From the sequence record OM386665.1: a stretch of 64,000 nucleotides of DNA. The stretch is one strand, 5' to 3'. Below, in pieces: positions 1 through 64,000 of this stretch (position 1 is its first letter; each line of letters opens with the position of its first letter). The notes beneath the pieces were generated by a model. The model searched no databases. It had not been told where the DNA came from and saw only the letters and a program-made list of their open reading frames with translations. The position numbers were made by a program, and so were the translations under genes. This stretch comes from Escherichia phage vB_EcoM_ESCO56.

Positions 1-390
1 TTGTGAAAAAATGTATTCAAGTCTGTTTGTTTCTTTATTAACTGTCATTGGAGATTGAAATGCAGTGTCGAGGGTAATGAAAGCGGCTTCAATGCTATTA
101 ACATTGATACGTTTATTCTCACAGTTATATAACTTTACACCCAAAAGGCATGAACTGTCAAATGGAATTTTAACAATTTCACTACAATTTCCTGAAATAA
201 ACGGTTTTCCACTCATTGGAGCATCAAGTAACCTGCAAATAGTGAAAACGTCAGAGGTTCCACCATCACTTACATAACCTGAAAGGCTGACCCTTGAGCC
301 AGCCTCTACAGATAACTCGTCAGTAATGATAAGAATACCTCTATACGAATGCACTCGTGTAGCATTTGAAATAGAGATAACTTCAGCCAT
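1..390 (-). CDS. hypothetical protein, partial (C-terminus beyond window start); downstream of portal, possibly head morphogenesis
   Basis: Minus-strand ORF starting ATG at 390-388 (MAEVISISNATRVHSYRG...) open to position 1; start overlaps portal stop (TAATG coupling). Absent from ORF track because it runs off the edge. Confidence 0.5.
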   Translation of the reverse strand, partial: MAEVISISNATRVHSYRGILIITDELSVEAGSRVSLSGYVSDGGTSDVFTICRLLDAPMSGKPFISGNCSEIVKIPFDSSCLLGVKLYNCENKRINVNSIEAAFITLDTAFQSPMTVNKETNRLEYIFSQ

Positions 391-1865
391 TATTTATTTG
401 CCTTATTTGCTGTGCTTGGGTCTTTCGCTGAAGGTGTCTTTGCAGTACCTTCTCCAGCGGTCTTATAACCGTCTCCTGAACGGCTTTGGGTATTTGGAGA
501 AAGCTTTTCAGATACTGGCTGAGACTCATCAGCAGGAGGAAGACCAATATGCTCTCTAAGCTTGTTAGATAGCTCTTTGTCAACTTCCAAAGCACCTACT
601 GCAACAGTCTTCTGGATATAAGAACCAATTGTTTCAAGGTCTGGAGTTTCGATATCATCATATGTGATTTGCACATGTTCTTCATCGTCCCACATATTAA
701 GAGCATAAGTCTGTGCAACTAAATCACGGTTAATTACGTTCTTAATTTGCTTCAGCAGAATACCTACTGACATTGCTAGTAAGCTTGTCTTAGAATCTGC
801 AAGAGAGAATGAACCATATTTTGACTGACCCATAGCAAGAACATCTGACATAAATGCCATCATAATCTGCTTGGAATATCTGTCAATAATAGAACCCGTA
901 TCATATGCTTTAGCACCCTGTCTAGAAACTAATGAGAACTCGAAAATATCCTCTTTAGTCTCTGGGTCGATATATCTAGGCCAGATTAAACCTGCTCTAT
1001 CATTAGCAATCATATCATTAACGACAGTTTTGCAGTATTGTACGAAAGCTTTCTTTTCAGGTTCTGCATTTTCATCCAGATAATCTGGTGGTAAACCAAT
1101 CTTTGGCATACCTACCAAGTCTCTTGAAACACCAACAGCTTCGTACTCTTCAATCTGGACTTTATACTTCCACGGTACATAGGCATTAAGTAATGGTGAA
1201 CGACCTTCTGGGTTTCCATATTCATCGTCATACTTAAACAGCATGAATTTAGCTCGTGGGAGTTTTCTTGTTAGTGGTCTTTCTCCGAGATTAATTGCTC
1301 CAGCAATATGTGAAACATTTCTCAGATTCTGTCTAACACCAGTAACTTTTCTAAAGTCTTCATCAAAATACCACTTATCAAGTGTTGATTGGTTTCTGAT
1401 TGGTAATTTAGCCCATCCAATTAGACCATCATCAAATTTTGACTGGTACTTTCCTTTTTTACCCTGTCGCTTCTTATAAACTTTCTCATTAACACAGAAC
1501 CCATAAGTGCAGAATGACATTACAGAATTAATAAAATCTGCCCAATCATGCTCCATGTCATCCATTAAAGAATTAAAGAAGTCTGCTCTTTCAAGCATTT
1601 TAGGGTCTTGCTCTTTTCCCTTTGGAGGTACGAATCTCCAGTTGACTTTTCTGACAAACATCTTAATAATATTTACAGATGCTGCTACAGCAGGGTCACG
1701 CATCATTAATTGGAAAGTTTTAATACTTTCAGGGAACCTTAGTGCCTGACGAGGTTCTTCATAGATTCTTCCATTCTTAACCTTCAGACCCAAAGAACCT
1801 ACTTCACCCATCCTAAATGGTGGTAAGCTTTCTTGTGTTTCTGTAATATCTGCCATTCTTCTCAC
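390..1865 (-). CDS. portal protein
   Basis: 491 aa ORF directly downstream of large terminase on same strand; size and acidic/basic C-terminal tail typical of portal proteins. Assignment by position and general features, not a verified motif. Confidence 0.7.
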   Translation of the reverse strand: MRRMADITETQESLPPFRMGEVGSLGLKVKNGRIYEEPRQALRFPESIKTFQLMMRDPAVAASVNIIKMFVRKVNWRFVPPKGKEQDPKMLERADFFNSLMDDMEHDWADFINSVMSFCTYGFCVNEKVYKKRQGKKGKYQSKFDDGLIGWAKLPIRNQSTLDKWYFDEDFRKVTGVRQNLRNVSHIAGAINLGERPLTRKLPRAKFMLFKYDDEYGNPEGRSPLLNAYVPWKYKVQIEEYEAVGVSRDLVGMPKIGLPPDYLDENAEPEKKAFVQYCKTVVNDMIANDRAGLIWPRYIDPETKEDIFEFSLVSRQGAKAYDTGSIIDRYSKQIMMAFMSDVLAMGQSKYGSFSLADSKTSLLAMSVGILLKQIKNVINRDLVAQTYALNMWDDEEHVQITYDDIETPDLETIGSYIQKTVAVGALEVDKELSNKLREHIGLPPADESQPVSEKLSPNTQSRSGDGYKTAGEGTAKTPSAKDPSTANKANK

Positions 1866-1872
1866 CTAGCTA

Positions 1873-3489
1873 TCAACGCCTAAGCCCCTCATATGGGTTT
1901 CCTCTCACTAAGTCTGTGTGAGCACCCATTGATGGTGGCTTGAATAATTTAACTTCGTTAAGACTGTTGAAAGCATCACTGGTAGCATCCACTTGGTCAT
2001 CTTTAGTTTTGCCATCACCACAAAAGCCTTCAAGCTCTTGAAAATAAGCTTCGTTCCAACTACCTCTCAAAACTTTTACAAGTCCAGCTTCAGAAGCAGC
2101 AGAAAACCCCGCAAATCGGGTAACTTTATCTTTATTTGTTGGTTTAGCTCTTGCACGATAGCCTTTCTCGGCAAGTTTCCTGATGAGGGATGTTGCGTAG
2201 GATTTACCAGCAGCGCCTGGGTCTTGAGGGATAAAAATACCAGTTCGCTTACCGTCACTTTCAGCAGTCAAATTAATTTGTGTTTCGACTCCAGAGGGTC
2301 TATCTCTAAATCTTACTACATCAATGATATAATAGCAACCGTCTTTTTTAGATTTACCCATCTTAACACCTGCTGTCCAGTCTGGATTAGGGTTAACCTC
2401 AGATGGTAAAGTTGCTGCTAAGTCCCATGCTCTAACATCAAATACATCTTCTGGGAGTGAATCAACAATCTCACACCATTGTCTTTGCCAGTAGTTTGAA
2501 CCTTCTGCACGAGCCTTCCAGTTACCAAAACGAAGTCTTGCAACGTTTACAGGAGTGTTGTTTTCCAACTTACCACGATACTTAGGTTCTAAGAAGTCAA
2601 GAATTGGGTTATCATCAATCGTACCAGAGATAAAGGTGTATGTTTGAGGAATCTCAAGAGGGAACATTTCAAGAATCTTGTCTCTCTCCCAATCAGAAAC
2701 CATCACACCATCATTCATTACATACCAACGAATACGACCACACTTTTCAGGGTCTGGATAACCTTCTTCATCTAAGAATGGTTCTACCCAATCGTAAATA
2801 AAGTGGTCTCTATCTGGGTTCATGGAAATCTTCATGTATGAATCACCATCAGCACCAGAACGTAGACGGGTTTGTAGGTATGAAATCTGTGAAGCAGAGA
2901 AGTGTGTACCTTCATCAAAGTAAATAGCTGAGTATTCAATACCCTGATGACCTTCAGCGTGCTTTTCAAGTTCTAGGTAGGTAAACTTGATAGTTGCCCC
3001 AGAAGGGAATGTGATAGTCATTTTCTGCTCGTGAGGAATCCCACCAAACTTACCAAATAGTTTCTTTGCAGCAGGCCATAAACCACCTTGTAACTGTGTT
3101 GTATTTCGACGGAAATACACAGCATTATAGTTAGGGTCTTCAATAAATCTTAAAGAGTCCATTAACAACGCGGCAGTCTTACCAGCACCAGCAGCACCAC
3201 CATAAAGAACCAAGTCAGCATTAGTGTTTAAAAAGACCTCTTGAGAACCCGGCTGAGGGGCTACATAGTTCTTATCAGTCATCAATTTAAAGATGAGGCG
3301 AACTTGGTCTGGTGTGTATCTTAATAAAGTCAGAATTTGAGTTGGAAGGAATTTAGAGGGGTCTTTACCGAATGATTTAATAATTTCTTTTACTTCATCA
3401 GAAAGCCCCAACTCTCCAGCTAGGACTTTCCTAACATCTTCCACTCGCTTCTGCTTAACAGTATTTAAGTCCATTAAGCGCCTCCGCAA
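1873..3489 (-). CDS. terminase large subunit
   Basis: 538 aa; Walker A P-loop YGGAAGAGKTAALL in N-terminal ATPase region followed by a nuclease-sized C-terminal domain; precedes portal gene. Confidence 0.85.
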   Translation of the reverse strand: MRRRLMDLNTVKQKRVEDVRKVLAGELGLSDEVKEIIKSFGKDPSKFLPTQILTLLRYTPDQVRLIFKLMTDKNYVAPQPGSQEVFLNTNADLVLYGGAAGAGKTAALLMDSLRFIEDPNYNAVYFRRNTTQLQGGLWPAAKKLFGKFGGIPHEQKMTITFPSGATIKFTYLELEKHAEGHQGIEYSAIYFDEGTHFSASQISYLQTRLRSGADGDSYMKISMNPDRDHFIYDWVEPFLDEEGYPDPEKCGRIRWYVMNDGVMVSDWERDKILEMFPLEIPQTYTFISGTIDDNPILDFLEPKYRGKLENNTPVNVARLRFGNWKARAEGSNYWQRQWCEIVDSLPEDVFDVRAWDLAATLPSEVNPNPDWTAGVKMGKSKKDGCYYIIDVVRFRDRPSGVETQINLTAESDGKRTGIFIPQDPGAAGKSYATSLIRKLAEKGYRARAKPTNKDKVTRFAGFSAASEAGLVKVLRGSWNEAYFQELEGFCGDGKTKDDQVDATSDAFNSLNEVKLFKPPSMGAHTDLVRGNPYEGLRR

Positions 3490-3495
3490 ATAGAA

Positions 3496-3696
3496 TTATT
3501 CAGAGTCTGTCGCAGTCTCTTCTTTCTTAACTTCGAACTTTGCATCAACAGCATCAAGAAGTGCATCCATAGATGCTTCTTTAATATCAATACCTGTTGC
3601 TACAGATAATCTATCTGCAATTGCCATGATAGTGTTCTGCATAAATTCTAGCTTTTTATTAGCTTCATAAAGTTCTTTATAAACGTTCTCGCTCAT
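3496..3696 (-). CDS. hypothetical small protein (66 aa)
   Basis: Track ORF 3496..3771 trimmed to internal ATG (MSENVYKELYE...) preceded by GGAGA 7 nt upstream; immediately upstream of terminase. Confidence 0.5.
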   Translation of the reverse strand: MSENVYKELYEANKKLEFMQNTIMAIADRLSVATGIDIKEASMDALLDAVDAKFEVKKEETATDSE

Positions 3697-3918
3697 TATG
3701 TTTTCTCCAAATGATAAATCTTGTTTCCCCTTAAAAAAGACGGCACGGAGACCGTCAAGGAGAAACCACAATGTACGTCAGAGACATACTGTATAAGTCT
3801 TCCTATAAAGTATAACTCTGTAAAAAAGCCCTGTCTAAAAATACTCTTCGGTAGCGAAAGGAAGAATACTTATAGCAGGGCATTATTATTATTTTAATTG
3901 AGAGAGAGTAAAATAACT

Positions 3919-3994
3919 TGGAGAATCCGAAGGGACTTGAACCCTTATAAACCTGTTTTGCAGACAGGCACATATCCATTTCTGTCACGGATTC
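3919..3994 (-). tRNA. tRNA-Cys (anticodon GCA)
   Basis: Hand-folded: acceptor GAATCCG/CGGATTC, anticodon loop CTGCAAA, T-arm AAGGG-TTCAAGT-CCCTT, discriminator U, encoded CCA. Confidence 0.8.
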
Positions 3995-3999
3995 AAAAT

Positions 4000-4092
4000 T
4001 GGAGGAAGATACCAGACTTGAACTGGTACACCGATTTCTCAGCTACTGGCAGTTTAGCAAACTGCTCCCTTACCTTTTAGGGTTAATCTTCC
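4000..4092 (-). tRNA. tRNA-Ser (anticodon GCU), class II with long variable arm
   Basis: Acceptor GGAAGAT/ATCTTCC, 3-bp D-stem, anticodon stem GCAGT/ACTGC with loop TTGCTAA, about 21-nt variable arm, T-loop TTCAAGT, encoded CCA. Confidence 0.7.
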
Positions 4093-4093
4093 A

Positions 4094-4828
4094 TTATCTT
4101 TGTAATGCGCTCTTCATTTCTGGTGTTGCAATAGTATCAATCACACCAGTTTTACAAGCATCATCAAACCAGTCTGGTAAGATACCTGCTAAGAACCCAT
4201 TGATATTCGTTTTAAGGTACTCTGCAATAAGGGCAGCTTCTTCTTCAATCATCTGCACAACTTCATCTGCATAAGCTGTAATCTTTGAGATACCTTCATT
4301 AATCTTACTAACAGCCTGATTAGCTAAATCAGAAATAGTCTCAAGACCCTCATCAATAGCGTCTTGTAAGTCACTTAACACACCGTTAACACTGTCTAGT
4401 GTGCTGTTAATCATGTCAATAGCTTGCTGACCATACTCTGTAGCAACACCCATAATACCACTAAATGGTGTACAACCAACTTGTTCTCCTGCTGCACCCA
4501 TAACATTGGAGTATCCCTTTGCTACCTGCATACGTGATGAAAACTCATCAATAGACTTTTGACCGTAGTCTGTTAGGGTCTTAGTAGTTGCTGTAGTGCT
4601 TGTAAGGCTTGTTGTAAAACTGTTTAGAAGGACTGTTGTAAGTCCAGCAGCAACAAGCTTCTCCTTCATTGTAGGGTCTGTTACAGAGCTAATAGAGCTT
4701 ACAAGTGATGTAGAGGCAGCTACGGTTCCACCGAGAACTGCTGCACCAGTAATAAGTGGGTTAGAAAACCCTCTACCGGTTTTTAAGAGATTAAAAATCT
4801 CCTTACCTTGTTCTGTCATCTCTTTCAT
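4094..4828 (-). CDS. hypothetical protein (Ser/Thr-rich, coiled-coil C-terminus)
   Basis: Track ORF 4094..4876 overlaps the tRNA at 4845-4923; trimmed to ATG at 4828 (MKEMTEQ...) with AAAGGTG RBS. Confidence 0.55.
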   Translation of the reverse strand: MKEMTEQGKEIFNLLKTGRGFSNPLITGAAVLGGTVAASTSLVSSISSVTDPTMKEKLVAAGLTTVLLNSFTTSLTSTTATTKTLTDYGQKSIDEFSSRMQVAKGYSNVMGAAGEQVGCTPFSGIMGVATEYGQQAIDMINSTLDSVNGVLSDLQDAIDEGLETISDLANQAVSKINEGISKITAYADEVVQMIEEEAALIAEYLKTNINGFLAGILPDWFDDACKTGVIDTIATPEMKSALQR

Positions 4829-4844
4829 TAAGCACCTTTGAAAT

Positions 4845-4923
4845 TGGTACTCCATATCGGATTCGAACCGATACATAACACAGATTTTAAGTCTGGCCTC
4901 TCTGCCAATTGGAGTAATGGAGC
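4845..4923 (-). tRNA. tRNA with anticodon UAA (Leu-decoding) but class-I length
   Basis: Acceptor GCTCCAT/ATGGAGT, Leu-like D-arm (3-bp stem, loop CAATTGGCAGA), anticodon loop CTTAAAA, short variable loop, T-arm ATCGG-TTCGAAT-CCGAT, A73, CCA. Confidence 0.65.
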
Positions 4924-4925
4924 AT

Positions 4926-5001
4926 TGGCGGGGGATGTTGGAATTGAACCAACTTCTTCGATTTCAAAGACCGAGGTTTTAACCTTGTAAACTAATCCCC
5001 T
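4926..5001 (-). tRNA. tRNA-Gln (anticodon UUG)
   Basis: Anticodon stem TCGGT/ATCGA with loop CTTTGAA, T-arm GTTGG-TTCAATT-CCAAC, discriminator G; 1:72 apparently unpaired. Confidence 0.75.
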
Positions 5002-5009
5002 TTAAATCT

Positions 5010-5567
5010 TTACTTTCTCAGTGGATGAATAAAGAATGCCAACATAACTCTTTCCCTTGAGAATGCTCTTTCTTCTGGGACAACGCTTTTTAGTTTCCAT
5101 CCAATATAAATTCTCCAGTAAAACTGTTTACCAAAGATTTTAATTGATGGGATAAAAGCGAATAATCCCCAAGCATTGCTATTCCACATTAGGAGATAAC
5201 CAGTCTGATTATCTTCAGGGTCAGAACTTACGTTGATATTACCTTTCCACTTAGTAACATCTTTTACATCTCTTCCTAATACATGGTAAGAGAAGTTATA
5301 AGCTTTGTTTCTCCAGAGCCATCCAACTCTCTGCATGTAGACACCCAGCTTACCAATCTCTCTAATCTTAGCCCAGCGTTTGACGTGGCCTTCATCACCA
5401 TCAATCGGGTTGTCATAGGTCTCCATCCATCTGAATCCAAAAGGTAGATGTCCTTTCTTCTCGCTGTAGAATGGAACCACGAAAGGTGCTAAGATGACTG
5501 CTAGGGTTGCTGCAAATGGTTCTAGTAAAGCTAGGAAAATCCATGAAGCATACTTCAAATATCTCAT
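5010..5567 (-). CDS. hypothetical protein (hydrophobic N-terminus, probable membrane protein)
   Basis: 185 aa ORF with AAGAGG RBS 9 nt upstream of ATG at 5567; N-terminal hydrophobic stretch WIFLALLEPFAATLAVILAPFVVPF. Confidence 0.6.
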   Translation of the reverse strand: MRYLKYASWIFLALLEPFAATLAVILAPFVVPFYSEKKGHLPFGFRWMETYDNPIDGDEGHVKRWAKIREIGKLGVYMQRVGWLWRNKAYNFSYHVLGRDVKDVTKWKGNINVSSDPEDNQTGYLLMWNSNAWGLFAFIPSIKIFGKQFYWRIYIGWKLKSVVPEERAFSRERVMLAFFIHPLRK

Positions 5568-5586
5568 CTAAATAGCCTCTTAAGAT

Positions 5587-5664
5587 TGGTGTTCCAAGAC
5601 GGATTCGAACCGTCACTAATACAAGGTTTGAGCTTGCATCCTCTGCCAATTGGGATACTGGAAC
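5587..5664 (-). tRNA. tRNA with anticodon CAA (Leu-decoding) but class-I length
   Basis: Acceptor GTTCCAG/TTGGAAC, D-arm TCC-CAATTGGCAGA-GGA, anticodon stem GCAAG/CTTGT with loop CTCAAAC, T-arm GACGG-TTCGAAT-CCGTC, A73, CCA. Confidence 0.65.
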
Positions 5665-5665
5665 A

Positions 5666-5740
5666 TGGTACTCACTAAAGGACTTGAACCTTTTTCTTCA
5701 TCTTGTAAGGGTGATGTTTTACCATATAAACTAAGCGAGT
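5666..5740 (-). tRNA. tRNA-Val (anticodon UAC)
   Basis: Acceptor ACTCGCT/AGTGAGT, D-stem GTTT/AAAC, anticodon loop CTTACAA, T-arm AAAGG-TTCAAGT-CCTTT, A73, CCA. Confidence 0.75.
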
Positions 5741-5835
5741 GTAGAAGAGGTCTGAAGTTGTGCCGCTAACTCAACTCCGTGGAATTTGTTACGGTCTTCA
5801 GTTGACACCAGCGGTCTTTCACTTGACCTCTGAAT

Positions 5836-5912
5836 TGGTGCTGCTCACAGGACTTGAACCTGCATTTCCATCCTTACAAGGGATGTGTAATAGCCAATTA
5901 TACGAAAGCAGC
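5836..5912 (-). tRNA. tRNA-Thr (anticodon UGU)
   Basis: Acceptor GCTGCTT/GAGCAGC, anticodon stem CATCC/GGATG with loop CTTGTAA, T-loop TTCAAGT, A73, CCA. Confidence 0.75.
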
Positions 5913-5919
5913 ATTAATT

Positions 5920-5996
5920 TGGTACACCTAGAGAGATTCGAACTCACACTGAGCAGATTCTAAGTCTGCTGCCTCTACCAGTTGGGCTATAGGTGC
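5920..5996 (-). tRNA. tRNA with anticodon UAG (Leu-decoding) but class-I length
   Basis: Acceptor GCACCTA/TAGGTGT, D-arm GCC-CAACTGGTAGA-GGC, anticodon stem GCAGA/TCTGC with loop CTTAGAA, T-loop TTCGAAT, A73, CCA. Confidence 0.65.
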
Positions 5997-6074
5997 ATTA
6001 AATCTTTTTAGAGAACTTCTAAGAACCTAAGCAACAAGGTTCCACAACAAGCTGTAATAACCTTAGAAGCCCTC

Positions 6075-6250
6075 TAAAAAGACCTAAAAAGGTCTTTGCA
6101 TAGTCTTGTTTAATCCGGTGACTAGAACCTTTGGAGAGCTTGATATTATCTCTTCTCCGTGACACCTGCTAGGTGCTTTATGAGTGTGTACGACAATACA
6201 CGCGGGATACCAAAGCAACACCCTAATGAAGCTTGGCTTTAAATCTTATT
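6075..6250 (-). ncRNA. candidate small structured RNA between tRNA genes, ending in an intrinsic terminator
   Basis: No tRNA fold found. Minus-sense sequence carries hairpins GTGTA-TTGTCG-TACAC, CACC-TAGCA-GGTG, GGAGA..TCTCC, then AGACC-TTTTT-AGGTCT followed by TTTT (6075-6096). 5' end not defined. Confidence 0.3.
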
Positions 6251-6253
6251 AGG

Positions 6254-6341
6254 CGGTAAGTAAAGGAGTCGAACCCTCACCGTATCTCTACAGTGGCAAC
6301 TGTTTTCAAGACAGTTTGGCTACCATTAGCCGCTACCTACC
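6254..6341 (-). tRNA. tRNA-Ser (anticodon UGA), class II
   Basis: Acceptor GGTAGGT/ACTTACC, anticodon stem ACTGT/ACAGT with loop CTTGAAA, about 20-nt variable arm, T-loop TTCGACT, G73; CCA not fully encoded. Confidence 0.7.
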
Positions 6342-6354
6342 CCTAATAAGACTT

Positions 6355-6437
6355 TGGCATGGGACGGAGGAGTTGAACCCCTTTGAAACGGTGTTGGAAG
6401 CCGTTGCTCATGCCTTAGAGTCTTAACATCGTCCCAT
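6355..6437 (-). tRNA. tRNA candidate, anticodon probably CCA (Trp); D region about 7 nt longer than canonical
   Basis: Acceptor ATGGGAC/GTCCCAT, T-loop TTCAACT, G73, CCA; anticodon register inferred from distance to T-loop (loop TTCCAAC); D-arm could not be folded canonically. Confidence 0.4.
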
Positions 6438-6580
6438 ACTATAATTCGAAGCTTACCGTATTATCTCAACACTGTAAAGCCCCTTCTCAGATTATTTACA
6501 TGTTCTGGAAAACATGAGATACAGACCACCTCCCTACAGGAAGACCCGCTTAGGTCGTCTAAGTAATCTGCTAACTAAAT

Positions 6581-6662
6581 TGGTCGAGGCGGCAGGACTC
6601 GAACCCGCATACTCCACTTACTCGGTTAACGTCTGTTTAGAAGACAGATGAGATACGCCCCG
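6581..6662 (-). tRNA. tRNA-like element (acceptor and T-arm present, anticodon-like loop CUUCUAA; no D-arm resolved)
   Basis: Acceptor CGGGGCG/CGCCTCG with one G-U, T-arm GCGGG-TTCGAGT-CCTGC, A73, CCA; only internal hairpin is TCTGT-CTTCTAA-ACAGA placed too far 5' for a canonical tRNA. Confidence 0.3.
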
Positions 6663-6910
6663 TAATTATCTTTAAAGACTCTCTTAGAAAGCCCTTAAAG
6701 ATGCCCACCTTATTAATCATACCGTGGGCTAGTACGCCAAATTCTTTGATGAGGGATTGGAAGACCTCACTGGTGTTTAGCCTATCAAGCTACTGCCAGA
6801 AAAACATTGTCGTTTGCATTTATTTTAAATTTGCAAAATAGACGCTACGCAACGAAAACTAAGGGTACTATAAAGTGGTCACATCACTATTCTGCTACAC
6901 TTCCATTAAA

Positions 6911-7050
6911 TTATCTTTGTAGATAAGCTACCCAGACTTGCTTAAGGTCTGTAGCGATGTGACTTTTTGGGTTTAAATCTAGAATTTACCCTTTCACCCT
7001 TTGTGGTCGCATACTCACAGGTAAGCTTAATAACTTATCTACAAAGATAA
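6911..7050. repeat. long inverted repeat (17-bp perfect arms, about 106-bp spacer) in tRNA-array spacer
   Basis: TTATCTTTGTAGATAAG at 6911-6927 is the exact reverse complement of CTTATCTACAAAGATAA at 7034-7050. Confidence 0.8.
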
Positions 7051-7098
7051 TTACCAGACCGTTGTTTATCATCTTAACTAGATATCTCATAAAGTGTT

Positions 7099-7186
7099 TG
7101 GTGTGCCGTGTAGGAGTCGAACCTACCGAGTCTCAATGACAAGGGATTTACAGTCCCCACCGCTACCATCTACGGGATAACGACAC
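7099..7186 (-). tRNA. tRNA-Tyr (anticodon GUA), class II
   Basis: Acceptor GTGTCGT/ACGGCAC, anticodon stem GGGGA/TCCCT with loop CTGTAAA, about 14-nt variable arm, T-arm GTAGG-TTCGACT-CCTAC, A73, CCA. Confidence 0.8.
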
Positions 7187-7255
7187 ATTTAATTTCTATT
7201 CAGGCTAAGGACTTGCACCTTACAAATCGGTGAGCAATCGCTTCTCTCCTGAATT

Positions 7256-7332
7256 TGGCGGTTAGTCAGGGATTCGAACCCTGTGCCATTCGCTTAACAG
7301 GCGACCGCACATACCTTATGTGCTTCCTAACC
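7256..7332 (-). tRNA. tRNA-Asn (anticodon GUU)
   Basis: D-stem GCAC/GTGC, anticodon loop CTGTTAA, T-arm CAGGG-TTCGAAT-CCCTG, G73, CCA. Confidence 0.8.
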
Positions 7333-7416
7333 ATGTTTAGTATTACCAGACCGTATCTTTCAATTTTTCCGCTAAAAATTTAATAAACATTGCTGTAAAC
7401 GGTCTTCTGTAAAATT

Positions 7417-7493
7417 TGGAGGCGGGTGCAGGAGTCGAACCTGCCGATACCATGCTAATGAGACATGTGAGACGCCCTTTCTCTATACCCGCA
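7417..7493 (-). tRNA. tRNA with anticodon CAU (Met, fMet or Ile2)
   Basis: Anticodon stem CATGT/GCATG with loop CTCATTA (position 37 is U, unusual), T-arm GCAGG-TTCGACT-CCTGC, CCA. Confidence 0.65.
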
Positions 7494-7623
7494 ATTCTTA
7501 ATGACCAGACCAAATCTCTTCTTTGTCCGATTTACCTTCAGATGAATAAGATTAAGTTTGCTGTAATTGGTCTTCTGTCAAAACTGGCGTTCCAGAAGGG
7601 ATTTGTCTACTGGAACATTAATT

Positions 7624-7700
7624 TGGTCTCTGTTGGAGGACTTGAACCTCCGGCCTTACCGCCCCAAACGGAACGCTCTACCAAGCTGAGCTAAACAGAG
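7624..7700 (-). tRNA. tRNA-Pro (anticodon UGG)
   Basis: Acceptor CTCTGTT/AACAGAG, D-stem GCTC/GAGC, anticodon loop TTTGGGG (G37), T-arm GGAGG-TTCAAGT-CCTCC, A73, CCA. Confidence 0.8.
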
Positions 7701-7817
7701 ATAAACTTTTTAAACTCTATGTAACCACTTTAACACTATTTTTTAGTGATTGTCAAGAACTTTTTTAAAATATTTTCAGTATCTTAGAAAAGCTCTCGTT
7801 TCGTTTCTATGTAGAAC

Positions 7818-7846
7818 ATATTAAAGGGTATCAAACACATTGTCAA
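7818..7846 (-). promoter_or_regulatory. sigma70-type promoter for the tRNA array, embedded in a palindromic operator-like element
   Basis: Minus strand reads TTGACA-N17-TAATAT; the -35 and spacer are flanked by inverted repeat AAGGGTAT (7824-7831) / ATACCCTT (7846-7853). Confidence 0.55.
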
Positions 7847-7864
7847 TACCCTTTTTAAAACTTT

Positions 7865-9280
7865 TTACCAGATATAACGGTCAACCATTACTGCTTTGAG
7901 CATTACGCTGATTGGGTCAAACTTCTCACCACCAAGTAGAGCTTTTAAAGTGGCTGGAGAGAAACCAGATACCATTGCTACACCGTTATCCTTAACAGAC
8001 ACTTCGCAAGTACCATTACGGTTTGCTAAGTACCAGAATACCAGTTGTGGCATCTCATATCCAGCTTTTTTGTACTTACTCTGAATTTCTTCAAAGTTTG
8101 TACGACCGTTAGCTCCATCAACCTGATTGAACTCCATATCGGAGAAGATGATAAGCTTACTTGGCATATCTTTCTGAGTCAAGTTATTTCTTTTACCTGT
8201 CTCAAGAATGCGGTCAAAAGCTGCTTGTAAGTTAGTTGAGCCATATTCAACGTGTCGCATCACCTGACGATGACGGTTTCGTAAATCACCACTCAGTTCG
8301 ATGAAGTGAGGGTTTGTTGAATAAACCATTAACTCATTCTTAAAGCAACCTGTATTGCGTTCTGCTACATACAATGCAAGTGAAACACCAATATCAAGAG
8401 CAGTAATTGAACCAAAATTCACCCAAGACATTGAGCATGAAACATCAGACATACATAGGATGTTTTCACCTTCTGCCATCCAGTTTGGTAGTGCCTTCCA
8501 CTGCTCATTAGCAACATCTGCATTACCATACTTAACAGATTTAATCACATCGTATGGGTAAACAGCACCAGCATTAATCTTAGCCTCACCCTTTGATAAG
8601 GACTCGATGTAGGCTTTGTAGCGCTCTCCATCTTTACGGTTAAACAGCTTTTGGTAACGTGCAGCAGCAAGTGAAGGAACCTTACTGTAGTCAATCTTAC
8701 CAAACTCGTTAGCAGAGATTTTTTGCTCAACTGTATCAGATAATGCAGACAACAGTGCGCGGTACTCTTTCTCACTCAAGTTGGCAAACTTGCAGAAACG
8801 TTTTACAAACTGCTTATGACGTGGTTTGACTCGTGGTAACCACTTGGCTGCCAAACCTGCTGTTGCAGGGTCTAGTAATGCTGCTTCTAAATGCTTGAAG
8901 GCATCTGTCTCAAAACGAGTGCCTACGAAGATTTTGAAGTCATCAAAACGACCAAGTTCTGCAATCTTATCCATAATGCGAAGAACCTGTGTAGGCTCTA
9001 AAACTTTGTCTTCAATCGCTTGAAGCAAAACAGTTCTGAAGGCTTTACGCTCACCCATACCTTCTCGTACATCTCGCATGTGCAGTAAAATACGAACTGC
9101 AACATCAACATCCTCACGCAAAGCTTTGTAGAACAGGTCTGGTAAGATTTCTACGTTGCTACGGCTTGAACCAGCAGCTTTGTAAAAGTCTACAAGGGCA
9201 GACATTGATGAAGTATGGTTTACAGCACCATTTTCAGTTCGACCTGCATGAAGGTGCGCATGTTTAAATAACTCGCTCAT
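7865..9280 (-). CDS. vWA-domain protein with MIDAS motif; N-terminal region possibly TROVE-like (Ro60-like)
   Basis: 471 aa; C-terminal hydrophobic strand then DVSCS (DxSxS MIDAS) within ILCMSDVSCSMSW; N-terminal alpha-rich region with TENGA...ALVDFY. Ro60-like call is from recalled family features, not a search. Confidence 0.5.
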   Translation of the reverse strand: MSELFKHAHLHAGRTENGAVNHTSSMSALVDFYKAAGSSRSNVEILPDLFYKALREDVDVAVRILLHMRDVREGMGERKAFRTVLLQAIEDKVLEPTQVLRIMDKIAELGRFDDFKIFVGTRFETDAFKHLEAALLDPATAGLAAKWLPRVKPRHKQFVKRFCKFANLSEKEYRALLSALSDTVEQKISANEFGKIDYSKVPSLAAARYQKLFNRKDGERYKAYIESLSKGEAKINAGAVYPYDVIKSVKYGNADVANEQWKALPNWMAEGENILCMSDVSCSMSWVNFGSITALDIGVSLALYVAERNTGCFKNELMVYSTNPHFIELSGDLRNRHRQVMRHVEYGSTNLQAAFDRILETGKRNNLTQKDMPSKLIIFSDMEFNQVDGANGRTNFEEIQSKYKKAGYEMPQLVFWYLANRNGTCEVSVKDNGVAMVSGFSPATLKALLGGEKFDPISVMLKAVMVDRYIW

Positions 9281-9361
9281 ATTTTACTCTCTTCTCTTAT
9301 TTGTTGTTTGATGTGACAGACTTTAGAGTTACTTTGTAGAGTCTGTCAACATCTTTTAAAA

Positions 9362-9733
9362 TTATTTTTTGAGAGTTGCAACAGCAGAGAACGTTGGTTT
9401 GTTATCTGTCTGAGACTGACCAGCATTATCAGGAGCCTTCTTAGTGTCTGCTGCAAGTGCTTTCATCTCACCTGCTGAGTGAGTAAAGATAGTTTTACCG
9501 ACCTCAATCATACTCTTGATGGTTACGTCGTCTGTGTTTAACCCGAACTCTGCAAGCTTAGCAGCATCCCTTGTAACAATCGCTTCAAACAACTTTGCAG
9601 CAAACTCAGCAGAATTATCAATGGTCAGTTGAGCTTTTACGAGAGAGCTTTTGTTACGGGAGCCTTTTGGTCTTCCAGATGGGTTTCCAGATTGGCCTTT
9701 TTTAAACTGGCCTTTGTTTGTTCTGTTTTTCAT
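9362..9733 (-). CDS. hypothetical basic protein with N-terminal GNPSGRPKG motif (possible DNA-binding, terminase-small-subunit-like N-terminus)
   Basis: 123 aa; N-terminus KGQFKKGQSGNPSGRPKGSRN resembles a motif I recall from phage small terminase / DUF5681 proteins. Confidence 0.4.
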   Translation of the reverse strand: MKNRTNKGQFKKGQSGNPSGRPKGSRNKSSLVKAQLTIDNSAEFAAKLFEAIVTRDAAKLAEFGLNTDDVTIKSMIEVGKTIFTHSAGEMKALAADTKKAPDNAGQSQTDNKPTFSAVATLKK

Positions 9734-9982
9734 TGGTATGCCTCTTATAAGACCTCTTAAAAGGCTTTTAAGATAAAAGATAGATATCCAGAAAGAAATC
9801 TATTTAAATAGCCTTTTTAGAGGAACCTTTTAAGTTATCTTCTAAGTATTTATAAGCCTATACCTTGTCAAGTGCTTTGTCAACAACTTTTTTAACTTGC
9901 AATAGTTCTTGACTTGTTGTATGGATTACTGTACCATCTTAATTAAAGCTGTAGGTCTGCCTTGTTCTACAAAGGAGACTTA

Positions 9983-10144
9983 ATGAGAAAATCAAATAAA
10001 CCGAAGAAAGGTAAGAATACCAATCACTGTAAGGAATCAAAAAGGGTAGAATTAATCTACTATTCATCCTCTGAAATTGGTCTGTACCTGTTCTTTCAAA
10101 ATTACAGAAGACAAGAGGATTATCTATGTGTAGTTCCCAATTAG
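9983..10144 (+). CDS. hypothetical small basic protein
   Basis: Track ORF 9962..10144 trimmed to ATG at 9983 with AAGGAGA RBS 6 nt upstream; first gene of plus-strand operon. Confidence 0.4.
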   Translation: MRKSNKPKKGKNTNHCKESKRVELIYYSSSEIGLYLFFQNYRRQEDYLCVVPN

Positions 10145-10359
10145 AAATCGCAGATATTATAGACTTATATCAAACTGCAAAGAGTCATGGCTATATAACC
10201 TCAATTGGAAAGAATAGTCACTATGATGCTTTGACTGGAATGTATTTCAGGGCAATGGCTCAATCTAGTGAACAACACTTAATGGTTTCTTCCAGTGAGT
10301 TTACTTCGTTTCTCTATTGCAGCAAAATTATAAACCGCAGGAGAACTGAAAAATGTTAA
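10126..10359 (+). CDS. hypothetical protein
   Basis: 77 aa ORF with AGAGGA RBS; start overlaps preceding ORF. Confidence 0.45.
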   Translation: MCSSQLEIADIIDLYQTAKSHGYITSIGKNSHYDALTGMYFRAMAQSSEQHLMVSSSEFTSFLYCSKIINRRRTEKC

Positions 10360-10943
10360 CAGTAAGTTTTAATTACAATAGTGATGGCTCTGTATCAATT
10401 AATTCACCGTATGCAAATGACCTATTGAAAGAGTTAGTTAATCAGTGCTGTAGAGGTCTTCACTATGTTCCAACTTCTTTTAAACAGAAGACTATTGCTA
10501 ATAACTTGATGCGTATAACAGTGACGACATCGAATCCAAATTATAACTTTGATAGTGAAAGTCCGTATTCATTAGTTGCGCTTGGAGAGAGCAGCCAATT
10601 CAAACTTGTTTGCCACGACTCAGAAACATTTCTTAAGGTATTTTCCAGCCTTATCCATAATAATAAGTACAGCTACGTTGATGGTAGTGTAAACTTCTAT
10701 CCAGCAAACTATACATGTTTGTTGGTTGATAATATGCGAAAAAGTAAGCAAGAGCCTACAAAAATTTCATTTGATGTGAACTCTAGTCCAGATGCAGAAA
10801 CAAGTAAGAACTTTGATATGAGTTACGCATTGTCACTCAGTAAGAAATCCGAGTTCATTGATTATGTCAATGGATTTGGTTTTAAGTTTGATGAGAGTAT
10901 GAATCTTAAAAAACTTAAGAACCTACTTAAGACCAAAACTTAA
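10353..10943 (+). CDS. hypothetical protein
   Basis: 196 aa ORF, GGAGA RBS, start overlaps upstream stop. Confidence 0.6.
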   Translation: MLTVSFNYNSDGSVSINSPYANDLLKELVNQCCRGLHYVPTSFKQKTIANNLMRITVTTSNPNYNFDSESPYSLVALGESSQFKLVCHDSETFLKVFSSLIHNNKYSYVDGSVNFYPANYTCLLVDNMRKSKQEPTKISFDVNSSPDAETSKNFDMSYALSLSKKSEFIDYVNGFGFKFDESMNLKKLKNLLKTKT

Positions 10944-10990
10944 GTGTGAATAGGGGCTAATGCCCCTTTAACTATTTATAAGGGTATTTA

Positions 10991-11365
10991 ATGCAAGCTA
11001 AGAGTGCAAAAGACTTTTATTGCTTCCTGCAAACCTATATCAATTCCGTGCAAAATGGTGAAAGGTACAACCTTAATGATGTTATCCCAACACCTTTGAC
11101 ATGGAGGCTCGATAAATGGCCTGAAGAAGATATTACACCAACAAGCGAACAGTGTACCTACAATCCTGAAATCAATCTTCCAGACTCTGAGAATCTATTA
11201 TATCCAATGTTCCATATTGTTGGTCTTGGAAGATTTCTTATGGATATCCAGTATGTAATTGGTAAAGATTATAAGGTTAAAGGTATTGTTGTTGGTGATG
11301 TATCTCCGCATCACAAAGGTTATTTTAGACTAAACGCACATTTAGAGGCTAAAAGAAATGATTAA
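10991..11365 (+). CDS. hypothetical protein; paralogous to the N-terminal domain of the downstream Ig-repeat protein
   Basis: 124 aa; shares motifs (FxxFVxxV..GxRY, ..LLY..G...F.MD.QY.I) with residues 1-115 of ORF 11358..12491. Confidence 0.6.
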   Translation: MQAKSAKDFYCFLQTYINSVQNGERYNLNDVIPTPLTWRLDKWPEEDITPTSEQCTYNPEINLPDSENLLYPMFHIVGLGRFLMDIQYVIGKDYKVKGIVVGDVSPHHKGYFRLNAHLEAKRND

Positions 11366-12491
11366 AGCAAAGACTTACCCAGACTTCAAAGAGTTTGTGA
11401 ATGGCTTCGTTGCAAATGTAAAGGCTGGTAAGAGATATGATTTTAGAACATATCAGGAGGCTATTTTACCGCTTACCTATAGTTCATATTGGCCTGAAGC
11501 TGATATTGCAGAAGTTGAGGAGTTTGACTACGAGCCAGACTACAAAGTTCCATTTAGTGATGAGTTGCTTTACAGCATCGGTGCTCAAATGAGGACTTCT
11601 GACTTCTTCATGGACTTACAATATGCAATTATCAATGATAAAGATGTTGATACGGTTTATTGTGAATGGTTGGCAAGAGTTAAACCATTCTCAATGCTGA
11701 ATGCTAAGTTGAAGGATGCTATCAAGCCACCAGTAATCACTCAACATCCAACCAATCAAACAGTAAATGAGGGTGGTACACTTACTCTAAGTGTTGTTGC
11801 AACGAATGCTACTGGATATCAATGGAAAAAGGATGGTGAGGATATCACTAGTGCCACATCTGCAACCTACACCAAAGAAAGTGCAACCACTGCTGATGCT
11901 GGTTCTTATACTTGTGTTGTGTCTGGAGAGGCTGGTACAAGTGTTACCTCAGATGCGGCAACAGTTACTATCAACGCACTGCCTGTGATTACACAGCAAC
12001 CTTCTAGCCAGACCATCAATGAGGGTGGAAACATTAACTTGGAAGTGACTGCAACAGGTGCAACAGGCTATCAGTGGAAGAAAGATGGCTCTGACATTCC
12101 TTCGGCTACAGAGGCTACCTATAGCAAGTCTGGTGCGCTTCCAGCAGATGCAGGTTCATACACTTGCGTTGTAACAGGTGCAGGTGGTTCTGTGGAATCT
12201 GATGCTGCAACAGTTACTGTGAATGCACTTCCGGTAATCACTCAACATCCAACCAGTCAAGAAATCACTGAAGGTGATACCTTAACGCTGAATGTTGTGG
12301 CAACTGGTGCAACAGGCTACCAGTGGAAGAAAGGTGAGGAGGACATCCTCGATGCAACTACTGCAACTTACACCAAAGAAGGTGCAACCGCTGCTGATGC
12401 AGGAGGCTACACTTGTGTAGTTACTGGTGCAGGTGGCTCTGTAATATCTCATACAGCAACAGTTACAGTTAACCCAGAAGGGGAGGCATAA
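11358..12491 (+). CDS. protein with three tandem Ig-like repeats
   Basis: 377 aa; after a 115-aa N-terminal domain, three 83-aa repeats each beginning PVITQ(H/Q)P..Q.(I/V)NEGG and containing GYQWKK and AGSYTCVV (I-set Ig-like signature). Confidence 0.7.
   Translation: MIKAKTYPDFKEFVNGFVANVKAGKRYDFRTYQEAILPLTYSSYWPEADIAEVEEFDYEPDYKVPFSDELLYSIGAQMRTSDFFMDLQYAIINDKDVDTVYCEWLARVKPFSMLNAKLKDAIKPPVITQHPTNQTVNEGGTLTLSVVATNATGYQWKKDGEDITSATSATYTKESATTADAGSYTCVVSGEAGTSVTSDAATVTINALPVITQQPSSQTINEGGNINLEVTATGATGYQWKKDGSDIPSATEATYSKSGALPADAGSYTCVVTGAGGSVESDAATVTVNALPVITQHPTSQEITEGDTLTLNVVATGATGYQWKKGEEDILDATTATYTKEGATAADAGGYTCVVTGAGGSVISHTATVTVNPEGEA
11730..12470 (+). repeat. three tandem coding repeats of about 249 bp (Ig-like domains)
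   Basis: Repeat starts near 11730, 11979 and 12228; nucleotide-level similarity visible (ccagtaatcactcaacatcca / ctgcctgtgattacacagcaac / cttccggtaatcactcaacatcca). Confidence 0.7.
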
Positions 12492-12955
12492 TGCAACTCT
12501 CAAGAAAAGGTTTAGAAGCTATTAAGTTCTTTGAAGGTCTTAAGCTAGAGGCTTACGAAGATTCTGCTGGAATCCCCACAATTGGGTATGGGACTATCCG
12601 TATTGCTGGTAAACCTGTTAAGATGGGTATGAAGATTACCGCTGAACAAGCTGAACAGTATCTTCTTGCAGATGTTGAAAAGTTCGTTGCAGCAGTGAAC
12701 AAAGCCATCAAGGTTCCAACTTCCCAGAATGAGTTTGACGCACTTGTAAGTGAAACATACAACATTGGCATCACAGCTATGCAGGATTCCACATTTATCA
12801 AGCGCCACAATGCTGGTAATAAGGTCGGTTGTGCAGAAGCTATGCAGTGGTGGAACAAGGTTACAGTCAAAGGTAAGAAGGTCACTTCAAACGGTCTTAA
12901 AAACAGACGTAGAATGGAAGCTGCCATTTATCTTGACAATCTATACCCAAAGTAA
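12491..12955 (+). CDS. endolysin, GH24 lysozyme (T4/lambda lysozyme fold)
   Basis: 154 aa; FEGLKLEAYEDSAGIPTIGYGT catalytic-Glu region typical of GH24 lysozymes; ATG overlaps upstream stop (TAATG). Confidence 0.85.
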   Translation: MQLSRKGLEAIKFFEGLKLEAYEDSAGIPTIGYGTIRIAGKPVKMGMKITAEQAEQYLLADVEKFVAAVNKAIKVPTSQNEFDALVSETYNIGITAMQDSTFIKRHNAGNKVGCAEAMQWWNKVTVKGKKVTSNGLKNRRRMEAAIYLDNLYPK

Positions 12956-12965
12956 TATCTTCATA

Positions 12966-12991
12966 GGCTCCTTCGGGAGCCTTTTTATTTT
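12966..12991 (+). terminator. intrinsic terminator
   Basis: GGCTCC-TTCG-GGAGCC hairpin followed by TTTTTATTTT, directly after the endolysin stop. Confidence 0.75.
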
Positions 12992-13005
12992 CTAAGGAGA
13001 AAACT

Positions 13006-13404
13006 ATGAAACTTTGGGCTAGTGACTTTGGAACTTTTAAGTACACTCGTGATGGTTCAATGGTGAGGATTATTGGCAGCCAGATTGTAGTAAGTGGTGA
13101 TGAGGTTTGTACAAAGTTCACTGTAGAGTTAGCTGAACTATCACCTATTACCCGTGCTAAGAATGGGTTTTTCAGGTTCGAGATTTACAAAGTAGATGAG
13201 TACGGTCGGTTCAACCCTCTTGGAGAGAGTGGATTAGATATTATTTCTGAACACCCATTGACAGCAGAGCAATTGTCAGGTTATTATAAAACTCTACTTG
13301 AAAGAGAGTTAGCAACACACGAGTGTGAAGCAAAATATCACATAGAGCGTTGTGAAACACTCAAAGAAAAGATAAAACTAGCAGAGAGAGGTTTTTATGA
13401 ATAA
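13006..13404 (+). CDS. hypothetical protein
   Basis: 132 aa ORF with AAGGAGA RBS. Confidence 0.6.
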   Translation: MKLWASDFGTFKYTRDGSMVRIIGSQIVVSGDEVCTKFTVELAELSPITRAKNGFFRFEIYKVDEYGRFNPLGESGLDIISEHPLTAEQLSGYYKTLLERELATHECEAKYHIERCETLKEKIKLAERGFYE

Positions 13405-13792
13405 TAACAGTCATATTCACGTTAAAGTTGATGTCAGCCGTTACAGCGAAAATGAGGAACTAGACCTGCAAGATGCTATTCTATTTGAGAAGAATGGTAA
13501 TCTCCATCTGCACTTCGAAGGTACAAACACATATCTCCACAGATGTCGAGATGATGCAGATGGTTGCCCTGTTTTTGCTTGGTATAATTTAGAGTTCCCT
13601 CTTTACGCAATCCACTACCCAGATGGTGGAGAAGACTGGACAACTCAGTCAATTTTTGATGAGCTTAACGGTGTTCCGGTTGAGCAAGAAGAGCAAGAGC
13701 CTGTCGAACTGACCTTCACCTTCGTCAAAGAAGAAACGGTTGGTGATTTGTCAGTAACTGAAGCTATTCAGGTAACACAGGTTATTCGTTAA
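13397..13792 (+). CDS. hypothetical protein
   Basis: 131 aa ORF, overlapping start/stop with neighbours. Confidence 0.55.
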   Translation: MNNNSHIHVKVDVSRYSENEELDLQDAILFEKNGNLHLHFEGTNTYLHRCRDDADGCPVFAWYNLEFPLYAIHYPDGGEDWTTQSIFDELNGVPVEQEEQEPVELTFTFVKEETVGDLSVTEAIQVTQVIR

Positions 13793-14085
13793 TGAGTAAA
13801 GTACAGGTTATTTTCCCTATTTGTGACTTCTCACTAGAGCGTGAACTTGACCTGTACGAAGAAATTACTGACGAAATTATCTGGTCTGTTGTAGAAGAGG
13901 CTATCAAGAAACTATATGGTGGCCTCTTAAACCCATCAAGTAAGAAGTTAAGCACTAAGCAAGTAGCTGACCCATATGTTTCATACGATGCCTACAACAA
14001 ACCTTTTGAGAATACCTGCTTTGACCTTATGGTAGGTAATAACAAAGTCAACTATTTCTTCGTCAGAGAGTTTAACGATGAGTAA
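13792..14085 (+). CDS. hypothetical protein
   Basis: 97 aa ORF, ATGA start/stop overlap with upstream gene. Confidence 0.5.
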   Translation: MSKVQVIFPICDFSLERELDLYEEITDEIIWSVVEEAIKKLYGGLLNPSSKKLSTKQVADPYVSYDAYNKPFENTCFDLMVGNNKVNYFFVREFNDE

Positions 14086-14422
14086 GCTCCATGTCACAGT
14101 GTACAAAAACTTCTCAGATATTAAAGAGTCTTTAACAAATAAGCTTGACTTACAACGTAAAAGGCTCTTTTTAATGTACGATATCGACAACTACGACCAT
14201 CCTAAAGAGTTTAACTACAAAGGTGGTACAAAGGTTGTTGAATTTGAAGACTCTGTGACGGTATATGTCAAGCATGACTTACCAGCAAAGGACATAGGGA
14301 TGTTAGAGTATTACATATTCAAACATACTGGTATGCGTGGTGAATCTGTCAAGATATCCTCTGTAGAAGTTTTTGAGAAACCTAACACACAACTTAAAAA
14401 GTATTTAATGAGGAAACTGTAA
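14078..14422 (+). CDS. hypothetical protein
   Basis: 114 aa ORF in same operon. Confidence 0.5.
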   Translation: MSKLHVTVYKNFSDIKESLTNKLDLQRKRLFLMYDIDNYDHPKEFNYKGGTKVVEFEDSVTVYVKHDLPAKDIGMLEYYIFKHTGMRGESVKISSVEVFEKPNTQLKKYLMRKL

Positions 14423-15003
14423 TGTCCGAAGAGCAACAGGATATCATTCCACAAGTAACACTGGTACAACATTTTGGAAATATTGAAGGGTGTATTGCAC
14501 TTTTTCAACCAAGTATCAACTCTCCTGCAAAAGTTTGCAAGTTGACTATGAATGTTAACAATATCAGTGTTTGCCTTGTGGAAGAAGTTCAATATTTCAA
14601 GTTTAACGACAGAGAGGTTGACGCTGCACTATTGAAGTATCGAGCAAGCCTCGAAAAAGATATTGACCACAAAGAACTTGTAACACTATTTGGTGACCTT
14701 CACAAGCTTCTTGAAAAGGTTATGAAACGCACATATTACATGAATAATGGTTCAATCATCACCACTTTGATTTCACCATGTATTTCAGAGCCAATTTTAA
14801 CTGATGACGGTGGATACTACGTGGTAGCATCAGCAGATTCTGATTGGTGGATGAAGAACACAGCACTTAAAACAGTGATTGAGGCTATCCGCGAACATAT
14901 CCCTACATTTAGTCCGTGGAAAGGTAAAAGTGATGATTTTATCGCACTATTGAGTGAAGAGAGCAACAAGCGCAGTGCATTACTGCCTAAAAAATACTCT
15001 TGA
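14422..15003 (+). CDS. hypothetical protein
   Basis: 193 aa ORF, start overlaps upstream stop. Confidence 0.55.
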   Translation: MSEEQQDIIPQVTLVQHFGNIEGCIALFQPSINSPAKVCKLTMNVNNISVCLVEEVQYFKFNDREVDAALLKYRASLEKDIDHKELVTLFGDLHKLLEKVMKRTYYMNNGSIITTLISPCISEPILTDDGGYYVVASADSDWWMKNTALKTVIEAIREHIPTFSPWKGKSDDFIALLSEESNKRSALLPKKYS

Positions 15004-15075
15004 CCGAGTATACAATATTGACTATGATGGGAGCTATTGAGAGATAGTTCCCTTTTTAGTTTCTGGAGAATAGAC

Positions 15076-15621
15076 ATGGCTAAAGTGAAAGAACACGATA
15101 AAATTATTTTGTATGTTAAACAGAATCCTTCAAAGAGTGTTGAGGCTGTTGTAACACACATCTCACACAATGGAACAGTTTATTTCCGACCACTGAAGAA
15201 CTTAGACTTTGACACAACACCAAACCACACATTCAGTTCTCCTGCAAGACTGTGTGCAGGGATTGTATACTCAACCGCTGAGATTGAGTCCTTATCTTTC
15301 ACAGGTGCTTACAAAAACTTTATAGGGATTGCTTTAAAGGACTCTGAGGAATCTTTTAAATTCTTCATGGAGACCAATAAAGGTTGTTACGCACATGTTA
15401 TGCCCGTCTATAAGAAAGTTGACACAGAACTTACAAGCAAGTGCGAAGAGCTTAGTAGTGACCTGAAGGAGCGTAAAACAGCTATTCAGAATGCCATTTA
15501 CATCATTGAGAGGGACCACTTAGAAGTTCTTTTCAGAGATATGCTAAAAGCAGGGTTTACCCCAAACGAAATTACAAGAGAAACACAACGCCAGTTCAGA
15601 AATGCTATGGTGAAAGAATGA
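15076..15621 (+). CDS. hypothetical protein
   Basis: Track ORF 15037..15621 trimmed to ATG at 15076 (MAKVKEHDK...) preceded by GGAGA. Confidence 0.55.
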   Translation: MAKVKEHDKIILYVKQNPSKSVEAVVTHISHNGTVYFRPLKNLDFDTTPNHTFSSPARLCAGIVYSTAEIESLSFTGAYKNFIGIALKDSEESFKFFMETNKGCYAHVMPVYKKVDTELTSKCEELSSDLKERKTAIQNAIYIIERDHLEVLFRDMLKAGFTPNEITRETQRQFRNAMVKE

Positions 15622-15836
15622 AAAAATTAACTACAGTTGAAGATTACTACAAACTATCCTTGTTAGAACAGTATCGCAGAAGCCAGAATATCAGAAAATG
15701 CTATGGTAGACACGCTGAATGTGACTTTTACCATTGCTATGATGCAGATTTAAAAGGTGTAACACCTAGAGGTAAAGTCCTACATAGGCTTGTTGACCTT
15801 GAATGGGACAAACGATTGAGAGAGGTTGGAAAATGA
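15618..15836 (+). CDS. hypothetical protein
   Basis: 72 aa ORF; ATGA overlap with upstream stop. Confidence 0.45.
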   Translation: MKKLTTVEDYYKLSLLEQYRRSQNIRKCYGRHAECDFYHCYDADLKGVTPRGKVLHRLVDLEWDKRLREVGK

Positions 15837-16336
15837 TTTACGAAGAAAGATACAAAATAGATTACCAGAAGACTGGTCATCATGTCTCCCTAAGAGTAAC
15901 CAAACCGAATGGAGATACCGGTATCATAGCACATTTTGGTGGTGATTATTGGTACGGCACAGGTTGCTTTGAAGGCTACAGTCAAGAATACTTGAAAGCT
16001 TTCTACAGAGACTTTACAAATGACTACAACAGGCTTGTTGACGAAAAGAATAAGTGCATTAAGCATGAACACCGTGCCAGAGGTTGCCTAAGTATTGTTA
16101 TGGTACTGGCGTTCTTCTTAGCAATGTTACTGACAGTATCAGTAATCAGTTGTATAGCTCAAGACTTGACCATTACACAGATTACTGCAAAGCTGCATGA
16201 TATCTGGTACTTGTATACTGTTCCTTTAGCTGGTATTATCATCTCACTAATGAGGTTCAGAGTTCATAAGAAACGACTTAAGGACTCTGAAGTTAAACTT
16301 GAAGAGGTAAGTAAAGAATGCAACCTACAATTATAG
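15833..16336 (+). CDS. hypothetical membrane protein
   Basis: Track ORF 15803..16336 trimmed to ATG at 15833; contains transmembrane stretch CLSIVMVLAFFLAMLLTVSVISCIA. Confidence 0.5.
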   Translation: MIYEERYKIDYQKTGHHVSLRVTKPNGDTGIIAHFGGDYWYGTGCFEGYSQEYLKAFYRDFTNDYNRLVDEKNKCIKHEHRARGCLSIVMVLAFFLAMLLTVSVISCIAQDLTITQITAKLHDIWYLYTVPLAGIIISLMRFRVHKKRLKDSEVKLEEVSKECNLQL

Positions 16337-16412
16337 CTTTATGTGTTCGTTTTGCAATCGCTGAAATGATTAACAAGGCAATCTTAAAAGACGCCTATGG
16401 AGAGACTAAGTA

Positions 16413-16637
16413 ATGATTAAGACACCTGTACCAATTTTTGGATTTCCTTCTATAGAAGAGTTTAAAGTTTATCTTGACAAAAACTTCTACAATGAGCAGC
16501 CTGTAACGCTTCTGAAGAGTGACTTATCAGAGCTTCTTGATATGATTATCAAGGCAACTTCTGAGAAGGAACCTGAACAGAAAGCTGAGAAGAAGACTAG
16601 TAAGAAATCCGATAAGAAGACTGAAAAGTCTGAGTAA
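16413..16637 (+). CDS. hypothetical protein with lysine-rich C-terminus
   Basis: 74 aa ORF; C-terminus KAEKKTSKKSDKKTEKSE. Confidence 0.45.
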   Translation: MIKTPVPIFGFPSIEEFKVYLDKNFYNEQPVTLLKSDLSELLDMIIKATSEKEPEQKAEKKTSKKSDKKTEKSE

Positions 16638-16689
16638 TAACTTAGGGGTTACTTGATAGCCCCTTTGTAGAAACTTAGAAGGTAGCGAA

Positions 16690-17100
16690 ATGAAAATTAA
16701 AGAAGTCGTTCAAAAAGCAATGCTTGACAACTCGACTAAAGATGAAATGTACAATGACATTTGTGATAAGTTGAATTGCTCAAGACATGCTGCTAAGGTT
16801 CTTGTACATTGTTTTATCTGGGAATGCTCAGAAGCTGGTGAGAATCTAAAAGAACCTGAAGTGAAAACAGTCCCTAAAGTTGGTAATGTTTACCGTCTTA
16901 AAGACTTCAAGACTGGAAAGATTGTTGCAAAAGGTGTAGTAGAGTCTGTCTATCATGATGGTAAATACTTACTTAAAATATTTGAGTATGATAGCCGCTA
17001 TACACACTTGTGTGGTCTTACATTTTTAGTAACAGAAGAAGACCTCATTAAAAACAATGACAACAAGTTTGCAGTACCAGACTTCCAAGTTTTACGATAA
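16690..17100 (+). CDS. hypothetical protein
   Basis: 136 aa ORF with GAAGGTAGCG..ATG context. Confidence 0.5.
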   Translation: MKIKEVVQKAMLDNSTKDEMYNDICDKLNCSRHAAKVLVHCFIWECSEAGENLKEPEVKTVPKVGNVYRLKDFKTGKIVAKGVVESVYHDGKYLLKIFEYDSRYTHLCGLTFLVTEEDLIKNNDNKFAVPDFQVLR

Positions 17101-17662
17101 TGGTGTGATAGCTATGGAAAAAGATAACTTAAAAGAAGTTGAAGGTAACTACCTAGTCCTTGACTGGAGTGATATTCGAGAAGCATTATCCAAAGAAAGC
17201 CTTGACATACTGGAGCAGCTTGTCTTTTCAGTACGACATATCAGAGAAGTTGAAAATGGTAAAGAGCCACTTGAAGGAATCTTTGTAGAGAAGTCTTATC
17301 CGTTCTATGAAGACACTTTGCAGAAAGTTAAAATGTACTTTAAACAGAAGAACCGTAAAGTGGTCACTATGGTATCTCTTGGTGGACAGAGTATGTCTGT
17401 GATGGAAGATATCAATCCTAAGAGACCGAGCAAAGGTGTCTGTATAAAAATCACAGGGCATGAAGAGTATATCTCAATTGATGATTTTAGTGCACTCTGT
17501 AATGGTTCTGCTGTCTTTAATGGGTTTCACTATGATATCCGAGTGTATCCAATCAAGGGGGATGCTGTTATGATGCAGATATTCGATATCAATGGTGGAT
17601 TTACTCATTTTTATCAGACAACCAAGTCATCATTGAAGACAGTTTTAGAAAGTCTGATTTAA
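17057..17662 (+). CDS. hypothetical protein
   Basis: 201 aa ORF; start uncertain (alternative ATG at 17114). Confidence 0.5.
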   Translation: MTTSLQYQTSKFYDNGVIAMEKDNLKEVEGNYLVLDWSDIREALSKESLDILEQLVFSVRHIREVENGKEPLEGIFVEKSYPFYEDTLQKVKMYFKQKNRKVVTMVSLGGQSMSVMEDINPKRPSKGVCIKITGHEEYISIDDFSALCNGSAVFNGFHYDIRVYPIKGDAVMMQIFDINGGFTHFYQTTKSSLKTVLESLI

Positions 17663-17674
17663 AATATCTTAAGA

Positions 17675-17700
17675 GCCTCCTTAATTGGGGGCTTTTTATT
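17675..17700 (+). terminator. intrinsic terminator ending the plus-strand operon
   Basis: GCCTCC-TTAATT-GGGGGC hairpin followed by TTTTTATT. Confidence 0.7.
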
Positions 17701-17890
17701 GAGTAAAATTTACGAAATTTATATTTTTTATAAAATTTATCGGTTGTACCAACCTCTGGGTCACCATCATATGTGAATAAAATATCTATCCTTCTTAACA
17801 ACCTTCTTAATCTTACTCTCTATATAGTTATATAGTATTATATAGTATCTTAGTAACTATCTAGTGGTCTTAATAGCCCATCTGTATAAC

Positions 17891-17962
17891 CCTTCTAACA
17901 AGCCTTCTAACAAGCCTTCTAACAAGCCCTCTAACAAGCCCTCTAACAAGCCTTCTTAACAG
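17891..17962. repeat. tandem 12-bp repeat, six units (CCTTCTAACAAG and variants)
   Basis: Direct inspection: ccttctaacaag x3, ccctctaacaag x2, ccttcttaacag x1. Confidence 0.9.
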
Positions 17963-18318
17963 CCTATACAATCACCTTAACCATCCCTCTACACCCTCTT
18001 AGAAGCTCCTATACACCTCTTAATCTCTAGGTAAGCTATGACACTCTCTATAGGTGTTCACTAGGCACTACTAAGCCTCTATATAGACTGTTTTAACAAA
18101 CTTAACAGGAATATCTTTACAGACCTTATCTCACAAGGTCTAACACGGTACTAACAAGGTATCTTATAAGCCTGTTTCTACCTGTATTTTAGAAAGACTG
18201 TATAGGTAATTATTCAGAATTTTAATTTTTTTATAAAATAAGACTGTCAAGCCATTTTTTAGGGTCTTTGAAGGAACTGAAAAATATCTGTAGAGGATGT
18301 ATATCTGTTTGGTAGCCC

Positions 18319-18594
18319 TTAACAGCTCTGTAACATCCCCTTTGCAAAATTTTAAAATATCATTAACAATCTCTTAACAACTCTCTCAAGTTCTTAACAT
18401 CTCTTCAGAGGTCTTAACAGTTTCTTAACAGTTTTAACAAGAGGGTAACAATTTCTTAACAGTTGATACATAGGCTTTACAGAATCTTAACAGATGATTA
18501 ACAAGAGCTAACAAGTTAATTTTTAAGGGTTATTTTGTTAAGATAATTAACAAGTTCCTAACAAGTATTTAATCTTTTTAACAAACTATTAACA
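18319..18594. repeat. array of at least 16 (C/T)TAACA(A/G) sites, mostly spaced 11 or 20 bp (helically phased)
   Basis: Site starts at about 18319, 18330, 18363, 18374, 18394, 18414, 18425, 18434, 18445, 18456, 18487, 18498, 18508, 18547, 18558, 18578, 18589. Confidence 0.85.
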
Positions 18595-18660
18595 TGGTCA
18601 CTACTCTTTTCTTATCGTTCCCTTTCCTTTCTTAGTGATACCTTAAAAATGCCTTTTAAA

Positions 18661-18682
18661 AGCTCTCTATAGCTCTCTATAG
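18661..18682. repeat. tandem 10-bp repeat AGCTCTCTAT x2 plus partial
   Basis: agctctctat agctctctat agactc. Confidence 0.8.
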
Positions 18683-18796
18683 ACTCTTTTTAGTCTCTCC
18701 CTAGTATTTACCCCTCAACTGTATGAATAGCCCTTTATAGGGCTTTACAGGGCTTTTAAGGCTATGCCAAAGGCTTTTACAAGGCTTTTACGTGGT

Positions 18797-18895
18797 CTTA
18801 ACAGAGATTTAACAAGGGGCTAACAAGTTGTTAACAAGTGTCTTAAAAGTATAACTATGTAGGATTTGTTAAGAAATTGTTAAGAAAATGTTAAG
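18797..18895. repeat. convergent set of TTAACA sites (four direct, then three inverted as TGTTAAG)
   Basis: cttaacag, tttaacaag, gctaacaag, gttaacaag, then ttgttaag, ttgttaag, atgttaag at 10-12 bp spacing. Confidence 0.8.
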
Positions 18896-18910
18896 GGGGC
18901 TAGCATTTAC

Positions 18911-18940
18911 GTAACTTTTGAGTAACTTTTGAGTAACTTT
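18911..18940. repeat. tandem 11-bp repeat GTAACTTTTGA x2.7
   Basis: gtaacttttga gtaacttttga gtaacttt. Confidence 0.8.
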
Positions 18941-19114
18941 ATAGCCCCTATAACATACTTTTTAGTGACTATCAAGCCCTTTTTAGTAGTTCACGAGATA
19001 CTAATCAGCCTATAAGCTTATACCCTTAAAAGATTCTTTTAAGGCTCTGTAAAGCCTTATAAAGGGCTTTTTAAGGTTAGTTAATGCAATCCCTTAAGTT
19101 ATATTGATAATGCT

Positions 19115-19134
19115 GTTATAGAGCGTTATAGAGC
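19115..19134. repeat. tandem 10-bp repeat GTTATAGAGC x2
   Basis: gttatagagc gttatagagc. Confidence 0.8.
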
Positions 19135-19312
19135 GTTTAAAGGTTTGCCCTTCCCTCTCGGGCTATGGGCTTGTATTTAAGTTGATTTGATAAAAGGCTA
19201 TAGGGTAGACTATAGAGTTATTGCTTTTTAAGGTATGAGATAAACTCTATCGAATCAGTGGGGAGATTCTAGAAAGGTGAGGAAAGGGATTGCATAAGGA
19301 TTTGATAGACGT

Positions 19313-19335
19313 AAAAAAGCCCCCATTTAAGGGGC
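19313..19335 (-). terminator. intrinsic terminator for the minus-strand early region
   Basis: Minus strand: GCCCC-TTAAATG-GGGGC hairpin followed by TTTTTT (plus-strand A-run 19313-19318). Confidence 0.65.
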
Positions 19336-19379
19336 TTTATAAAGGTATCTGGGGCTATTTAGCCCCGTTGATTGACAAT

Positions 19380-19910
19380 TTACAGATTTTTGATTGTATC
19401 ATCGATATCTTTTTCAATATCTTTTAAAGTTTTTTCTAAATTCTTGATATTGAAAGATAAGCCCTCTCCCAATGTCTTAGTGTAACCTTCAGGACGTGAG
19501 TTATATAGTTCAATTTCTTCCACTTCAAAGAGACTCACCGCCTCACCGTTTACATTGTAAGCCATTGAAACAGTATTTACAGGGGCTTTATAAAACTTGT
19601 TCAATGACTTGATTGAACGCTCATAAGTCATTTTATAACTGTTTAACAGGTTTTTAACGTGATTGTAAATGTTTTTACACTCATCTAAGTAAATCTCTAA
19701 GAATAACGGTAATAATTTTGCGACAGCTTGCATGAAATGAGAGACTACAACGGTTGCAACATTACGACGATGGACATAATAAGCCCCTTTTCCTGATTTA
19801 GTGATAGTTGCAAAATGTACACCATTGCAGCGAAATTCATATGTATCTTTGACAGGTTTAGACATTACAGCGCTTGAACGAATGAAGTTGATAGCTTGAA
19901 ATTTGTTCAT
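19380..19910 (-). CDS. hypothetical protein
   Basis: 176 aa ORF; GGAGA RBS; preceded by a family-1 promoter/leader cassette. Confidence 0.6.
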   Translation of the reverse strand: MNKFQAINFIRSSAVMSKPVKDTYEFRCNGVHFATITKSGKGAYYVHRRNVATVVVSHFMQAVAKLLPLFLEIYLDECKNIYNHVKNLLNSYKMTYERSIKSLNKFYKAPVNTVSMAYNVNGEAVSLFEVEEIELYNSRPEGYTKTLGEGLSFNIKNLEKTLKDIEKDIDDTIKNL

Positions 19911-19942
19911 TTTAGAATCTCCAGTTTAGGACTTTATTTAGT

Positions 19943-19962
19943 GGGGAGGTCATACCCTCCCC
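19943..19962 (-). repeat. leader hairpin, family 1 (GGGGAGG-loop-CCTCCCC), copy 1
   Basis: Lies between putative promoter and RBS of gene 19380..19910; repeated upstream of three other genes. Confidence 0.7.
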
Positions 19963-19972
19963 GTTGATTAGT

Positions 19973-20001
19973 AATTTACTTGGTTTGATATCTGATTGCA
20001 A
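19973..20001 (-). promoter_or_regulatory. sigma70-like early promoter (TTGCAA-N17-TAAATT)
   Basis: Minus-strand reading; followed by conserved hairpin leader and GGAGA RBS. Confidence 0.45.
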
Positions 20002-20136
20002 GCATTTTTTTTTTTTAAGTTTAGCTATAAAGAAATCTTTTAAGTGAATCCCTTTTAGATAAGCCCCCTCGAACAACATTATCAATGTCAAGGGGCGTTG
20101 TCAATACTTTTTTAAAAGTTTTTTGTAAGTTATTGA

Positions 20137-20478
20137 TTAACTGATGAATATTTTTTCAGGTTTTACATAGCTGATACGCTGATTTTTTAGAAGGTCATCC
20201 CAGATTAGCGCGGCAATATGAGAATAGCCGGATTCACGTAGAATCTTCATCGTTTTACATCTCGTTTCAAATCTGGTTGCATAGTACTCACTATTTAAAA
20301 CCGTTTTATTGCCTTCATTGTCCACATGTATAATTTGCATCACTTGAAAGGGGCTTACATCCTCGCCCTTGTTCCATTGTTCAAAGTATTTTAGGCACTG
20401 TATAGGTGTCATCTTGTCACTTACTTGAGTTGACCAAGATGAATCCTCTTTATCGGTAATTACGGTTACATAAGCCAT
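20137..20478 (-). CDS. hypothetical protein
   Basis: 113 aa ORF behind family-1 cassette. Confidence 0.55.
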   Translation of the reverse strand: MAYVTVITDKEDSSWSTQVSDKMTPIQCLKYFEQWNKGEDVSPFQVMQIIHVDNEGNKTVLNSEYYATRFETRCKTMKILRESGYSHIAALIWDDLLKNQRISYVKPEKIFIS

Positions 20479-20511
20479 ATTTTGAATCTCCAGTTTAGGA
20501 CTTTATTTAGT

Positions 20512-20531
20512 GGGGAGGTCATACCCTCCCC
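20512..20531 (-). repeat. leader hairpin, family 1, copy 2
   Basis: ggggaggtcataccctcccc; same context as copy 1. Confidence 0.7.
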
Positions 20532-20567
20532 GTTGATTAGTAATTTACAGATTTTTATCTGGCTTGT

Positions 20568-20801
20568 CTAGTCTTTTTCAATGATAATTTCATCTTGCCC
20601 GTCAACACTGTCAAAATAGATTCCGTCGTTATCTTCTGTCTTAAAGTAGCATTTAATATCATCACTGGCGGGGTAGTCTTGTCTTGCTATCTGGCAAACC
20701 TGAATAGCATTTTCTTTACTCCCTGTAAACTCCTCAAGCCCTTTAAAATCGCATGAATACCCATTACAGGTGGAAAGGATGAGATAAACGGTTGTAAGCA
20801 T
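20568..20801 (-). CDS. hypothetical protein
   Basis: 77 aa ORF. Confidence 0.45.
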   Translation of the reverse strand: MLTTVYLILSTCNGYSCDFKGLEEFTGSKENAIQVCQIARQDYPASDDIKCYFKTEDNDGIYFDSVDGQDEIIIEKD

Positions 20802-20867
20802 GATTAAAGCCCTCTAAAAGCCCCTACAAGGGGCTGAATAGTGTTTATAAGGTGATTGTATAGGTTA

Positions 20868-21410
20868 TTAGAAAAAGCTCCTTAAATCCTCTTCTGCGAT
20901 GTTTCCTGTTAGTGTATCCATGATGTCACAAAAAACCTGAATGCTGTCCACCTGTTGCACACTTTTAGCGAGAAGTTCTAGAGGCTCCTCAATATAGTTT
21001 AAATTCGGATTATCCAATGAAGGGAGACAGAAAGGTGAGTACATCGCATTAAATTCAGTGATGTAAACTTTTTTAATCCAGCTTATATCAAAATACTCTG
21101 TAAAACTTGCTACGCTAGACATATTATCGCAAGAATAATCATCATTTAGGTCATCTTCTGGAATATCAAGTTCTAAGATAACAATATTTTGAGTTTTCAT
21201 TTGAAAGGCCGCTGATATAGTGGCATTTCCTAGCGCTTGTTGAATTCCTTCCGATGTTATCTCTTGCTCATCGTCGCCATAGATTTTATTTTCTGGGTAC
21301 ACGTAGAAATTGCCGTCCATGTCCGAACAATTCCATGCACCTGATGGCTTATCACCGTTATTAATCAGGTTGATAAAATTTTCTTGAGTAGTGCCGTGAA
21401 AACATTTCAT
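20868..21410 (-). CDS. hypothetical acidic protein
   Basis: 180 aa ORF behind family-2 cassette. Confidence 0.55.
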   Translation of the reverse strand: MKCFHGTTQENFINLINNGDKPSGAWNCSDMDGNFYVYPENKIYGDDEQEITSEGIQQALGNATISAAFQMKTQNIVILELDIPEDDLNDDYSCDNMSSVASFTEYFDISWIKKVYITEFNAMYSPFCLPSLDNPNLNYIEEPLELLAKSVQQVDSIQVFCDIMDTLTGNIAEEDLRSFF

Positions 21411-21456
21411 TTTAGAATCTCCTAGTTTAAGGATTAAGTGATAAAGCTCTTTATCT

Positions 21457-21485
21457 GGGGCTTACTATATCGAACTATAAGCCCC
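21457..21485 (-). repeat. leader hairpin, family 2 (GGGGCTTA-loop-TAAGCCCC), copy 1
   Basis: ggggcttactatatcgaactataagcccc upstream of gene 20868..21410. Confidence 0.7.
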
Positions 21486-21500
21486 TTGTAAAGTACTTTA

Positions 21501-21701
21501 TCAATTATTTTTTACAACTTTTAAAACAGCAAGATAGCCTAAGCAATAGGAATCACCAAAGAGAGTCCGGCCCATGAATGAATCCTCCTTGATATCCTTT
21601 TCAGTGACGGTTTTTTCTACGCCGTGGGAGAGGACTACATCACCAACTTTAATATCTTTGATGTGAGTAGTCTCAATGTTTAAACCGTTAATAATAGCCA
21701 T
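21501..21701 (-). CDS. hypothetical protein
   Basis: 66 aa ORF behind family-1 cassette. Confidence 0.45.
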   Translation of the reverse strand: MAIINGLNIETTHIKDIKVGDVVLSHGVEKTVTEKDIKEDSFMGRTLFGDSYCLGYLAVLKVVKNN

Positions 21702-21736
21702 ATTTTGAATCTCCTAGTTTAAGGACTTTACTTAGT

Positions 21737-21757
21737 GGGGAAGGTCATTCCCTCCCC
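21737..21757 (-). repeat. leader hairpin, family 1, copy 3
   Basis: ggggaaggtcattccctcccc. Confidence 0.7.
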
Positions 21758-21805
21758 GTTGATGTGTAATTTAGTCTATCTAAAAACCAGTGTCAATAAA
21801 AATTT

Positions 21806-22210
21806 TTAGATTTCTGCATAAATTGAATCGCAGATATCGCGGAAGTCGTGGTTTGTCAAATTACGTTGCAACCAAGTAGCAAAGAAATCAGCGATTGCAA
21901 AATTCGCGCCATACTCGACGGATAGCCATACTTTCACGGCGAATCTGAACATTTTTAAATCAAGTTCTTTACTCATTACCTTAGATTTGCCCAACATGTC
22001 AGACATTTCATATTGTGCGCCGTCTAGCGTGATACCCGCTGCAACGTCAATCAGTGATTTTTTTACGCTTTCAACGTCTAAGATAACACTTTGAATCTTC
22101 CCGATAATGTTTTGCAGTGTTTCATCTGGCGCTGATGATGTCAGAGCATTAATCCGGTTAACGGTCAAACGTGCTTTTAAGATTAATAACTCACGGCTAT
22201 TAATAGTCAT
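21806..22210 (-). CDS. hypothetical protein
   Basis: 134 aa ORF behind family-2 cassette. Confidence 0.55.
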   Translation of the reverse strand: MTINSRELLILKARLTVNRINALTSSAPDETLQNIIGKIQSVILDVESVKKSLIDVAAGITLDGAQYEMSDMLGKSKVMSKELDLKMFRFAVKVWLSVEYGANFAIADFFATWLQRNLTNHDFRDICDSIYAEI

Positions 22211-22254
22211 TTTAGAATCTCCAATTTAGGATTTAGCGGTAAAGTTCTTTATCT

Positions 22255-22283
22255 GGGGCTTACTATATCGAACTATAAGCCCC
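22255..22283 (-). repeat. leader hairpin, family 2, copy 2
   Basis: ggggcttactatatcgaactataagcccc. Confidence 0.7.
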
Positions 22284-22295
22284 TTGTAAATTACT

Positions 22296-22568
22296 TTATA
22301 CTAAATGCAGCTTTTTGCCTTTTACCATGATGTAACTTGATGCGCTATTACTATATACATCCTGATAAATTCTGCGCAAACGTCCTTCATAGTGAACTTT
22401 CCAGCTCGTTGGTATCTTTTTCCCATATCCGGTAGCAGTTTTTTGAAGTCCAGCAATTTGCCAATCCAAAATATGTTGTTCCGCTTGTAAATCCTCAAAA
22501 TTCATCACGCCGTCTACATAGTGGCGTAGAGTGACATTTAGAGTACGGCCATTGTTAGTAGTATACAT
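22296..22568 (-). CDS. hypothetical protein
   Basis: 90 aa ORF behind family-1 cassette. Confidence 0.5.
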   Translation of the reverse strand: MYTTNNGRTLNVTLRHYVDGVMNFEDLQAEQHILDWQIAGLQKTATGYGKKIPTSWKVHYEGRLRRIYQDVYSNSASSYIMVKGKKLHLV

Positions 22569-22603
22569 CTTTTGAATCTCCTAGTTTAAGGACTTTACTT
22601 AGT

Positions 22604-22624
22604 GGGGAAGGTCATACCCTTCCC
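22604..22624 (-). repeat. leader hairpin, family 1, copy 4
   Basis: ggggaaggtcatacccttccc. Confidence 0.7.
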
Positions 22625-22634
22625 GTTGATGTGT

Positions 22635-22663
22635 AATTTAATATATCTAAAAATCAGTGTCAA
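22635..22663 (-). promoter_or_regulatory. sigma70-like early promoter (TTGACA-N17-TAAATT)
   Basis: Minus-strand reading, same architecture as promoter at 19973-20001. Confidence 0.5.
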
Positions 22664-22992
22664 CTGTTTTGTTTTCGTTTGCTCATTTCTTGAGCAATTA
22701 CAGCGTAGTAGTCTTTTAAGTTACTGATATTTAAAGCATTTAGTAGAGAGTTATAATCATCAACTAACTGGAAATCCTCTTTAAGGATGTCACTTATCTG
22801 ATAGGTTTCCGCTTTAAATCTAAAGCTCATCTCTAGCCGTTTTATTTGCTCATCGCTTAAACGCTCTAAAAAGCTCTCTACGAGGCTATTGCTAACCTGT
22901 TGTGTGATAGCCTTATCTGCTAAATTATAGGCGCTGTAAGCCTTATAAAGCGCTATAATGGCGATGATTGCAGTGATTCCCATCATTAACAT
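22660..22992 (-). CDS. hypothetical membrane protein
   Basis: 110 aa; N-terminal transmembrane helix MLMMGITAIIAIIALYKAY. Confidence 0.55.
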   Translation of the reverse strand: MLMMGITAIIAIIALYKAYSAYNLADKAITQQVSNSLVESFLERLSDEQIKRLEMSFRFKAETYQISDILKEDFQLVDDYNSLLNALNISNLKDYYAVIAQEMSKRKQNS

Positions 22993-23008
22993 GGTGTTTC
23001 CTCTTAAT

Positions 23009-23521
23009 TTAATTTTTAAAGATATTCATCACTGAATCTTTTAAGGCTTCTAGTTGTTCCATAACTTCAGATTCTGCGCCTGAATTGCTCACTTCCTCTT
23101 TTAGTCTATCTTCTAAATCAACGCCGTCGCTATAGCTCCAATCGAAAGCGTAACCAATAGAAAAACTATCTAAAACCGTTTTTCCGTTTGCGTCTACAAC
23201 TTTTGCAGATAGGTAATATTCTGAAGCCTCTAAATCCCTTTCTAGTTCTCTTTGTAAGCTCATGTAAGCCTCACGGGATGGATTTTCCCGGCCTTGTTTT
23301 GCATAGTCGCTTGAAATCTGTTTAAGGCTGTAATGTAAAGGGATTGCATATTTAAATTCATTGCGTTGATAGTTAGGATTTTTAATAGTCACACCGCCTT
23401 GATGGTCATCTGTAAACTCCCAATTTTCAAGGGCATGACTTGGTTCATACCAAGTAACAGCTTCATAAATGATTGAAAATTTTTCTTTTACAACTTCAAA
23501 GGTTGCGTCTACAGTTTTCAT
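23009..23521 (-). CDS. hypothetical protein
   Basis: 170 aa ORF behind family-2 cassette. Confidence 0.55.
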   Translation of the reverse strand: MKTVDATFEVVKEKFSIIYEAVTWYEPSHALENWEFTDDHQGGVTIKNPNYQRNEFKYAIPLHYSLKQISSDYAKQGRENPSREAYMSLQRELERDLEASEYYLSAKVVDANGKTVLDSFSIGYAFDWSYSDGVDLEDRLKEEVSNSGAESEVMEQLEALKDSVMNIFKN

Positions 23522-23565
23522 TTTTAAGTTCTCCAGTTTAGGTTTAGTGATAAAGCTCTTTATCT

Positions 23566-23594
23566 GGGGCTTACTATATCGAACTATAAGCCCC
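23566..23594 (-). repeat. leader hairpin, family 2, copy 3
   Basis: ggggcttactatatcgaactataagcccc. Confidence 0.7.
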
Positions 23595-23609
23595 TTGTAA
23601 AGTACTTTA

Positions 23610-24005
23610 TCAGTTAATTTTGAAGATAGTCACATATCCATCGCTCCCGATGATTTGAGAGACTCCAGCTTTTTCTACTGAATAGCCCATATTCTCAAGA
23701 TGATAAACAGCATCACCATAACCATATGCGCCGCCCTGATAGCGTCTCTTATTGCATTTTATCAGGTTTTTACCACGTCCAGCAAGTGCATTTAATACGG
23801 CTTTTTCACTTGAAAGCGTACCGTCTAACATTGTTGCCGTGTAATGATTGATTTTATTCCCGTTGATATCATACTTGAAATTGTATGCGTGAACAACAAT
23901 TATTTTATCGTTAAATTTTTCATCAAGCGCCTTCTCTAATACATTACGGAAATTTTCTTTATTGATGAATTTAGGTGCACGATATGTCATTTTTAAGTTC
24001 TCCAA
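23610..24005 (-). CDS. hypothetical protein
   Basis: 131 aa ORF behind family-2 cassette. Confidence 0.55.
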   Translation of the reverse strand: MENLKMTYRAPKFINKENFRNVLEKALDEKFNDKIIVVHAYNFKYDINGNKINHYTATMLDGTLSSEKAVLNALAGRGKNLIKCNKRRYQGGAYGYGDAVYHLENMGYSVEKAGVSQIIGSDGYVTIFKIN

Positions 24006-24035
24006 TTTAGGATTTAGCGGTAAAGCTCTTTATCT

Positions 24036-24064
24036 GGGGCTTACTATATCGAACTATAAGCCCC
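24036..24064 (-). repeat. leader hairpin, family 2, copy 4
   Basis: ggggcttactatatcgaactataagcccc. Confidence 0.7.
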
Positions 24065-24079
24065 TTGTAAAGTACTTTT

Positions 24080-24286
24080 TTAGATTTCGTAGTAGTAAAC
24101 TGCTGTCTGTCTTATGTGCTTTCTTGTGTTTCTTGTAAGATAGCAATTAGAGTCTATAGCCGTTTCTACATAATTGCAATAATCAGACTCTGAAATTCTG
24201 GACCATGCACCGCAAATTTGCATGTAAAAACGCTTTACATTTGTGTTAACGTTAGTTGTGACCATCAATTCACGACCGTATAGCAT
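24080..24286 (-). CDS. hypothetical protein
   Basis: 68 aa ORF, first gene after the 24.3-24.8 kb repeat region. Confidence 0.45.
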   Translation of the reverse strand: MLYGRELMVTTNVNTNVKRFYMQICGAWSRISESDYCNYVETAIDSNCYLTRNTRKHIRQTAVYYYEI

Positions 24287-24339
24287 TTTTAGATTCTCCT
24301 AGTTTAAGGCTATTGGGCTTGTTTGCCTGTCTGATGAAA

Positions 24340-24368
24340 ATACTAAATGACCATATCCAGAGAGTCAA
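24340..24368 (-). promoter_or_regulatory. sigma70-like promoter (TTGACT-N17-TAGTAT) with A-rich UP-like region
   Basis: Minus-strand reading; upstream of gene 24080..24286. Confidence 0.5.
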
Positions 24369-24546
24369 TAAAAAATTTTAAAAATATTTTCAGGAATTGC
24401 CAGAGAGGAACGGGTGCGCGCGAATACCACAAAACAGAACACAAATCAAGAATTATTTTTCAATCCGCTACAAATTTTTCTGTTGACTTTTCTTTTTGGA
24501 TGTGGTAGCCTTGTGAGAAATGGCGACATCCCCGCCTAGACCCGCT

Positions 24547-24726
24547 TACCTGCACAATTCTAAAATGATTTTTCTTGCCCGACCTGATTTTTCTCTGCAC
24601 GTTTTGAAAATGAAAAAGCTCTTTGGAGATTACCTGCACAGTTTGAAAATGAATTTTCTCTTTGGAGTTCAAAATTTTCTCTACAGATTTCTCTATAGAA
24701 ATATACCTGCACAATTCTGAAATGAA
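24547..24726. repeat. three direct repeats of about 22 bp TACCTGCACA(A/G)TT(C/T)T(A/G)AAATGA
   Basis: Copies at 24547-24567, 24631-24652, 24705-24726; also duplicated TTGAAAATGAA..CTCTTTGGAG near 24603 and 24644. Confidence 0.8.
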
Positions 24727-24798
24727 AAAGCCCTCCTTACCTGAAAAATTTACCAGATAAGAAAGGCTTAGTCTATTGTGAATATTCTACAGAGTTTC

Positions 24799-25584
24799 TT
24801 AGTTCTTTGCGTCTAAGAAGGTAACTTCTGGTGAAGAGAAGATTGCCTCGATATCCTCATCAGTTCTTGCATAAATGTAAGCATCGGCATCACTACCAAA
24901 TGTCACAGCAATTCTGTGATTGCTCTTCGACAGGTGGGTAACTAGAGCGTTACTTAGAGACATCTTTTCAACCGGAGGGTTACTTTGATGTATCTTACCT
25001 TTTCTTCGTCTGAAGAGGGTAACTGCGTTATCTGTGAACACAACTACACCTGCAAAGTATTCTGGTTCACAGTAGTTTTTCCAACCTGAGTGTAACTTGT
25101 TGTACATCTCTGTCTCGTAGACATACAGATAAACATCTACGCTCTTCATAACCTGATTGATGATAACTGTGACAGCTTGAGGGTCAAGTCCACCGATACC
25201 TGCACCAATCATAGGTAAACCAACTTTCTTCAACTGGTTAACTTCACAGTATCTGTTAAGTTGCTTCAAAGATGACTCTAAAGCACTGTATCGGGCGTCT
25301 TTACCAGTCTTAAGCTGAGTGTAAAGGTTAGCTATACGACCTTGTTTTAAACGTGCTACAGAGAAATTACCCAGTAAATTTTCACAGGGTTTGTGACCTA
25401 TACCACCTGCATAGATGTAAACTTCTGTATCGGTCTCATATGCTTTTGGGTAAAGTTTAGAAATCTTGTCAGCGATACCTGCACCCATTAAATTCATACA
25501 GTTGCAACCGTGACCAATGATGTCAAACTTACCTTTATCAAAGGCGTCAAAGATATCACCATTGATGATTTTTACAATACCCAT
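24799..25584 (-). CDS. macro-domain protein (ADP-ribose binding/hydrolase fold) with C-terminal domain of unknown function
   Basis: 261 aa; N-terminal IINGDIFD, GHGCNCMNLMGAGIA and GLPMIGAGIGGLDP match macro-domain glycine-rich loops; about 110-aa C-terminal extension unassigned. Confidence 0.65.
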   Translation of the reverse strand: MGIVKIINGDIFDAFDKGKFDIIGHGCNCMNLMGAGIADKISKLYPKAYETDTEVYIYAGGIGHKPCENLLGNFSVARLKQGRIANLYTQLKTGKDARYSALESSLKQLNRYCEVNQLKKVGLPMIGAGIGGLDPQAVTVIINQVMKSVDVYLYVYETEMYNKLHSGWKNYCEPEYFAGVVVFTDNAVTLFRRRKGKIHQSNPPVEKMSLSNALVTHLSKSNHRIAVTFGSDADAYIYARTDEDIEAIFSSPEVTFLDAKN

Positions 25585-25785
25585 TTAACATCTCTCCCAA
25601 GATTCTTTATCTCCTGAAGGCTTTACACGTTGCCCTTCGTGGTCTACCCAGATGCACCCACATCCTTCACAGATTACTGGCATTGCATAACCAGCTTTAA
25701 AGTCATCTTCAGTGATAAGACCTTTTAAGTCACCTGTATCACGTCCAAACATTTCGATAGAACAGTCTTTGCAGAAGTCAGCCAT
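25585..25785 (-). CDS. hypothetical Cys-rich small protein (possible zinc ribbon)
   Basis: 66 aa with CKDC...CEGCGC. Confidence 0.5.
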   Translation of the reverse strand: MADFCKDCSIEMFGRDTGDLKGLITEDDFKAGYAMPVICEGCGCIWVDHEGQRVKPSGDKESWERC

Positions 25786-25797
25786 ATAATATACACC

Positions 25798-26025
25798 TTA
25801 TAGTTCGGTTTCTCGTAATTCTTTACCTTCATCATAGAAGCATTTATAGAATGTGTCTATAGAGATTCTGGCAAAGGTGAGGTCTTCAAAGTATTCCTCT
25901 GGAGTTGTCCCTGTAAAACTAAAACTGTCGAGGCTGTAAAATGGTATCACTGTGTCGTGACTCACGAAAACACATGCTGACGTGACTTCTCCAGTATCTT
26001 TGTCAATTACCTCTAGAGCTTTCAT
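25798..26025 (-). CDS. hypothetical protein
   Basis: 75 aa ORF. Confidence 0.45.
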   Translation of the reverse strand: MKALEVIDKDTGEVTSACVFVSHDTVIPFYSLDSFSFTGTTPEEYFEDLTFARISIDTFYKCFYDEGKELRETEL

Positions 26026-26326
26026 AGCTTACCTTTTCGGTTAGTTCATATAAATCAACATGCTCAATACTGTCAATGTTGATATCAATCTTTTTGAAAC
26101 GTTCTATCACTTCGTTGTCAGTCATCCATATCAGACACCAATGATTCTTGATGGATTCTTCAAGAAGGTCAACACAATCTTTAAAGGTTTTTGTATCACT
26201 CCTTGTTCCAACTACTGCAATTGTCCCATATAGCCACTTACCATTGCCATGAGTTACTTGTGCTACGCCAACCTCTTTATCTTTCTCGTAGTAAACGGCT
26301 ACAAAGTCTCTTCCATTAATCTGCAT
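26003..26326 (-). CDS. hypothetical protein
   Basis: 107 aa ORF. Confidence 0.5.
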   Translation of the reverse strand: MQINGRDFVAVYYEKDKEVGVAQVTHGNGKWLYGTIAVVGTRSDTKTFKDCVDLLEESIKNHWCLIWMTDNEVIERFKKIDINIDSIEHVDLYELTEKVSYESSRGN

Positions 26327-26328
26327 AG

Positions 26329-26598
26329 TTACTTCCTCGTTTTAAGAACTGCTAAGATTTCTTTAGAGTCTGGTAAGAACCATGTGTAGTGATTTTCTTT
26401 GATTTCTGGATGAGTGTCAACCTTTATTTTGCACTCTTTACCAACATACTTAAGTTGTGCTGTGACACCTTGCATAAAGATATGGCACATCACATTATCC
26501 ATAATGGTTGGTGAGAAATCAATTCGCATATAAGTTTCTTTTGGTCGTGGTAACAGTAAGTAACCCTCTACATAGAAAGTATCTTGATTCTCTGTCAT
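26329..26598 (-). CDS. hypothetical protein
   Basis: 89 aa ORF. Confidence 0.5.
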   Translation of the reverse strand: MTENQDTFYVEGYLLLPRPKETYMRIDFSPTIMDNVMCHIFMQGVTAQLKYVGKECKIKVDTHPEIKENHYTWFLPDSKEILAVLKTRK

Positions 26599-26864
26599 TG
26601 CTGCTTATTCCCTAGTAAAATCATGTCAATAAGGTTGTTAGCTTTGATTGTGCACTGGTAAAAGCCGTCACGATAGAACTCAAGTGCTGCTGCTACATCA
26701 CTGCCTGTGTTGCCTTTGATGATATACCGTGACTCTTCTTGAGTGTACTTATCACTCTCACTTACTTGGGAGTTTTTGAATGTACTGCTCACTTTGTTCG
26801 TTGAACACCCTGACATAGTTATCAGTAACACAAACATTATAAAACTCTGGCTTAGTTTTTTCAT
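26595..26864 (-). CDS. o-spanin-like outer-membrane lipoprotein
   Basis: 89 aa; signal peptide with lipobox (LLITMSGC); start lies inside the 3' part of the upstream gene in another frame. Confidence 0.5.
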   Translation of the reverse strand: MKKLSQSFIMFVLLITMSGCSTNKVSSTFKNSQVSESDKYTQEESRYIIKGNTGSDVAAALEFYRDGFYQCTIKANNLIDMILLGNKQQ

Positions 26865-27105
26865 ATGTTAGTACCTCTTTTGTATGCTTATTCTTAGCAA
26901 GCACATCTTTCAAATCATTTTTGTAATTGGTGCTCAGTGTGACTAATCCTTCCTGATAAGCATCTTTAGCAACACTTACGAGCTTCTGATTGTTTAGCTC
27001 AGCTTCAGCAACTTTATAGTCTCTGTAAGAGTATCCTCCCCAGACACCTGCCCCAACTAAGAAAACAATTATGAAAGTAGCTTGACAGAACTCTTTAAAT
27101 GTCAT
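26758..27105 (-). CDS. i-spanin-like protein (N-terminal TM helix plus coiled coil)
   Basis: 115 aa; TM segment FIIVFLVGAGVWGGYSY; 3' end overlaps the lipoprotein gene. Confidence 0.5.
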   Translation of the reverse strand: MTFKEFCQATFIIVFLVGAGVWGGYSYRDYKVAEAELNNQKLVSVAKDAYQEGLVTLSTNYKNDLKDVLAKNKHTKEVLTYEKTKPEFYNVCVTDNYVRVFNEQSEQYIQKLPSK

Positions 27106-27125
27106 TTAACAATCTCCTAAAATGG

Positions 27126-27145
27126 AAAAGGCTCCAGAAGGAGCC
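27126..27145 (-). terminator. hairpin with T-run (terminator or leader element)
   Basis: GGCTCC-AGAA-GGAGCC; minus strand followed by TTTTCC; lies between Dam gene end and spanin RBS. Confidence 0.5.
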
Positions 27146-27148
27146 TGT

Positions 27149-27177
27149 ATATTACTCTTGACTGTAATAGTTGACAA
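27149..27177 (-). promoter_or_regulatory. sigma70-like promoter (TTGTCA-N17-TAATAT)
   Basis: Minus-strand reading, upstream of the spanin pair. Confidence 0.45.
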
Positions 27178-27259
27178 GTGAAATTGTTTGATTCATCAAC
27201 AGCTTATCAGTCTGTGCTCCGCGACCAGCTTGTAATGCTAGTTGGTATAACTTTATACC

Positions 27260-28150
27260 TTAGTTGTGGATAATTACTTCGCTAATACCTTTGCTTCCCT
27301 GTGCATGTATTGTGTATGAATGATTAACCTCTGTCAAGTGAAAATTTTCAGGAATTAGGTTTGACCATCCGTCCCACTGAGAGTTTGACATCAGCACCTT
27401 AGAGCCTAACTCCCCCCAATCAGATATATCTTTGCACAATTTCACAGACATTGAAACGTCAAACTTTGCGCCATATTTCTGGTTGGTGTTTATATATGGT
27501 GGGTCACAGTAAATGACCGTCCCTTCTCCATGCTTTATGTCAACCATGTCATAAGGGTGACTACTGAGGACAACCCTCTCATCAGTGATGAAGTTATAGA
27601 ACTCCTTTAGTGCTTCTTCAGTCTTTGTAAAGAAAACTTCTTCTTCTATCAAATAGCCGCAAGGTGTTGCATAGTGCCCTTTCATCTCTTTAGTTGTCTG
27701 CCATACACCACCAAAACTTAGTTTCTGAAGGAAAAACTGTCTGGCATAGTATCTGTAGTCATAGACACCAGATTCACCAAGTGTGAGAAGCTCATCTCTT
27801 ACACTGTAGTACATCTTATAACGTAATCGGTTATGGCGTTGCCCCTTCATAGCGTACTCTTCCTGCATAGGTAATGCTAAGTACCTTTTTGCCAAGTACC
27901 AAAACTCTTCCATGAATTTGTCGTAATCATCCCTGAAGGTTATGTAAAGTTCTATGATATGTTTGTTTATTTCATTAATAAATATTTTTGCATCTGGGTA
28001 CTTATCATAAGCCCAGATAGCTACTGAGCCGCCACCTGAAAACAGGTCATAGAAGTTTTCACAGTTGTCTGGAAAGACACCTAAACGCTCATATTCTTTC
28101 AGTATTCTTGTTTTACCACCAAGATACTTAAACATTGGTTTCATTAGCAC
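27260..28150 (-). CDS. dam: DNA adenine methyltransferase (Dam-like N6-adenine MTase)
   Basis: 296 aa; FKYLGGK, DLFSGGGSV (SAM-binding FxGxG) and DPPY catalytic motif. Confidence 0.8.
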   Translation of the reverse strand: MLMKPMFKYLGGKTRILKEYERLGVFPDNCENFYDLFSGGGSVAIWAYDKYPDAKIFINEINKHIIELYITFRDDYDKFMEEFWYLAKRYLALPMQEEYAMKGQRHNRLRYKMYYSVRDELLTLGESGVYDYRYYARQFFLQKLSFGGVWQTTKEMKGHYATPCGYLIEEEVFFTKTEEALKEFYNFITDERVVLSSHPYDMVDIKHGEGTVIYCDPPYINTNQKYGAKFDVSMSVKLCKDISDWGELGSKVLMSNSQWDGWSNLIPENFHLTEVNHSYTIHAQGSKGISEVIIHN

Positions 28151-28161
28151 TCCTTGAATTT

Positions 28162-28182
28162 AAAAAGGCTCCCGAAGGAGCC
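28162..28182 (-). terminator. intrinsic terminator
   Basis: Minus strand GGCTCC-TTCG-GGAGCC followed by TTTTT. Confidence 0.7.
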
Positions 28183-28194
28183 TGTATCTTAACC

Positions 28195-28659
28195 TTAACC
28201 GAGGACTTTAGCAAGGATATTTGCAGCCATCGAAGAAGCTTTTGCAGCAGCAACTACGCCAGCTTTGACAGTGCTATCCTTAATAGCAGATACCGTTGCA
28301 GCATCAGTAAAGAGATAAGTGATTGTTTTAGAACCACTTGTAAAGGAAAGCATAAGAGCAGTTTCCAGATTGAAAGAGCGATACGGAGCACCTTCTTTAA
28401 CGATACCTTCAGCACCTAACTCTGAAGCCTTACCCATATCATAGATAGTCATCAGGTTTTCTTTGTGTGCAGTCGTTGAACCATAGCCTTTTACGTGTTT
28501 CTTAACATTTAAGAGAGCACGATACTCCCGGATGTTACCGTCTGCTTTTACATTGACAGCGCGGAAGATTTTACCCTCAAAGTTGTTCTTGATAATGTTA
28601 CGAACCACTTCAGATTTGTTTGCCGTAACGTCCAGTGCTACCGTGATAATGTTGTTCAT
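28195..28659 (-). CDS. hypothetical protein
   Basis: 154 aa ORF. Confidence 0.55.
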   Translation of the reverse strand: MNNIITVALDVTANKSEVVRNIIKNNFEGKIFRAVNVKADGNIREYRALLNVKKHVKGYGSTTAHKENLMTIYDMGKASELGAEGIVKEGAPYRSFNLETALMLSFTSGSKTITYLFTDAATVSAIKDSTVKAGVVAAAKASSMAANILAKVLG

Positions 28660-28669
28660 AAGTTTTCTC

Positions 28670-29365
28670 TCAATGTTTAACTAACATGGTTTTGATGTGT
28701 GGAAGGATTCTGTTCACCTTCTGCACATTCTTCTCTGTATCTTCTATAAAACATACTATATTAAAGTAAGGCAGAATGCAAGACTGAATCATCCTCACTT
28801 TCAAACTTTCTGCACTTATAGAGTTAGTCCCAAAACCACGCATAAAAAGCATGTAGTCATGCTCTATGTTATGCCTTAAAAACATCTCAGTAGGTATTCT
28901 CTGAGACTCACCTCTGGCTGTCAAGAGTCCAACAGCAGCATGATTAGCAATTGCATCAATGATATTGAAAACATACGTTGGTTTTGCTCTTACAGAGTCA
29001 AGAAGATTAGTGTACTGTGAAAATGACCCATCAGTCAACTCCGTTGAACAATCTTCGTGATTAAAATTTGTAAGAACGCCATCAATATCTGCTAAGATGA
29101 GATTCCCTTTTTCTACAAGGTCTTTATTGACTATGACTAAGCTATCACGGCTTACACCTATAGTTTGTCCAGTCTCTTTATCTACAACATTCACAATTGG
29201 CTCTGATGTGTGGAACTCTTCAAGTGAACATACAACTTCTCTTGCTGTGTCTTCAAAATCCCTGCACTGTTCTGGAGTCCATGCAAAGGAATCAATACCT
29301 AACTCATGAGGATGTAAGTCATAAGCATGACACAAGACTTCATCAGACTTTCTTAATTTTTTCAT
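28670..29365 (-). CDS. HAD-superfamily phosphatase (possible 5'-deoxynucleotidase or polynucleotide 3'-phosphatase)
   Basis: 231 aa; LILADIDGVLTNF matches HAD motif I (DxDGx). Confidence 0.5.
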   Translation of the reverse strand: MKKLRKSDEVLCHAYDLHPHELGIDSFAWTPEQCRDFEDTAREVVCSLEEFHTSEPIVNVVDKETGQTIGVSRDSLVIVNKDLVEKGNLILADIDGVLTNFNHEDCSTELTDGSFSQYTNLLDSVRAKPTYVFNIIDAIANHAAVGLLTARGESQRIPTEMFLRHNIEHDYMLFMRGFGTNSISAESLKVRMIQSCILPYFNIVCFIEDTEKNVQKVNRILPHIKTMLVKH

Positions 29366-29891
29366 GATTTACCTTAGAAATGTTTGTTGCAAATTCACAT
29401 TGAGCGATGACTCTCATATTGTTATAGACATCTTGAGAATACTTCTTAGCTTTAGGGATTCTATACGAATAACCAGCATTGTATGATGCTAAAACTTTTT
29501 GTAAAGTCTTCTTTGACTTTGGCTGACCATGTACCTTTGTCCAAAACTCAAGCTCTTTGTGAGTTTCCTTCGCAGCATAGTTAAAGTCTTTTAAAAGTTT
29601 CTTTTTAGCCACATTAGGACTAATTTTGTTACGCTTTACAACAGTCTTCAAGTGATTCTGGAAAATACCATAATCGTGTGTCTTTTTATTCTCTACCTTC
29701 AGACCTAACTCTGACTCTTGTAAGGCTATAGCAGCTAGAGTGATACCCCAACCTTTACCCATGTTATTCTCACCATACTGGTAAGCTTTTAACATGTTTA
29801 CTTTTTGACTAATTGATAGCTCTGGGCAGTCAACTGCATAAGATAAGTGTGCTATAAACATTAAGCACAAACCTAGAATCAATTTCTTCAT
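29343..29891 (-). CDS. secreted SLT-domain lytic transglycosylase-like protein
   Basis: 182 aa; N-terminal signal peptide MKKLILGLCLMFIAHLSYA; ALQESELG ... DYGIFQ resembles SLT catalytic region. Confidence 0.55.
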   Translation of the reverse strand: MKKLILGLCLMFIAHLSYAVDCPELSISQKVNMLKAYQYGENNMGKGWGITLAAIALQESELGLKVENKKTHDYGIFQNHLKTVVKRNKISPNVAKKKLLKDFNYAAKETHKELEFWTKVHGQPKSKKTLQKVLASYNAGYSYRIPKAKKYSQDVYNNMRVIAQCEFATNISKVNHEKIKKV

Positions 29892-29953
29892 TGGTTCTCC
29901 TGTTTAGTTTATCGTAACAACAATTATACAGCACTCTGCACAAAATACAAATA

Positions 29954-29978
29954 AAAAAGGCCGCCGAAGCAGCCTTTT
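29954..29978 (-). terminator. intrinsic terminator (bidirectional shape)
   Basis: A-run, GGCCGC-CGAA-GCAGCC hairpin (one mismatch), T-run. Confidence 0.6.
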
Positions 29979-29980
29979 AG

Positions 29981-30241
29981 TTACATTACGTAGAGATTCC
30001 CAAAACCTGTAGGTTTCCCATTACGAAAGTTACGACGCTTAACAGGTAACTTAGTGATAGTCTTCGTCTTCTCTAAGTCTATAAAGGTCTGTGTAAAATC
30101 CGATGGGAGGTATTTTTTACCAAACTTTGCAGAGAGGTACTCTGCTACTTCGTATTGTGTAGCTGCCCCCAGATACTTGAGAGCAACTCTTACCATCATC
30201 TTTTTAACTTGCATATCAGTCCTTATAAGCTCTAAATGCAA
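29981..30241 (-). CDS. hypothetical protein
   Basis: 86 aa ORF. Confidence 0.5.
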   Translation of the reverse strand: MHLELIRTDMQVKKMMVRVALKYLGAATQYEVAEYLSAKFGKKYLPSDFTQTFIDLEKTKTITKLPVKRRNFRNGKPTGFGNLYVM

Positions 30242-31055
30242 CGTCAGCTTGTGACATTACATAACCTTGAAACACACCACCATTCTGGTCATACTGGGTC
30301 TTCATGGCATCTAAGAAGCTGCTTACAGACCCATCATCATCACGGTAGTCCAACCAGAACTTTGTAGCCTTTTCAGGGTTTTCTTTGAAGCTCTTAAGCA
30401 TTGCTGCCATAATTGGAGCGGAATACTTTTTACGCAGTTCACATTTCTGCTTAACACCGTTTACAGTCTTCTCTTTGTACTTATCCATCTCATCCTTATC
30501 AATGCCAAGTGCATCAATAAGTTTAAGCTCTTCTTGATAGAGTACAAATGCTTCATCAAGGCATCCACGGAGACCTAATAAGGCCCACACACCAGCACCA
30601 GTAAATTTCTTGGTGAACGCTGTCTGTGGCTTATAACCAGAGCGTAGTATTGCAGTTGTAATTTGGTCACCATTCGTAGCTCGTGAGTCCAGTGAGTTTT
30701 CTTGGTCGTAGAGGAAATCTACTTCTTCCTGTGAATTAACAGCAAACAGGGTCACATAGACAAGGCCGTTCTTGGGAGCACCTAATTTACCATTCTTCCA
30801 GTTCTCTACACGAGCATGAGAATCAATGTTGATAACTTCTCCATTGAACAGTACACCCGTAACACGGGAACGTAAATCCACCTCACGAAGTTCTTCATTA
30901 AGGTAAGGTTTAGCAATTCGTCGTTCAATGCTACGGTTTGCTGAGTAAGGCTTTGCACAGTTAGCCCAATCCATGTACCCCATGAAGAAGGAAGCTACAC
31001 CACAAACGAAATCAATCTTGCAAGGTGTTTTGCTCTGGAACTCTTTGAATTTCAT
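30216..31055 (-). CDS. hypothetical protein
   Basis: 279 aa ORF, no motif recognised. Confidence 0.6.
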   Translation of the reverse strand: MKFKEFQSKTPCKIDFVCGVASFFMGYMDWANCAKPYSANRSIERRIAKPYLNEELREVDLRSRVTGVLFNGEVINIDSHARVENWKNGKLGAPKNGLVYVTLFAVNSQEEVDFLYDQENSLDSRATNGDQITTAILRSGYKPQTAFTKKFTGAGVWALLGLRGCLDEAFVLYQEELKLIDALGIDKDEMDKYKEKTVNGVKQKCELRKKYSAPIMAAMLKSFKENPEKATKFWLDYRDDDGSVSSFLDAMKTQYDQNGGVFQGYVMSQADVAFRAYKD

Positions 31056-31116
31056 AGTTGCTCTCTCTCTCTCATCTACTAGGTTTGTTTACAGGTATAC
31101 TATATAAATTCTTTTA

Positions 31117-32016
31117 TTAATGCAAGTGTTTTTCTAAAGTATTTATAATTTCTTGTGAGTTGATAGAGCCTGCATGACTCAGTGCAAAACCATCTCTCAA
31201 ATCACTAAACCATTCTTGTTTGATTGCTGAGTAAAGACCTTCTACGTGTGGTTCGATAAACTGTTTCACTGACACCTTATCTTTATCTGGTTCAAAAACC
31301 TTCACAGTGCCAGCCTTACGACCATGTGTAATAATCGTGAACAAGTCTTTTCCATCCAGTTTACCTAAAACACCTACTGGCTGTTCTTTACCATCAATCT
31401 TGTGGCATGGTGGCCTATATAGTGTGAATTTCTCACGCTTATAGACTCTTACGCCATCAACTATCGCAGGGGCAATCTTACAAATTTTATCTGTCCGTTT
31501 TTGTCTCTTCCAGATTTGGAAGTTACAGCGTAGTGATGATTCTTTTGCTGAGTAGGTAACTCCATCAATCCTTTCAAAATGAAGGTTAGGTAGTTCTACT
31601 TCGGCAATGCAGGTGTACTCCCTGCTAAGTCTGCTAAGATTCTTCTTCCCAAAGTTAATAGGGACTAAGAAGCAAATGTAGTCTGGATTCATTGTAGCAG
31701 CCTTGTTAAAGAACTTTGTAGACAGACTGTTTGCCTTACCGAATGGAGGGTTAGTAACAATCGCAAAAGGCTTATCTGGAATCTCTAAGTCATCTTTCAG
31801 GAAGTCTCTTGTACTAACATCTTCAGAGTCTGGTTCGATGTCGTATAGTACAACATCTTTACAAACCCTCTTAAAAGAGTCTTTCCATCTTCCGTCACCT
31901 GCACAGGGGTCTATAATACACGAAATAGAGCCTTTAAAGACCCTTTGTAGCTCATCTTCACACACTCTTATTACTTCGTCTGGTGTGTAGTATTTATCAA
32001 GTTCTGCTTTAGCCAT
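31117..32016 (-). CDS. DNA methyltransferase (amino-MTase, NPPF catalytic motif)
   Basis: 299 aa; YYTP, DPCAGDG (SAM binding) and NPPF motifs. Confidence 0.7.
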   Translation of the reverse strand: MAKAELDKYYTPDEVIRVCEDELQRVFKGSISCIIDPCAGDGRWKDSFKRVCKDVVLYDIEPDSEDVSTRDFLKDDLEIPDKPFAIVTNPPFGKANSLSTKFFNKAATMNPDYICFLVPINFGKKNLSRLSREYTCIAEVELPNLHFERIDGVTYSAKESSLRCNFQIWKRQKRTDKICKIAPAIVDGVRVYKREKFTLYRPPCHKIDGKEQPVGVLGKLDGKDLFTIITHGRKAGTVKVFEPDKDKVSVKQFIEPHVEGLYSAIKQEWFSDLRDGFALSHAGSINSQEIINTLEKHLH

Positions 32017-32031
32017 TCATCCTCCCATATC

Positions 32032-32053
32032 AAAAAAGGCTACCGAAGTAGCC
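32032..32053 (-). terminator. intrinsic terminator
   Basis: Minus strand GGCTAC-TTCG-GTAGCC followed by TTTTTT. Confidence 0.65.
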
Positions 32054-32065
32054 TATTGTAAACTA

Positions 32066-33172
32066 TTAAACACGTGCTGTCTTGGAGATTAACTCACCGT
32101 GAGAACCAATCACCACACGATACCCACCAGAGCCAGAGTGGGACTTGATAACTTTACGATTGCTGTCAACAATCGCAAAAGACTCATAAGTTGATACACG
32201 CATCTTCATGTCATTGTAATCAACGGGTACGGATACAACATCTCGTGGATGGACACGAACTTTCAGGATGGTATCACCTCCAAAGCAGGATACATACTCC
32301 CATGCACCAACATGTAAACCCTGAGAGCAAGTGCGGTTAGGGTCACTATCAACCATCCAACGGGGCATCTCAACTAAGTTGCCCAAATCGTTAGGTACTT
32401 TGTGTGTGTGGCTGTCTACCAGAGAGCCATCAGCTTTGCTTTGTACCTTTTTCCAACCAATGATGTAACCTTCTTCATCAATTTCAACATCAAGGTGGGA
32501 TACGAAGCCCCAAAGTTGTTCTACGGAGTCTTTAGATGGGTTTTCCATCAGTTTTTCGAAGAACATTACAAGGCGTTCAAAACCTTTATCTCCAGTCTTC
32601 ATCATGTGAAGAATACGGTCAACCAGAGTAGAACGCATCTCAACAGCACCATAGAATAACTTGTCACCTTTGATAGTGATAGTACCCTGAGTGAAGTTTT
32701 CGATAGACTTACGAATGTTCATCAGTTCGAAAGCTTTCTTATATTCACCGGATATAACAGCCATCACGATTTCTTTGTAGTTCGGGTGGGTAGATTCAAC
32801 GATTTCAGAGTCTGCACCGAAAATCATGATAACAGAGTCGCCGGTAATCATGTACTCAATCTGGTTGTCATTCTGCATAGCTTCATGCAGTTTATTTACC
32901 GGAGCTTTCTGTACATCCTCTTTAACAGCCTTTTTAACTGGCTTATCAGCTTTCTTTTTAAAGGTCTTAGCAACTTGCTTTAAAGTCTTCGTAGCTGGTG
33001 TAGAAGTTGCCTTTTTATTCCCTTTTAAGGTTGCTTCATGACGCTCTACAGCACGACCGACTGAACGGGTTGAGGTGTTAAATTTCTGTGCAATAGCTGT
33101 TTTAGTCAGCTTACCCTCTTTAACCAGTTTGTAAATTTCTGCGTCAATCTGTGCTTTAGTTTTAGTAGTCAT
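32066..33172 (-). CDS. rIIB: rIIB-like protein (putative)
   Basis: 368 aa, immediately downstream of the rIIA-like gene; N-terminal HTH-like segment; assignment mainly by synteny. Confidence 0.4.
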   Translation of the reverse strand: MTTKTKAQIDAEIYKLVKEGKLTKTAIAQKFNTSTRSVGRAVERHEATLKGNKKATSTPATKTLKQVAKTFKKKADKPVKKAVKEDVQKAPVNKLHEAMQNDNQIEYMITGDSVIMIFGADSEIVESTHPNYKEIVMAVISGEYKKAFELMNIRKSIENFTQGTITIKGDKLFYGAVEMRSTLVDRILHMMKTGDKGFERLVMFFEKLMENPSKDSVEQLWGFVSHLDVEIDEEGYIIGWKKVQSKADGSLVDSHTHKVPNDLGNLVEMPRWMVDSDPNRTCSQGLHVGAWEYVSCFGGDTILKVRVHPRDVVSVPVDYNDMKMRVSTYESFAIVDSNRKVIKSHSGSGGYRVVIGSHGELISKTARV

Positions 33173-33251
33173 CTTATTACTCTCTCTTGTTAGTTAATAA
33201 ATCATTTTGTGAGGATATTCTAAGGGACTTTGAAGCCCCTTGTCAAGCACT

Positions 33252-35618
33252 TTAATCGTAAAGTGTAGTTCCTTCTGGAACACACTTCACGTCAAAGCCT
33301 AAGAGCTTACTCACTTCAATAGGTGACACTTTATTCCAATCTAAATGGGAAAGCAAGAAGTTTTCTTGTTTTCTTTTTGAAAGGTAGTCTGTCACCTTAA
33401 TAACCATACGGTCACCAGCTTTCCTGATTTTCTTGTAAAGCTTTGTGTTATTGTCAAGACACCCTTTCAGAGTTTGCAAGACACTAGTGGTGTAAGTGTA
33501 TGCAAATGGTGCAGCAACATACTGGATTTTACCGAAAATTGCCTCTACAGCATCCTCATTACCTTCTAGGAAGATAGTTTTGTTAGTATCTCGTGAATAG
33601 CAATAACCACGAGAAATCTTCCTGTTATTGAATGTAAAGTTTCTGGCAATAATCCAACTGCTTGTAAGGTCAAGAACACCATTCATGTAGATGCGTGTCA
33701 TATACCTGTTATGATTAATCCAATGAACATCAGTTAAGCTGTCGTTCAAGAGCTTCTCCTCTACTTCAATCCAGTCTTCTGGTATCTTTTTCCAATTTGC
33801 TTTTCGGAAAACATAGACTGTCTTCCCTATAACATTAGCAACTGACTTAGCTACATCTTCTGGAGATGAGCAAAAACATTCACCATCAACTGTGTCACCG
33901 ACTGCCTTAATGTAAAGCTGAGGTTCTTCAATTGTGCCTAAGTCTTCTGACACCTCTTTGTAGGAGGCTACACCTTCTGCCGGAACTGCTTTCCAGAGTT
34001 TTACAACACTCCTGACAGCTTCTTTACGCTGGTAATGGTGCTCCTTATCAGACATTTTCACAATCTTTAACAAACTTTTATCAAGTTTGTGTAGATTGAT
34101 TAAATCATCTAACTCTTTTTCAGTCGAGAATACAAACACAATACCACTGTATCTGTGAAACAGTCTTGACTCGTTGGCGTAGTCTCGACATGCACCACGC
34201 AAGATTTGATTGCGTCCTACAGTCTTCTCAGTACCGTTTTTATTGCGACGGTCATTAATAACAAACAAAAACTGTTCAACTTGGCTTTTACGCATTGCAC
34301 CAAAGATATTGAACATACTTGCCTCTTGAGTGTAGGAAAGTGCTGTTGCACGAATCTTACTCTCTAAAGAGTTAAACTTAACATAAGCAACTGGGTTATA
34401 AAGATAATCTACTTTAGGGATGTTGTTTCCGTTCTTATCAACCTTAAAATTACCTTTGCCGTCACGTTCATAGATGACTGAGCCGTCTTCTGCGTAGATA
34501 ATTCCACGACGAATGTTTAACAATTCTTCTTCCAGAGAGTCAAGCTTAACACCTCCCCACTCTAGCTTTGGACACACAGCACTAAACATTTCTCGTGAGT
34601 TCAAACGTAACTCTGCATAAGCCTGTGCAGCATCCATGAGTGTAGGTTGGTTATTAACTCCCTTAATAACGTCCCTTGTAATTGCTTCAGTTATCTTTTT
34701 GGTAGCCTCGATAATGACATTTTTTGTCGTATCATTCATCTGCAATGCTTCACGAGAAGCTGCAATAGCAACTGCACCAATAGGCATGTAGATGTTTACA
34801 AGGTCTACACTTCTACGGAAAAACTCTGGCAAGATTTTGAAGAAATCATCGCCAAGTAATGCTTCCATATTAACTGGATAGGCAATATTACCCATCACCA
34901 CATTAAACCCTGTTCTGTTAATACTAGAACGCCAGCTTTGCTTATGAATCATGGCATCATAAACACCTTCTTCACGGGCAATGACGTTCATATCTGCTAA
35001 CACGTCATCATATACAATATTACTTTCTGGTTTTACAGCAAAGTATGAGTATACGTGACCAGCCTCTTCAAAGAACTTTGAAATACGATGGTCAGCAACA
35101 GCCACACGTACAGCTAAGCCGTTAGGTTCATTTGTTTGGTTAGTAGTAAGCTTAGTTACTTGAGGGATATCATTCTCAAGGTAAACAGAGTATTTATTAA
35201 CAACACCATCAACATAGCTAGACACTGTGAATGACTGAGCAATCGCAAACGGTGACTTTGAGCCGATACCCATTGCACCAATGTAGTCATTAGAATCATT
35301 CTTCGTAGAAGCCCCATAGTTCAGATACAAATTCATTACTTTGTCATGGGTTAAACCAGTTCCAAAGTCACGGACTTCAAAGTAAGGCTCAAATCGAGTA
35401 GGTAAATGCACATGGAATGGGATGTTCTCTTTTCCAGCTTCTTTCTGAGCATCTACTGCATTACATGACAGTTCACGAATCACTGCTCTTTCTTTAAAGG
35501 TATATACATCAGAACTCAGGAGGCTGAACATCTCAGGTGTCATTATAATCTGTGCTTGAGATGTCTCCAAAGAAGTTGAACTCTTAATCACTTCTGCGTG
35601 GTCGTTTACCATGCGCAT
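33252..35618 (-). CDS. rIIA: rIIA-like protein with N-terminal GHKL (histidine-kinase-like) ATPase domain
   Basis: 788 aa; N box ELSCNAVDA, G1 box DFGTG, G2 box GAMGIGSKS. Confidence 0.7.
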   Translation of the reverse strand: MRMVNDHAEVIKSSTSLETSQAQIIMTPEMFSLLSSDVYTFKERAVIRELSCNAVDAQKEAGKENIPFHVHLPTRFEPYFEVRDFGTGLTHDKVMNLYLNYGASTKNDSNDYIGAMGIGSKSPFAIAQSFTVSSYVDGVVNKYSVYLENDIPQVTKLTTNQTNEPNGLAVRVAVADHRISKFFEEAGHVYSYFAVKPESNIVYDDVLADMNVIAREEGVYDAMIHKQSWRSSINRTGFNVVMGNIAYPVNMEALLGDDFFKILPEFFRRSVDLVNIYMPIGAVAIAASREALQMNDTTKNVIIEATKKITEAITRDVIKGVNNQPTLMDAAQAYAELRLNSREMFSAVCPKLEWGGVKLDSLEEELLNIRRGIIYAEDGSVIYERDGKGNFKVDKNGNNIPKVDYLYNPVAYVKFNSLESKIRATALSYTQEASMFNIFGAMRKSQVEQFLFVINDRRNKNGTEKTVGRNQILRGACRDYANESRLFHRYSGIVFVFSTEKELDDLINLHKLDKSLLKIVKMSDKEHHYQRKEAVRSVVKLWKAVPAEGVASYKEVSEDLGTIEEPQLYIKAVGDTVDGECFCSSPEDVAKSVANVIGKTVYVFRKANWKKIPEDWIEVEEKLLNDSLTDVHWINHNRYMTRIYMNGVLDLTSSWIIARNFTFNNRKISRGYCYSRDTNKTIFLEGNEDAVEAIFGKIQYVAAPFAYTYTTSVLQTLKGCLDNNTKLYKKIRKAGDRMVIKVTDYLSKRKQENFLLSHLDWNKVSPIEVSKLLGFDVKCVPEGTTLYD

Positions 35619-35646
35619 AATATTCCCCTCTTAGTTTACTGTTAAA

Positions 35647-35823
35647 TTACTTATTAAACATTTTACCAGAGCCGCCACACATAGGGCAACAACCTGCTCT
35701 TGTATAACCTTCTCCATTACAGTAATCACACTTCTTGTGCTCTGCATAGTAATTGCAAAGAAGGTAAACAAAGATTGCTATGCTACCAAGTGACAGTAAA
35801 ATTTCTATCCAATATACTTGCAT
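35647..35823 (-). CDS. small membrane-anchored protein with DnaJ-type zinc finger repeats (CxxCxGxG x2)
   Basis: 58 aa, not in ORF track: MQVYWIEILLSLGSIAIFVYLLCNYYAEHKKCDYCNGEGYTRAGCCPMCGGSGKMFNK. Confidence 0.5.
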   Translation of the reverse strand: MQVYWIEILLSLGSIAIFVYLLCNYYAEHKKCDYCNGEGYTRAGCCPMCGGSGKMFNK

Positions 35824-36140
35824 GACTCACCTCTCATATTTTTGTAAAGGGTAAAGCTTCTGTCATGGACGATACTTGTAGATACTGAAAAGTTACTTTC
35901 AAGCATCTGTTTGTTTGGATTGTAGAAGCTTTCTTTAAACTCATCAAGAGCAAATTGGTGATTGTCTGGGAGACCTTTTACACAAACCTTTATTGTGATT
36001 ACTGCTGCAATCTTGTCAGTCAGTTCTTCTTTAGCTGCTACTAAAAACTTGTTAAGAAACTTTTTACCATCTTCAGGCTTCTTAATGTTTTCCCAACGTT
36101 CTTCTAGGACAACGCTAATGTTCATTTCTTTGATTCTCAT
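35805..36140 (-). CDS. hypothetical protein
   Basis: 111 aa ORF. Confidence 0.5.
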   Translation of the reverse strand: MRIKEMNISVVLEERWENIKKPEDGKKFLNKFLVAAKEELTDKIAAVITIKVCVKGLPDNHQFALDEFKESFYNPNKQMLESNFSVSTSIVHDRSFTLYKNMRGESCKYIG

Positions 36141-36157
36141 AGTCTTCTCCAGAAATT

Positions 36158-36178
36158 AAAAAGGCTCCCATAGGAGCC
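36158..36178 (-). terminator. intrinsic terminator
   Basis: Minus strand GGCTCC-TATG-GGAGCC followed by TTTTT. Confidence 0.7.
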
Positions 36179-36198
36179 TCTTATCATATACTTTTAAA

Positions 36199-36366
36199 GC
36201 TGCTTGTCAATATTGTTTCGAATATCGCCAAGAGTTGTGTAACCGAACTGCTTAGAGTCACTAAAGACTAAACGTAAAGCACAAGCTGGGTGGTCAAGTA
36301 CATCTGCAAAACTCTGGAATCCATAGCCATCTACAGCTTTCAGCTTATCACCATCCCACATAGGTG
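36199..36366 (-). CDS. hypothetical small protein (55 aa)
   Basis: Below ORF-track length cutoff: MWDGDKLKAVDGYGFQSFADVLDHPACALRLVFSDSKQFGYTTLGDIRNNIDKQL. Confidence 0.35.
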
Positions 36367-36405
36367 TACGCCACCAAAGGCAGATTTCTTAACACCACTA
36401 TCTGT

Positions 36406-36726
36406 TTACTGAGCCACTTTCAAGATGCTTGTGAATGAAATCTCACTCTCATCCATAAACTCTTTTGCTTCTCCAGTAACTTTTACAAAGTTATCTAGGC
36501 AGATAATCTTCTTATCTTTCTTGCTATAGGTTAGCTTAACCTTTTCAATATCTTTCTTAGAGCTTTCCTCTTCATTAAAGAGCTTTACAGCTTCTTTGAA
36601 TGGGAGGTATGAGCCATCATCGTCGCTAATAAAACCTGTACCACAATAGTAGAAGTTATATTCTTTAGCCATAAACTGGCACAGTACGAAAATCTGTAAT
36701 TTGCGAGTGTTATAAACTTTGCTCAT
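36406..36726 (-). CDS. hypothetical protein
   Basis: 106 aa ORF. Confidence 0.5.
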   Translation of the reverse strand: MSKVYNTRKLQIFVLCQFMAKEYNFYYCGTGFISDDDGSYLPFKEAVKLFNEEESSKKDIEKVKLTYSKKDKKIICLDNFVKVTGEAKEFMDESEISFTSILKVAQ

Positions 36727-36728
36727 GA

Positions 36729-36986
36729 TTATTTAGCCTTCTTATTACGTTTATGGTTACGAGCTTTCTTAGCTGCTCGTTTAATAGCTGCTGCACCAGA
36801 CGGACGGTGGGCTTGTTTCTTACCACCTTTATCACGGCCTACATAGGTACTTTTCATAAACTCATTAGCCAGCTTCTCCTCCATCTTAAAGTTCTGCATA
36901 AGATGAGTCACATCAACGCCAGTGAGCATACCTAATGAAGCTAGTGCTGCTTTTACTTTTGATTTAAAGCTATTCCAGATTCCCAT
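36729..36986 (-). CDS. hypothetical basic protein
   Basis: 85 aa; Lys/Arg-rich C-terminus. Confidence 0.5.
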   Translation of the reverse strand: MGIWNSFKSKVKAALASLGMLTGVDVTHLMQNFKMEEKLANEFMKSTYVGRDKGGKKQAHRPSGAAAIKRAAKKARNHKRNKKAK

Positions 36987-37109
36987 TTCATATCTCTCTC
37001 AATCTTTTCACAAATGTTTTAAGTTCTCCTTCAGTGACACCAATGGTTAAGTTTGTTCTGTAGAACATTGTAAAGTGGTCTTTACCGATAACCTACTTTA
37101 CAATGAGAT

Positions 37110-37595
37110 TTACTCTGCTCTCCACTGACAATCACCTTGCCACCCATACTCTTTTCTCCAGAGAATTTGGTTATCAGAACCACGATATGGTTTAGTTGTT
37201 GGTTTAGATAAATCATACTTGCCATCAATCACCACGTCAATGTATTTCATCACATCAAGGTGAATTTTTTCGTGTAGTTGAAAACCTGTCCAAAGCCATA
37301 TAGACTTCTCTGGATAAATAGTTTTAATACGTTTACATATATTGGTAACCTCTTGAATATTTCTATCATCCAGAGGTTCTCCACCAAGTATTGACAAACC
37401 ACTGACAGCATTATCACCCATTAGCTGGATGATTCCATAGAGGTTTGCATAAGTAAACTCTTTACCAGCATTAAACTTCCAAGACTCCCTGTTAAAGCAG
37501 CCTTCGCAGTGATGCTTACAACCAGCTACGAAGAGGCTTACACGAACCCCTTCACCATTAGCTGTATCAAATGGTCTAATATCCATGTAATTCAT
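37110..37595 (-). CDS. nrdG: anaerobic ribonucleotide reductase activating protein (radical SAM)
   Basis: 161 aa; CKHHCEGC radical-SAM cysteine cluster; adjacent to nrdD. Confidence 0.85.
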   Translation of the reverse strand: MNYMDIRPFDTANGEGVRVSLFVAGCKHHCEGCFNRESWKFNAGKEFTYANLYGIIQLMGDNAVSGLSILGGEPLDDRNIQEVTNICKRIKTIYPEKSIWLWTGFQLHEKIHLDVMKYIDVVIDGKYDLSKPTTKPYRGSDNQILWRKEYGWQGDCQWRAE

Positions 37596-37659
37596 ATAGT
37601 TACCTCACCAATAAAAAGGTGATGTAAGCCTATCAAAACCCACACCACCTTGTCAAGTT

Positions 37660-38607
37660 TTACATAGAAACCCTATCCTTAATTTCTGCCATCTTAGCGT
37701 CATTCATTCGAGACTGACCTTTAATTTTTGTGAATGACAAGTACCCGCACACCCTGTTAATCACAGAGATATCGTGTGAATGACAAACCTCACATTCTTC
37801 AACATCAGCCTTTGGTCTGTTACCACAATGTTCACAGATTGCTAAGTCAAAGTTAAGTCCCTGATAGAAACCTTTCAACATCCCCCTTGTAATACAACTT
37901 TTAAGTGCTGATAAGTTTTCTGGATTAGCTACCCTTACATACTGGATTCTGCCGCCTCTACAGATATGGAAGAAGGGTTCTTCTAAGTCCTGCTTCTCAA
38001 ATGGTGTAATGTCTGCTGCAACATTCATATGGAAACTGTTTGTAAAGTATTCCTTGTCAGAAACACCTTTGATAACACCAAACATATCTCTGAACTGTTT
38101 TAGCTGAGTCCCACAAAGTGATTCTGCTGGAGTGCCATAGACTGCATATAAGAAGCCATCTTCATTTTTAAACTCTTCAGTTTTCATGTTGATGTATGCC
38201 AGAACATCATATGCAAAACTACAGCTTCCAACTTCATGGAGTCGTTTACCCTCAGCAAGAACAGACAACTCATCAAGAGCAGTAACCCCAAAAGAGGCTG
38301 TGAAAGACTTCACGATATCCCAACCAACCTTATCAGTAGGCTTCTTAGTCCCTTTGTACAGACCACCTTGCGTAAATGCAAGAGGGTTAGAACTTGCTGG
38401 CATATTAGCAATCATTTCGTAACGTTTCTTGTGGAAGCTGCGAATCATCTCTAGGTGCTTATCAAGCTCTTTCCAGAAATCTAAACCATTCTCTTTGGTG
38501 TACTGGTAAATCATTGGTAAGTTCAAAGATACAGCACCAATGTTAGCACGACCTACATAAAACTCTTCACCATGTTCGGTGTGGTATGGTGATAAAAATG
38601 CTCTACA
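37660..38607 (-). CDS. nrdD: anaerobic ribonucleotide reductase NrdD, exon 2
   Basis: C-terminal part with glycyl-radical motif RVCGYL and Cys cluster CEHCG...CEVC; reading frame extends upstream of the track start to the proposed 3' splice site. Confidence 0.75.
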   Translation of the reverse strand, partial: CRAFLSPYHTEHGEEFYVGRANIGAVSLNLPMIYQYTKENGLDFWKELDKHLEMIRSFHKKRYEMIANMPASSNPLAFTQGGLYKGTKKPTDKVGWDIVKSFTASFGVTALDELSVLAEGKRLHEVGSCSFAYDVLAYINMKTEEFKNEDGFLYAVYGTPAESLCGTQLKQFRDMFGVIKGVSDKEYFTNSFHMNVAADITPFEKQDLEEPFFHICRGGRIQYVRVANPENLSALKSCITRGMLKGFYQGLNFDLAICEHCGNRPKADVEECEVCHSHDISVINRVCGYLSFTKIKGQSRMNDAKMAEIKDRVSM

Positions 38608-38923
38608 CTTGTTGTTCAGGTAAGTTCGCTAAGCTTACCCCGCTTTATTCAAGCTGCTTACTGTCGCCAGTAAGTCCAGACTATATCTTCTACTTATTTC
38701 TAAGTAGCGTACCATTTCGAGTCGCTTGACCCTACACCGCTACATTCATCACGGTTAGTCGTTCGGCATTTAGATGTACTCAAACTCATATTCGAAGTTA
38801 TTCGGTATGTAAGACTCCTACGTTGTATATTTTCTTACATCGTACATCATTTAGCACAGGATTGTCTACATCTGTAGAGTTTCCCTGTTTAGGCACGTTT
38901 TAGATGAGCTATAGAGCTTGTTA
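38608..38923 (-). ncRNA. group I self-splicing intron in nrdD (ORF-less)
   Basis: Separates two nrdD halves in different frames; contains P-like AACAGGGAAACTC, Q-like AATCCTGTGC, R-like GAACGACTAA and S-like AAGATATAGTC (R/S form GACUA/UAGUC P7); U before 5' splice site, G before proposed 3' splice site. Splice sites approximate. Confidence 0.7.
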
Positions 38924-40120
38924 ACCCATCGGTGAAATAACCTTACCAGAACGCTCAAAAGCCTCTGCTACAGCACCATGACCAGATACACTTAAGAAAT
39001 CTGGATACATTGCTTTAGAGCAACACTCAATGGCTTTACTGTACAGGTGTCCTTGACAGATATCCTCATCGTGTCTCTTCTGGTCATAAATATAAACCAG
39101 TTTAGGGAATACAACAGGCTTCTTGCTCTTACCTTGTCCATTCATACGAACATCTAGGAGAGTGCTCGCAATCATGTATTGCAGTCGGTTATCTTCATTA
39201 GACATATCTGAGTCAAGTAACCCGAATGTCAAAGTTGTGAATGCAAAATCCCCACGGCTACAAGGTACAGTATTTAGTTTCATTTCAAGTGACTGGAAAC
39301 CTTGAGTCAGTTCAATCTGTAGCTGCTCCATGACATAATTGTGGTAATGTTCTTTAGGAATACCATAAGATGCTGCTTTCTCAGCATGATAGCGTAGAGA
39401 CTTCTTAGCATACGGCACAAGTACCTTATCAATCTCTGCTAAAGTAAAACCACCAAATTGCTGTGCAGTTGCTGAAAGAACTACGTCACCAATAACCTGT
39501 AAGGCCGACAGTACAGACTTCGGTTCACAATATTCAATGCCAGACATTTCAAAGCCACCTTTCAGGACTTTACCAATGTCAAACAGACAACAGTTGATAC
39601 CACCAAAAATTAGGTCTCTTAAATCATGGATATAGATAAACCCTTTTTCAATGGCTTCAAGTTCCTCTGGTGTTAAATGGTACTGTTTAAAGATTTCTTT
39701 AGTCAGATAACCACGAATAATTGAGCCTTTTGTAGAAATTAAACTGCTGTCAAAGTTAGCATTCTCTCTGTCACCTAAGAAGAGTGTATCTTTGGTCTTC
39801 TGGTAAAGTTCATCCCAATTTTGAGCAACTTCTTTACGGTAATTTCTATATGTTGAGTAAGACTCATAAATCTCGTGGTTGACTTCTGCCAAAGCACCCT
39901 CAACAATACTGTGAATATCATTTACTGAAATGAGTAAATTATTCTGCTTAGTGGATTTTACCAGAACCCTCATAAATGCTGACTCAAGAGCTTGGGTAAC
40001 ATCTGGTGGAAGCTCTTTATAACCAACTCTGTTAGCTGACTTTGTGACTGCTGTTAAAACTTTTTTGATATCAGGTTCTTCGAGTGAGCCATTCTTTTTA
40101 ATAATCTGTACTTTGTTCAT
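38924..40120 (-). CDS. nrdD: anaerobic ribonucleotide reductase NrdD, exon 1
   Basis: 399 aa N-terminal part beginning with ATP-cone-like MNKVQIIKKNGSLEEPDIKKV; spliced product predicted about 714 aa. Confidence 0.8.
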
Positions 40121-40139
40121 TATTGCCCCTTTACATTCT

Positions 40140-40160
40140 AAAAAGGTCTCCGAAGAGACC
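40140..40160 (-). terminator. intrinsic terminator
   Basis: Minus strand GGTCTC-TTCG-GAGACC followed by TTTTT. Confidence 0.7.
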
Positions 40161-40168
40161 CTTTCATT

Positions 40169-40375
40169 TTAAATCTTTTTAGAAAACTTCGCAAAGAGTT
40201 CTCTTAGTTTTTCAGTGATACCTAACTGTATCTCTAATATTTCAAAGATAACCCATAGTAACATGGCTCCAAACAACGAACCTTGTTCAAAGTCAGTAAA
40301 TAGGTTAACAATAAGCATACCAATCACAATAGCTGGTGCATCAACAACCAAACCTTCCCAAATGCGTTTAAGCAT
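40169..40375 (-). CDS. hypothetical small membrane protein
   Basis: 68 aa; hydrophobic segment PAIVIGMLIVNLF. Confidence 0.45.
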   Translation of the reverse strand: MLKRIWEGLVVDAPAIVIGMLIVNLFTDFEQGSLFGAMLLWVIFEILEIQLGITEKLRELFAKFSKKI

Positions 40376-40610
40376 TATTCACCTCTGCCATAAAATTCTG
40401 TAGCGTCCCAACAGGTTTTAGGTTTTGTCCATCAGTTTTCATGATGAATGGCATCTGACGAACTGGCATCTGTGCAATATCCATTAGTTCTGATAGCTCA
40501 TAATCCTGCCCTAGCATTCTCACAACATGGTCAATACCACGAGCTTTTGCAAAATTCTTTGCAGTCTCACACTGAGGGCATCCAGTTTTGGAGTAAATTA
40601 CATAAGTCAT
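40368..40610 (-). CDS. glutaredoxin-like protein (CPQC active site)
   Basis: 80 aa; YSKTGCPQCETAK near N-terminus; sits between nrdD and nrdB. Confidence 0.7.
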   Translation of the reverse strand: MTYVIYSKTGCPQCETAKNFAKARGIDHVVRMLGQDYELSELMDIAQMPVRQMPFIMKTDGQNLKPVGTLQNFMAEVNNA

Positions 40611-41683
40611 TAAGGAACCTCTAAAAATCCACTATTCAAATCGTCTACAACAGTATTCAATAGGTACGCACCGTTCTGTTGCTCCTGATTAGCATTCTGC
40701 TCTTTATCAATTTCCATCTTCTTAATCATGTACTTCAAAGGTGGTTCTTTAGGAGCTACAAAATCTCTTTGAATACCAAACATATCATACAGCGGGGCAG
40801 CATTATAGTAAACCCACTCATGAAGAATCTTTGTATTTAAGCCAACTACAGCACGTCCTTCGGAGAAGATATAATACGACCATTTCTCTTCACTTTCAAC
40901 TACTTCATCTAAGATTACTTTAATCTCTGGAAGAATTTGTTGAAAGGCTTTCTGCCACTCATCGTCTCTTAAAGTTTCTTTTAAAACTTCAATATCAATT
41001 TTAGTGTGAAGGATTTCGTCAAGCATAATTTTCTGGACAGCTTGAGCAATACCCTGAAATTTATCTTGAGCATCAAGTGCAAAGGTACATGCAAAGGATG
41101 CCATAAAAGATATACCTTCAAGCGCAGTCACTGCAAACAGCCCTTTCAGAATCACTTTATGGAAGTGTAAAGGGTCTTTGTCCAGAAGTGAGTCACGCAC
41201 ATAACTCAGACGATAGTTTATACCTTCATCCAGTAATTCTTCAAGAACACGATTCACAGTTTTTAATCGGTCTTGCACAGCAACATTCTGGTTAATCTCA
41301 TCTAAGATTGTTTCAGGGTTTTTAATACATTGCCTTACAATCTCTGAGTAAGTAAGAGCATGGAGGTTTTCAATCTCAGACTGCTTCATAATTGCAGTTG
41401 CATAGATGTCATCAGAGATAAATGGTGCAAAGGCAAATGCCAAGCTCTTAGCAACTTGAGTGTCTGCTTCCCATTGCCACTTAAGAATCTCAAGCATTAC
41501 ACCTGACATTGATGCTGGGACACTCTCAAAATCAAGACGTGATTGTTCAAAAGGGAACTCATCTTCTGACCAGTCTTGTGCTTTTTGTTGTTTATAAAGT
41601 TCAAAGATTTTTGGGTAGTGTTTATTAAGTGAGTCAAAAGTTTTTCTCTCACCACCTAAAAAGATTGGGTGCTGGTTAATCAT
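40610..41683 (-). CDS. nrdB: ribonucleotide reductase small subunit (class Ia beta)
   Basis: Track ORF 40610..41743 trimmed to ATG at 41683 (MINQHPIFLGG...) with GGAGA RBS; ferritin-like di-iron protein next to nrdA. Confidence 0.85.
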   Translation of the reverse strand: MINQHPIFLGGERKTFDSLNKHYPKIFELYKQQKAQDWSEDEFPFEQSRLDFESVPASMSGVMLEILKWQWEADTQVAKSLAFAFAPFISDDIYATAIMKQSEIENLHALTYSEIVRQCIKNPETILDEINQNVAVQDRLKTVNRVLEELLDEGINYRLSYVRDSLLDKDPLHFHKVILKGLFAVTALEGISFMASFACTFALDAQDKFQGIAQAVQKIMLDEILHTKIDIEVLKETLRDDEWQKAFQQILPEIKVILDEVVESEEKWSYYIFSEGRAVVGLNTKILHEWVYYNAAPLYDMFGIQRDFVAPKEPPLKYMIKKMEIDKEQNANQEQQNGAYLLNTVVDDLNSGFLEVP

Positions 41684-41937
41684 AGTGTGATTTCTCCTTT
41701 CTTTATCATTTCTGAGGCTTGTTTTCTGTCTAAAACTTCCCAATTTTCTTTGTTGAACATCTCATAAGGTCTTGCGTAGACTTTACCATCTGCTGTAGAG
41801 ATGTAAGAGATACCAGCAACCCATGAGTCATCCTTTTGTTTTATCATCATGTCTGTGCTACTCACATAGTACATCGTTTTCCGAGGCTTGTGGAGCAAGT
41901 ATATAGGCCGCTCATGTTTTTCTATTAAGTCTTTCAT
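41680..41937 (-). CDS. hypothetical protein
   Basis: Track ORF 41680..42021 trimmed to ATG at 41937 (MKDLIEKHERP...) with GGAGAG RBS; between nrdA and nrdB. Confidence 0.45.
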   Translation of the reverse strand: MKDLIEKHERPIYLLHKPRKTMYYVSSTDMMIKQKDDSWVAGISYISTADGKVYARPYEMFNKENWEVLDRKQASEMIKKGEITL

Positions 41938-41992
41938 GGTCTCTCCAAAGTTATTTTTAGAGGGTCTTTTACGACCCTCATAGTTGTTAAAA

Positions 41993-44227
41993 CTAAACAC
42001 CACAACCCTCGCAATAAGCATCTTGCAGTGCAGATTTACCTACACCAATGCGACTGTTAAGGTAGTACATGGTTTTCATACCTACCGAGTTGGCATAAAT
42101 CATGTACTTCAGAGCTTGAGCCAATGATACCTTTTTAGACTTTGCATAGTCAACATAGAAATCTGAAGAGATAGCTTGACCAGTGAACTTTTGAACAATT
42201 GCATAACAATCAATCAGGTCAAAGGTGTCAATACCCCAAGCAATTTCATAAACATACTTCAACTCTTCATAATCTGGAACAATAAACAGCACGTTACCAG
42301 TTGCAGACTTTTTAGTTAAAATAAAGTCACGAATTGGGTACAAGCCATTTGTCGTATTAGTTGCTAGTGAAGAACTCTCATTAGGCATGTAAGCTTCTAA
42401 TACAGAGTTTCGGATTCCACCATTTTCTTTGATACGTTGTGCTAAGTCATCCCAATCATATCGTAGTTTTGCATCATGCTTTTCATCAATCTTCTTGTTA
42501 GCTGTCTTCGGAGGAACCCAGCCTTCAGGATACTTAGTGAACTTCATGTACTCTGGAACGCCACGCTCTTTAGCAAGTCTCAGAGAGGCTTCATGCAGAT
42601 AGTAAGAGTGCATCTCTGCAAGTTCATGAAGTTTCGTCTTACCTGCTCGTGAAGAGTAGTTCACGTAGTTCTTCGCAAGGTAATGAGCCACATTTGTAAG
42701 GCCAATCCCAACAGAACGACGCTTCTGTACATGGTTACGCATCGACGGATACGGATAATCCATAAGGTCAATAACGGAGTCAACCATTGCAAGAGCATAA
42801 TAAGCAACGTCAGCGTATTCATCTTCTGAAATTCTCCCTGCAACCAAACTAGCTAGGAAGCAAAGAGCCACCTCACCATCCTCTTTCACAGCATCATCTC
42901 TGTAAAGGTCTGTCTCTTTCTCAAAACCATACACTGGCAACACAATTTCCATACAAAGATTTGACATCTTCAATGGTTCTTTAAATGGTGTATGTGTGTT
43001 CGCATTGTTAGTGAAGAATGGATACACACGACCTGTAGCATAACGCTGTTGGATAAACAGCTTAGCAATTTCACGAGCCTTTACCCGTCTGTGCTTAACT
43101 CCTGAATGTACTGCGTGACCAACTGCCATAGCAAACTCATCAGCAGATGCTGTGTAGAACATGTCATAGAGTTTTGGTGCATCTTTGTAAGAGAATAGCA
43201 ACCAATCTGTATCATACTGAACACACTGCCAGAAATAATCGTTTGTGCCGAATGAGTAGTCCATCTCATTAATACGTTTAGAAGGAACCGTTGTAGGGTG
43301 CTTCAAACGCAGTAAATCTTCAATCTGCGGGTCTAGAGCAGTGTAGAAGTTATTAGCTGAACCACCACGACTCTTCTGTTTGTTTGCCTCTACAGATGAA
43401 CGTACAAGCTTGTAATAAGGTAGTTTACCCATGTGCTCAATCGTATTTTGACGGATACCATCACCGATAGTACGTGTCTCCATCAGCATACCAATACCAG
43501 CTTGCTTTGTGGTCATATCATAAGCAACCTTTGCAGCAATACCAAGTGATTCAGCAGTATCATTTGCCTTAATCAAACAGCATGACGCATAGCCTGACTT
43601 GGTGGCTCTTAAACCGTTTAAATAAGGTGTAGGAGCGTTAATCTTCAGGTCAGATAGGTAAGTGTACAGCTTGATAACATCTTGCAGTCTACGGTGCTTT
43701 GGTTGCTTCTCAAAGGCTTTCATAGCCATACCTATAAACATAAATTGTGGTGACTCAAAAAGTCTCCCAGTTTTAATATCACGGATACCGTACTTGTCTC
43801 TGAACTGTTTCAATACTGCATAACCGTAAGAGATATCTTTTGAGTGTACGATGTAACCTTGCAGGTATTCAAGCTCTTCCTGTGAATAATCCATCTTCTC
43901 CCAAAGTCCTGCTCTCTCCATATTTTTAACGAAGGTAACCAGCGTAGGAACCTTAGTAAAGCCTCCAAAGGCTTCTTTGTAGATAATACCCAAAAGTAGC
44001 CGTCCAGCCATATCTGAGTATTCTTGAGTTTGTTTATCAACACAAACATCAATCATGGCTTGGTGCATCTCTTTTGTAGTGCAACCTTCATAGACACGTT
44101 TCATAGCTTCCATAGTGACTTCTGACCAGATAATTCCACGTTTATCTGCCCATGATGCCCACTTATTCAGTCTTTCTGGGTCAAAGCTTACTACTGTACC
44201 GTTTGATTTTTTAATTGTCTTAATCAT
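41993..44227 (-). CDS. nrdA: ribonucleotide reductase large subunit (class Ia alpha)
   Basis: 744 aa; N-terminal ATP-cone-like region; C-terminal CEGC(G) redox-tail motif. Confidence 0.9.
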   Translation of the reverse strand: MIKTIKKSNGTVVSFDPERLNKWASWADKRGIIWSEVTMEAMKRVYEGCTTKEMHQAMIDVCVDKQTQEYSDMAGRLLLGIIYKEAFGGFTKVPTLVTFVKNMERAGLWEKMDYSQEELEYLQGYIVHSKDISYGYAVLKQFRDKYGIRDIKTGRLFESPQFMFIGMAMKAFEKQPKHRRLQDVIKLYTYLSDLKINAPTPYLNGLRATKSGYASCCLIKANDTAESLGIAAKVAYDMTTKQAGIGMLMETRTIGDGIRQNTIEHMGKLPYYKLVRSSVEANKQKSRGGSANNFYTALDPQIEDLLRLKHPTTVPSKRINEMDYSFGTNDYFWQCVQYDTDWLLFSYKDAPKLYDMFYTASADEFAMAVGHAVHSGVKHRRVKAREIAKLFIQQRYATGRVYPFFTNNANTHTPFKEPLKMSNLCMEIVLPVYGFEKETDLYRDDAVKEDGEVALCFLASLVAGRISEDEYADVAYYALAMVDSVIDLMDYPYPSMRNHVQKRRSVGIGLTNVAHYLAKNYVNYSSRAGKTKLHELAEMHSYYLHEASLRLAKERGVPEYMKFTKYPEGWVPPKTANKKIDEKHDAKLRYDWDDLAQRIKENGGIRNSVLEAYMPNESSSLATNTTNGLYPIRDFILTKKSATGNVLFIVPDYEELKYVYEIAWGIDTFDLIDCYAIVQKFTGQAISSDFYVDYAKSKKVSLAQALKYMIYANSVGMKTMYYLNSRIGVGKSALQDAYCEGCGV

Positions 44228-44244
44228 TTTCGAATCCTACAGAT

Positions 44245-44267
44245 GAAAAGAGCCTCCGAAGAGGCTC
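44245..44267 (-). terminator. intrinsic terminator
   Basis: Minus strand GAGCCTC-TTCG-GAGGCTC followed by TTTTC. Confidence 0.65.
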
Positions 44268-44273
44268 CCTAGT

Positions 44274-44612
44274 TTAAATCTTGAAAATTTGCTCATTCTG
44301 CCACATATCGTAAAACTTATCGCTTACTTTTGTGACTGAAGAGGTGTGCATACAATTCAGGGAGAACCATGATGGTGTATTATCATCCCTAAGTGTTTCA
44401 AGTTTTTGTGTAGCGTTCACATCCATGTCTGCAACAACGTAATTACCTCGCATCTTGCAAACAATTCTTCCAAACAAGATTGCACTTCTGCCTCTTCGGT
44501 CATCACAGTACATAACTGTGTCTCCGTGCTTGATGTCTTGTCCGATACTGTCAACACCTAACTTAGCACCTGAGATGATGTCATCATAAGATAGCTTTTT
44601 TGTTTTAGACAC
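44274..44612 (-). CDS. hypothetical protein
   Basis: 112 aa ORF. Confidence 0.5.
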   Translation of the reverse strand: MSKTKKLSYDDIISGAKLGVDSIGQDIKHGDTVMYCDDRRGRSAILFGRIVCKMRGNYVVADMDVNATQKLETLRDDNTPSWFSLNCMHTSSVTKVSDKFYDMWQNEQIFKI

Positions 44613-44937
44613 AGTATCTCTCCAAGTTTCTTTTCAGATACAGCCAACCATAGTCAGTCCTTTCTACACCCATAAAGAGCGGAGCCATCACAACTTTACC
44701 AAAAGTATTCCTGTGTTGGCAGATTTCAAAAGAATACTCTTTCTCAATGTCAATCCCGTATTTGTACAGGACTGCTTTTAAAACTTGTTCATTATCCAGA
44801 AGTGTATCTGGAGTCTCACCATACTTTTCAAGTAACGGGTCATTCATAAACACCGTCATAGAAATATTGTAGTTTGAGAAGTGGCTCTTCTGAGCCACAC
44901 CCTCTTTATTAATGTTCTGTGAATCCATTATAACCAA
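44605..44937 (-). CDS. hypothetical protein
   Basis: 110 aa ORF. Confidence 0.5.
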   Translation of the reverse strand: MVIMDSQNINKEGVAQKSHFSNYNISMTVFMNDPLLEKYGETPDTLLDNEQVLKAVLYKYGIDIEKEYSFEICQHRNTFGKVVMAPLFMGVERTDYGWLYLKRNLERYCV

Positions 44938-45664
44938 CCCCTTTTAACCAGCACTTCAGGTTATTAGCATCATAATTCAGTTTCGGGTATGAGGTTACAT
45001 GGAACTGCTCACCATCATAGTAGACAATATCTGCAATCCATAGTCCATTCTCTTTACAGAAATCTTTATCTGCTTTAGAGGTAATTGGATTAACTTCTAC
45101 AAAACCATCTACACCCAAATCCTTTAAGCTACCTACAAGACCTTTGCAGATAACGCATGTCTCAGATACTACCACAAAAAGTTCTTGGCTTTCAAGCTCT
45201 ACAATGTATTCACCAAGCTGTACTTTAGGGAGGTTTGATTGCTTCATAATCTTCCCATCGGCTGCACGAACAATCGCATACCACTCTTTACCATCAACTA
45301 CTGACATTCTGATAATACACTCTTGACCAGTACGCTTTTCAATGTCTGCAAGACGTTTTAAAGCTTCTTCATAGTCATCTGTGTACTTCAGGTCGTTATT
45401 ATGGCAAACAGCTTTCATAGCACCATTATGGTCATGTTGTGACAGGTAAATCAAACCGTCAAGAACATATTGCAAATCTGCCTGAGCATCCAGTGTCTCA
45501 ATGGGGTCTTTCTCTTCAATTGCTTTTACAAGCTCTTTTGCTTCTTCAAGCATACACAGAGATTGAGATTTTAAAGATTCCCAATACTCATCACTATAAG
45601 GTTGCTTTTGAGTGTTTCCACAACGAAGGTTCCAGTTTTTTACTGATTCTCTTGAGTTAAACAT
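44909..45664 (-). CDS. protein with N-terminal MazG-like NTP-pyrophosphohydrolase-like helical domain (putative)
   Basis: 251 aa; LEEAKELVKAIEEKDPIETLDAQADLQYVLDGL resembles MazG/HisE EExxE..D motif region; C-terminal half unassigned. Confidence 0.4.
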   Translation of the reverse strand: MFNSRESVKNWNLRCGNTQKQPYSDEYWESLKSQSLCMLEEAKELVKAIEEKDPIETLDAQADLQYVLDGLIYLSQHDHNGAMKAVCHNNDLKYTDDYEEALKRLADIEKRTGQECIIRMSVVDGKEWYAIVRAADGKIMKQSNLPKVQLGEYIVELESQELFVVVSETCVICKGLVGSLKDLGVDGFVEVNPITSKADKDFCKENGLWIADIVYYDGEQFHVTSYPKLNYDANNLKCWLKGVGYNGFTEH

Positions 45665-45903
45665 TTGGACTCCTTAAAATATTTGTTAACCTTTAGCTCT
45701 CGTGTTTCAATATATTCTAGATGCTCACGTAGCTCTTGACGTTTAAGAATTAGGTGCTGCATTTGAGATTCAACAGCTTCAACTTCTTTAATTATTGACT
45801 CTCTAGCATTTGCAAGGATGCGCTCAAGTTCTTCAATCTTGCTGTCAACTTTTGCTACATGACTCACAGCCTTACTTTTGTTAAACATTTTACTCTCTCT
45901 CAA
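45640..45903 (-). CDS. hypothetical coiled-coil protein
   Basis: 87 aa ORF. Confidence 0.45.
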   Translation of the reverse strand: MRESKMFNKSKAVSHVAKVDSKIEELERILANARESIIKEVEAVESQMQHLILKRQELREHLEYIETRELKVNKYFKESKCLTQENQ

Positions 45904-45909
45904 TAGTTA

Positions 45910-46407
45910 TCAAGCACAATTTGCTTTCATTACCTTGTGGATTCTTTTTTCAGCATCTTCATAAGTTTCTTTAGTAATAAACTTAATTGCTGCAATGTTG
46001 GCATTGTAGAAGAGTCTGAGCTTAGAGTCAATCCTTTTTGTCATTACATCGAATTTATGTTGAAGGTTTGCTTCACCATAGACTAGGCCACCTTTTGTGT
46101 AGTAGGTCTGAATAATGTAAAAGTCAAAAAATTCTTTCCCAAAACTCTCAATATCTTTTTTAATATACTCAGAAGAAGTCTCGTAAGTCATCCAATCACT
46201 TTCCTTAGTGACTATCTTCTTCCGAATCTTCCCAGCAACTTTTCTTTTTGTCACACTGTTAAGGTGTTTCTTTCCGATATAATACTGTCCAGTCTTCTTA
46301 CAGTGTACTAAATAGACAAAACCAAAATGTTTAGTGGGGTCAACTTCCCCACATAAAGATACCCAATGACCATAGGTAGGGCAATTGCCAAATCCTTTAA
46401 TCTTCAT
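45910..46407 (-). CDS. GIY-YIG-like nuclease-domain protein (putative)
   Basis: 165 aa; GFVYLVHCKKTGQYYIGKK resembles the GIY-(10-11)-YIG motif. Confidence 0.45.
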   Translation of the reverse strand: MKIKGFGNCPTYGHWVSLCGEVDPTKHFGFVYLVHCKKTGQYYIGKKHLNSVTKRKVAGKIRKKIVTKESDWMTYETSSEYIKKDIESFGKEFFDFYIIQTYYTKGGLVYGEANLQHKFDVMTKRIDSKLRLFYNANIAAIKFITKETYEDAEKRIHKVMKANCA

Positions 46408-47437
46408 TCATACACGGCTCCCAATTATATTTCTTAAAAGTGAAATCGTCTTTCTTGTTTCTTTCCTGATAAGCTAAGAAAAAGTGTTGCTGCATTAACT
46501 CTAAAGGTGTTCTGGTGATTGTTTGACCATCCCACGAGACATAAGTGTATGACTCTTTCTTAGCATAAAGCTCATAAATTGCATCAAGACACTCTTTGTA
46601 GGTGGTTTTACCTTCAAGTGCTTTCATTACAGTAGCCTTACCAACGCCCTTTAAACCAAAATAATTATCCGCGTTATCACCAGCCACAGCTTGGTAACAA
46701 AGGAATTTAAAACCTACACCAACTGTCTTCTTAGCTTTTGGTGTTGATTTTATTGGGCAATCCCAAATTTCACCAACGTTGTTATCAGCAATGAAAATCA
46801 AAGGTGACTTTTCATAGGTCATATCGATGCAGTAAGTCCCTTCAGCTTGGCGAAGGTCTTTATCAATACTCATTAAGGCAGCCTTTTTACCCATCTTTTC
46901 AGCTTTAGCAATAACGATAGAGTCAGCTTCAAATCCATCAAGAATTAGTTTGAACTCTGGTCTGGATAAAAGATATTCACGACAAGCAACTAGGTGTGTT
47001 GGTGTGACAGCATCTTTGCGGTTACCTTGATATTGGTGCTCAAGACCTTTAATGTCTTTATGCTTATGCACACCTTTCTCTGTTAAATAGCCTACCCAAG
47101 TTCTCTCTTTACCAACAACCTTAAGCCATTCCTGAAGCACCTGTTGAGTAGCCATGATAGCTTCTTTTTCACTCTTAGCTTCTTTCCAAGTCTGTCTTTC
47201 CCATTCATCTTCATCAAATGTCAGGCCAAGCTCTTCCACAAGGATTCTCTGGTCTGCTAACCATCTTGCAGCATCTTTCGCATTATCAAATGGTTCAGAT
47301 TCTTCTGCTGTGAGTTTATTGACGTATTTATATTTTGCTTTCTCAACTACACAAGCGCCTTTATAGGCAATACTGTCAGAGTCAATAAAGACGTGTGTAA
47401 CTGAATCGGGAAGTTTTGTTAATGTGTACTTCTCCAT
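46397..47437 (-). CDS. 5'-3' exonuclease / flap endonuclease (RNase H-like, PIN plus H3TH)
   Basis: 346 aa; N-terminal HVFIDSDSIAYKGA and H3TH motif AVAGDNADNYFGLKGVGKATVMKAL. Confidence 0.8.
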   Translation of the reverse strand: MEKYTLTKLPDSVTHVFIDSDSIAYKGACVVEKAKYKYVNKLTAEESEPFDNAKDAARWLADQRILVEELGLTFDEDEWERQTWKEAKSEKEAIMATQQVLQEWLKVVGKERTWVGYLTEKGVHKHKDIKGLEHQYQGNRKDAVTPTHLVACREYLLSRPEFKLILDGFEADSIVIAKAEKMGKKAALMSIDKDLRQAEGTYCIDMTYEKSPLIFIADNNVGEIWDCPIKSTPKAKKTVGVGFKFLCYQAVAGDNADNYFGLKGVGKATVMKALEGKTTYKECLDAIYELYAKKESYTYVSWDGQTITRTPLELMQQHFFLAYQERNKKDDFTFKKYNWEPCMNED

Positions 47438-47452
47438 TATGGCTCTCCATAT

Positions 47453-47480
47453 GAAAAAGCCCCATACTGAGTACAGGGCT
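47453..47480 (-). terminator. intrinsic terminator (large-loop hairpin)
   Basis: Minus strand AGCCC-13 nt-GGGCT followed by TTTTCAT. Confidence 0.45.
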
Positions 47481-47499
47481 TTAAAGTAACTTTTAGAGA

Positions 47500-48354
47500 T
47501 TAGTCTTCTGTATCGAAGTCTTCATCTTCTTCGTCATCTGGGTCTGGCAAATCTTCTTCATCATCATCAGAATCATTCGAAGGTTTGTGGTCTGTTGCGT
47601 CTTCTTCAGTGACTTCACCGTTATCTTCAACACCATCAAGACCAAGCATAGCCAGTTCATCTTCATCCAGTTCAGGTTCACCATTAGCACCGTTACCGCC
47701 AGCGTAAGGTACAAGAGTATCAATGATAAACTGTTCCTGAATAGGTTTTGTCAGAACATTGTTCTCAAAAGTGTAGAAGTGAGTAGAAAGAATCACACTA
47801 CCGAAAGAACCGTTACCAACTGCAATGTCTGGATGAATTACATCATAGTTCTTGTCATCTTCATGTTTATCAGATGCTTGAGCTTTGATTTTCTTCATCG
47901 GCTGTTTAACAGCTACACGCTTACCATTTACTTCTTCAATCAGCATTACAGGGAATGACTGTTTAGCTGTCCATACAGCACCATCTTTATAAGCTGCTGC
48001 ACGACTTACTTTCAAGATGTGGTAAGTGTCTGCTTCAAAAGGTGGTTTACAACCAAACTTCTCTTCGAAGTCATCTGCATCAACTGCTTCAGTAGTGACT
48101 TTATCCCAACCTTCTGGGTTCTTCTTAGACTTAGTAAACTCTTTAAATAGTTTGTTACCGTCTTCTGCCAGAATTGATACGCTGTAGTTGCAGTCTTTGC
48201 CTGGGAATTTCTTATCAATAGACTTACCTTTCCCCGGACGTGGTGAAGTGTTCAGGTAATAAAACCAGACGTCTTTCAGCAGGTAACGCAGAGTTTGACG
48301 TTCAGTGCCATTGTACTTCTCTACCGGAGCTTTCATTTTAACAACTTTAGACAT
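47500..48354 (-). CDS. single-stranded DNA-binding protein-like (acidic C-terminal tail)
   Basis: 284 aa; C-terminus DSDDDEEDLPDPDDEEDEDFDTED ending near an aromatic residue, reminiscent of T7 gp2.5-type SSB tails. Confidence 0.5.
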   Translation of the reverse strand: MSKVVKMKAPVEKYNGTERQTLRYLLKDVWFYYLNTSPRPGKGKSIDKKFPGKDCNYSVSILAEDGNKLFKEFTKSKKNPEGWDKVTTEAVDADDFEEKFGCKPPFEADTYHILKVSRAAAYKDGAVWTAKQSFPVMLIEEVNGKRVAVKQPMKKIKAQASDKHEDDKNYDVIHPDIAVGNGSFGSVILSTHFYTFENNVLTKPIQEQFIIDTLVPYAGGNGANGEPELDEDELAMLGLDGVEDNGEVTEEDATDHKPSNDSDDDEEDLPDPDDEEDEDFDTED

Positions 48355-48426
48355 AATTTAAACCTCTATCTCAATTTATGAAGAGTACCAATTCTAATTT
48401 GTTGATACTCTATTGTCAAATACTAA

Positions 48427-48576
48427 TTACTTGGAGTTGTGATTCTCTTTAGAAGCTGCTTTACGTGCAGTTTTTCCAGTTCTTACACGTTTTTCTTCAT
48501 AGTATTTTGCTGGTTTTCCAGCAGTGGATTTTAAGGAGTCCCCAAAAACTTTTTCAAATGCTTTAGAGTGTTTCAT
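48427..48576 (-). CDS. hypothetical small basic protein (49 aa)
   Basis: Not in ORF track: MKHSKAFEKVFGDSLKSTAGKPAKYYEEKRVRTGKTARKAASKENHNSK; GGAGA RBS 6 nt upstream; ATGA overlap with upstream ORF stop. Confidence 0.5.
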   Translation of the reverse strand: MKHSKAFEKVFGDSLKSTAGKPAKYYEEKRVRTGKTARKAASKENHNSK

Positions 48577-48866
48577 GATATTCTCCGATATACTTGGTAT
48601 TCAAACACGTTTTCTTTCATTATAAACAGCCAACTAATATTATGCTGAGGTAGCGTAATGACGACTGTAATCATGCTCTGGTGGAAATCTTCTTTTACCT
48701 CAACTTCCCCATCGCATTTCATGAGGAGCATTCTATAGAACCTATCAAGCTTTGTCAAACACTCTTCCTGAAATTTATTTAAACTTTTTTCTTCAAAGAA
48801 GGGTGTGAACCCCTCTCTTTTATAACTATCACTCAGTTTCGAATGGGCAGTCATCTGCATCCTCAC
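48573..48866 (-). CDS. hypothetical protein (start uncertain)
   Basis: 97 aa track ORF overlapping the 3' end of the primase-helicase gene; stop overlaps the start of the small basic gene. Confidence 0.35.
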   Translation of the reverse strand: MRMQMTAHSKLSDSYKREGFTPFFEEKSLNKFQEECLTKLDRFYRMLLMKCDGEVEVKEDFHQSMITVVITLPQHNISWLFIMKENVFEYQVYRRIS

Positions 48867-50820
48867 TTAATACAGGTGGAATCGTTGAGCTTTGACGCTG
48901 CTCTTCAGTATAGACTTCACCAGTATCACGGTCAAACACTTCATCCTCATAATGTGGCAAAGAATCATCGTAATGGTCTTCAGCTTCACCAATACCAAAC
49001 TGTTGGCGAATATTTTCTGCTGCACCATCAATGTCAACTCCACAACCAGATGCTTTGATAAGACGCCCTGTATCTGGATTGTACCAAGTATGACCAGCAA
49101 TACCCGTTGACTTACCGTGACGACGACACTTAGTTAACTTGATTTTTGTCAAGTTTTTCTTAACAGGGTCTGGGTCAACCTTGTTACGCATTAACAGAAT
49201 GTTGTTCATAGAAATCTGGAAATACGCACCAGAGCCTTTAATATCCTCTTCAGAGATATCTCCACCTTCAGAGTTAGCCTTCTGACCACCTGCACTCTTA
49301 CGAACGTGACAGACGTTTACCTGTGCATACTGGTAGCGTTTGCAACGACGCAATAGCTCAGACAAAACTTCCTCTTCATCCGTATCTGAACGTGATAGAG
49401 CCAACGTAATAGGGTCAAGAATAATAATCTTACAGTCTAAACTGTTAACAAGATAGTCAACAAACTCCAGCAAGTTATCTTGGTCAATTGCCCCTTGATG
49501 GTCTACGATGTGGATACGACGACCTTTAGATAGTTCTGCGTGTGCCTCCTTCAATTCATCCCAATCACGTTCGTCATAAGGAATCTCAGAAATCTGCTTG
49601 CTAAGGTGGATTGCACAGAGCATCTCCATCAACTCTTCATAGGTATCTTCTACAGGAATTACACCAATGTTGTAATCGGTATCTTTCCAAGCAGTATAAA
49701 TCATTTCACGAGTGTATGCAGATTTACCCACTGAAGATGGTGCTGCCAGAGTTGTAATCTCACCTAAACCATAACCACCATAAGTCAGCCTGTTCAAATC
49801 TCCGAAAGATTCTGGGAAAGGAATCAATGGAATCTGACCACGATTCTTCATTGCCTCAAACCCATCTGCAAAGTTCTTGATACCAGCAGGGCAGTAACGA
49901 GGTGCATTGTAGATACGCTGCTTAAACCCTTCAAGAACTGTATCTTTCTCTTTATAGAACTTTGTCCACCATTCGTTAAGGTCTTTTACACCCTCTGGAT
50001 ACTGGAATAAACGAACCTTCTCAATAGGTAGGATACCAGCAGCCTCTTTAGTGGCTTTAGCACCTGCTTCATCGTTATCAAAGCACAAGTAAATTTCATC
50101 AAATGATGTGATGTACTGATAGTTATCCTTGATAGACTTAATGTTTGCACCTGATGGAACAGATACGTGACAGTAATTCTTACGACGAGACTTATCTTTA
50201 ATCGCCAAAGAAGTCATATAGATTGCTGTCGCACATTCCATCTCACCTTCCCAGATGAATAGACGGTTACCACCTTCTGGAGCAATCCATGAACCGAACA
50301 TTGCCAGTTCACCTTTAATGTCTCCAACACCACCTGAGAAGTCTTTTAGCTTACCTCGTAGGTGTTCTTTTGGATGGTCTTCTGGGTAACGGTGACGAAC
50401 ACGGTAGCCAACATGCTCTAGCTTGCCATCTTCATTACGTTTGTAAGTTGGATAGAAGTGCGCATCAATTTCACCGTCACTGTCAATGTCAACCTTGATA
50501 CCTAAGCGTTCAAGGACTTTTGCAGGAATCTTCCTGTCCTTTAAGTCCATTGCTTCAAGGTTTTCTTTCACATCGTCTAAATCCATCCCACGGAAAGTAC
50601 GGTTTTTATTGTCTGAACCAGTAGAATAAGTGCTCACGATTTGTCCTTTATCAAAATCCCACTCTGGGAAACCTTTGTTACAACTAAAGCAAGTCATCGA
50701 ATAAGAATCATCGTCATGATGATAGATTGAACCAGCATCTGATGAACCACAACGTGGACATGCACAATGACCAATAAACTGACCAGCCTCTTTCAATTTA
50801 CGACCTTTAGACATTAGCAC
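48829..50820 (-). CDS. bifunctional DNA primase-helicase (T7 gp4-like)
   Basis: 663 aa; N-terminal zinc ribbon CPRCGSSD...CFSCNKGF, central TOPRIM-like region, C-terminal DnaB-type helicase with Walker A APSSVGKSAYT. Confidence 0.85.
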   Translation of the reverse strand: MLMSKGRKLKEAGQFIGHCACPRCGSSDAGSIYHHDDDSYSMTCFSCNKGFPEWDFDKGQIVSTYSTGSDNKNRTFRGMDLDDVKENLEAMDLKDRKIPAKVLERLGIKVDIDSDGEIDAHFYPTYKRNEDGKLEHVGYRVRHRYPEDHPKEHLRGKLKDFSGGVGDIKGELAMFGSWIAPEGGNRLFIWEGEMECATAIYMTSLAIKDKSRRKNYCHVSVPSGANIKSIKDNYQYITSFDEIYLCFDNDEAGAKATKEAAGILPIEKVRLFQYPEGVKDLNEWWTKFYKEKDTVLEGFKQRIYNAPRYCPAGIKNFADGFEAMKNRGQIPLIPFPESFGDLNRLTYGGYGLGEITTLAAPSSVGKSAYTREMIYTAWKDTDYNIGVIPVEDTYEELMEMLCAIHLSKQISEIPYDERDWDELKEAHAELSKGRRIHIVDHQGAIDQDNLLEFVDYLVNSLDCKIIILDPITLALSRSDTDEEEVLSELLRRCKRYQYAQVNVCHVRKSAGGQKANSEGGDISEEDIKGSGAYFQISMNNILLMRNKVDPDPVKKNLTKIKLTKCRRHGKSTGIAGHTWYNPDTGRLIKASGCGVDIDGAAENIRQQFGIGEAEDHYDDSLPHYEDEVFDRDTGEVYTEEQRQSSTIPPVLSEDADDCPFETE

Positions 50821-51007
50821 CTCTCCGTTGTAGTTCTACCTTCAGTCCATTTTCAATCTTGTCCAGTTCATGAATTTCATCTGCAATCTCTTTCCTTCGT
50901 GATTCAACTCTCTTAAGACGTTCAATCATTACCTCATTGGAAAGAGATGAGAGTTCCACTAAACGGTGGTCAATAACTTTAAAATTGTCTTTTACTCTCA
51001 TCTTCAT
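50807..51007 (-). CDS. hypothetical protein
   Basis: 66 aa ORF upstream of primase-helicase. Confidence 0.4.
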   Translation of the reverse strand: MKMRVKDNFKVIDHRLVELSSLSNEVMIERLKRVESRRKEIADEIHELDKIENGLKVELQRRGANV

Positions 51008-51015
51008 TCTCTCTT

Positions 51016-51759
51016 TTAAATCTTCAGGATAGCTCTTAGCTTGCTCTCAAGGTCTTCAATAGTACCATTATTATGAATAATGTCACGCTCATATTTTGTA
51101 GAAATGCCATTTTCTGAAACATGTGATGAAACTTTGCCCACATTGTCTCTTTTTACTTCAATAGTTTGGTGTGCAAGTCTACTCAGCCACTCAGCCTCAG
51201 AGTCAAATCTTAAATCACTGATTAAAACAACACCTTCTTGATTTCTAAGTGAGCAAACGTCAAAGAAATTTACCATTCGTTTTTCGAGGTCTTTAGCCCA
51301 GAACTTGTCACCCATAACTTTACGGATAACTTCAGTGCCCCAAATCTGTTGAATTTGTCTTGATGAGAATTTATACTTTTTACTAAATCCCAGACGTGTT
51401 AATAGAGTCGGTTTAGCAACCTTCTTAAGCTCCATGATTAATCGTCCGGTTAACTCTGACATAAGCTTAAAGTCCATATGGTAACGTTCGCCTTTGAAGG
51501 TGAACTCCGTAGCTTCGGTAACTTTTAACATTAGTTCAGGATATGATAAGTCAAATACCTGTGGAGCCTCTTTAGTTTCACCGTACAGGTCATTCCAAGT
51601 CAAGTCAAATATCTTTGATGCAGATAGTTTAAGGTTGTCTGCAAAGGCCATTACTTCAACATTGTAGCCATACTCATCCTCTAAGATGTTCTTCACAATA
51701 GAACATGAGGTGTCTTTTCCAGAACGTGCCTTTCCAGTAAATGCAATGATTTTACTCAT
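51016..51759 (-). CDS. deoxynucleoside monophosphate kinase
   Basis: 247 aa; P-loop GKARSGKDT at N-terminus, size like T4 gp1-type dNMP kinases. Confidence 0.7.
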   Translation of the reverse strand: MSKIIAFTGKARSGKDTSCSIVKNILEDEYGYNVEVMAFADNLKLSASKIFDLTWNDLYGETKEAPQVFDLSYPELMLKVTEATEFTFKGERYHMDFKLMSELTGRLIMELKKVAKPTLLTRLGFSKKYKFSSRQIQQIWGTEVIRKVMGDKFWAKDLEKRMVNFFDVCSLRNQEGVVLISDLRFDSEAEWLSRLAHQTIEVKRDNVGKVSSHVSENGISTKYERDIIHNNGTIEDLESKLRAILKI

Positions 51760-51820
51760 TTTATCTCCATTAATTACTAAAAAGCCCCCAACTAAGGAGG
51801 CTTGTAAGATTTATAAAGAC

Positions 51821-52621
51821 TTAGTGCAGTTGCTCAGCAGACTCTTTTTCTGCCATAGCTGAGAGTTGCTTCACAAAATCATCACCGAAGTTAATGCGTA
51901 GTTTCTCTTCAATGATTGAAGCACCAATGTTCACCAAAACATCATTGATTGCTTGCATACTAACACCACCAGTCATCTCCTCAATGAACTCCATACTCAC
52001 ACCCATCACCTGTGAAAGTTGGATTAGTGCAACGATATTCATCATTGTAGAGATAGCTGGAATCATCAGTGCAACTTTCACCTGAAGTGGCTCTATATCA
52101 GCTACAAAGTCATTCTCAACAGCTTCTTCCAAAGACTCTTTGGTTTGCTGGATAATCTCTTTGATTCGTGGGTTTAGTTCTTCTACGCCCCAATCAAGCT
52201 TTTCATATCGTGACAGCTTTTCTTCCATACGCTTCTCAAGAACAGCCATAACAGCACTCGTTGATGAGATAAGTGTATCAATAATGAAATCAGTGTCCTT
52301 AGTCAGTAACAGTTCCTTATCTTCGTCTGACATCCTGATATAGTCATTCTTTTGCATTTCATAAAAAATGAACTCAGCAAGTGCATCAACACCAACCGCA
52401 ATAGATGCCAGAGCAAGCGTAGTGTCTGTCAACATCATGTTAACCTGTTCTGCAAAAGCATCGTTATCAGACTTGTCTTTAGGCAGATTGTAGCTTGCAG
52501 GCATAAACTGTTCTGTGTAGTTGTTTCCACGAAGAATCATAGCCATACTTTCTACGGCATTGATTAAGAACGCTTCGTCAATACCCTTTTCTTCAAGCAT
52601 CTTTTCTACATCGATATTCAT
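51821..52621 (-). CDS. hypothetical acidic protein
   Basis: 266 aa ORF. Confidence 0.55.
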   Translation of the reverse strand: MNIDVEKMLEEKGIDEAFLINAVESMAMILRGNNYTEQFMPASYNLPKDKSDNDAFAEQVNMMLTDTTLALASIAVGVDALAEFIFYEMQKNDYIRMSDEDKELLLTKDTDFIIDTLISSTSAVMAVLEKRMEEKLSRYEKLDWGVEELNPRIKEIIQQTKESLEEAVENDFVADIEPLQVKVALMIPAISTMMNIVALIQLSQVMGVSMEFIEEMTGGVSMQAINDVLVNIGASIIEEKLRINFGDDFVKQLSAMAEKESAEQLH

Positions 52622-52622
52622 A

Positions 52623-53045
52623 TTATTTCTCTCTCAGTTGGTTAAGTTTCTTTCTAGAACATTTTAAGTTTTCGGATGAAGAAAAGTCAAGTGTCTTTTC
52701 AGAACGTGGATAATAGTGCCTATCCCAAGAAGTTTCAACATCGTTAATCAGTGACGCTAGATTACACAGGTCTGTACCACTTTGCAACCTCTTTTTAAGA
52801 GAATCTAGTAAAGCAACTGTGTCTTTAGCTTTACGTCTTGCTGTAGCAACATCTTTCATATGCTCAAATACAGAGCATTTTAAGTCATCTTCATAGTTTT
52901 CAGACAACTCTATTTCATGTTGTATATCAACCATTCTCCTGTGATGGTGAGCATATTCCCGTTGAGCAGCAATGTCAAGTTCTTCCAACTTCTGCAAAGC
53001 TCTAACAAAGTCAGCTATGTCTGGGTGAACAAACATTTTCTGCAT
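52623..53045 (-). CDS. hypothetical protein
   Basis: 140 aa ORF. Confidence 0.55.
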   Translation of the reverse strand: MQKMFVHPDIADFVRALQKLEELDIAAQREYAHHHRRMVDIQHEIELSENYEDDLKCSVFEHMKDVATARRKAKDTVALLDSLKKRLQSGTDLCNLASLINDVETSWDRHYYPRSEKTLDFSSSENLKCSRKKLNQLREK

Positions 53046-53302
53046 GTAAGCCTCTTTTAAGTAACTATTAAGTTTTAATCTTTTATCTTAACGTATTCTA
53101 TACGTTATACTTTAAAGCTTTTTAAAAGCTATTAAATAATCTTTTAAGAGTTTTAAAGTATCTGTATAGTTAAACTGTTAAGTAACCTTTTAAGTAAAAA
53201 CCCACTTCGCAAAGATTAACACCTTGTCAAGTACATTGTCAACTTGCTTTTTATAATTTTTTGCAGTAATGTATGAGGTTAATGATTGTAGAGGGAGTAA
53301 AA

Positions 53303-56002
53303 ATGGAAAACGTAGATTTTAAAAACTTACATTTAGTTGGCGATACAGAAACTGATGGTTTGCTCCTTGAGTTCACTAAAGTGCACGTAATGGCTTTCGC
53401 AGACTATAAATCTGACGATGAAGAGCCACCTGTATGGGTCTTTACAGATGAGCCTATCCTCGGTCACAAGTACACTAAGTACCTTAAGGGTGGTTTACGT
53501 GAAGGTGTTGAGTTTGCGTTAAAGGCAAAACGTCTTTGCATCCATAACGGTCTAGGTTATGACTGGTGGGTTTTCAATCACATTGCACCTGATTTATGGA
53601 ACTTTGATAATCCAAAGTGTAAACCGTGGAGTAATTTCTTTCAGGATTCTCTCATCCAGTCTCGTGTTCAGTGGATGGATAGGCCAACTCCAAAGGGTTA
53701 TAAAGGTGCTCATGGCTTGGCTGCATGGGGTGCTCGTGTTGGTGTTCGTAAACCAGAGATTGAACATTGGGGTGTGTGGAATGCAGAAATCTTCACTCGT
53801 GTTGTAGATGATATCCGTATTAACGCCAAAACTAAACGGGCACTTGATAACGAGTATCTCAAGCTTAAGAAGTGTGGCATAGACACTTATGAAACCTACA
53901 TGCGAGCTAAAGAAACATCTTTCTGGATGAGTCAACAAGCTATCAATGGTTGGAAAGCTGATAAAGAGCTTATGGAGTTCCATGTGAAGGAACTTGACAA
54001 GTTGACTAATGAGCTTGCTTCAGAGGTTGAACCACATCTTCCTCCAACTATTAAGACCAAAGGTAAAGTCACTGGAGAAGAGTTTGCAAAAGCTTGGAAT
54101 GAGTATGTTGAAACATTTGGTCATGCAGATGGACTGAAGAGAATTACCAAGTACCCTAAGACAAAGTATCGTCAGCAGGTACGTAATGGTGAGATGCAGA
54201 CTTATGAAATCAAACCATTTGGTAAGCCAACTACAAAGATTTTTAACATTGAAAAGAGAAATTGCTATACACCAACCAACACTGTAACTGGTGAAGAGTA
54301 CAAGGAAGGTTTTGTAGCAATGAAGGATGCTCGTGCAATTTGCAATGAGTTGAATGCAAAGATTGGTAAGAAGTGCAAAGACTGGAAGCCAGTAAAAACA
54401 GTCAAAACTGTGAAGTATTATAACAGCCACGTTGTTAACCACTTTGAACTTGAGTCAAGTCGCTACACAGGTTTGATTGATGCACCATATACACCAATTG
54501 AGTTTGAAGTTTCTCGTATGACTCAGGTAGCAGTTGTTAAAGACTACTTGAAATCAGTTGGTTGGATTCCAGATGACTGGAACTACAAGAAAGACTCAGA
54601 TGGTCGCCCTGTCAAAGTTTGTCGTTTCAAAGACAATAAAAAGATGATTACAAAGCATCCTAAGTGGCAGGAAATGGTTGAGCGGTGTGGTTTGAGTTAT
54701 GTTGAACATGAAGGTGTCCAGTACATTGAGCATAACTGGTCTGTGAAGAAATACACAGATTTGCTTGAGCCTTGCTTAATCCGTACTTCACCAAAACTTA
54801 CTGAATCATCTTATGATACGATTGAAGGTGAACTTGGACAGAAGATTGCTAAATACTATACTTTGATGCACCGACGCAGAACTATTGAGAACTCAAAGGA
54901 TGATGAAAAAGGTTGGTTGAACCAGATTCGTCCTGATGGTCGCCTTAGTGCTGGTGCAATGGTGTTTGGTACTTCAACTGGACGTATGACACAATATGGT
55001 ATTGTAAACGTACCGTCTGGTGCTGCTGTCTATGGAGCGCCTATGAGGGAAGTGTGGACTTGTGAAGATGGTACAGATATCATCTCCGTAGACCAAAACT
55101 CAGCCCAGCTAGTTCTTCTTTGTAACTTTATGGGTGATGAAGACTTCACTAAAGCGGTAACTGAGGGTAAAGAGTCAGTAGAGTTCACTAAGCAAGATGA
55201 TGGCAGATACTACTGTAAGCATCTTGACAAGTATCTTAACCCAGAAACTGACAAGTATCTTCGTTATGATGCTGAGAACGACCTCTATGAAGTCTACACA
55301 GGGACTGATGCGCATACACTGAACAGTATTTACTTTGGTCTGAACAAGGAAGAAGATATTGTTCGTTGTAGGGAGACACAGGATGAGGAACTTCTTCACG
55401 AGATTACAAAAGGTCGTAAGAAGAGCAAAAATGGCATCTACGCCCTGTTATTTGGAGCCGGAGACGAGAAGTTTGCAAAAACTATCAAGGCATCATCTAC
55501 GGAAGAAGGTGCATTGACTAAACAAACTTACTTTGTGCGTCTACCTAAGATTAAAAAGCTGCTCGATAGACTAGAGGAAGACTTCAAAGCAACTAAGAAA
55601 GCACTTGAAGAGGTTTTTGGAAAAACTTCTGCAATTGCCAAAGGTGGTTATATCAAAGTTGCTGGAGCGTGGTTATGGTGTAAATCTCCACATAAGTTAT
55701 TAAATTTCACACTTATGGGCAGTGAGGCGCAGGTGCAGAATGAGGGTATTAACTTGGCTAACAGAGAGTTAACAGAGCGCAAGCTTACAGTCCTAAATGG
55801 TCGGAAACCAGCTATTGGTGCTAGATGGGTCTGTAGTTACCACGACGAAGTTTCTTTAGAGGTTCCAACAAAAGATGTACCAGATGTTAAGGAGATTATT
55901 GATAGAATGTATGGTCAAGCATCAAAAAATCTTGGATTAAAGAGTAAGACGCTTGTTACAGGCACTGGTAAGGTAGGTAAGACATGGTACGCCGTACACT
56001 AA
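53303..56002 (+). CDS. DNA polymerase, family A, with 3'-5' exonuclease domain
   Basis: Track ORF 53273..56002 trimmed to ATG at 53303 (GAGGGAG RBS); Exo I motif LVGDTETDGL; polymerase motif C VCSYHDEVSLEV. Confidence 0.9.
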   Translation: MENVDFKNLHLVGDTETDGLLLEFTKVHVMAFADYKSDDEEPPVWVFTDEPILGHKYTKYLKGGLREGVEFALKAKRLCIHNGLGYDWWVFNHIAPDLWNFDNPKCKPWSNFFQDSLIQSRVQWMDRPTPKGYKGAHGLAAWGARVGVRKPEIEHWGVWNAEIFTRVVDDIRINAKTKRALDNEYLKLKKCGIDTYETYMRAKETSFWMSQQAINGWKADKELMEFHVKELDKLTNELASEVEPHLPPTIKTKGKVTGEEFAKAWNEYVETFGHADGLKRITKYPKTKYRQQVRNGEMQTYEIKPFGKPTTKIFNIEKRNCYTPTNTVTGEEYKEGFVAMKDARAICNELNAKIGKKCKDWKPVKTVKTVKYYNSHVVNHFELESSRYTGLIDAPYTPIEFEVSRMTQVAVVKDYLKSVGWIPDDWNYKKDSDGRPVKVCRFKDNKKMITKHPKWQEMVERCGLSYVEHEGVQYIEHNWSVKKYTDLLEPCLIRTSPKLTESSYDTIEGELGQKIAKYYTLMHRRRTIENSKDDEKGWLNQIRPDGRLSAGAMVFGTSTGRMTQYGIVNVPSGAAVYGAPMREVWTCEDGTDIISVDQNSAQLVLLCNFMGDEDFTKAVTEGKESVEFTKQDDGRYYCKHLDKYLNPETDKYLRYDAENDLYEVYTGTDAHTLNSIYFGLNKEEDIVRCRETQDEELLHEITKGRKKSKNGIYALLFGAGDEKFAKTIKASSTEEGALTKQTYFVRLPKIKKLLDRLEEDFKATKKALEEVFGKTSAIAKGGYIKVAGAWLWCKSPHKLLNFTLMGSEAQVQNEGINLANRELTERKLTVLNGRKPAIGARWVCSYHDEVSLEVPTKDVPDVKEIIDRMYGQASKNLGLKSKTLVTGTGKVGKTWYAVH

Positions 56003-56487
56003 CACTTCAAGATTACAAGGATAATTTTATTTACGACCCCGACAAAGGGGTCTTCTACAACAAGTATGACAGGAATAGGCAAGCTAAAGCTGGTCAGGTT
56101 GCCGGAGGAAGTGATGCTTATGGTTACAGGGTACTTAAATTCAAAGGTGTTGTAATAAAAGTACATCACCTTGTTTGGTGGTTTGAGCATGGTTACAAAC
56201 CTACTAAGATGATAGACCACATTGATGGTAATAGGAGTAATAACCACATTTCTAATCTTAGAGAGGCCGATAAATATGGAAACGCTCAAAACAGAGTAAA
56301 GCAGACGACTAACAAATCAGGTTACAAGGGTGTATATTACTTTAAAGACTGCAATAAGTGGAGGGCAGCTATAACATGCAGAGGTAAAAGGACATCACTT
56401 GGTTTATTTGACACACCTGAAGAAGCCCATAAAGCTTACTGTGAAGCTGCTGTAAAACTCCACGGAGAGTTTGCAAAACTAAGTTGA
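55984..56487 (+). CDS. HNH homing endonuclease with AP2-like DNA-binding domain
   Basis: 167 aa; HHLVWWFEHGY...IDHIDGNRSNNHISNLR (HNH) and YKGVYYFKDCNKWRAAITCRGKRTSLGLFDTPEEAHKAY (AP2-type); overlaps the last 19 nt of the polymerase gene. Confidence 0.8.
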   Translation: MVRRTLTLQDYKDNFIYDPDKGVFYNKYDRNRQAKAGQVAGGSDAYGYRVLKFKGVVIKVHHLVWWFEHGYKPTKMIDHIDGNRSNNHISNLREADKYGNAQNRVKQTTNKSGYKGVYYFKDCNKWRAAITCRGKRTSLGLFDTPEEAHKAYCEAAVKLHGEFAKLS

Positions 56488-56538
56488 CAAGGTGCTCAGG
56501 GAAGAGTACCTTATACTATATCTTATATAGGAGGGCTT

Positions 56539-56757
56539 ATGACACTTTCAGAGATTGAAGTTCAGTTGCAATGTGCTGGTTATTCTCAAAAAGAGATTGA
56601 AGGGATGTTTATTGTTCTTTGCAGTGGTTCCAGAAATTTGAAGGTAAGTCCTGAATTTCTGCGTAGAGTAGATATCTTTATTGCTGGAGGCAAAATTGCA
56701 AAAGACAAGACAGGGTACTTAAAAGGTGAGCGTGTAAATATTGAGAGTTTACTATGA
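56539..56757 (+). CDS. hypothetical protein, paralog A
   Basis: 72 aa; shares C-terminal motif GKIAKDKTGYLKGERVNIESL with ORF 56945..57178. Confidence 0.55.
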   Translation: MTLSEIEVQLQCAGYSQKEIEGMFIVLCSGSRNLKVSPEFLRRVDIFIAGGKIAKDKTGYLKGERVNIESLL

Positions 56758-56963
56758 GCCACCGTGGAAGAACCCATGCAGCGATGATGAAAGGTGCTTC
56801 AAAGGAAACTATCAAGAACCGTAAGCAGAAGTTGTTTGAGAGAATGAACAGGTTAATTGGCAATTCATCTCTTTCAGGTTCTGAGAAGGTTTTCTTGAAA
56901 GGTAATCTGAAAAGCATTGCACAAGAACTTATTGACATTGAGTATTGGAGACATCAAAAATGA
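56754..56963 (+). CDS. hypothetical basic protein
   Basis: 69 aa ORF between the two paralogs. Confidence 0.45.
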   Translation: MSHRGRTHAAMMKGASKETIKNRKQKLFERMNRLIGNSSLSGSEKVFLKGNLKSIAQELIDIEYWRHQK

Positions 56964-57178
56964 CACTTGCAGATGTTATTCAGCAACTTCACGACAATTG
57001 CTATACTCAAGAGATGATTCAGGAGATACCCATTGTAGTGATGCCTAGTAAGTTCGTAAAAACTTTTAATGGTGACTCTTTAAGGGCTGCACATATCCTT
57101 ATTGTTGACGGCAAGATTGCAAGAGACCGTACAGGAGTCCTTAAGGGCGAACGTATTAATATTGACTTATCCTTTTAA
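56945..57178 (+). CDS. hypothetical protein, paralog B
   Basis: 77 aa; C-terminal GKIARDRTGVLKGERINIDLSF. Confidence 0.55.
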   Translation: METSKMTLADVIQQLHDNCYTQEMIQEIPIVVMPSKFVKTFNGDSLRAAHILIVDGKIARDRTGVLKGERINIDLSF

Positions 57179-57187
57179 GGGAAAACG

Positions 57188-57394
57188 ATGGAAGTCCTAG
57201 TAAACTATACCTATCGTTATGATGTTGTTCACTCCACTACAACCGTAGCTCAACGTAATCCAATCGTCCCACGAGAAGGTGAGTTTGTTCGCATTGAGGG
57301 TTGGACTTACACTGTGGAAAGCATCATTCACAAGTTTGATGTTGCTGGTGATGTTCAAGTTATCGACGTAGAGATTGGTGGTAAGAGAAAATGA
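57188..57394 (+). CDS. hypothetical protein
   Basis: 68 aa ORF. Confidence 0.45.
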   Translation: MEVLVNYTYRYDVVHSTTTVAQRNPIVPREGEFVRIEGWTYTVESIIHKFDVAGDVQVIDVEIGGKRK

Positions 57395-58491
57395 CAACAC
57401 TGTACAAACAAAATAAAGATGGCTCTTTCAACGTCTGGTCATGCGTTGCTGTAGGTGACAAAGTTATTACAACCTACGGTAAAGAAAATGGCAAGATGAT
57501 GTTTGAAGAGTACACAGCAGAACCTAAAAACATCGGTAAAAAGAATGAGCGTAACGCTGAACAGCAAGCTCTCTTTGAAGTTGCTGCTAAGTATAAAAAG
57601 CAAGTTGACCGCAAAGGTTACGCTTACACAAAAGAGTCTGCACAGAATACTGAGAAGGTAGGTGTACAGCTTGCTCATGATGCTGCAAAGGTTAGCCATG
57701 CAAAGTATCTGAAGTTCCCTGCTGATGCTCAACCAAAACTTGATGGTGTACGTTGTAGAATTTCAAGAGATGCTGATTCAGTTAGCTTCACAGCTTATTC
57801 TCGTGAGAATACTGTTTACAACGTTCCAGCAGAACTAATCCCAGATTTGCTTTTGTTGCTTAAATTACATCCACAAGTTGAAGACTTTGATGGAGAGATT
57901 TATGCTCATGGTTGGGACTTAGAAGATATTGTGTCTATGATTAAGAATGCTGACAATCCAGACCGTCACCTTCTTAAATTCTACTGGTATGATATCTGTG
58001 ACAATTCAAAATCTTGGCCTGAGCGTCGTGAAGTTATTGATAACTCACCCATTGTTGAACTTGGGGATACCTGTAGAGTTGTTCCTGTACAGACTGTCCG
58101 TGTAAATTCTTGGGAAGAGTTTGATGAAGCTCATGATAAGTGGGTTGAAGCTAAGTTTGAAGGTGCAATGTACCGTTCAATCTCTGAAGACTCCTTCTAT
58201 GAGTGTTGTCACCGTTCATACTTCTTGATTAAGCACAAGAAGATGCACACTGAAGAGTTTAAAGTGACTGGTGTCAAGACCGATAAGCGTGGTCATGGTA
58301 AGTTCGTTGTAGAGACTCTTCCTAACGTCTTTGTAGATGTCTCATGGAAGACTACTCATGAGAAGAAACAGTATCTTGCTGAGCATCCTGAAGAGTTTAT
58401 CGGGAAGCCTTTAACGGTACAGTTTCAGAAGATGACTCGTAAGGGGTCTTTACAGTTCCCTGTTGGGCTAGTTATTCGAGATTATGAATAA
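57391..58491 (+). CDS. ATP-dependent DNA ligase
   Basis: 366 aa; motif I KLDGVRC, motif III FDGEIYAHG, motif IV EGAMYRS, motif V LIKHKK. Confidence 0.8.
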   Translation: MTTLYKQNKDGSFNVWSCVAVGDKVITTYGKENGKMMFEEYTAEPKNIGKKNERNAEQQALFEVAAKYKKQVDRKGYAYTKESAQNTEKVGVQLAHDAAKVSHAKYLKFPADAQPKLDGVRCRISRDADSVSFTAYSRENTVYNVPAELIPDLLLLLKLHPQVEDFDGEIYAHGWDLEDIVSMIKNADNPDRHLLKFYWYDICDNSKSWPERREVIDNSPIVELGDTCRVVPVQTVRVNSWEEFDEAHDKWVEAKFEGAMYRSISEDSFYECCHRSYFLIKHKKMHTEEFKVTGVKTDKRGHGKFVVETLPNVFVDVSWKTTHEKKQYLAEHPEEFIGKPLTVQFQKMTRKGSLQFPVGLVIRDYE

Positions 58492-58498
58492 AAAGTTG

Positions 58499-58526
58499 TT
58501 GACATAGAAAATTTGGTGAGTATACT
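58499..58526 (+). promoter_or_regulatory. sigma70-type promoter (TTGACA-N16-TATACT)
   Basis: -35 at 58499-58504, -10 at 58521-58526; nearly 350 nt of ORF-free sequence follow. Confidence 0.6.
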
Positions 58527-58532
58527 GAGCAG

Positions 58533-58700
58533 CATAAACCAACGGGTACTCACCAGCATCACTTAAGAGTCTTTTAAAAGGGTTTTTAAGTGATGTATGG
58601 TCATGCACGGTTTGGCCTGGTGTGGTAAGGCGCGGCTCGGCGAGGTGCGGTGAAGTATGGGTAGTCAGTCTCAGCTACATTAAAATGAGACTCACCTTTT
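58533..58700 (+). ncRNA. candidate sRNA (module copy A) carrying a period-5 GG tract and ending in a hairpin plus T-run
   Basis: Downstream of promoter 58499-58526; GG tract 58609-58664; GTCTCA-12 nt-TGAGAC hairpin then TCACCTTTTT at 58665-58700. Ends are inferred. Confidence 0.35.
58609..58664 (+). repeat. period-5 GG-phased tract, copy A
   Basis: ggttt ggcct ggtgt ggtaa ggcgc ggctc ggcga ggtgc ggtga agtat gggta. Confidence 0.85.
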
Positions 58701-58728
58701 TAAAAGGTCTTTAAGAGGGTCTTTTAAT

Positions 58729-58793
58729 AAGGTAAGGTAGGGCAAGGTGAGGTCAGGTCAGGTACGGTAAGGTAAAGCATGGGTGGATGGTAG
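58729..58793 (+). repeat. period-5 GG-phased tract, copy B, with flanking conserved module
   Basis: aaggt aaggt agggc aaggt gaggt caggt caggt acggt aaggt...; preceded by AAAAGGTCTTTAAGAGGGTCTTTTAATAAGG and followed by hairpin GGTAG-16 nt-CTACC (58789-58814). Confidence 0.85.
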
Positions 58794-58872
58794 TAGCCAC
58801 ATTAAAAATCTACCAAGTTTCTAAAGAGTCTTCTGTTGAGGGTTCTTTACAAACAACTTAACAATAAACTAA

Positions 58873-59478
<606 letters not shown>

Positions 59479-59480
59479 TT

Positions 59481-59921
59481 ATGAATACAAAAGCATTAGC
59501 AGCAAAGTTTAGTTACGGCGACACTGTATCACATTCTGAGATGGACACCTTCTTAGGTATTGTGAAGCCAACTTATCAAGGCGACATTGTTAAGTACGAA
59601 GATGAAATGAAGGCTTATGCACTTACACGTCTAAACCGACTTGAGAAGTTTATTGAGAAGCTTCTTAAAGAAGAGAAGATTTATCTGGTTGCTTCAATGG
59701 GTGTTGGTTATCGTGTGGTTGAACCTAAACATCAAGCAAATATTGCAAAACGTAAAATGTCTGGTAAGATTGGTCGTGCTTTAAAACAAGCCACTCAAGC
59801 AATTGAGAATGTGAACACTATGGCACTTAGCCATCAAGAACGTTCACGACTGATTGAACAGCAAAACCATTTAGCTGCTATGAAGGCTAACATTAACAAG
59901 CAACGCAGAAAACCTTTCTAA
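59481..59921 (+). CDS. hypothetical protein
   Basis: 146 aa ORF immediately after the preceding gene. Confidence 0.55.
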   Translation: MNTKALAAKFSYGDTVSHSEMDTFLGIVKPTYQGDIVKYEDEMKAYALTRLNRLEKFIEKLLKEEKIYLVASMGVGYRVVEPKHQANIAKRKMSGKIGRALKQATQAIENVNTMALSHQERSRLIEQQNHLAAMKANINKQRRKPF

Positions 59922-59932
59922 GTTGACTAGGT

Positions 59933-59955
59933 AGCCTCTTCGGAGGCTCCTTTTT
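59933..59955 (+). terminator. intrinsic terminator
   Basis: AGCCTC-TTCG-GAGGCT hairpin followed by CCTTTTT. Confidence 0.7.
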
Positions 59956-59983
59956 AAAAGGTCTTTAAACAGGGTCTTTTAGT

Positions 59984-60057
59984 AAGGCATGGCTAGGTGA
60001 GGTCTGGTAGGGTAGGGTGAGGTGGGGTTGGGTTGGGTTTGGTATGGAAGGATGGCA
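59984..60057 (+). repeat. period-5 GG-phased tract, copy C (contains a G-quadruplex-type motif)
   Basis: aaggc atggc taggt gaggt ctggt agggt agggt gaggt ggggt tgggt tgggt ttggt; preceded by AAAAGGTCTTTAAACAGGGTCTTTTAGTAAGG, followed by hairpin GGCAG-16 nt-CTGCC (60054-60079). Confidence 0.85.
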
Positions 60058-60171
60058 GTAGCCTTATAAAAAATCTGCCAAATAAGCTATAAAATCTGTT
60101 GACAAGTCAGGTGTTATAGCTTATTTTTATACTCAACGTAATACAAAATTTAATATAACTTTGAGGTCATT

Positions 60172-60555
60172 ATGAAAAAGATTTTATTAGCTACTGCAAT
60201 GGTTATGGCAATGAATTTACCAGTCAATGCAACAGAACTTCCAAATGTGGACTTATCAGGTGTTCCAGAAGACACTTGCCAGATTGTAAAAGGTGTTGCT
60301 TTATACAAAGGTGAGCTACTTAAACCAATCTCTGAAGAATCTTTAACAGAGATGACTGATAAAGTAACTGACTACCAGTATCGTGTTCTTGCAGAGTATT
60401 TCCTGCAATCTGCAAATATTAAAGAGAAACACCATGATGATATTGATGTACAGGCTATGCTCAACCACCGTATCCAGTTTAAAGAAGATTTGATGCAAAA
60501 AGCTATGTATGGTGTTGAGTATTTCTTAGAAAACAGAAGCTGCACAGGTATTTGA
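60172..60555 (+). CDS. hypothetical secreted/periplasmic protein
   Basis: 127 aa; N-terminal signal peptide MKKILLATAMVMAMNLPVNA. Confidence 0.6.
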   Translation: MKKILLATAMVMAMNLPVNATELPNVDLSGVPEDTCQIVKGVALYKGELLKPISEESLTEMTDKVTDYQYRVLAEYFLQSANIKEKHHDDIDVQAMLNHRIQFKEDLMQKAMYGVEYFLENRSCTGI

Positions 60556-60556
60556 T

Positions 60557-60769
60557 ATGGCTCTTAAAAAGTTACATCCCAGAAGCGGTTATGGTAAGAT
60601 AATTGACGATACAGACGGCGTTACAGTCTTTACAGTTATCTGTCAAGATGATTCACAGATTGAAAAGGTTCTTGACGATTATCTTAACGATGAGCGTGAA
60701 AAGGTTAGGGCTACAAACATAGATTCATTGATTGATACTTCACACAAACGGAAGAAGAAAGATGAATGA
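60557..60769 (+). CDS. hypothetical protein
   Basis: 70 aa ORF. Confidence 0.5.
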   Translation: MALKKLHPRSGYGKIIDDTDGVTVFTVICQDDSQIEKVLDDYLNDEREKVRATNIDSLIDTSHKRKKKDE

Positions 60770-61061
60770 GGTTTTCGACCCTTATGCCCCACAAGATGAT
60801 TGGGAGGCTGATAGAGAGGCTGAAATGGAGAGTTATATTTGTCCAATGGATGTAGACGAAATGAGAGACTTCGTTGCACATCGTTTTAAGAGAGAGATTA
60901 AATCCAGAGGTCTTTCTCAAGAACAAGTTGCTAAAATTTGTGGTATCTCTCAGGCTCGTGTGTCCAACATAATCCATCTCACTGGTAACGTCTCCCTTGA
61001 GTATATGTTGGGAGTGTGTGAAAAATTTGGTGTTAATTTCAATTTAAGGTTGGCAGATTAA
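60762..61061 (+). CDS. helix-turn-helix protein (XRE-like, putative transcriptional regulator)
   Basis: Track ORF 60732..61061 trimmed to ATG at 60762 (ATGAATGA overlap with upstream stop); LSQEQVAKICGISQARVSNIIHL is an HTH signature. Confidence 0.55.
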   Translation: MNEVFDPYAPQDDWEADREAEMESYICPMDVDEMRDFVAHRFKREIKSRGLSQEQVAKICGISQARVSNIIHLTGNVSLEYMLGVCEKFGVNFNLRLAD

Positions 61062-61062
61062 T

Positions 61063-61422
61063 ATGAAACGTGAAAACATTATCTACTCTGAAAACTTCGC
61101 ATTAGGCTTTTACGGTGTACCTACTCACCTTGAAAAGTATTATGGTGTAAAGATTCTTTCCAATCTTATTATGGCTTACAAAGATGGTAAGATTAAGCAT
61201 ACTGAGAAGAAACGTGTCATGGGTTATATGGCTGTAGGTTCAGCAATCTCAAATATTAAGTTGGAAACAACTAGCAGTCAGATTGTGAAAGACCACTTCA
61301 TCAAAGAGCTTTACCAGAATCTTGATGGTGTAGATGTTCAGGCTGTTTGGCTGGATGTTGACGGTCATAACTACACAAGTTTTGTTTTCAAAAACGATGA
61401 CATTAAGTGCCTGTTCCCATAA
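61063..61422 (+). CDS. hypothetical protein
   Basis: 119 aa ORF. Confidence 0.55.
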   Translation: MKRENIIYSENFALGFYGVPTHLEKYYGVKILSNLIMAYKDGKIKHTEKKRVMGYMAVGSAISNIKLETTSSQIVKDHFIKELYQNLDGVDVQAVWLDVDGHNYTSFVFKNDDIKCLFP

Positions 61423-61674
61423 TAGGTGATTAGCTATGATTGATGTCTACTTACAAGATGCTCATGCAGATTTCCTTAAAGAGATGCTTAAAAGTTTATT
61501 GCTTCACAGTATGAGAATGAAGCATCTTTTAAAATAGTTACATGTGGCGACGAAGCTGGTTTTGTTATGAGCTTCTTCGACTTCGTTCCTAAGAACTTTG
61601 ATGGTATTCTGGATGAAGAAGATGACTGTGTAGACTTTATATTGGTTCTTGAGCCAGTTTTTGAGGTTAAGTAA

Positions 61675-61935
61675 ATGAAAATTGAACACTGCTATGAGTC
61701 TGATGGAACACCTATCCGATGTCCACATTGCGGGTGTACAGACTTACAAGGTGAGGTAAGTGAAATAGTCAACGGTCATATTGCTGAAGAGAGTACAAGG
61801 TGTACAAGATGTAATGAAATCATTGCTTTCTGGGCTTATGGTTCATACCAACCTACACCACACTTAGTCTACCATAGCAATAAAGCTGTGAAGAATGTTA
61901 TCAACTGGTTCATTAAGAAAGGATTTACAAAATGA
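61675..61935 (+). CDS. hypothetical zinc-ribbon protein
   Basis: 86 aa; CPHCGC ... CTRCNE. Confidence 0.55.
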   Translation: MKIEHCYESDGTPIRCPHCGCTDLQGEVSEIVNGHIAEESTRCTRCNEIIAFWAYGSYQPTPHLVYHSNKAVKNVINWFIKKGFTK

Positions 61936-62477
61936 TTAAATTAATCTTTGCAAGTGGTGAAAATGGGGAGTTTGGTACTCCAACTGGTATGCCGTGGCCT
62001 CGACATAAGCAAGATATGCAAGAGTTTAAGAGACTCACTAAAGACAACTTAGTAGTTATGGGTAATGAGACTTTTAAGACTCTAGGTAGTAAGCCTTTAC
62101 CAGAACGTGAAAATCTTATCTTAACAAACTCTGTGCCATATTTTGGTATAGACTTTGACAAAGACGATGTAATGTATGCTAAGGCTAGTAAAGAGTCCTT
62201 TGGAGCATTTTTGAAGTATCTTGATAGCTCTATTGATGAAGACGTCTTTGTAATTGGTGGTGCAGGTGTTCTTGTCGATGCTTTGCCGTATGCTGATGTA
62301 GTTTTCCATACAGTTTTCCATAAAGTTACTGAAGAGGCCACTGTGTATTTACCTTTTGAAAACTTCTTCGATAAACTGTATGATAGCCGTGTATTTGCAA
62401 AGGTGCAGTCAAGACCTTCAGATGATGGTAAAGCAACCTTTGAGATTTATGTTCCACAAGTAAAAGGACACTTTTGA
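61932..62477 (+). CDS. folA: dihydrofolate reductase
   Basis: 181 aa; N-terminal LIFASGENGEFGTPTGMPW and VVMGNETFKTLG match DHFR; directly upstream of thymidylate synthase. Confidence 0.85.
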   Translation: MIKLIFASGENGEFGTPTGMPWPRHKQDMQEFKRLTKDNLVVMGNETFKTLGSKPLPERENLILTNSVPYFGIDFDKDDVMYAKASKESFGAFLKYLDSSIDEDVFVIGGAGVLVDALPYADVVFHTVFHKVTEEATVYLPFENFFDKLYDSRVFAKVQSRPSDDGKATFEIYVPQVKGHF

Positions 62478-62478
62478 T

Positions 62479-63378
62479 ATGTCACAAGCTGATTTGAGTT
62501 ACAAAAATATCCTGAACCATGTTTTATCCGTTGGTGAACTGCGTACTACACGAACTGGAGATGTTATCTCTGCATTTGCTCCACCACAATTTCGTTTTGA
62601 TATGAGAACTGGTTTCCCACTCTTAACATCTAAACAGGTGTTTACACGGCAAGTTATTGGGGAAGCTTTATGGTTCCTGAATGGTGAGAATAAACTTGGT
62701 GAACTCCGTTATCGTACTTGGGGTGAAAATGATGGGGAACGCTGGACTATCTGGTCAGATGATTTTAAACGCTGGTTAAGCTCTAACTATTCTTCTGAAC
62801 AAGACTGGCTAGAAGATGCAGGTGGTAGAATCTACGGGGTTCAGTGGAGAAACTTTGAAGGTCATAATGGTTGTGTTGTAGACCAGTTAGAGACCTTAGT
62901 AACGAAGATGAAAGGTGATATCACAGACCGTTACATGCTTGTTAATGCTTGGAATGCAGCAGATATTGCAGCCAACTCGATGGCTTTAGCACCTTGTCAT
63001 GTTCTGTTTCAGATTTATATCACTAACGAAGGTGAAGTTGACTTACAATGGTATCAACGTTCTGTAGACACCTTTTTAGGACTTCCGTTTAACATTGCAT
63101 CTTATGGTTTTATTCTGGAAGTTCTTTGCAAGATGACTGGATACACTCCACGGTACTTGATAGGTGTCTTTGGAGATACTCAGATTTATCAGAACCATAT
63201 GAAGCAGGTTTATGAACTGATGAACAATGAAGATTTTCATGCACCTACTTTTGAGATTGGTGTGCAGCTTAATACTCTAAGTGATTTAAAACATCTTACT
63301 GCAAGTGATTTTATTGGTGGCATTAACAACTACCAACATGCAGGAAAGATTGAAGCACCTTTGTCAGTAGGTAAGTAA
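62479..63378 (+). CDS. thyA: thymidylate synthase
   Basis: 299 aa; ThyA-like regions (e.g. LAPCHVLFQIY with catalytic Cys context); uninterrupted ORF. Confidence 0.9.
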   Translation: MSQADLSYKNILNHVLSVGELRTTRTGDVISAFAPPQFRFDMRTGFPLLTSKQVFTRQVIGEALWFLNGENKLGELRYRTWGENDGERWTIWSDDFKRWLSSNYSSEQDWLEDAGGRIYGVQWRNFEGHNGCVVDQLETLVTKMKGDITDRYMLVNAWNAADIAANSMALAPCHVLFQIYITNEGEVDLQWYQRSVDTFLGLPFNIASYGFILEVLCKMTGYTPRYLIGVFGDTQIYQNHMKQVYELMNNEDFHAPTFEIGVQLNTLSDLKHLTASDFIGGINNYQHAGKIEAPLSVGK

Positions 63379-63381
63379 AAC

Positions 63382-63415
63382 AAAAAAGGCTCCCGTAAAA
63401 AGGAGCCTTAAAATT
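63382..63415. terminator. bidirectional intrinsic terminator between convergent genes
   Basis: CAAAAAA-GGCTCC-8 nt-GGAGCC-TTAAAATTTT. Confidence 0.65.
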
Positions 63416-63421
63416 TTATTT

Positions 63422-63787
63422 TCAGTGTTCTTCTGTATTCTTCTCAGTAATAGCTTGGAGGGCTGATACTGATTGAGCCAGATTATTCACACTGTCAGAG
63501 AATTTATCAAGAGTTTTGGTAAGTTTTGCGTTTTCACCCTTAACATTCTCTAACTGAACTTTCTGGTTCTCCATCCCTAACTGAAGCAGTCTCATGTCAG
63601 ACTGTAAATCACGAATAGCTGAATAGTTATTACTTGTGTAATTATCCAACTGTTGTAACTTTGTTTTGACAGACACCTCTTGTTTACCACTTGACACTTG
63701 CATGGTGGTATACATTCCGATAACACTAAAAATACCAACTACAATTGCACCAATATTGTTTTTAAAAGCTTCCTCTAGCCACTTCAT
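63422..63787 (-). CDS. hypothetical membrane/coiled-coil protein
   Basis: 121 aa; N-terminal TM helix IGAIVVGIFSVIGMYTTM followed by coiled-coil. Confidence 0.55.
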   Translation of the reverse strand: MKWLEEAFKNNIGAIVVGIFSVIGMYTTMQVSSGKQEVSVKTKLQQLDNYTSNNYSAIRDLQSDMRLLQLGMENQKVQLENVKGENAKLTKTLDKFSDSVNNLAQSVSALQAITEKNTEEH

Positions 63788-63982
63788 TTATTTCTCCCCC
63801 TTAAAAGCTTTTTCTAAGTTATCTACGAACTCATCATCAATAGGTGTGTCTGTTTTACTCGCAAGATATCTTGCAAGCTTAAAGAACACTTTCTCAATCA
63901 TGTATTCACTTAGAAGGGATAAAATGAGCTTCCAGAAGAAGCTACCTAGATTTTTTAGGAGAATTGCTAGGATTGTAGGCAT
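63788..63982 (-). CDS. hypothetical small membrane protein
   Basis: 64 aa; hydrophobic N-terminus; adjacent to previous gene. Confidence 0.45.
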   Translation of the reverse strand: MPTILAILLKNLGSFFWKLILSLLSEYMIEKVFFKLARYLASKTDTPIDDEFVDNLEKAFKGEK

Positions 63983-64000
63983 TTAATCACCTCATCAGCC

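Follow-up and report, generated by a model that had tools for sequence, protein, structure and literature searches.

The long variable arm is the textbook hallmark of bacterial tRNA-Leu, and three genes with leucine anticodons in Escherichia phage vB_EcoM_ESCO56 (OM386665.1) do without it. Are these compact tRNA-Leu that rely on A73 and D-arm identity elements, or are they charged differently, the two possibilities raised in a preliminary description of the sequence? The window analysed here, a stretch of 64,000 nucleotides, belongs to a Felixounavirus (Felix O1-type; E. coli/Salmonella phages) and shows 99% identity to Escherichia phage vB_EcoM_ESCO50. The tRNA-Leu label of the three genes is already present in GenBank records.

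Three short-armed tRNA-Leu genes in a phage tRNA array

ARAGORN called tRNA-Leu(UAA) at 4845-4923, tRNA-Leu(CAA) at 5587-5664 and tRNA-Leu(UAG) at 5920-5996, all on the minus strand, which are the positions and anticodons first read from the letters. The Rfam tRNA covariance model (RF00005, searched with Infernal) placed all three genes in the same register, with the four helices in canonical order and scores of 47.5, 44.0 and 57.3 bits for UAA, CAA and UAG (E-values 3.9e-8, 3.4e-7 and 7.6e-11), above the gathering score of 29. Relative to this model, only 1-4 nt were inserted in the variable region. The agreement of ARAGORN with Infernal and the small insertions exclude a hidden long arm or a shifted anticodon register; neither program found the other register or the mis-assigned arm on which the preliminary description could have foundered.

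Counted to position 73, the tRNAs are 76, 75 and 74 nt long (UAA, CAA, UAG), so the 76-79 nt given originally holds for the lengths with CCA (79, 78 and 77 nt). The variable loop is short, as claimed, although its length is 7 nt (GUUAUGU), 6 nt (AUUAGU) and 5 nt (UCAGU), respectively, rather than 5-6 nt throughout. In class II tRNA-Leu the variable arm exceeds 10 nt and folds into a stem-loop; with 5-7 nt, the three tRNAs are therefore not classed as class II. They have the features of type I tRNA-Leu, namely a leucine anticodon and a variable loop of about 5 nt including nucleotide 48: their loops of 5-7 nt end in U48. All three also carry A9 and C13, a type I signature that was derived in the present analysis and is not a published definition.

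A position-by-position parse (for tRNA-Leu(UAA) against E. coli leuZ) found A73, an encoded CCA, a 3-bp D stem and an 11-nt D loop in all three, confirming the discriminator and the Leu-type D arm reported at the outset. The D loop reads CAAUUGGCAGA in tRNA-Leu(UAA) and tRNA-Leu(CAA) and CAACUGGUAGA in tRNA-Leu(UAG). Further positions in tRNA-Leu(UAA) are A14, A15, G18G19, A20a, U48 and G1:U72, with a C27.U43 mismatch in the anticodon stem. tRNA-Leu(CAA) has the anticodon loop CUCAAAC (C38), and tRNA-Leu(UAG) has G1:U72, a U50.U64 mismatch in the T stem and A37, where the host tRNA has G37. By their anticodons, UAA reads UUA/UUG, CAA reads UUG and UAG reads CUA/CUG. There is neither a stop anticodon nor a mismatch between body and anticodon, as a suppressor or recoding tRNA would have; a Leu body is fitted with a Leu anticodon.

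The genes lie in a tRNA array at 3919..7700 on the minus strand, as delineated by ARAGORN, by Pfam searches of the embedded ORFs and by 99% identity to the annotated array of ESCO50. In transcription order it comprises Pro, Met, Asn, Tyr, a tRNA-like sequence (6584-6662), Ser(UGA), Leu(UAG), Thr, Val, Leu(CAA), an ORF with DUF7338, Gln, Leu(UAA), an ORF with DUF7217, Ser(GCU) and Cys, and each tRNA-Leu gene is separated by 1-7 nt from an adjoining tRNA. Upstream of the array lies a large ORF that Pfam assigns to DUF2828/DUF7788, not to a synthetase. A consensus scan found two sigma-70-like promoter matches (7846-7818 and 7756-7727, minus strand), both with a perfect TTGACA, directly upstream of the first tRNA, and a weak terminator-like hairpin followed by a T run (3739..3756, minus strand) downstream of tRNA-Cys, the last. 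Since the totals of such promoter and terminator sites are not above chance (the shuffled expectation for promoter sites), only the positions of these matches are suggestive.

Long arms had been described for the array's Ser and Tyr tRNAs, and they are indeed kept: among the genes called by ARAGORN, the variable arm measures 21 nt in tRNA-Ser(GCU) (4000..4092), 20 nt in tRNA-Ser(UGA) (6252..6341) and 15 nt in tRNA-Tyr(GUA) (7099..7186), all on the minus strand. The same holds across viral loci with a type I tRNA-Leu, where all 22 Ser and all 10 Tyr tRNAs have a variable region of at least 11 nt. Loss of the arm in Leu only, across phage arrays, is as expected from which synthetases require it.

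Leucine identity elements are retained without the arm

The published identity set of E. coli LeuRS comprises A73, U8-A14, A15-U48, G18G19, A20a and U54-A58, and neither the long arm nor the anticodon is part of it (PMC9976931). The parse recovered this set in full in all three window tRNAs. A73, U8, A14, A15 and U48 are present in each; G18G19 occupies its Leu-specific place in an 11-nt D loop on a 3-bp stem, with A20a, in the register of E. coli leuZ, leuX and leuW; and the T loop is UUCGAAU in each, providing U54-A58 and the C56 of the G19-C56 elbow contact. The combination of a Leu-type D arm, A73 and U48 was found in 32 of 45 type I and 114 of 144 type II tRNA-Leu. It occurred in 9 of 554 other short-loop tRNAs (1.6%) and in none of 103 non-Leu long-arm tRNAs, chiefly Ser and Tyr. 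In the homologues from the related phage Sf14, Leu is the top tRNAscan-SE isotype for all three tRNAs (67.4, 49.1 and 60.2), with a narrow margin for the UAG homologue (Leu 67.4, Ile2 65.7, Lys 63.4; PMC12482277). The word "variable" is absent from that Sf14 tRNA paper.

These data bear on the possibility that a synthetase other than LeuRS charges the tRNAs, with leucine codons partly recoded during infection. The Lys and Ile2 scores close to Leu for the Sf14 UAG homologue would fit this, as would a similar D-loop sequence in some non-Leu tRNAs, for example Lys(UUU). Lys and Ile synthetases recognise the anticodon, and UAA, CAA and UAG suit neither of them. Moreover, a D arm built of a 3-bp stem and an 11-nt loop is specific to Leu, Leu scores highest for all three Sf14 homologues, and the Pfam matches of window ORFs show that conservation of the phage proteins holds with the standard code. 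We consider recoding of this kind highly improbable. The alternative favoured in turn, that of compact Leu tRNAs with A73 and D-arm and core identity elements, fits all the sequence evidence, and charging with leucine would follow from it.

Conservation and covariation of the three genes

The three genes are at least 96% conserved in about 250 Ounavirinae records. Identity of at least 99% was found for tRNA-Leu(UAA) in 215 of the 263 phage records with a match and for tRNA-Leu(CAA) in 159 of 291, and tRNA-Leu(UAG) has contiguous homologues across many phage groups. The surrounding 4 kb is mostly 90-97% identical, and the tRNA content of the array differs between near-identical phages.

Among 41 distinct viral type I tRNA-Leu, positions A14, G18, G19, A35, G53, T54, T55, C56, A58, C61 and A73 are invariant, and U8, A15, A20a, A22 and U48 are conserved in at least 90%. 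U33 is invariant together with A35, in a canonical anticodon loop. An alignment of 41 homologues supports a cloverleaf whose D stem has 3 bp: 96.8% of cells are paired, and changes on both sides are seen in 19 of the 20 pairs. The covariation score over all four helices was 1.059, against 0.14-0.20 in slid controls, and was reached by none of 500 shuffles. Single-sequence folding was uninformative (z = -1.7, -2.2 and -0.3, with a non-cloverleaf minimum-energy fold for tRNA-Leu(UAA)), and the structural argument thus rests on covariation.

Could the genes be decaying pseudogenes, that is, long-armed tRNA-Leu genes that have suffered a deletion? Mismatches are present in one anticodon stem and one T stem, and the variable tRNA content of the array would also suit decay. 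Against this, the genes are near-invariant in some 250 genomes while most of their surroundings are not, covariation is strong across lineages, and the length of the viral variable region is sharply bimodal (5-7 nt against 9-26 nt) and coupled to A9/C13, which is unlike ragged deletions. Conservation and covariation effectively refute decay, and its probability is negligible.

Distribution of type I tRNA-Leu in phages and bacteria

The type I form was found in phages of Pseudomonadota, Bacillota, Cyanobacteriota, Bacteroidota and Actinomycetota, as well as in Actinomycetota chromosomes. By the signature defined here, viral type I tRNA-Leu have A9 in 28 of 42 and C13 in 34 of 42, and chromosomal type I copies of Actinomycetota have A9 in 97 and C13 in 111 of 116, whereas viral type II tRNA-Leu have G9 in 127 and G or A at position 13 in 137 of 143. 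We also considered that arm loss relaxes the C2-G71 antideterminant against SerRS; the difference is too weak to support this, with G2:C71 in 14 of 42 type I and 31 of 143 type II tRNAs. The hosts of type I Leu phages, where checked, have long-armed tRNA-Leu only. As a rule for all bacteria, the long arm assumed in the preliminary description is too broad: many Actinomycetota chromosomes carry short-armed tRNA-Leu, with a characterised example in Streptomyces coelicolor (PMC6614811). The phage tRNA-Leu are thus a further case of a known form, and our full-text literature search did not find short-armed tRNA-Leu described in phages.

The host isoacceptors with identical anticodons are E. coli leuZ (UAA), leuX (CAA) and leuW (UAG). 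They share with the window tRNAs the D-arm register (a 3-bp stem and an 11-nt loop xAAyyGGyAGA), A14, A15, G18G19, A20a, U48, U54/U55/C56/A58 and A73, and leuZ shares G1:U72 with tRNA-Leu(UAA) and tRNA-Leu(UAG). They differ in their variable region, which forms a stem and measures 13-15 nt (5-7 nt in the phage tRNAs), in G instead of A at position 9, in G or A instead of C at position 13 and, for leuW, in G37 against the A37 of tRNA-Leu(UAG). Outside the variable loop and anticodon, identity to leuZ, leuX and leuW is only 0.42-0.62, and BLAST of the three tRNAs against 5,426 E. coli genomes gave no match; we reject a recent origin from host tRNA-Leu on both grounds.

Phage T5 encodes a tRNA-Leu(UAG) for the same codon and host, also within a large tRNA array. 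That tRNA is an ordinary type II molecule: it is 85 nt long, its variable arm has 13 nt, and positions 9 and 13 are both G. It is rejected as a precedent for a short-armed tRNA-Leu. The viral tRNA-Leu that serves recoded E. coli as its leucine adaptor was set aside as well; it derives from the T5-like phage OSYSP, is probably type II and provides no direct evidence here.

The loss of the arm may itself be an adaptation: host defence nucleases or toxins that bind or cleave the long arm of class II tRNAs would miss short-armed tRNA-Leu, as would a phage-induced attack on host tRNA-Leu. Attack directed at the arm of class II tRNAs exists, and the type I form recurs in unrelated phage lineages while the hosts checked have only the long-armed form. 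Yet no anti-phage system targeting the tRNA-Leu arm was found reported in our literature search, and T5 retains a type II tRNA-Leu. Type I architecture is, moreover, a normal chromosomal gene in many Actinomycetota, so that a phage-specific explanation is not required. We regard an adaptive loss as rather unlikely on present evidence; it concerns why the arm went and would be compatible with charging by leucine.

Comparison with known armless tRNA-Leu

In the one biochemical study of bacterial short-armed tRNA-Leu, which calls the form rare, the type I tRNA-Leu of S. coelicolor is a proven substrate of bacterial LeuRS (Fan et al. 2019, PMC6614811). The same study reports that S. coelicolor type I tRNA-Leu(CAA) was not charged by E. 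coli LeuRS (EcLeuRS), which it describes as charging type II only, and that the armless form needs a LeuRS with an adapted leucine-specific domain, shown for Streptomyces enzymes; in earlier work, as cited there, the leucine-specific domain of EcLeuRS prefers a large variable region.

S. coelicolor tRNA-Leu(CAA) and the window tRNAs have in common a Leu anticodon, a variable loop of the 5-nt class and a Leu-type D arm, and in both settings short-armed and long-armed tRNAs stand side by side in one cytoplasm. Chromosomal type I copies of Actinomycetota commonly carry the A9/C13 signature too, and Actinomycetota copies are among the nearest neighbours of the window tRNAs (0.70-0.82 identity outside the variable loop and anticodon). 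Unlike in S. coelicolor, the window tRNAs are phage-borne and the host's own tRNA-Leu genes, as far as retrieved, are long-armed. The S. coelicolor tRNA has C48, and A73 is not an identity element in it, whereas the window tRNAs have U48 and A73 is invariant in the phage type I form. Because U48 is required by the E. coli enzyme, its failure to charge the Streptomyces tRNA may not transfer to the phage tRNAs.

That failure is also the point in favour of tRNAs that stay unaminoacylated and act as decoys, sponges or processing elements instead of decoding. What is conserved, however, is the acceptor end together with the identity positions for LeuRS (A73, A15, U48, G18G19 and A20a), the canonical anticodon loop is kept with its invariant U33 and A35, and three distinct Leu anticodons are maintained. 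Conservation at these places is what decoding needs and a decoy does not, and a non-decoding role appears quite improbable.

Two other systems are comparable in lacking the long arm. According to the account in PMC9976931 of Larkin et al. (2002), E. coli LeuRS charges minimal tRNA-Leu that lack the variable and anticodon arms, provided that A73 and intact D/T-loop tertiary contacts are present. The window tRNAs retain exactly the elements that this account names; they are natural, while the Larkin substrates were engineered truncations of host tRNA tested in vitro. Animal mitochondrial tRNA-Leu(UUR) likewise has a short variable loop, and A73 and A14 serve as its identity elements (PMC9976931), but it is served by a dedicated mitochondrial LeuRS, is loose and rich in mismatches and gives no sign of kinship.

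Proposed function of the phage tRNA-Leu

Taken from the sequence evidence, the three genes probably encode functional type I isoacceptors that read the Leu codons UUA, UUG and CUA and that the host LeuRS charges with no need for the arm. The tRNA-Leu genes would share the transcription of the phage tRNA array and yield CCA-ended tRNAs after processing, the host leucyl-tRNA synthetase would load all three with leucine, and in translation they would decode UUA, UUG and CUA, plus further CUN codons through wobble at U34. The arm would be dispensable for Leu and not for Ser and Tyr, whose bacterial synthetases require it, which would account for why only the array's Leu tRNAs lost it. A phage-encoded synthetase was rejected as the charging enzyme: no aminoacyl-tRNA synthetase is annotated in one complete Felixounavirus genome, and the large ORF ahead of the array matches DUF2828/DUF7788.

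In the host, UUA, UUG and CUA are each served by single-copy tRNA genes (leuZ, leuX and leuW). In the window ORFs (38.9% GC), TTA makes up 25% of leucine codons, TTG 14%, CTA 11% and CTG only 15%; this AT-rich phage uses UUA, UUG and CUA more than its host does. In Sf14, the RSCU values for TTA and CTA likewise exceed those of the host (PMC12482277).

Implications

Hundreds of genomes of coliphages and Salmonella phages share these conserved genes. The tRNAs have given up the arm and still carry the E. coli leucine identity set in full, which implies that enterobacterial LeuRS accepts natural armless substrates. If so, E. coli LeuRS would charge natural type I tRNA-Leu, against the current statement that it is confined to type II. 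Phage arrays from at least five host phyla, in which the arm was lost in Leu and never in Ser or Tyr, also amount to a natural experiment on identity rules. The finding counsels caution over isotype and class assumptions in phage tRNA annotation, and compact Leu-accepting scaffolds may help genetic-code engineering. Should host defence nucleases or toxins use the arm as a handle, or should a purge of host class II tRNAs set off by the phage do so, Leu would be the sole class II tRNA able to shed it and keep its synthetase. The type I tRNA-Leu of Felix O1-like phages, and of many others, would then serve as devices against host defence or for insulation. This idea of arm evasion would tie phage tRNAs to recently discovered defence systems whose cleavage site is the tRNA variable loop.

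A short variable loop in three tRNA-Leu genes

ARAGORN called 13 tRNA genes on the minus strand of the window at 3919-7700, including tRNA-Leu(UAA) (4845-4923), tRNA-Leu(CAA) (5587-5664) and tRNA-Leu(UAG) (5920-5996), all three on that strand, which scored 47.5, 44.0 and 57.3 bits with the Rfam tRNA covariance model (gathering score 29 bits). A preliminary description had assigned these genes a short variable loop, and this was confirmed by ARAGORN, the Rfam model and a position-by-position parse, with variable regions of 7, 6 and 5 nt, respectively (5-7 nt rather than the 5-6 nt proposed); the proposed lengths of 76-79 nt hold only with the CCA counted in. Neither a different anticodon register nor an overlooked long arm was found, since the Rfam model and ARAGORN agree on the register for all three and the model inserts only 1-4 nt in the variable region. 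The parse also showed an encoded CCA and the D arm previously described (3-bp stem, 11-nt loop) in each gene. As had also been noted, tRNA-Ser(GCU), tRNA-Ser(UGA) and tRNA-Tyr(GUA) of the same array keep their long arms (21, 20 and 15 nt).

Just ahead of the first tRNA are two promoter-like sites, each with a perfect -35 hexamer, and the last tRNA is followed by a terminator-like hairpin, an arrangement weakly consistent with a single operon. Directly upstream of the array, on the same strand, is a 471-aa ORF (7865-9280, minus strand) matching DUF2828 (E = 1e-29) and DUF7788 (E = 5e-43); it is annotated as an RNA-binding protein in Salmonella phage FG1m and as hypothetical elsewhere, and a role in tRNA handling is conceivable. 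Two protein ORFs lie within the array (5010-5567 and 4094-4876, both minus strand). One is a DUF7338 protein, a holin by annotation in some records; for the DUF7217 ORF, the longest frame with an ATG start shares 32 nt with the 3' end of tRNA-Leu(UAA), and the true start may be farther downstream because the Pfam match begins only at residue 24.

Leucine identity elements are retained

The phage tRNAs were compared with leuZ (UAA), leuX (CAA) and leuW (UAG) of E. coli K-12, which are 85-87 nt long with variable regions of 13-15 nt. The D-arm register is exactly the same, with a 3-bp stem and the loop xAAyyGGyAGA (A14, A15, G18G19, A20a), and both sets share U48 as the last variable nucleotide, the T loop UUCRAxU (U54, U55, C56, A58) and A73. 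Leucine identity in E. coli depends on A73, the A15-U48 trans-Levitt pair and G18G19 with A20a, together with the G18:U55, G19-C56 and U54:A58 contacts (Giegé and Eriani review, PMC9976931), and this whole set is present in all three phage tRNAs. The first alternative of the preliminary description, compact Leu tRNAs relying on A73 and D-arm identity elements, would therefore hold. Differences from the host were seen at position 9 (A in the phage, G in the host) and position 13 (C versus G/A). Outside the variable loop and anticodon, the phage tRNAs were closest to other short-armed tRNA-Leu, viral and actinobacterial (0.70-0.92), against 0.42-0.62 for E. coli tRNA-Leu.

Leucine was also the top tRNAscan-SE isotype in a 2025 study of the related Mooglevirus Sf14, with scores of 67.4 for Leu_TAG, 49.1 for Leu_CAA and 60.2 for Leu_TAA; all three were marked consistent, although the Leu_TAG margin was small (Ile2 65.7, Lys 63.4), and the paper makes no mention of the variable arm (PMC12482277). 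In sister phages of Sf14, the counterparts of the window genes are 96-100% identical.

The anticodon loop of phage Leu(UAG) is CUUAGAA, with A37 where leuW has G37; at position 38, phage Leu(CAA) has C and leuX A. G37 of leuW is the m1G37 site and is methylated. The A36A37A38 motif, a determinant for TrmL (PMC9976931), is disrupted by C38. Because of these two substitutions, modification of the phage tRNAs may be unlike that of their host counterparts.

Short-armed tRNA-Leu across phages and bacteria

Searching with the UAG tRNA by blast found contiguous short-armed tRNA-Leu in cultured phages whose hosts are Mycobacterium, Streptomyces, Gordonia, Pseudomonas, Cronobacter, Klebsiella, Enterococcus and Prochlorococcus, as well as in a crAss-like phage. 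The representatives checked (Cronobacter phage CR3, two Pseudomonas phage lineages, Erwinia phage phiEa21-4, a Bixzunavirus, Enterococcus phage Bop, cyanophage P-RSM6 and crAss cr111_1) all had Leu tRNAs of 73-76 nt, and wherever Ser or Tyr tRNAs fell within the regions fetched from these phages they were long-armed. In vB_OCPT_Bop (locus L255, 225-468), a long-armed Leu(UAA) with a 16-nt variable region adjoins a short-armed Leu(UAG) with 6 nt, next to a phage-encoded tmRNA; the two architectures can coexist in one array.

Uncultured viral contigs of IMG/VR were scanned for a Leu D loop, Leu anticodon and T loop at any spacing (at least 120 loci). Among the matches listed, 18 of 127 had a 5-nt variable region and the remainder 9-19 nt; ARAGORN called 29 short and 143 long Leu tRNAs on these loci. 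Pooled with the window and the phage loci fetched from GenBank, the listed IMG/VR loci gave sharply bimodal lengths (5-7 nt in 42 genes, 9-26 nt in 144). The same pattern at short spacing only, applied to bacterial genomes (at least 120 loci), fell on Actinomycetota chromosomes in 63 of the 80 matches listed, mostly as single tRNA genes, in agreement with the type I tRNA-Leu(CAA) already described from Streptomyces coelicolor (PMC6614811) and with M. tuberculosis, where only three of the tRNA-Leu species are long-looped (PMC11541572). Such single chromosomal genes, with A9/C13, are common in Nocardia, Rhodococcus, Gordonia, Mycobacterium, Corynebacterium, Arthrobacter and Bifidobacterium, among others, and a few with the same signature belong to dense tRNA arrays of MAGs from other phyla. 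Judged by these matches, short-armed tRNA-Leu is a class across phages and bacteria, not a single oddity, and its published description as a bacterial rarity looks too narrow.

The short form carries a signature of its own, A9/C13. A9 occurs in 28/42 viral and 97/116 genomic short-armed Leu and C13 in 34/42 and 111/116, whereas long-armed Leu have G9 in 127/143 and G or A at position 13 in 137/143. Its origin would be either common descent with horizontal spread or repeated convergence, sequences of this length being too short to choose.

Conservation and covariation

In an alignment of 41 distinct viral short-armed Leu tRNAs, A14, G18, G19, U33, A35, G53, T54, T55, C56, A58, C61 and A73 were invariant and U8, A15, A20a, A22 and U48 at least 90% conserved. 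The cloverleaf with a 3-bp D stem gave standard pairs in 96.8% of cells and both-side changes at 19/20 pairs; its covariation score of 1.059 fell to 0.14-0.20 with partners slid by 1-3 columns and was reached by 0/500 shuffles. The Leu-type D arm, A73 and U48 occurred together in 32/45 short and 114/144 long Leu tRNAs, against 9/554 short-loop tRNAs of other isotypes and 0/103 long-armed tRNAs that are not Leu (chiefly Ser and Tyr). Pseudogenes, an uncharged RNA or decoy, and tRNAs charged by a synthetase other than LeuRS all fit poorly with this conservation and covariation.

Arm loss was confined to Leu: at viral loci with short-armed Leu, the variable region was at least 11 nt in 22/22 Ser and 10/10 Tyr tRNAs. 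This would be expected if aminoacylation constrains architecture, the long arm not being needed by an E. coli-type LeuRS. That arm loss shields the tRNA from an arm-directed defence, an idea compatible with leucine charging, is improbable because the same architecture is ordinary in Actinomycetota; a literature search also found no system targeting the tRNA-Leu arm.

Variation of the tRNA array among relatives

Over its 4-kb tRNA region, the window matches Escherichia phage vB_EcoM_ESCO50 at 99% identity and many Felix O1-like phages of E. coli and Salmonella (genus Felixounavirus) at 94-98%; in the GenBank records of these phages the three genes already bear a tRNA-Leu annotation. Across about 250 Ounavirinae records, identity is at least 96% for each gene, and Leu(UAA) reaches at least 99% in 215 of 263 matching records; the surrounding region is mostly 90-97% identical. 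Blast against 5,426 complete E. coli genomes gave no match for any of the three.

tRNA content differs between near-identical phages. Compared with window 3800-7800, the Bas63 array (locus L253, 31800-37000) additionally holds Glu, Asp, Lys(UUU), a second Met, Ile, canonical Arg(UCU), Lys(CUU), Ala, Gly, Gln(CUG), His and Phe, and in ESCO50 Ala and Gly still separate Leu(UAG) from Thr. The array is an insertion/deletion hot spot. In FG1m (species Felixounavirus Si3; 4999-5076 of locus L250), a hybrid tRNA gene has a 5' part from Leu(CAA) and a 3' part from Leu(UAA), joined inside the T-arm GGTTCGAATCCG common to both parents, with one resulting mismatch in the acceptor stem and one in the T stem; this points to recombination between the two short-armed genes.

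A tRNA-like gene at 6584-6662 (minus strand) scored 33.4 bits with the Rfam model, without an ARAGORN call. It has an acceptor stem (CGGGGCG/CGCCTCG), A73, CCA and an anticodon-type hairpin with the loop UUCUAAA (UCU), lacks a D arm and has about 22 nt ahead of the T arm. Bas63 carries a canonical tRNA-Arg(UCU) in this slot; about 120 Felixounavirus records contain the odd allele, 95-100% conserved and without annotation. The window tRNA-Ser(GCU) (4000-4092, minus strand) is 93 nt, long-armed and has U73; its Bas63 copy (36706-36798) is identical save for G34 to U, giving the anticodon UCU, and is annotated as tRNA-Arg(AGA). Because SerRS ignores the anticodon, this Ser-type body might insert Ser at AGA codons.

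Codon supply and charging

The window has a GC content of 38.9%. Of the Leu codons in 53 non-overlapping ORFs, 25% are TTA, 14% TTG and 11% CTA, with CTG at only 15%. RSCU for TTA and CTA is higher in Sf14 than in its host (PMC12482277). The phage would therefore supply these three Leu isoacceptors, each encoded as a single gene by the host. Charging would have to be by a host enzyme, because a complete Felixounavirus genome carries no annotated synthetase. The main caveat comes from Fan et al. (2019), in whose work E. coli LeuRS failed to charge S. coelicolor type I tRNA-Leu(CAA), leading them to conclude that EcLeuRS charges type II only (PMC6614811). We think that this result would not transfer to the phage tRNAs, because the S. 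coelicolor tRNA has C48 and its A73 is not an identity element, whereas in the phage tRNAs U48 is present and A73 invariant. A viral tRNA-Leu from a T5-like phage inserts leucine in recoded E. coli and is probably long-armed; T5 tRNA-Leu is ordinary (85 nt), unlike those of the window.

The short-armed Leu genes are real and the compact tRNA-Leu reading is upheld. Their annotation as tRNA-Leu is already known, and short-armed bacterial tRNA-Leu has biochemical precedent. The significance lies in a form that is common in phage tRNA arrays across host phyla, in an arm loss specific to Leu, and in its presence in coliphages whose host synthetase reportedly rejects it.

Follow-up and report, generated by a model that had tools for sequence, protein, structure and literature searches.

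Phage tRNA arrays are viewed as a codon supply and as a means of escape from host tRNA-targeting nucleases. We analysed a 64,000-nucleotide stretch (the window) of Escherichia phage vB_EcoM_ESCO56 (OM386665.1), a Felixounavirus (Felix O1-like) with 99% identity to ESCO50, in a group whose genomes have an overall identity of 95-99%. ARAGORN places every tRNA of its array on the minus strand, and between the ARAGORN calls lie gap 1 (5741-5835, 95 nt) and gap 2 (5997-6251, 255 nt). A tRNA subcluster boundary is placed at tRNA-Leu(tag) in Felix O1, between its first two tRNA groups (PMC3185647), and gap 2 sits exactly at this boundary. A DUF7338 gene lies within the array of the window, and the second tRNA subcluster carries a DUF7217 gene in addition to DUF7338. 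Elsewhere in the array there are aberrant or degenerate tRNA-like sequences (6359-6436, 6584-6662 and 7187-7255), and further spacers also fold into hairpins, some of them mutually paralogous.

The initial annotation described both gaps as free of tRNAs, and both are real: no tRNA was found in either by ARAGORN (default, -ps, -ps80, intron and mitochondrial settings) or by the Rfam tRNA model at E≤10. A tRNA or tRNA-like reading was likewise rejected, with no cloverleaf, D, anticodon or T arm at any threshold tried. The Rfam scan suggested at the time bears out the absence of tRNAs and assigns the gaps to no known RNA family, none reaching threshold in three scans, two of which were run on the gaps alone with lax filters; the only matches, generic hairpin ones below threshold, are to plant miRNA precursors over the hairpin H6 of gap 2 (29-30 bits against a gathering threshold of 52). 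Neither element has an RNA annotation in the records examined, in which the region is blank or filled by spurious 'hypothetical protein' ORFs. Some GenBank records have short ORFs here, such as Felix O1 ORF102 and ORF107 and wV8 51 and 51A.

In the tRNA sense gap 1 folds into a rod-shaped element with four helices (Table 1), at a minimum free energy (MFE) of −30.7 kcal/mol (z −3.2) that was equalled by one of 200 shuffled sequences, and RNAalifold independently recovered the same four helices. The paired ends claimed for this gap (AGAGGTC with GACCTCT in the DNA) are genuine and constitute P1. Among the aligned relatives 97.8% of cells are paired, and two pairs show independent double changes, for one of which a G·U intermediate is also seen. 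In Avunavirus pair 8-88 of P1 has become U-A instead of G-C, a G·U at this pair also being seen once, and pair 24-72 of P2, mostly G-C, is A-U in L044 with an intermediate G·U in L075; at pair 37-61 of P3, U·G replaces U-A in Avunavirus and in contig L050. The covariation score was reached in none of 500 shuffles and slid controls were far below it, a comparison that overstates significance when, as here, the sequences are related. Variation in gap 1 is scarce, at about two compensatory events; independent substitution events are few because the sequences are close relatives. Folded alone, the gap 1 copy of Av-05 is unremarkable (z −1.4). A 27-nt block that includes the P4 loop is identical between the Felix-like and Avunavirus copies, and a single variant of that loop was seen, AACAAAUACC in L080. 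The direct repeat AAGACCG that had been reported in gap 1 does exist (5812-5818 and 5792-5798), but it does not stand as a feature, since by a rough estimate a 7-mer occurring twice in 95 nt is close to chance and the first copy is lost in Avunavirus. A hammerhead reading of CUGAAGA...GAAA in gap 1 was also rejected on inspection of the sequence, in that the junction is two-way rather than three-way, stem II is not followed by GAAA, and Rfam is silent.

Table 1. Positions of the tRNAs and predicted RNA features at the two gaps of the window
Feature	Position	Strand	Basis or remarks
tRNA-Val(tac)	5666-5740	-	ARAGORN, Rfam; downstream neighbour of gap 1
Gap 1 element, rod-shaped RNA of ~86 nt, helices P1-P4	5746-5831	-	MFE, RNAalifold, covariance model R1
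P1 5′ arm AGAGGUC	5825-5831	-	Pairs with GACCUCU, 5746-5752
P2 5′ arm CCGCU	5810-5814	-	Pairs with AGCGG, 5763-5767
P3 5′ arm UCAACU	5800-5805	-	Pairs with AGUUGA, 5771-5776
Unpaired GAAGA after P3 5′ arm	5795-5799	-	Invariant stretch
P4 hairpin CCGU/ACGG	5777-5794	-	10-nt loop AACAAAUUCC at 5781-5790
tRNA-Thr(tgt)	5836-5912	-	ARAGORN, Rfam; upstream neighbour of gap 1
tRNA-Leu(tag)	5920-5996	-	ARAGORN, Rfam; downstream neighbour of gap 2, opens next subcluster
AU-rich leader AAAGAUUUAAU	5997-6007	-	Directly 5′ of tRNA-Leu(tag)
H6 long hairpin, roughly 70-90 nt	6008-6077, extendable to 5999-6086	-	Covariation, z-score
H6 conserved apical stretch UUGUUGCU	6030-6037	-	Relatives' alignment
Hairpin T, AAAGACC-loop-GGUCUUU then U-run (U5)	6076-6097	-	Weak terminator candidate
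H4 hairpin CUAGUC/GACUA(U)G	6099-6125	-	14-nt loop ACCGGAUUAAACAA at 6106-6119
H3 hairpin GGAGA/UCUCC, inner GAU/AUC helix	6133-6158	-	Relatives' alignment
H2 hairpin GCACCU/AGGUGU	6162-6176	-	100% of cells paired
H1 hairpin GUGUA/UACAC	6186-6201	-	95.5% of cells paired
Variable linker	6206-6251	-	Directly 3′ of tRNA-Ser(tga)
tRNA-Ser(tga)	6252-6341	-	ARAGORN, Rfam; upstream neighbour of gap 2

Judged from its sequence, gap 2 is a composite of a linker, a core of four hairpins (H1-H4), hairpin T, the long hairpin H6 and an AU-rich leader. The stable hairpins claimed for it are confirmed by its folding energy (MFE −72.8 kcal/mol, z −3.0), which none of 200 shuffles equalled. The 45-nt linker occurs in at least three unrelated sequence versions among otherwise near-identical relatives, having been replaced several times while the adjoining core, about 125 nt long and nearly invariant, stayed unchanged. 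Within the core, the relatives show substitutions in the loop and 3′ flank of H1 together with 2-nt indels; in H2 two pairs vary one-sidedly (G·U to A-U and A-U to G·U) and the difference seen in the window falls in the loop; the stems of H3 are invariant save for one G·U (pair 52-77), its variation being confined to the apical loop (AAU, AGU, AGC or GAU); and H4 has an almost invariant loop and a compensatory change from U-A to C-G in L050. H1, H2 and H3 show no compensatory events, the two changes to or from G·U in H2 being one-sided.

Over the whole gap 2 alignment 98.9% of cells are paired and the substitutions concentrate in loops. Six pairs are double-changed, five in H6 and one in H4, against 1.1 ± 0.7 in shuffled alignments (0/500 as high) and at most two in slid controls, although shuffling overstates significance for related sequences in this gap too. 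Structure prediction combined with an alignment of relatives, the check put forward in the initial annotation, thus shows pairing in the helices of both gaps to be preserved on the tRNA-sense strand by compensatory and wobble substitutions. RNAalifold also pairs GGUU, upstream of H4, with GACC of the T 5′ arm; as the upstream competitor of T in a candidate riboswitch or transcription attenuator, this helix has 4 bp only, and one of the pairs is lost in L050. A loop-loop pairing between the H4 loop (AACAA) and the H6 apex (UUGUU) was rejected, the loop variants in L030 and L050 being uncompensated. Complements of the invariant loops occur within the window at chance frequency only, with no host or phage target evident.

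An intrinsic terminator had been claimed in gap 2, and its hairpin and T-run are located where they were placed (arms AAAGACC, 6091-6097, and GGTCTTT, 6078-6084; T-run ending at 6076), but as a terminator hairpin T is weak. A consensus terminator scan did not call it, and its stem of 8 bp, with three G-C pairs, followed by U5, has an energy of −9.3 kcal/mol (z −2.3) that was equalled in five of 200 shuffles. Nor does it end the gap, as had been thought, for a further 79 nt (6075-5997, the long hairpin and leader) precede tRNA-Leu. Pairing is kept in 99.6% of T cells among the relatives; the loop varies freely, wobble (G·U or U·G) is the sole change at two stem pairs, and the U-run is UUUGU in L050. 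The Felix O1 terminator table has no entry at this position. Efficient termination at T would require a promoter for the downstream tRNAs and two CDSs, and none was detected: about ten genes lie downstream, and no sigma-70-like promoter after T or in gap 2 passes the scan. The 3′ arm and U-run of T can alternatively pair into an extended H6, which gives the MFE structure of three lineages (the window, L050 and L030) and is slightly more stable than the T-containing alternative (−31.2 vs −29.5 kcal/mol); since this extension lies downstream of T it cannot prevent termination during transcription.

The long hairpin itself (6005-6082; z −4.5, equalled in none of 200 shuffles) shows two-sided changes in five pairs and wobble changes in many more, with 98.3-98.6% of cells paired. 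With its extension H6 comprises 26 pairs in an imperfect duplex, which is within the length range of RNase III sites (~20 bp or more). The region of T and H6 folds at −37.6 kcal/mol in the tRNA sense against −28.0 kcal/mol on the other strand, many of the pairs being G·U. The tRNA or tRNA-like starts at 4092, 6662 and 6904, and tRNA-Lys of Av-05, are immediately preceded by related leaders of the pattern AAAGAU(A)AU...; these starts come after long non-tRNA stretches, and one H6-like hairpin (6663-6705) precedes another such start. In appearance the last 80-90 nt of gap 2 are closer to a recurrent pre-tRNA leader module than to a piece of a small RNA. A homing-endonuclease ORF occupies, in some relatives, the exact junction of the leader and tRNA-Leu, with H6 and the leader intact; an HNH endonuclease gene directly follows the leader in L079, L022 and L030.

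Matches to gap 1 were found in 259 phage records (~260 Felix-like), 235 of them at ≥95% identity, and matches to gap 2 in 253. With covariance model R1 each genome yields a single copy, at 111-121 bits for Felix-like phages and at 85-91 bits for Avunavirus and L050. In Mooglevirus- and Suspvirus-type relatives gap 1 stands at 90%, the gap 2 core at 92%, the tRNAs at 85-100% and the neighbouring CDS at 76%, these percentages being a coarse measure (matches over query length); on such alignments both elements appear to be conserved about as well as the flanking tRNAs from Felixounavirus to the Mooglevirus and Suspvirus types. Gap 1 is also present in the Avunavirus phages Av-05 and TH18 of the Vequintavirinae, at 81-83% identity and with a different tRNA adjoining, and at 83% it is the best-conserved piece common to the window and Avunavirus, in which the tRNAs match at 75-83% over 35-108 nt and the DUF7338 gene at 74%. 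Its presence in an unrelated phage subfamily argues for a portable function of its own. The gap 2 core was not found in Avunavirus, and neither element was found in Kolesnikvirus, T4, RB43 or JS10; in Kolesnikvirus the spacing from tRNA-Thr to tRNA-Val is just 6 nt. Given this patchy presence, the elements are discrete acquired modules. Felix-like phages and Av-05 have both gap 1 and the DUF7338 gene, but an obligate link was rejected, as contig L050 retains gap 1 and has no space for a DUF7338 gene.

A BLAST search of 5,426 E. coli genomes gave no match to either element, and 185,579 species genomes contain no exact match to one 20-mer of gap 2 or one 24-mer of gap 1; host origin or mimicry was rejected on these grounds. 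A wider metagenomic family, sought through the 19-mer GAAGACCGTAACAAATTCC, was discarded when about half of its 34 matches proved to be a reverse-complemented glutamine-amidotransferase motif (GICYGLQL) of unrelated genes, and a degenerate loop pattern run against viral contigs gave only chance matches plus one more Felix-like variant. R1 and R2 give one match each per genome, so neither is a repeated element, and no consistent target-site duplication surrounds P1 in the Felix or Av-05 context; a miniature inverted-repeat or other repeated mobile element was rejected accordingly.

We consider it reasonably likely that both gaps encode structured RNA modules with a function, transcribed together with the tRNAs; of these, gap 1 and the core of gap 2 would be excised and H6 with its leader would act as a processing signal. 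Both modules would be transcribed on the minus strand within a polycistronic tRNA precursor and maintained by selection at the RNA level; that the two spacers are more than filler is supported by the comparisons above. No Felixounavirus transcript or RNA-end data were found in our search of the literature, and the independent stable RNAs proposed for gap 1 and gap 2 are putative. Gap 1 would be a self-contained, gene-like module in which the 7-bp P1 closes a rod of three more helices. The element starts 4 nt past the CCA of tRNA-Thr and ends 5 nt short of tRNA-Val, a spacing so tight that the enzymes that release its neighbours would release the gap 1 RNA as well, by RNase P cleavage at the 5′ end of tRNA-Val and by 3′-end processing of tRNA-Thr. 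Its base-paired ends could then guard it against exonucleases, by the same logic as for T4 RNAC and RNAD, and the invariant loops GAAGA and AACAAAUUCC suggest that it acts via a specific partner, either protein or RNA. In gap 2 the linker would be disposable, and H1-H4 would be capped by T and its U-run, which would terminate leakily and/or protect the 3′ end, to give a small RNA of ~130-170 nt. Processing is the probable role of H6 and the leader, most likely as an RNase III and/or RNase E entry signal for the subcluster that starts with tRNA-Leu(tag).

The resemblance to small RNAs of phage tRNA clusters that had been suggested for this region fits by position. T4 RNAC and RNAD (the species 1 and 2 RNAs) are structured, non-tRNA, tRNA-strand RNAs of 119-139 nt, and the gap elements, non-tRNA sequences on the tRNA strand of a phage tRNA cluster, are placed in the same way. 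The T4 RNAs are known to be transcribed from the tRNA region, their function being still unknown (PMC3014915; PMC9697503). The T4-like phage JS10 has a DUF7338 gene beside its rnaD homologue and tRNAs, and DUF7338 also lies inside the array of the window. RNAC has a canonical T-arm, CCGGGUUCGAAUCCCGG, whereas the gap elements have none, and accumulation has been shown for the T4 RNAs and is postulated for the gap elements. The R1 and R2 models have no match at E≤10 in the loci of T4 (L040), JS10 and RB43, and homology to T4 rnaC and rnaD was rejected after both T4 RNAs had been folded and the T4 locus searched with both models without result. Gap 1 and the gap 2 core are thus probably excised small RNAs that are positional analogues of RNAC and RNAD, and not homologues. 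Aberrant tRNAs, pseudo-tRNAs and tRNA-like minihelices likewise fill inter-tRNA slots, and the 7 bp of P1 are the length of an acceptor stem, but in contrast to pseudo-tRNAs the gaps lack D, anticodon and T arms. The gap 2 core is similar to the terminator-ended bacterial sRNAs of the Hfq type in its multiple hairpins, conserved single-stranded loop and 3′ hairpin with U-run, and unlike them in that it has no detected promoter of its own, a weak terminator (three G-C pairs and U5) and no evident target. GOLLD and ROOL, which co-locate with tRNA genes, are also phage-borne structured RNAs of unknown function, but these are Rfam families of 500-800 nt and the gaps show no such match.

A possible, though rather unlikely, alternative is that the elements act only in cis, their hairpins guiding RNase III, RNase E or RNase P or preventing tRNA misfolding, and are then degraded. 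Processing hairpins such as those of the T7 early region are, like H6, long imperfect duplexes with an AU-rich single strand, upstream of a released RNA, and T4 species 1 RNA is an in-vitro RNase III substrate; in E. coli tRNA operons, RNase E cuts in AU-rich spacers separate the tRNAs. The duplex of 26 bp or more directly before the leader and tRNA, the similar leaders and H6-like hairpin before other tRNA or tRNA-like starts, and the hairpins (some paralogous) of further array spacers all agree with a role confined to processing. However, a processing hairpin has no need of ~110 nt conserved at nearly all positions, nor a simple RNase III site of an invariant apex, and H6 keeps UUGUUGCU. The loops, moreover, are identical across phage subfamilies while the stems change; Kolesnikvirus processes its Thr-Val pair across a 6-nt spacer with no element; and gap 1 has been carried to, or retained in, a different array context in Avunavirus.

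More speculative, and in our view doubtful, is a model in which the elements are trans-acting effectors, serving as decoys for or inhibitors of host systems directed against tRNAs or sensing phage RNA, or in which the gap 2 core is a read-through sensor. As decoys or inhibitors they would come from the operon that also supplies the replacement tRNAs; as a sensor, H1-H4 together with the T/H6 alternative would set read-through from the first into the second tRNA subcluster.

It is very unlikely that the conserved features are DNA-level signals, whether a terminator of subcluster 1, a promoter of subcluster 2 concealed within H6 and its leader, or homing-endonuclease target or recombination sites. 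Gap 2 does fall on the Felix O1 group boundary, the conserved TTGTTGCT and the leader contain, on direct reading, weak −35-like and −10-like strings, and the HNH gene insertions lie right after the leader. However, the promoter scan and the terminator table are both silent for gap 2, and the GATAAT-like string lies 0, 3 or 5 nt from the tRNA start, a variation at odds with a fixed transcription start; the compensatory changes and the G·U asymmetry point to constraint on RNA and not on DNA.

Decayed tRNA genes or neutral remnants, seemingly conserved through the close kinship of these phages, are highly improbable. The degenerate tRNA-like sequences in the array and the overall similarity of Felix-like genomes are in keeping with decay, but neither gap retains a trace of a cloverleaf or T-arm even at relaxed thresholds, the gap 2 core is invariant beside a linker that has been replaced repeatedly, genuine tRNAs are less well conserved than gap 1 between subfamilies, and the helices carry compensatory changes. 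A small protein is hardly credible: there are ORFs of 45 aa (6084-6221) and 48 aa (6019-6165) on the minus strand and of 67 aa (5760-5963) on the plus strand, and several records label the region 'hypothetical protein', but the GTG starts of these ORFs lie in variable sequence or overlap tRNA genes, the core is invariant at all three codon positions, unlike coding sequence, and coding potential is absent because 1-2 nt indels among close relatives break every candidate frame.

Felix O1-like phages are in wide use in Salmonella typing, biocontrol and therapy, and the sequenced genomes of the group number in the hundreds; to our knowledge no function has been assigned in some fifty years to the non-tRNA RNAs of phage tRNA arrays, T4 RNAC and RNAD. 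With the two elements defined, covariance models are available for two new compact RNA motifs, the annotation of Felix O1-like genomes becomes cleaner, and there are tractable deletion targets for asking what role array-embedded RNAs play. Were the effector or sensor version true, a classic phage group would gain new RNA families with a novel function.

Over the 4 kb surrounding the two gaps, identity is 99 % with Escherichia phage vB_EcoM_ESCO50 and 95–98 % with Felix O1 and over 200 further Felixounavirus genomes. The minus strand carries all 13 tRNA genes that ARAGORN locates (3919–7700), an array also annotated in GenBank for ESCO50 and Felix O1; in the records examined both gaps are blank or lie under short tRNA-overlapping ORFs (e.g. 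Felix O1 ORF102 and ORF107), and some BLAST-matched phage records carry 'hypothetical protein' labels over the gap regions. The array is not constant, since only 7 nt (5913–5919) separate tRNA-Thr from tRNA-Leu(tag) in the window, whereas tRNA-Gly and tRNA-Ala occupy this interval in ESCO50, and Gly, Ala, Lys and an ORF in Felix O1, showing that tRNA content varies between near-identical phages.

Both gaps carry RNA structure that is strand-specific, arranged as discrete modules and kept by selection (see table). The initial annotation regarded them as tRNA-free and structured, and both points are borne out: no tRNA was found in either by the relaxed, intron-tolerant or mitochondrial modes of ARAGORN or by the Rfam tRNA model at E ≤ 10, and folding is stronger than that of shuffled controls (z of −3.2 for gap 1, −3.0 for gap 2 and −4.5 for the long 3′ hairpin). 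The motifs it named are all present at the positions given, but the AAGACCG direct repeat in gap 1 is at chance level, its first copy being missing in the Avunavirus homologue, and the terminator-like hairpin (6076–6097) does not end gap 2, as a further 79 nt lie between it and tRNA-Leu.

Features of the two gaps and of the surrounding tRNA array (window coordinates unless a comparison locus, L0xx, is named)
Feature	Position	Strand	Description
Gap 1	5741-5835		95 nt; between tRNA-Thr and tRNA-Val
P1	5825-5831 / 5746-5752	minus	AGAGGUC/GACCUCU; terminal helix
P2		minus	CCGCU/AGCGG
P3		minus	UCAACU/AGUUGA; unpaired GAAGA next
P4		minus	CCGU/ACGG; closing 10-nt loop AACAAAUUCC
Gap 2	5997-6251		255 nt; between tRNA-Ser(tga) and tRNA-Leu(tag)
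Linker	~6206-6251	minus	~45 nt; trailer after tRNA-Ser(tga); at least three unrelated sequence versions
Core	~6205-6099	minus	four hairpins, H1-H4
H1		minus	GUGUA/UACAC
H2		minus	GCACCU/AGGUGU
H3		minus	GGAGA/UCUCC plus inner GAU/AUC helix
H4		minus	CUAGUC/GACUA(U)G; 14-nt loop ACCGGAUUAAACAA
T	6097-6076	minus	AAAGACC, freely varying loop, GGUCUUU, U-run
H6	6077-6008	minus	long hairpin; conserved apical stretch UUGUUGCU
Leader	6007-5997	minus	AAAGAUUUAAU; abuts tRNA-Leu
Recurrent leaders	4089-4101, 5997-6007, 6663-6680, 6905-6922	minus	also L003 (Av-05) 4150-4175
HNH homing-endonuclease ORF	L079 1149-1601	minus	150 aa; also L022, L030
DUF7338 gene (PF24027)	5010-5567	minus	inside tRNA array; labelled 'holin' in some records
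DUF7217 gene	4094-4876	minus	inside tRNA array
tRNA mimic	6359-6436	minus	cloverleaf-like; missed by default ARAGORN
tRNA-like	6584-6662	minus	Rfam tRNA model 33.4 bits (gathering threshold 29); no ARAGORN call
Minihelix	7187-7255	minus	tRNA-Asn/tRNA-Tyr spacer; z −3.0
Paralogous hairpins	7342-7419, 7501-7587	minus	Pro-Met and Met-Asn spacers; form ACAGAAGACCnnUUACAGCAA ... nnGGUCUGGUAAU
Metagenome loci with spurious 19-mer	L043, L048, L054, L057, L058, L062, L066, L068-L070, L072, L074, L076

On the tRNA-sense strand gap 1 forms a rod of four helices, P1–P4. By BLAST, the element occurs in 259 phage records, with ≥95 % identity in 235; two of the 259 belong to the Vequintavirinae (Avunavirus Av-05 and TH18, 81–83 % identity), where it is preceded by tRNA-Gly and followed by two ORFs. 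It is the best-conserved segment shared by Av-05 and the window (83 % identity, compared with 75–83 % over 35–108 nt for the tRNAs and 74 % for the DUF7338 gene), and a 27 nt block comprising P3, GAAGA, P4 and the loop is identical in the two. A covariance model of the element (R1) finds exactly one copy per genome in Felix-like phages, including more distant Mooglevirus- and Suspvirus-type relatives, in Avunavirus and in L050, a more divergent Ounavirinae-like metagenome contig, and no match in T4, RB43, JS10 or Kolesnikvirus Panisse, in which tRNA-Thr and tRNA-Val are 6 nt apart. When 27 distinct sequences are aligned, 97.8 % of cells are paired, RNAalifold returns the same four helices, and the covariation score is reached by none of 500 shuffles and is far lower in slid controls. 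P1 pair 8–88 is U-A in Avunavirus and G-C in most sequences; P2 pair 24–72 is A-U in one comparison locus (L044), a G·U intermediate in another (L075) and G-C in most; P3 and P4 pairs change to G·U only. Because variation is scarce, the independent compensatory changes that back the fold number only about two.

Gap 2 divides into five parts in alignments of first 25 and later 38 distinct homologues. Over the whole structure 98.9 % of cells are paired and six pairs are double-changed; shuffles give 1.1 ± 0.7 such pairs, none of 500 reaching six, and slid controls never exceed two. The linker versions differ among phages that are otherwise 95–99 % identical on both flanks, which suggests that this segment has been repeatedly replaced by recombination at the trailer of tRNA-Ser(tga). 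Nearly all positions of the core are invariant across Felixounavirus, Mooglevirus- and Suspvirus-type relatives and L050, with substitutions confined to loops or preserving pairs, such as a compensatory U-A to C-G change in H4 of L050. Among the loci tested, matches to the core model (R2) are restricted to Felix-like phages and L050, the core being absent from the Avunavirus, Kolesnikvirus and T4-like loci.

The initial annotation read hairpin T as an intrinsic terminator within the tRNA operon. T is indeed a conserved hairpin with a U-run, and every substitution in its stem yields G·U or U·G, but only three of its eight pairs are G-C (−9.3 kcal/mol), a consensus terminator scan does not report it, the same scan finds no promoter downstream for the next ~10 array genes, and no terminator is listed here in the genome paper on Felix O1 (PMC3185647). 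T thus rates as no more than a leaky terminator or a 3′-protecting hairpin. Some boundary function is nevertheless favoured by the grouping of the Felix O1 tRNAs, the second group of which begins at tRNA-Leu(tag) (PMC3185647). In H6, five pairs are changed on both sides and many more by wobble. H6 can also be extended by pairing of UAGGUCUUU, the 3′ arm of T, with AAAGAUUUA; this form is equally compatible with the observed substitutions and is the minimum-energy structure in the window, L050 and L030, and in L050, where the U-run reads UUUGU, the facing H6 arm carries a matching A-to-C change. The T and H6 region folds at −37.6 kcal/mol on the tRNA-sense strand and at −28.0 on the other.

AU-rich leaders of the form AAAGAU(A)AU(UUAAU) also lie directly 5′ of the tRNA or tRNA-like starts at 4092, 6662 and 6904 and of Av-05 tRNA-Lys, each start following a long non-tRNA stretch, and that at 6662 is also preceded by a 16 bp H6-like hairpin. 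The pattern AAAGATAATTTAA occurs 19 times in the window with up to two mismatches (7.3 expected). Between the GATAAT-like string and the tRNA start lie 0, 3 or 5 nt, a variable spacing more in keeping with a processing leader than with a promoter. Three comparison loci (L079, L022 and L030) carry an HNH homing-endonuclease ORF exactly between leader and tRNA-Leu(tag), with H6 intact. Its ribosome-binding region, GGGAGATTGAC, is identical to the opening 11 nt of an alternative allele of tRNA-Leu(tag) seen in Felix O1, and two 5′ alleles of this tRNA circulate, GCACCUAUAGCC (window) and GGGAGAUUGAYGG; this suggests intron-less homing at the tRNA-Leu(tag) gene.

The elements fit no known RNA family: three Rfam scans returned nothing at threshold. 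A host origin finds no support: BLAST against E. coli genomes gives no match to either element, and an exact core word from each, a 20-mer for gap 2 and a 24-mer for gap 1, has no occurrence in 185,579 species genomes. Neither element is coding, since every candidate ORF is broken by 1–2 nt indels among close relatives, and repeated mobile elements are dismissed by the single copy of each element per genome. The gap 1 19-mer GAAGACCGTAACAAATTCC was rejected as a homologue marker and is a trap for pattern-based searches, since it recurs in unrelated environmental contigs as the reverse complement of glutamine-amidotransferase GICYGLQL codons.

The array contains further tRNA-like sequences. At 6359–6436 the relaxed and mitochondrial settings of ARAGORN report overlapping 'tRNAs'. 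The mimic there combines a long acceptor helix with a T-loop-like UUCAACU and an arm of anticodon type (AACGG/CCGUU; 9 nt loop CUUCCAACA); its 3′ part (6352–6402) is 77 % identical to Av-05 (L003 3446–3497), and it is thus conserved across subfamilies. The sequence at 6584–6662 has a T-arm and a UCU-bearing anticodon arm, but its D region is aberrant and it carries an additional arm; it is probably a degenerate or unusual tRNA-Arg, a normal tRNA-Arg(tct) occupying this position in L050 and two other comparison loci (L079, L080). The minihelix, with T-arm-like AAGGUGCAAGUCCUU and terminal helix UUCAGG/CCUGAA, looks like a truncated tRNA. The Pro-Met and Met-Asn hairpins show compensatory stem differences (ACCGU/ACGGU and ACCAA/UUGGU), share a string, GAAGACCGU, resembling the gap 1 centre, and have a third copy of their 3′ half at 7050–7066.

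Transcription of both gaps would start, together with that of the tRNAs, at promoter-like sites upstream of tRNA-Pro, and tRNA-processing enzymes would then cut the elements out. The gap 1 element starts 4 nt past a CCA end and stops 5 nt ahead of the expected RNase P site, and its ends are base-paired, so release as a protected RNA of ~90 nt is expected; through its invariant loops it would contact one particular partner. From the gap 2 core plus T an RNA of ~130–170 nt would arise, and H6 with the leader would admit RNase III and/or RNase E and so prepare the next subcluster's 5′ side. We are confident that the elements function at the RNA level, and consider this composite of structured modules, excision and H6/leader processing the probable best explanation of both gaps; that they are stable, independent RNAs is a more tentative proposal, falling a little short of an even chance.

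The precedent invoked initially, small RNAs of unknown function in phage tRNA clusters, holds for T4 RNAC and RNAD, which are transcribed from the tRNA region and have unknown functions (PMC3014915; PMC9697503). This pair is the closest known kind, by position and logic and not by homology: neither R1 nor R2 matches T4 or T4-like loci, and RNAC has a canonical T-arm whereas the gap elements have none. The array also includes two protein genes of unknown function, DUF7338 and DUF7217, the first of which supplies a single link of context. The DUF7338 protein is 78 % identical to its Av-05 counterpart, itself downstream of gap 1, and ~55–60 % identical to genes in many T4-like phages; in T4-like JS10 the homologue directly follows tRNA-Arg and an rnaD homologue. 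L050 retains gap 1 with no room for a DUF7338 gene, and the link is therefore not obligate.

The gaps contain two new unannotated RNA motifs of a kind already known, the non-tRNA small RNAs and leader structures of phage tRNA clusters, and for the specialist both are useful rather than startling. Their most interesting feature is that gap 1 is common to unrelated phage subfamilies with its loops identical, which argues for an autonomous function, possibly, if speculatively, in conflict over host tRNA-targeting defences.
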